DNA of 12,488 nucleotides from Candidatus Hermodarchaeota archaeon (GCA_048885535.1 JBHLLO010000082.1:1-12488); one strand, 5' to 3'. Shown: positions 1 through 12,488, counted from the first letter of the stretch. Translations and numbers: made by a program. The notes: generated by a model not told the origin, from the sequence alone.

Positions 1-339
1 CTTTATAAAAAAGGAAATGAGCGATTGGTATCATTTCGAATTGTAAATCGTGAAGAGGGTTATATTGAGGCTCAGTTTGAAGGAAAGGCAAATCCTAATA
101 CCATGTGGACAACCGAATGTTATTTGAGTATCAATGATGAGAATATTAACGATCCAGAACGAGATTGTGATTGTGGCATAGGTTCGTCTAATGGATTCTG
201 TCCTCACTTCTGGTTTGTGTTTTTTATTACCTTAAAATTAGGATTTTTCGATATTAGTGATTGGAAATTAACCTATATACCGTTTGGGATTCAATCTAAA
301 TTAGATATGATAGATTCACTAATAAAGGAGAGGATGTAA
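1..339 (+). CDS. SWIM zinc-finger domain protein (probably 5'-truncated by the window edge)
   Basis: CDC-GIGSSNGF-CPH is a CxC-x8-CxH SWIM motif. Frame 1 is open from base 1 (LYKKGNERLVSF...), so the TTG at 25 is probably not the true start. Confidence 0.75.
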   Translation, partial: LYKKGNERLVSFRIVNREEGYIEAQFEGKANPNTMWTTECYLSINDENINDPERDCDCGIGSSNGFCPHFWFVFFITLKLGFFDISDWKLTYIPFGIQSKLDMIDSLIKERM

Positions 340-624
340 ATGGGTATTGGGTTTAAATTCTTGACTGTAAGGAGGAAGACGGTTATTGAAATTCTTACCG
401 ACTTTATTTATAAAGAAGATCAGCAGAAAGACAAGAAGCAAATTAAGGAAATGGTGAAGGGATGGTTAGATTCGTATTTAGAAGAGCGTTATTTTGAGAT
501 TCTGAGAAGGTATAAAATTAGCGAAATCGAGGAATATCTTGAATTGAAATTTAAGATAACTATTAATGATGAGATTTGGGATTCATTAGGTCTTTCTTTT
601 TTTAAGCATTTTCTTAAGGCTTAA
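340..624 (+). CDS. Hypothetical protein (94 aa, charged, probably helical)
   Basis: The ATG directly abuts the stop of the SWIM gene (TAAATG). A purine-rich AAGGAGAGG lies upstream and a T-rich tract follows. No recognised motif. Confidence 0.6.
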   Translation: MGIGFKFLTVRRKTVIEILTDFIYKEDQQKDKKQIKEMVKGWLDSYLEERYFEILRRYKISEIEEYLELKFKITINDEIWDSLGLSFFKHFLKA

Positions 625-867
625 ATTGCTTTTCCTTTCTTCTTTCTTTGTTTTTTCTTTTTTTTTTGAATCTAATTGTGCAACATTTTTAGCTATTTTT
701 TAGCGATCAAAGTAATGTCACGTAGCTAACCATCCTCCCCAAATATTTGAATTAGAATATTTGGGCATGTCATTTTTCAGGATGCTAATAAAATTCTTCT
801 AAAAATAAATCTCAAATGTTGTACAACTATTAATCATCTGTAAAATATGAGTTTGACTTCTTTCCAT
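625..867 (-). pseudogene. Possible decayed gene fragment
   Basis: The minus frame from ATG 867 reads MERSQTHILQMINSCTTFEIYF*KNFISILKNDMPKYSNSNIWGGWLAT*HYFDR*KIAKNVAQLDSKKK, which is protein-like but has three in-frame stops (799-801, 718-720, 700-702). Confidence 0.2.
630..667 (+). terminator. Oligo-T/pyrimidine tract, probable archaeal intrinsic terminator
   Basis: TTTTCCTTTCTTCTTTCTTTGTTTTTTCTTTTTTTTTT begins 6 nt after the stop at 624. Confidence 0.45.
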
Positions 868-1139
868 TTACTTCAATTAGGAATTCACTACTTAGTGAAT
901 AATAATTATTTTGCGTTATATGGATTTGCTTCCTGTTTGGAATGAGGTAAGGAGAATAGCTACCTTTCTAACCTAAATTACTTTTTTTTAGTCTTATTAT
1001 AATTCTAATAACCATTTAAGAAGAGTAAATATTTCCTTTTTAACTTTAACAACATGATTCTTTTTCAAAAATATTATTTTTCCAATATAGATAGAAAATA
1101 ATCCAAAGCGGATTTATTAGTTATCCTTTATAACTTATT

Positions 1140-1511
1140 TTACTCTAGGATCTTGATATTCTTAACATTTGCTTTCTTGCCCTCTATTATTTCCGTGTTT
1201 TTACTTTTACAATAGTTACATTGAAATAACTGAAGTCCTGTTAATTGGGCTTCTTCATTTAAGGTTACTATTGAAATTTTTCCGCATTTTTTACATCTTA
1301 CTTTTCCGGGTAAAATTTCTATTATCAATTCTGCGCCTTCTGCGATTGAGCCTGAAGTTGCTATCTTGAAAGATTGTTTGAGCAATTCTGGCACTATCAA
1401 TGTTAACTCACCAATTTCTAAATAGACTTCTATAATTTTTTTAGCATTATTCTGAAGAGCAGTAGCTTCAGCGATTTTAAAAATATTATAGGCAAACGCA
1501 AATTCGTGCAT
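1140..1511 (-). CDS. hypA: Hydrogenase maturation nickel metallochaperone HypA
   Basis: N-terminal MHE Ni-binding motif, IGELT motif, two CxxC Zn ligand pairs (CKKC, CNYC) and a C-terminal IIEGK. Confidence 0.95.
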   Translation of the reverse strand: MHEFAFAYNIFKIAEATALQNNAKKIIEVYLEIGELTLIVPELLKQSFKIATSGSIAEGAELIIEILPGKVRCKKCGKISIVTLNEEAQLTGLQLFQCNYCKSKNTEIIEGKKANVKNIKILE

Positions 1512-1520
1512 AATATATAT

Positions 1521-1817
1521 TTATCTCTTTAAATCTCTCTTTTTCAATTCCTTCGCTAGTTCAATTAGTACCTTAGATTTTTTTTTCCCTTTTGTATCTA
1601 TTAAGATCCTTCCTGGTTCGTCCCACCAGGTTCTCGAATACTTATATTGGCTTTCATGTTGAACGTCATATCCTAAATTCTTCGCAGCATTATAAAGATC
1701 ATTTGAATGCACTTTCTCAATGGCAAATTTTCTTGGTACACGTCTCCCTTGTGCTCTAGTTCTCCTCAAATCAAAATATTGAGGCCAAAATATGATAAAA
1801 GGTTTTCGAGAACGCAT
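1521..1817 (-). CDS. srp19: Signal recognition particle protein SRP19
   Basis: IFWPQYFD, RAQGRRVP, KYSRTWW...GRILI and KSKVL motifs typical of archaeal SRP19; 98 aa, basic. Confidence 0.93.
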   Translation of the reverse strand: MRSRKPFIIFWPQYFDLRRTRAQGRRVPRKFAIEKVHSNDLYNAAKNLGYDVQHESQYKYSRTWWDEPGRILIDTKGKKKSKVLIELAKELKKRDLKR

Positions 1818-1993
1818 AAGAAAATCAATATTTGTTTATATTAAAAAACTTATAAATTTAAAAACCCTCTAAAAAATTTAAAAATTATTAGTACAAATTA
1901 TAAAGATAATTAAGAATAAATAGAAATCAAGATTTTTAACTAATAAAAATTTGATTAATATCTATCTCTCCTAAGGAAACCCATCTCTGAAAT

Positions 1994-2096
1994 GGGAGGG
2001 TAGTCTAGCTTGGTATGATACTCGGCTGGGGTTTGTTCTGCGTTTGCAGACCTTCCGGACGCCGAGTGGTCGGGGGTTCAATTCCCCCCTCTCCCA
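1994..2096 (+). tRNA. tRNA-Pro(GGG) with a 29-nt intron at canonical position 37/38 (2032-2060)
   Basis: Acceptor GGGAGGG/CTCTCCC plus discriminator A; D-arm GTCTAGCTTGGTATGAT; anticodon stem CTCGG/CCGAG with anticodon GGG at 2028-2030; T-arm GGGGG-TTCAATT-CCCCC. Splice-motif central helix CTGG(2026-2029)/CCGG(2055-2058). Mature length 74 nt; CCA not encoded. Confidence 0.92.
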
Positions 2097-2178
2097 TTCA
2101 TAGAATTCCGATATTAGATCAAATGACTTTAGATTTAGGGGTTCCATTTAACTCTTAATTAAAAGGGAAGTACTCGAC

Positions 2179-2191
2179 ATAAGTTTATATG
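2179..2191 (+). promoter_or_regulatory. Putative BRE/TATA box for the gene at 2240
   Basis: ATAAG-TTTATATG about 50-55 nt upstream of the ATG; a similar ATAAC-TTTTTAAG lies at 2629-2641 ahead of the paralog at 2696. Confidence 0.4.
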
Positions 2192-2239
2192 CAAAATTTT
2201 CTATTTATACTTCAGATAACATAATTTTGAGTAATAGAA

Positions 2240-2560
2240 ATGGGTAAAATTCAAGAAACTGAAAAAGTTACTCGCATAGCAGCTATAATGGGTGGCATAA
2301 TAGGATCCATAAATTCCATTATTCTATTACTTGAAGTATCCCTTTTTAGTTTAAGCTCAATTATTTTAATTATAATGCTAATCATATCTACTTTGGCGAT
2401 ACTTCTTGGTATTAAACCGCTACGATATACCCCGGTGTTTTTATATATTATAGGTGTAGCAATATTATTCACTAGTTTCATTTCAGGAGGGATAATTATT
2501 ATGGGTACTACTATCGGATATTTCTGGGGCCATGATAACAGGGGGATAATAAGAGGTTAA
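2240..2560 (+). CDS. Small multi-pass membrane protein, paralog 1
   Basis: Hydrophobic, about 4 TM segments. Aligns to 2696-2995 (RIAAIMGGIIGSINSI vs RVFAIIGGLVSIIESI; LAILLGIKPLRYTPVF vs LAIILGIHPVHYAPTF). Confidence 0.8.
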   Translation: MGKIQETEKVTRIAAIMGGIIGSINSIILLLEVSLFSLSSIILIIMLIISTLAILLGIKPLRYTPVFLYIIGVAILFTSFISGGIIIMGTTIGYFWGHDNRGIIRG

Positions 2561-2695
2561 TTTAAAATAAGGGTTTTCTTTTACTTATTATTGATTTAAT
2601 AATTTAAATTATTAATTTAATTAGTGCTATAACTTTTTAAGTACAAATTTGTTATTGTTTAATAAAAACCATTACTTTAAGAAAGTGAATCATGT

Positions 2696-2995
2696 ATGAG
2701 TGAAATACAACATTCGGATGTTGGTATGCGAGTTTTTGCGATAATTGGTGGCCTAGTCTCAATTATTGAATCTATTTTGATATTTTTTAATATTGGTGTA
2801 ATGCCTTATAACTTTGGAATAATTGGTGGAATTTTATCATTAGTATTTGCTATTTTGGCAATAATTTTAGGTATACACCCTGTTCATTATGCGCCAACAT
2901 TCATAGGGGCACTAGGAATTGGTTTAATAATATGTGCAGCTTTAATTGGAGGAATTCTTGTAGTTCTTGCTGCTTTCCTTGGAGCTATAAGCTAA
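2696..2995 (+). CDS. Small multi-pass membrane protein, paralog 2
   Basis: 99 aa, Gly/Ala/Ile-rich, about 4 TM segments; clear similarity to the upstream gene; followed by T-tracts. Confidence 0.85.
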   Translation: MSEIQHSDVGMRVFAIIGGLVSIIESILIFFNIGVMPYNFGIIGGILSLVFAILAIILGIHPVHYAPTFIGALGIGLIICAALIGGILVVLAAFLGAIS

Positions 2996-3051
2996 GTTTT
3001 ATCTTATATTTTTTTAATTTTTTTAAAACTTAATAATTTAAATACTTAAAA

Positions 3052-3906
3052 TTAAGTTATATGGGATAACGCTAAATCTAGAGCTCCTTTTATTTCAGAA
3101 GGCTTTCCTACTCGGGAAGTGTCTATAATTGTGTAGTTTATACCTATATAGATTGCTCCATAGGCTTTTCCACCACCCAAATGAACTAAAGTTCTATATA
3201 TCAAGTTTCCAGATATTCCTTCTGGAGCAATGATTAAATTAGATTTGTTTCTAATAGCATCTTCAATTAGTATCTCATTATGTTGGATCTCCAATTTGGG
3301 ATACTTTTCTATGAAATATTTTACTACTTTCTGAGCTGAATAAATCGTTTCGTCTACATAGTTATCACGGCCAATATCACTAAGCCTACCTCCACTTAAT
3401 ATACTAATGCTTGGCTCAACTTTTAAGGATTTGAATAGAATAATTGCTTTTTCAATAAAGTTGATCTTTTTCTCAAAATCATTACACTCATCAATACCAA
3501 CAGGTCCAAAAAAGAATTGGTTTCCTTCGAACGTCTCAAGTAAAGCTAAACGATTAATAACATCTATATTAAGTTGTGTTTTTATCTCTTGTAAAAATTT
3601 TCTTGAACTTATATTTCCTCTTATAGCAGCATTGATTACTTTTTTTTTCAAATAATTTATAATTTCTCTTTCTGGTTTACTACTTTCAATTAGTTTGAAT
3701 TTAACTTCTGAAATCAGTGATTCTTTTAATAACTCAGCTAATGCTTGTTTTGTACCAAAGATGTGGAATTGACAATGGTTTTCTACTAAGTATTCTTCAA
3801 TAATCTTTATAATCTTCTGATTTTGAGAATAATCCTCTCCTAGACCAATTCCTAGATTAAAAACTTTTCCTTTGATTTTTGATTTAAAAAAATGCAAAAT
3901 ATCCAT
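3052..3906 (-). CDS. mtxX: MtxX / methanogenesis marker protein 4-like protein (phosphotransacetylase-like fold)
   Basis: Motifs AAIRG, RLALLE, FFFGPVGIDE, GGRLSDIGR, ILIEDAI, IIAPEGISGNLIYRTL, LGGGKAYGA and DTSR match the MtxX family as I recall it. Confidence 0.85.
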   Translation of the reverse strand: MDILHFFKSKIKGKVFNLGIGLGEDYSQNQKIIKIIEEYLVENHCQFHIFGTKQALAELLKESLISEVKFKLIESSKPEREIINYLKKKVINAAIRGNISSRKFLQEIKTQLNIDVINRLALLETFEGNQFFFGPVGIDECNDFEKKINFIEKAIILFKSLKVEPSISILSGGRLSDIGRDNYVDETIYSAQKVVKYFIEKYPKLEIQHNEILIEDAIRNKSNLIIAPEGISGNLIYRTLVHLGGGKAYGAIYIGINYTIIDTSRVGKPSEIKGALDLALSHIT

Positions 3907-3926
3907 ATTGAGACAGAAACATATAA

Positions 3927-4997
3927 TTATACATAGCTAAAATATAGATAAGCTAATATTATTGTTATCGAATTATAAAATCCATGGGTTATAGTTACTG
4001 CGATTAGATTCTCCTTTCTCCAATAAAATAGTAAGCCCAACAATAGTGAAATAGCAAAATAAGGGAAAAAATTTAGTAAAAAAGAAACTACATACTCAAT
4101 TAGAGTGTCGTAAGCCATTACAAATATCCCAATTAGATGTATGAACGAAAATAGGACTGCCGTAATAATTATACCCCATATTTTTCCAATATTCTTGACT
4201 AATCCTTTTTGCATGAAACCCCTAAACAGTATTTCTTCAGAGGGACCTATTATAATTACCATTGTAAGGATTAGTAAAATTATAGCTAATATATCCGAAT
4301 TAGCGATTATAACATCTATTTCATTTAAAGAAACCCCTGCTGAAGAAACAATGTCTATACCAAAAATAAGCTCTAAAAGGAGTTCCATAAATAATGAAAC
4401 AAAAAAAACTAAAAATATAGCACTAATTGCGAATCCTAAACCTAGTAATACTTCTTTTAATATTCCCAAATTATTATATCCTCGTGAGGAAAATCCTAAA
4501 AGAGCTAAGCGGTTGCTTAATTTAGAGCTCTGGAGATATTTTCTTATATATATTACTGGTACTAGTATAAATATTAATTCAATAAAAGAAGATACAATTA
4601 CAAAATATGGGCTTAAAATGATATTAATTAAATCTTCTAAATTTACTACAAAGAACATAAAGAAGATGATTGTCACGAAAGCTATTAAATTCATTAAAAT
4701 AAAGGCAGCTAAGGGTATTCCTATTGATGCTAAACTATTCCATAACTTTTTTTCACCCAAATTCAATATTTCTTCATCAGATATTTTATCTTGGATTTTC
4801 TTTTTATAAGTCATCCTCTCAGATCTCAGAATAGTAGATGATTCCGTAATCCTTTTAAGTTTAATTAACTCAAGATCTAAACCACATTTCATACAATATT
4901 TTTGTCTTTCTATTTCAGGCAATTTTGTCCCACATGAGGGGCAATAGATCCATTTTTTTTTATTTAAAGAATTATTTATTCGAGTTTCTTCATTCAT
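3927..4997 (-). CDS. CPBP (Abi/CAAX-protease type II) intramembrane metalloprotease with N-terminal zinc ribbon
   Basis: EEILFRG, FSFIH and HGFYN catalytic motifs; multiple TM helices; N-terminal CPSCG...CMKCG. Confidence 0.92.
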   Translation of the reverse strand: MNEETRINNSLNKKKWIYCPSCGTKLPEIERQKYCMKCGLDLELIKLKRITESSTILRSERMTYKKKIQDKISDEEILNLGEKKLWNSLASIGIPLAAFILMNLIAFVTIIFFMFFVVNLEDLINIILSPYFVIVSSFIELIFILVPVIYIRKYLQSSKLSNRLALLGFSSRGYNNLGILKEVLLGLGFAISAIFLVFFVSLFMELLLELIFGIDIVSSAGVSLNEIDVIIANSDILAIILLILTMVIIIGPSEEILFRGFMQKGLVKNIGKIWGIIITAVLFSFIHLIGIFVMAYDTLIEYVVSFLLNFFPYFAISLLLGLLFYWRKENLIAVTITHGFYNSITIILAYLYFSYV

Positions 4998-5032
4998 ATT
5001 TATTACTATTTAGATATTGTTTAATATTAAAA

Positions 5033-6793
5033 TTAATGTGTAAAATAACAAAATAACTTGTTATTTTCTCTATTAGTTGGATTTACAAATCCATATCTTT
5101 CAAATTGCACTGGTTTATTTAATGGGATATCTAACAAATTTATTTCTCCATATCCCTTTGAGATTGTACCATCTGGGTTTAAAATTGATACGTCTACATA
5201 TTCATCTTTAGGAACCCATTGGATAATTGGATATTCTCTATTCAACTTTAAACTGTGATAATTGCATTTAATTTTCTTAGCATCTAAATTTAGAGCTCCA
5301 ATCTCAATATTCATCAAATCTTTCAAACGAATTATATCTTTTGGCTTTAAAACTTTAGCATCATATTGAGAGATGAAGATAAAAATTTTCCCTTTTTTCG
5401 CTCTACCTCTAACTTTTCTACTTCCCTGCTCTGGATTTGAAGGTATTAATAGAGGTTCAGCACAATATTCTAAGAAAGGAACTTTTGAGATCTCAATTAA
5501 TACAGGGTTTTCTACATAGAAATATCTTTCTGAAATTTCGTCAATGATGTCTTTATTTTTCGAGTATAACCAATTTACATCGAATGTGATTCCTGATAAT
5601 GACATCCCTAGATCAAATAAGACATCTCGTAATGCTTCGGGTCTTATTCCTCTTTTTGCAAGAGATTGAAGGCTCCAAGTTCTGGGATCTTCCCAACCAT
5701 CATATATGCCATTCTGTATATTATTTCTTGCATCTGTTTTACTTAATTTCATATTTGGAAATTTTAATCGTCCATAATGTAGAAATTCTGCTTTTCTCCA
5801 TTTAAAATGTTCCCATATGAAACTTTCAATAAAGTCTTCTTTAACTAAATCCACACCTCTAAGAATGTGTGTAACTCCAATAAGATAATCATCAATCGCC
5901 CAAGAAAATTCAAGCATTGGCCATACAATATATTTTTTTCCGACTCTAGGATGCTCTGCTTCAGAAATCCTCATAATAATTTGATCTCTTAAAGCAGGAT
6001 CTTTTTGATCCATACCTGTTTTTAATCTTACAACAGCTTCACCTTCATTATATTTTCTTTGGAGCATTTTATTCCATTCTTCTAAATTCTGTTCTAAAGA
6101 TTGAGCTCTATGAGGGCAATTTTTCTTTTTATTTTTATAATTTTCCTTAAATATTTCAGCTGAACAAAAACATACATATGCAAGGTTATCTTTGATTAGT
6201 TTTTCACAATAATCATAAAAGATTTCTAATCTATCACTTTTATAATAAACTTTTGAATAATTAACACCTAACCATTTGAGACCTTCTTCAATTAGGTTAT
6301 AAGCTTCTGGAATTACAAATTTAGCTTTAGGACTATCTCTTAATGATTTAGGACTCCCAATTGTATCATCAAAAAAAAGAATTAAGTCTCCTGAATATCG
6401 TTGAACATACTCATCATTTAACACAACCATTCTAGCATTACCAATATGTAATGCTCCACTTGGATATGGAGCTAAACGCATAATAATTTTTTTATAATTA
6501 CTGACATTTGGTAAATCTGGTAATACCTTTTCCTCCTCTTTTGGTTCTTTCTTGTCCAAAGCATGAGGATCCAACTTTAATAATTCTTCAATTTGCTGCT
6601 CAAGACTCATGCTAGATATTTCTTCAATGATTTTATCCAAAAGAGGGTTTATTTCTTTGGCTAAGGGCCTCAAATCTTCTCTTTGTGCCATCAATTTGCC
6701 CATAACTGCTTTTTTATTAGGCTTACCTTCAAATTCTACTGCATTTTTAAGACCATTTATCCATAAGATTTCTTTTATTTCTTTTTCGTTCAT
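5033..6793 (-). CDS. gltX: Glutamate--tRNA ligase, archaeal type
   Basis: RLAPYPSGALHIGN (HIGH variant), AYVCFC, VTHILRG, KLSK (KMSKS variant), GWEDPR and C-terminal VQFERYGF; archaeal N-terminal NAVEFEGK extension. Confidence 0.97.
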   Translation of the reverse strand: MNEKEIKEILWINGLKNAVEFEGKPNKKAVMGKLMAQREDLRPLAKEINPLLDKIIEEISSMSLEQQIEELLKLDPHALDKKEPKEEEKVLPDLPNVSNYKKIIMRLAPYPSGALHIGNARMVVLNDEYVQRYSGDLILFFDDTIGSPKSLRDSPKAKFVIPEAYNLIEEGLKWLGVNYSKVYYKSDRLEIFYDYCEKLIKDNLAYVCFCSAEIFKENYKNKKKNCPHRAQSLEQNLEEWNKMLQRKYNEGEAVVRLKTGMDQKDPALRDQIIMRISEAEHPRVGKKYIVWPMLEFSWAIDDYLIGVTHILRGVDLVKEDFIESFIWEHFKWRKAEFLHYGRLKFPNMKLSKTDARNNIQNGIYDGWEDPRTWSLQSLAKRGIRPEALRDVLFDLGMSLSGITFDVNWLYSKNKDIIDEISERYFYVENPVLIEISKVPFLEYCAEPLLIPSNPEQGSRKVRGRAKKGKIFIFISQYDAKVLKPKDIIRLKDLMNIEIGALNLDAKKIKCNYHSLKLNREYPIIQWVPKDEYVDVSILNPDGTISKGYGEINLLDIPLNKPVQFERYGFVNPTNRENNKLFCYFTH

Positions 6794-6937
6794 ATATGGA
6801 AATCATCTAACAAATGGAATAATTTACTAAATTTTAATTATATCAATAATATAATTTTCAAAGAAATAATTCTTTTAACAATTTTTAAATAATATTAATA
6901 AAACCTTAACGAATCTTAAAAAATTTGATTTAAAGAG

Positions 6938-7219
6938 ATGTTTTTTAGGGGATATATTTTAATAAGGCTTAAGACGGTAGGAACAGAGTGGAAAGTTGTT
7001 GAAAAACTTTCAGGTCTTAAGTCAACTGATGTTCAAGAAGACTGGAGAGTAACGTATGTTACTCCCATATATGGAGGTTGGGATCTTATAGTGGAATGTT
7101 CCTTTACTAAATTACAAGAGTTAAACAAAATAGAATCTTTTATACACTTAGATGAGGATCTCTCCCAATTGATAGAAGAGACTACAACTTTAATTGGAAC
7201 TAATTCAAATTTTAATTAA
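6938..7219 (+). CDS. Stand-alone Lrp/AsnC ligand-binding (RAM) domain protein
   Basis: GYILI...GTEWKVVEKL...PIYGGWDLIVE...EETTTLI pattern; no HTH; divergent from gltX. Confidence 0.78.
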   Translation: MFFRGYILIRLKTVGTEWKVVEKLSGLKSTDVQEDWRVTYVTPIYGGWDLIVECSFTKLQELNKIESFIHLDEDLSQLIEETTTLIGTNSNFN

Positions 7220-7249
7220 TTTTTAGACTGCTTTCGTAAAATTTTACAT

Positions 7250-7696
7250 TTAAAATCTGAAGTAAAAACCAAGATAAGAGGCGATTGTAAAGCCTAAAAG
7301 TATGAATATAACCAAACCAATAACTAAAATAATAACTTCATTAAGTGAATCTTCTTTAGCGATCGATTTTAGATTTGATATGTCTTTTAATAACCACTTT
7401 CTATAAGCCTTGGTAGGCTTACCATCAGTTAATGGACTTGTACCTGTTAATTCATTGAACTTCTTTTGAGTGCTAAGGTTATTAAAGGCTTTATATGCTG
7501 TATTTTTTGACATTCTACTATAGATAACTTTTAATAAAACAAGGATGGAAACGAAAATTGGAAAAGAAATATACCAAAATCGAGCAAACCATAAAAACAT
7601 TCCCATAATAATTGGTGATATGAAAAAAATGACGAATGCTATTATCGAGAATACACATACAATAATGAGAATATCCCTATTTCTTTCAAATACCAT
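7250..7696 (-). CDS. Hypothetical membrane protein (about 3 TM)
   Basis: 148-aa ORF with two N-terminal hydrophobic segments, a soluble loop (PLTDGKPTKAYRKWL) and a C-terminal TM. Confidence 0.72.
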   Translation of the reverse strand: MVFERNRDILIIVCVFSIIAFVIFFISPIIMGMFLWFARFWYISFPIFVSILVLLKVIYSRMSKNTAYKAFNNLSTQKKFNELTGTSPLTDGKPTKAYRKWLLKDISNLKSIAKEDSLNEVIILVIGLVIFILLGFTIASYLGFYFRF

Positions 7697-7823
7697 TTCT
7701 TTTATCCAATTTTTAAATACATTATTTAATTCTAAATTTATTGAGCTAATTAATCTTACTACAGTTTCCTTATAAATTAATTAAAGAAAATTATTAAAGA
7801 TTTTTATGTTAAGAAACAGTTAT

Positions 7824-8504
7824 TTATGAGTTTTTTTTTTTAATATCTCTGTTAAATAACTCAATTATGTCAGTGAACTCAATCTCTGATAAATCATTTA
7901 TGATTAAATCCGCATTAAAAAACTCACTCCTCTCATGTGTGGTAGTGAGCGCTATAACTTTCATTTCTGCTCGTTTAGCAGCAGTAATGCCGACAGGAGC
8001 ATCTTCAACAACAATGCAGTTCTTCGGGCTTAATTTTAATTTTTTAGTGACAGCAAGAAATACATCAGGAGCAGGTTTTCCAGTTTTGACATCATCACCA
8101 GTAATTATACAATCAAAATAATTTTTTATTTTTAGAGTTTTCAATAGAAGTTTCACATTAGCTGTTGGTCCACTTGATCCAACAGCTAATTTAAGTTTTT
8201 TATCTTTAAGGCTTTTGATTAAATCTAATGCTCCAGGCAAAGGTTCTAGTTTATCCTTAACCATTTCACGATAATATTTTTCCTTAGAATTTGCCCAATT
8301 TTTGATTTTTCTTTGATCAATATCAGGCCCAACTAACTTCCTTATAATATCAGAACTAATTTGACCAAAAGTCTCCTCAAAAAGATCTTTTGTAAAATTT
8401 TTACCGATTTCATTAGCTAGTTTCACCCAACTATCAAAATGAATTGGTCCAGTATCCGCTAACACCCCATCCATATCAAAAATGACGCAATAATTATCAA
8501 ACAT
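7824..8504 (-). CDS. HAD-superfamily phosphatase (beta-phosphoglucomutase/CbbY-like, subfamily IA)
   Basis: Motif I FDMDGVL, motif II SS, motif III GKPAPDVF and motif IV VEDAPVG. Confidence 0.93.
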   Translation of the reverse strand: MFDNYCVIFDMDGVLADTGPIHFDSWVKLANEIGKNFTKDLFEETFGQISSDIIRKLVGPDIDQRKIKNWANSKEKYYREMVKDKLEPLPGALDLIKSLKDKKLKLAVGSSGPTANVKLLLKTLKIKNYFDCIITGDDVKTGKPAPDVFLAVTKKLKLSPKNCIVVEDAPVGITAAKRAEMKVIALTTTHERSEFFNADLIINDLSEIEFTDIIELFNRDIKKKNS

Positions 8505-8594
8505 AATTTTAACTGTTGAAAATGACTAGAAAAAATTATAGTTAATCAATAATTATAATTTTAAAATACAATTTTTTTAAATTTTTATAAAAAA

Positions 8595-8729
8595 GGCCTG
8601 GTAGTCTAGCATGGATAGCAATTCTAGGCTTAATAGCTTTGCATGAACAGGGCGCTGGCTTGCGGAGCCAGATGTACATTGAAAATATTCCTGTACTGGA
8701 AATCGAGGGTTCAAATCCCCCCCAGGCCA
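8595..8729 (+). tRNA. tRNA-Arg(GCG) with two non-canonical introns (about 32 nt in the D-loop, ~8616-8647; 28 nt at 45/46, 8674-8701)
   Basis: Acceptor GGCCTGG/CCAGGCC plus discriminator A; D-stem GTCT/GGGC; uninterrupted anticodon arm CTGGC-TT-GCG-GA-GCCAG (anticodon 8662-8664); T-arm GAGGG-TTCAAAT-CCCCC. Removing 32+28 nt from 135 leaves a normal 75-nt cloverleaf. Confidence 0.9.
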
Positions 8730-8734
8730 CTTAA

Positions 8735-9490
8735 TTATTCAATAAAATTCAGGATTTCAGAAATATCATTCACTTTTTTATAATTCTGGGTCTTAATTTC
8801 TTCTTCGAAAGGGAATTTAAACATTCTTTTGCAAAGTATTGTTGTTGATCCCACTCTATTTCCTCCGACTATATCACTCGGTTCATCCCCACAAACTATA
8901 CATGATTGTGGCGAATTTAATCCCATTTTTTTAATAGTATAAAGAAATATATCCGGATCTGGTTTTCTTTTCCCAAATTCTGCAGATGTGACCACGGCAT
9001 CAAAAAAATTTAATAAATTATACCTTTTAAGCAGATTGATTATTGTATTATGATGTGGGTGATTAGATAGAACAGCTAATTTGAGATTTTTAAATTCTGA
9101 TAATCTTTCTAAAGTATCTTTCGTTTTTTCAAAGGGAATCCATTCTTCCTCTTCATAAGAATGATATATACTCGCTAATTCTAAAAAAAAGTTTTCATCT
9201 GCATTCTCAAGATTTAATTCTTCCCAAATTAGTTCGAATATATGAGATGTGGGATATTCAATTTTAGTTTTAATACTTTGTCTAAAAAGCAGGGCTCTTT
9301 TGGTTTTAAATAATTTAGAAAATCTCTTTGTTATTGCTTCATTATCTAAGACTTTAGTGTTTCTTAATTTTTCTAGAGTTTTTTTAAGTCCTTTTCTATA
9401 ACACTCAAAATATTTTTCAAGAGAAACCTCTTTAAATTCAAATAATGTGAAGCCAAAATCAAAAATTAAACCTTCTACTTTCATACTCAT
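8735..9490 (-). CDS. HAD-superfamily hydrolase (subfamily IA)
   Basis: FDFGFTL (DxGxT variant of motif I), LSN, RKPDPDIF and GDEPSDIVGG. Confidence 0.9.
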   Translation of the reverse strand: MSMKVEGLIFDFGFTLFEFKEVSLEKYFECYRKGLKKTLEKLRNTKVLDNEAITKRFSKLFKTKRALLFRQSIKTKIEYPTSHIFELIWEELNLENADENFFLELASIYHSYEEEEWIPFEKTKDTLERLSEFKNLKLAVLSNHPHHNTIINLLKRYNLLNFFDAVVTSAEFGKRKPDPDIFLYTIKKMGLNSPQSCIVCGDEPSDIVGGNRVGSTTILCKRMFKFPFEEEIKTQNYKKVNDISEILNFIE

Positions 9491-9618
9491 CCTTATTAAG
9501 ATTTTTTTAAAATTTTAATCTATCTCTCTCTTTTTATAAGTCGAATCTGATTTAGATTTGTTAAATTATTAATAATAAACAACTTTTTGAATTAAATTAA
9601 TAACTTAATTGAAGAGTA

Positions 9619-10119
9619 ATGTCAATTAAAAAATGGTTAGAAGATGAGAAAGTCGGTGAGGAGAGAAAAAGAAGAGAAGAAAAATATAATAAGTTATCTG
9701 AGAAAGAACAAACTGAATTAAAAAAGAAAAAGATAAAACAGATAGTTCAAAAGGAAAAAAAAGAAGCAAATTCAAAATCAGAATTTCTTAATGAGGTTTT
9801 AAAATTTAATGAATGGTTAAACCAAAGAAAATATATAAAAGGAGATATAGATAAAATTGAAACTTGGATAAGGAATTTATACAAAAAGCTTGCTTCAGAC
9901 ATTGATAATGTTCAAAATGACATGGAATTAAAAAAGGCATACAATCAAATTCCTGCTAACTTTTTAGATGAGAAAACAAGAATTGCATTAAATAAAAAGT
10001 TAAGAAAAGTCAGCAGAACTTCATCTGATAATTACTTTCTTAGAAAACTAAACAATACAATAAAAGAAAGATTAAAAGAAGCGGAGTATTATGAGATTTT
10101 AAGGAAACTTCTAGAATAA
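9619..10119 (+). CDS. Hypothetical protein (Lys/Glu-rich, helical/coiled-coil)
   Basis: 166-aa ORF filling the gap, co-oriented with the downstream nucleotidyltransferase; no recognised motif. Confidence 0.75.
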   Translation: MSIKKWLEDEKVGEERKRREEKYNKLSEKEQTELKKKKIKQIVQKEKKEANSKSEFLNEVLKFNEWLNQRKYIKGDIDKIETWIRNLYKKLASDIDNVQNDMELKKAYNQIPANFLDEKTRIALNKKLRKVSRTSSDNYFLRKLNNTIKERLKEAEYYEILRKLLE

Positions 10120-10170
10120 CGATCTAAATTAATAATTTTCTTTAATTAATCGAAACTAAAAAGAAATAAA

Positions 10171-11259
10171 ATGTGGTTAATTTGTCCTATTGCTGGAGTT
10201 GGAACGCGTCTTCAACCCTTTACTTATGCTAAGCCTAAAGCCTTTTTAAAGGTTGCAGGTAAAAGACTTATTGATCATATCCTCATTAAATTGAAAAAGA
10301 CATTTCCAAAAAACACAAATATTTGTTTTGTTTTAGGGTATAAAAAAAGGCAGATTGAGGAATATTTAAAACGCAAATATTCAGATTATTTTCACCTACA
10401 ATTTGTTGAACAAATTCCGTTAGGGTACGAAGCAGACACTCCTTTTTTTAGTGGTTTAGGAGATGCTATTCTTTTAGCTAAAGATTATGCAATTAATGAA
10501 GATTGCTTTATTTTTCTGAGTGATCGACTACCTTTAGATGACTACTCATCTATTCTTTTAGCTTATCATCAGGGTGAGTGTGATGGTGTAATTAATATAA
10601 AGAATGTAAAAAACCCTCAATATTATGGTGTAACTATTTTAGATGAGAAAGGGTATGTTAAGAAGATAGTGGAAAAACCAAAGGATTTCCTTTCCCATTA
10701 TGCAGTATCTGGAGCATATTTATTTGGAAAACGATTAACTCCAAGATTATTCGAGTTGTTAGAAGAGCAGAGCCAAACTAAACTTGAAAATGGGAAGGAA
10801 CACCAATTAACTCCCATAATTCAAAAACTCATTGAGGAGGACGCAAAACTTAAAGGTAATGAAATGAAAAATGAAATTTTAGATTTTGGTCGTCCTGAAA
10901 GCTTATTAGACGGAAACCGTCATTTACTTTCTGAGTTAAAGGGAGAAGATCCTTTATATGAAGATTATTTTCATACCGGGAATATAATTGATTCAAAAAT
11001 AGTTCCTCCCGTATTTATTGGAAAAAATATAAAAATATCTAATTCTGTAATAGGTCCTAATGTATCGATTGGTGATGATTTAACAATCGATAAATGCATT
11101 CTTTCTGAATCCGTTATCGGAGATGGTGTAATAATGAGAAAAATAATCTCTGCCAATAGCATAATTGGAGATTATGCCATTTTAGAAGATTTAATAAAAA
11201 ATAATATCACTATTGGAGATTCTACTTATATTACTACCTCTAATATGAAATCTTTTTAA
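10171..11259 (+). CDS. Sugar-phosphate nucleotidyltransferase (glucose-1-phosphate thymidylyltransferase-like, long form with C-terminal left-handed beta-helix)
   Basis: AGVGTRLQPFTYAKPK signature, GLGDAI, YGV, VEKP and DFG; C-terminal hexapeptide repeats (PVFIG, SVIGPNVSIG). Confidence 0.88.
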   Translation: MWLICPIAGVGTRLQPFTYAKPKAFLKVAGKRLIDHILIKLKKTFPKNTNICFVLGYKKRQIEEYLKRKYSDYFHLQFVEQIPLGYEADTPFFSGLGDAILLAKDYAINEDCFIFLSDRLPLDDYSSILLAYHQGECDGVINIKNVKNPQYYGVTILDEKGYVKKIVEKPKDFLSHYAVSGAYLFGKRLTPRLFELLEEQSQTKLENGKEHQLTPIIQKLIEEDAKLKGNEMKNEILDFGRPESLLDGNRHLLSELKGEDPLYEDYFHTGNIIDSKIVPPVFIGKNIKISNSVIGPNVSIGDDLTIDKCILSESVIGDGVIMRKIISANSIIGDYAILEDLIKNNITIGDSTYITTSNMKSF

Positions 11260-11274
11260 AAGAAATTATTTTAA

Positions 11275-12486
11275 TTATAATTTTGGTCTTTTATTTTGCC
11301 AGGGAGCAATTTCTTCAAAAGCTTTTGAAACTTTTAATACTGTTAACTCATCAAACCTTCGTCCAATAATCTGCATTCCTATAGGTAATCCCTCTTTAGA
11401 AAAACCAGCAGGAATTGAGGCTGCGGGATTACCCATCATATTAATAGGAAAGGTAAATGGCATCCATGCTATAGGAGATACTCCTTCTCCATTAATTTCA
11501 GTTGGAAACCGAATACCTAATCTAAAGGCGGGAATTGCCGTTGTAGGACTTATGATTACATCATACTCTTTAAATTGACTATAAAATGCAGCATATATCT
11601 TTTTACGTAATGCAAAAGCTTTCATAACAGAAATACTATCATAACTGAATCCAGCATCAACAGCTTTAATAAATTCAGGATCTATTTTGGCCCTCCATTT
11701 CGTTAATAATGATTTTAAGTCGTAAGCATAACATGCCGTCCATAGAGTTAAGAAAGGTAAATTGGGGGCTCTTAGCTTTATTTTTACCTCACTAACTTCC
11801 CAATCTAATTTTTCAAACTTTTTAACAGAATCTAATATGCATCTCTCAACGTCATCATCAATCACTTTTGCATAGCCAAAATCTATTGAGTATCCAATTT
11901 TTAACTTTTTAGGGATTTGTTTAATTTCTTCACTATAATTGATCTTTTGCTCTGGTAAACTTTCCATGTCACCTTCATAAGGACCTTTCATAACATCTAA
12001 CATAAGAGCTGCATCTTTAACGTATCTAGCAATAGGTCCTTGAACTGATAATGAGTATCCTGCAAATCCTATTGAGGGATATTGAGGAACTCTCCCATAA
12101 TGGGGCTTAAGACCATAAACTCCACATAGTGCAGTTGGGTGCCTTAAGGATCCACCTCCATCGGATCCCTGTGCTAAAGGGCTTATTCCACTAGCAACTG
12201 CCGCAGCAGCTCCTCCACTTGATCCTCCTGTTGTTCTTTCCAAATTCCATGGATTGAGACTATCCCCAAAAATTAAATTATAGGTCACTCCTGCCCATCC
12301 AAACTCAGGAGTATTTGTCTTTCCTAAAATTACACATCCTGCTTCTTTTAATCTTTTAACAACAATTTCATCCTCCTCGGGAATAAAATTCTCGTATATT
12401 TTTGATCCAAATGTAGTCCTAATTCCTTTAGTAAATACTAAATCTTTTAAGGATGTGGGTACTCCATGTATTAAACCTAACTTTTT
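11275..12486 (-). CDS. Amidase signature family protein (N-terminus outside the window)
   Basis: The frame stays open to the window edge (KKLGLIHGVPTSLKDL...GKTNTPEFG), followed by GGSSGG and GSDGGGSLRHP, giving the Lys/cisSer/Ser triad. The GTG at 12288 is not the real start. Confidence 0.93.
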   Translation of the reverse strand, partial: KKLGLIHGVPTSLKDLVFTKGIRTTFGSKIYENFIPEEDEIVVKRLKEAGCVILGKTNTPEFGWAGVTYNLIFGDSLNPWNLERTTGGSSGGAAAAVASGISPLAQGSDGGGSLRHPTALCGVYGLKPHYGRVPQYPSIGFAGYSLSVQGPIARYVKDAALMLDVMKGPYEGDMESLPEQKINYSEEIKQIPKKLKIGYSIDFGYAKVIDDDVERCILDSVKKFEKLDWEVSEVKIKLRAPNLPFLTLWTACYAYDLKSLLTKWRAKIDPEFIKAVDAGFSYDSISVMKAFALRKKIYAAFYSQFKEYDVIISPTTAIPAFRLGIRFPTEINGEGVSPIAWMPFTFPINMMGNPAASIPAGFSKEGLPIGMQIIGRRFDELTVLKVSKAFEEIAPWQNKRPKL

Positions 12487-12488
12487 AC

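Follow-up and report, generated by a model that had tools for sequence, protein, structure and literature searches.

Positions 8595-8729 of the window, i.e., the whole 12,488-nt stretch of DNA that was analysed, very probably hold a real, working and apparently sole tRNA-Arg(GCG) gene, which is likely to be essential and carries two protein-spliced BHB introns. The gene is ordinary for its lineage and is explained by published work. Multi-intron, non-canonical tRNA genes of Asgard archaea are already in print, according to the available parts of two reports (PMC11291895; bioRxiv 10.64898/2026.10.13.758758), and the present gene adds a well-documented Lokiarchaeial example to the pattern described in other Asgard classes.

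According to the mechanism proposed here, the gene would be transcribed as a precursor of ~135 nt with two BHB introns. An EndA of the heterotetramer type, with a catalytic alpha subunit that has a crenarchaeal-type loop and a non-catalytic beta subunit, would cut both motifs, and the RtcB ligase would then join the exons into a 75-nt tRNA reading CGU and CGC. Transcription, the actual cuts, and ligation are predictions made from the DNA sequence.

Gene anatomy and splice motifs

The gene comprises three exons and two inserts:

8595-8729, + strand: tRNA-Arg(GCG) gene, predicted precursor of ~135 nt, three exons and two inserts
8595-8616, + strand: exon 1, with the 5' strand of the acceptor stem, U8-A9, the 5' strand of the D stem, and the D loop to G18 G19 A20 (T20a)
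8616-8648, + strand: intron 1, 32 nt, in the D loop at ~20/21 (8616-8647 in register A, 8617-8648 in register B)
8649-8673, + strand: exon 2, with A21, the 3' strand of the D stem, G26, the anticodon arm, and positions 44-45
8674-8701, + strand: intron 2, 28 nt, in the variable loop between positions 45 and 46, HBh' motif
8702-8729, + strand: exon 3, with positions 46-48, the T arm, the 3' strand of the acceptor stem, and discriminator A8729

The 3' end of exon 1 falls at 8615 in register A and at 8616 in register B, and the 5' end of exon 2 moves to 8648 in register A. The acceptor stem is a perfect 7-bp helix (GGCCTGG/CCAGGCC), the D stem is GTCT/GGGC, and the T arm reads GAGGG/TTCAAAT/CCCCC, with an A50-C64 mismatch in its stem (8703 and 8723). 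The anticodon arm is uninterrupted, having the stem CTGGC/GCCAG and the loop TTGCGGA at 8660-8666. Its isoacceptor identity follows from the anticodon GCG (8662-8664) in a 7-nt loop, U33, a purine at position 37, and a closing stem of 5 bp. The 3' CCA is not encoded in the gene, and the flanks on both sides are very AT-rich.

When 8616-8647 and 8674-8701 are removed in silico, the remaining 75 nt are reported by ARAGORN as tRNA-Arg(gcg). The initial annotation had described a tRNA-Arg(GCG) with two non-canonical introns, namely a complete cloverleaf with inserts of 32 and 28 nt and a 75-nt product. All of its coordinates and lengths turn out to be correct, and the identity is borne out by the anatomy together with the ARAGORN call on the spliced sequence. 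Both intron sites, 20/21 and 45/46, belong to the published list of non-canonical archaeal intron positions, and HBh' and hBH count among the accepted relaxed forms (PMC4090602, available in part).

The minimum-energy fold of the precursor (−46.5 kcal/mol) displays neither BHB, and the whole-precursor fold exceeds shuffles in stability only marginally (z = −1.84, with 9 of 200 shuffles at least as stable). Because this fold shows no BHB, enforced conformers and comparative counts were used. The layout applied to each motif has h-H-bulge-h' on the 5' strand and h'-H-bulge-h on the 3' strand, and the cut is placed after the second base of the bulge.

Under this layout, the central helix of intron 2 is formed by CCAG 8668-8671, which is the 3' strand of the anticodon stem (positions 40-43), and CTGG 8696-8699, with all 4 pairs present. 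The bulges are ATG 8672-8674 on the 5' side and AAA 8700-8702 on the 3' side. The inner helix, TACA 8675-8678 with TGTA 8692-8695, has 4 bp and abuts the central helix. The outer helix has just 1 bp, so the form is HBh', and intron 2 thus carries an archaeal BHB in a relaxed version. Enforcing the motif costs 3.8 kcal/mol, since it competes with the anticodon stem. In the precursor, the 3' end of intron 2 (CUGG) would pair with C40-G43, and the stacked intron hairpin would present two 3-nt bulges 4 bp apart. Such a conformer would exclude the anticodon stem, which would be formed only after excision.

The motif of intron 2 is also supported by comparison. In all 8 orthologs that have this intron, 4/4 central pairs form and are directly adjoined by an inner helix of 2-8 bp; six different sequences make up these inner helices (P ≤ 0.001 against shuffled introns), and in the ortholog alignment 5 of the 6 inner-helix pairs are changed on both sides.

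As for intron 1, only a relaxed BHB motif is predicted. The intron lies just before A21, and the motif would be formed by nucleotides 16/17-20 of the D loop together with the intron's 3' end. Cleavage may take place after A20 (...GGA-CAGGG..., register A) or after T20a (...GGAT-AGGG..., register B), with roughly even odds. Both registers lead to a 75-nt tRNA, the sole difference being C or U at position 20a. The one-base (C/T) ambiguity that had been noted at the first junction is therefore real, GGA-CAGGG versus GGAT-AGGG.

Host genome, detection, and tRNA census

The window represents an entire contig (C82) of an assembly of 3.09 Mb, which has 112 contigs, a completeness of 91.6%, and a GC content of ~29%. 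The GluRS gene at 5033-6793 has relatives with up to 84% identity, almost all of them in Promethearchaeota MAGs. Judging by these relatives, the host, earlier called Asgard-like, is indeed a Promethearchaeota (Loki/Asgard) MAG.

ARAGORN reports no tRNA at 8595-8729, whether intron mode is on or off and whether the window or the genome is scanned. In intron mode on the whole genome, its sole call on contig C82 is a proline gene, and several of its calls elsewhere fall within coding sequence. The proline gene, tRNA-Pro(GGG) at 1994-2096 (+), has one intron of ~29-32 nt at the canonical position 37/38 and an Rfam score of 50.9 bits. Within the window, Rfam at the gathering threshold finds only this gene and misses the arginine locus. 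At a permissive threshold, RF00005 reports 8627-8729 with 28.1 bits versus a cut-off of 29 and with a wrong 5' end; the alignment begins within intron 1, and intron 2 is taken as one long insertion. Thus, the expectation that standard scans would miss the gene holds for ARAGORN and for Rfam at the gathering threshold. Without the gene annotated, the genome seems to lack the sole decoder for ~15% of its Arg codons, namely CGU and CGC.

The genome was also scanned with a rough SPLITS-like solver, which starts from GC-rich 7-bp acceptor anchors, removes up to three BHB-like inserts, and scores the resulting cloverleaf. Its top solution at the arginine locus consists of the same two inserts as in the initial annotation, and the locus scores 83 in the genome census. 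Among 799 anchors genome-wide, 43 real ones reach a score of at least 70, as compared with none of the 253 solutions from interior-shuffled controls. The solver is ad hoc and clearly places some introns only approximately, and its solution for intron 1 depends on how strict the rules are: slightly looser ones yield a third boundary in the window, with a 31-nt insert after position 15.

In the census, 47 loci score at least 65, and five of them were dropped because their cloverleaf sub-score of at most 60 is at or near the range of the shuffled controls. The 42 credible tRNA loci comprise 10 intron-free ones and 32 with at least one intron, including 14 with two or three; these numbers are rough, with about nine expected anticodons missing and several placements approximate. 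A canonical intron only is found in 6 loci, a D-arm intron in 15, and a variable-region intron in 5. Rfam reports 25 tRNAs above the cut-off in the whole genome, of which 12 are 91-123 nt long and hence carry inserts. By this rough census, the tRNA-Arg(GCG) gene appears typical of its genome, and since 32 of the 42 loci are interrupted, the cell must process such substrates routinely.

Arginine anticodons in the census are TCT (two copies), CCT, TCG, and GCG, the last occurring once. When the 3.09-Mb assembly was scanned on both strands for such anticodon arms, plain or with a canonical intron, no second Arg-GCG gene emerged: the GCG anticodon-arm pattern has 54 matches, with tRNA context at the C82 locus only. 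The check for another such gene that the initial annotation had proposed is therefore negative within the 91.6%-complete assembly. CGT and CGC together account for 15.3% of Arg codons, as counted in 731 long ORFs.

Several other loci of the census may be mentioned. Three-intron tRNA genes are predicted by the solver for Asn GTT (C22:7674-7825), Val CAC (C8:62093-62259), and Leu TAA (C1:87891-88069), and a T-loop site at ~58/59 with introns of ~30 nt recurs in many genes of the genome according to the same tool. ARAGORN reports a candidate tRNA-Sec(TCA) at C73:9476-9568 (−), with an Rfam score of 34.6 bits, and the organism probably uses selenocysteine. An identical tRNA-Ser(GCT) is present at two contig ends, C2:8-110 (−) and C8:5-62 (+), probably because the assembly was broken within a tRNA gene and the two contig ends overlap.

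Relatives and alternative explanations

When 60 relatives were searched at the DNA level, six genomes (G010, G029, G019, G021, G032, and G025) proved to have both inserts at identical sites, corresponding to 6 of the 36 same-genus genomes searched. Intron-free genes were found in genome G007 and at locus L015, with the junction sequences GGATAGGGCG and CCAGATATCGAGGG, which are the junctions predicted for the spliced product of the window. The intron-free ortholog in G007 (L042) scores 58 bits and aligns over positions 1-71 of the Rfam tRNA model, i.e., in full length. The comparison of intron presence in relatives that had been suggested earlier thus reveals a two-intron form shared by six genomes, other relatives being intron-free or interrupted at different sites.

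According to the solver, 21 distinct orthologs fall into six architectures: no intron (4), D only (3), T only (4), D and variable loop (7), D and T (2), and variable loop and T (1). This count covers 21 of 27 distinct orthologs, the omitted ones being five near-identical variants with a T-loop intron only and L049. D-arm inserts occupy at least three different sites. Many of the tRNA-Arg(GCG) orthologs likewise adjoin GluRS, and with six architectures among 21 orthologs, the GluRS-adjacent locus offers a handy natural series in which the gain and loss of introns and the specificity of EndA can be studied.

The syntenic tRNA-Arg(GCG) genes beside GluRS belong to two sequence types, as seen from L032, L020, L007, and L016 compared with the window. 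Type one has an acceptor start of GGCC or GGTC and introns in the D and variable loops, whose intron is absent from type two, where the acceptor begins with AGCCCAG and the intron is in the T loop. GluRS identity is no guide to the type: L032, with 84%, is of type two, and G010, with 83%, is of the window's type. This pattern suggests replacement or recombination at the locus.

Among the seven two-intron genes, identity of the aligned columns equals 95.4% for exons, 56.1% for intron 1, and 62.8% for intron 2. The anticodon stem and loop are invariant in 7/7, and the acceptor stem shows two compensatory pairs among orthologs. As for the BHB helices (register B and intron 2), 86.5% of cells are paired, as compared with 27-44.4% in controls whose partners are shifted by 1-3 columns. 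Of 19 pairs, 11 carry changes in both partners, a count that none of 500 shuffles reached. Since the seven genes share ancestry, the shuffle result makes them look more independent than they are, and the shifted controls provide a fairer comparison. Each of the seven two-intron orthologs has the A50-C64 mismatch, the intron-free L042 and L015 share the GAGGG/CCCCC T stem, and some other relatives have G-C at 50/64. Being kept across two-intron and intron-free orthologs, the mismatch is a lineage trait and no sign of decay.

These results bear on two other explanations of the locus. It might be a decaying or silent pseudogene that retains its inserts, with CGU and CGC being read by an intact tRNA-Arg(GCG) in the ~8% of the genome that is unassembled. 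Such an explanation could draw on the incompleteness and fragmentation of the assembly (91.6%, 112 contigs), on the motif of intron 1, which is merely relaxed in the window, and on the A-C mismatch in the T stem. It appears quite improbable, however, because exon sequence is 95% conserved next to drifting introns, covariation is seen in the motif helices and in the acceptor stem, and the same two-intron form is present in six further genomes of the genus. Moreover, L042 and L015, which are intron-free, have the mismatch too, the search of the assembly revealed no further GCG anticodon arm in a tRNA context, and with 32 of 42 census loci interrupted, interruption is the norm rather than an indication of decay. 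It is extremely unlikely that the inserts are artefacts of assembly or chimera formation, which the initial annotation had named as a way in which it might be refuted. tRNA 3' ends are repeat-like in metagenomes, and the Logan contigs do end at ~8724, where the depth is up to ~20-fold higher. Nevertheless, Logan contigs of three runs (X1, X2, and X3, all from one study and possibly from the very samples that yielded the MAG) cover 8300-8724, differing at 0-1 positions and showing no indel, and homologous inserts occur at the same sites in six other genomes.

With the locus taken as a functional gene, the question of the intron 1 junction is a sub-case that presupposes splicing, and its probability should not be summed with those of the other explanations. 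Removal of 8617-8648 (register B, ...GGAT-A...) rather than 8616-8647 has a slightly less than even chance. In the window itself, register A pairs CATG 8610-8613 with CATG 8642-8645, yielding 4/4 Watson-Crick central pairs and flanking helices of 0 bp, whereas the central helix of register B has just 2 wobble pairs out of 4. When enforced, the fold of register A (−42.7 kcal/mol) is more stable than that of register B (−35.6 kcal/mol) by 7.1 kcal/mol. In addition, L020, which has no D-loop intron, reads GGACAGGG, and C at position 20a is thus tolerated. In contrast, the window's own inner helix, GCAA 8618-8621 with TTGC 8639-8642, belongs to register B. All six two-intron relatives also fit this register (GGAT-...-AGGGC): 3/4 central pairs form, the innermost position being mismatched in every case, and an inner helix of 2-5 bp abuts them directly. 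Register A is poor in these relatives, having 2/4 central pairs. The helices of register B covary in the ortholog alignment, and GGATAGGG is read by 3 of the 4 intron-free orthologs (L042, L015, and L060) as well as by most other orthologs without a D-loop intron. A 46-nt contig from run X1, which lacks exactly 8617-8648, points in the same direction; it is DNA of an intron-1-free relative in the same sediment and not spliced RNA.

Splicing enzymes, published systems, and a possible origin of intron 1

PF01974 and PF02778 each match two loci of the genome, on C6 (200 aa) and on C1 (205 aa). The C6 protein, an EndA alpha, matches the A. pernix alpha subunit with an E-value of 3e-35 and aligns without gaps to 3p1z_B across the Crenarchaea-specific loop. 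The residues corresponding to APE Y125, H133, K164, R157, and W183 are retained, and in the loop K58-P-R60 of the C6 protein is aligned to APE K44-P-R46; the roles of these residues of APE EndA are described in PMC3241643 (available in part). The C1 paralogue has Ala at the aligned catalytic His in two separate alignments, which fits a structural beta subunit. An RtcB ligase is encoded as well (560.9 bits). The two EndA proteins would thus be expected to assemble into an (alpha-beta)2 heterotetramer that may cleave relaxed motifs.

The initial annotation had claimed a broad-specificity EndA of either the alpha2beta2 or the epsilon2 type. Regarding the former, the alignments agree with an alpha-beta enzyme having the crenarchaeal loop, and the epsilon2 alternative falls away. 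Its further inference on EndA and the origin of eukaryotic TSEN is not new, since an (alpha-beta)2 EndA with the L1/crenarchaeal loop was reported in Asgard archaea in 2018 (PMC5829648, available in part). The present finding leaves knowledge of EndA and of the origin of eukaryotic TSEN unchanged.

A functional parallel concerns A. pernix, whose EndA cuts a D-loop BHB intron through its specific loop (PMC3241643, same part). Its pre-tRNA-Thr has an intron in the D loop as here, and the alpha subunits are alike, with the catalytic triad and the loop Lys and Arg kept. However, cleavage was shown biochemically for A. pernix, whereas for the present gene it is predicted from the sequence, and the D-loop motif in the window is more relaxed. 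Several non-canonical BHB introns per gene and an alpha-beta EndA with the crenarchaeal loop are also shared with Thermoproteales, e.g., Pyrobaculum islandicum tRNA-Pro(UGG) with introns at 25/26, 37/38, and 56/57 (cited in PMC4090602, available in part). Unlike the introns of Thermoproteales, which often belong to transposing families common to several tRNA genes, neither intron of this gene has another copy in its genome.

As for Asgard archaea, incomplete tRNA sets were taken as pointing to undetected disrupted genes (available part of PMC5829648). Introns, often non-canonical and several per gene, interrupt 92-95% of the tRNA genes of Atabeyarchaeia and Freyarchaeia (PMC11291895, available in part). 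In 90 Asgard genomes, tRNAscan-SE misses 25-30% of inserts, mostly D-arm ones; the inserts sit at BHB boundaries, and their gains are frequent and recent (bioRxiv 10.64898/2026.10.13.758758, available in part). The genes described in these two sources share with the present one the phylum-level group, multiple non-canonical introns and D-arm inserts missed by annotators, and their introns share a length of ~22-32 nt, BHB-compatible boundaries, and repeated gains among close relatives. In what is available of both, the focus is on Jordiarchaeia and Atabeyarchaeia, whereas this gene is Lokiarchaeial; the available main text of the bioRxiv report has no mention of 'Lokiarchae' or 'Promethearchae'.

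How such inserts arrive is left open in the available part of bioRxiv 10.64898/2026.10.13.758758, and local duplication is not among the tests listed there. In the window, the last 22 nt of intron 1 (8627-8648) match exon 1 (8595-8616) at 14 of 22 positions in exact tandem register, and the match extends to 16/24 when counted by eye. In a shuffle test this corresponds to P = 0.0002 at the tandem offset and 0.0014 at any offset. Among 87 intron-exon comparisons in the genome, intron 1 is the most extreme (P = 0.0003) and the sole one with P < 0.001, which becomes a borderline ~0.03 after correction for 87 tests. In relatives, the match between intron 1 and exon 1 is 7-11/22. A general signature of introns copying the neighbouring exon was rejected, with 4 of the 87 comparisons at P < 0.05, i.e., about the chance level. 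A tandem duplication of the full 32-nt unit was rejected as well, as the first 10 nt of intron 1 match the 10 nt that precede the gene, or the initial 10 nt of exon 2, at only 2/10 positions each (by eye). Intron transposition found no support in the genome, where neither intron has a second copy (the best off-target match has 19 nt and E = 0.049).

Tentatively, intron 1 might be the remnant of an event that partially duplicated the 5' end of the gene itself, although this origin is considered doubtful. If true, it would provide a concrete arrival route for an Asgard tRNA intron, with a local duplication creating a spliceable boundary by chance. A similar case is tRNA-Thr(GGU) of Caldiarchaeum subterraneum, where a decayed second copy of the 5' part of the tRNA is tied to an intron. 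That copy, however, lies 1.8 kb away across an element encoding a recombinase, while here the similar segment is inside a 32-nt intron with no mobile-element gene (PMC3293823, available in part). The weak tRNA reported by Rfam at 8627-8729 starts at the same segment of intron 1 that resembles exon 1.
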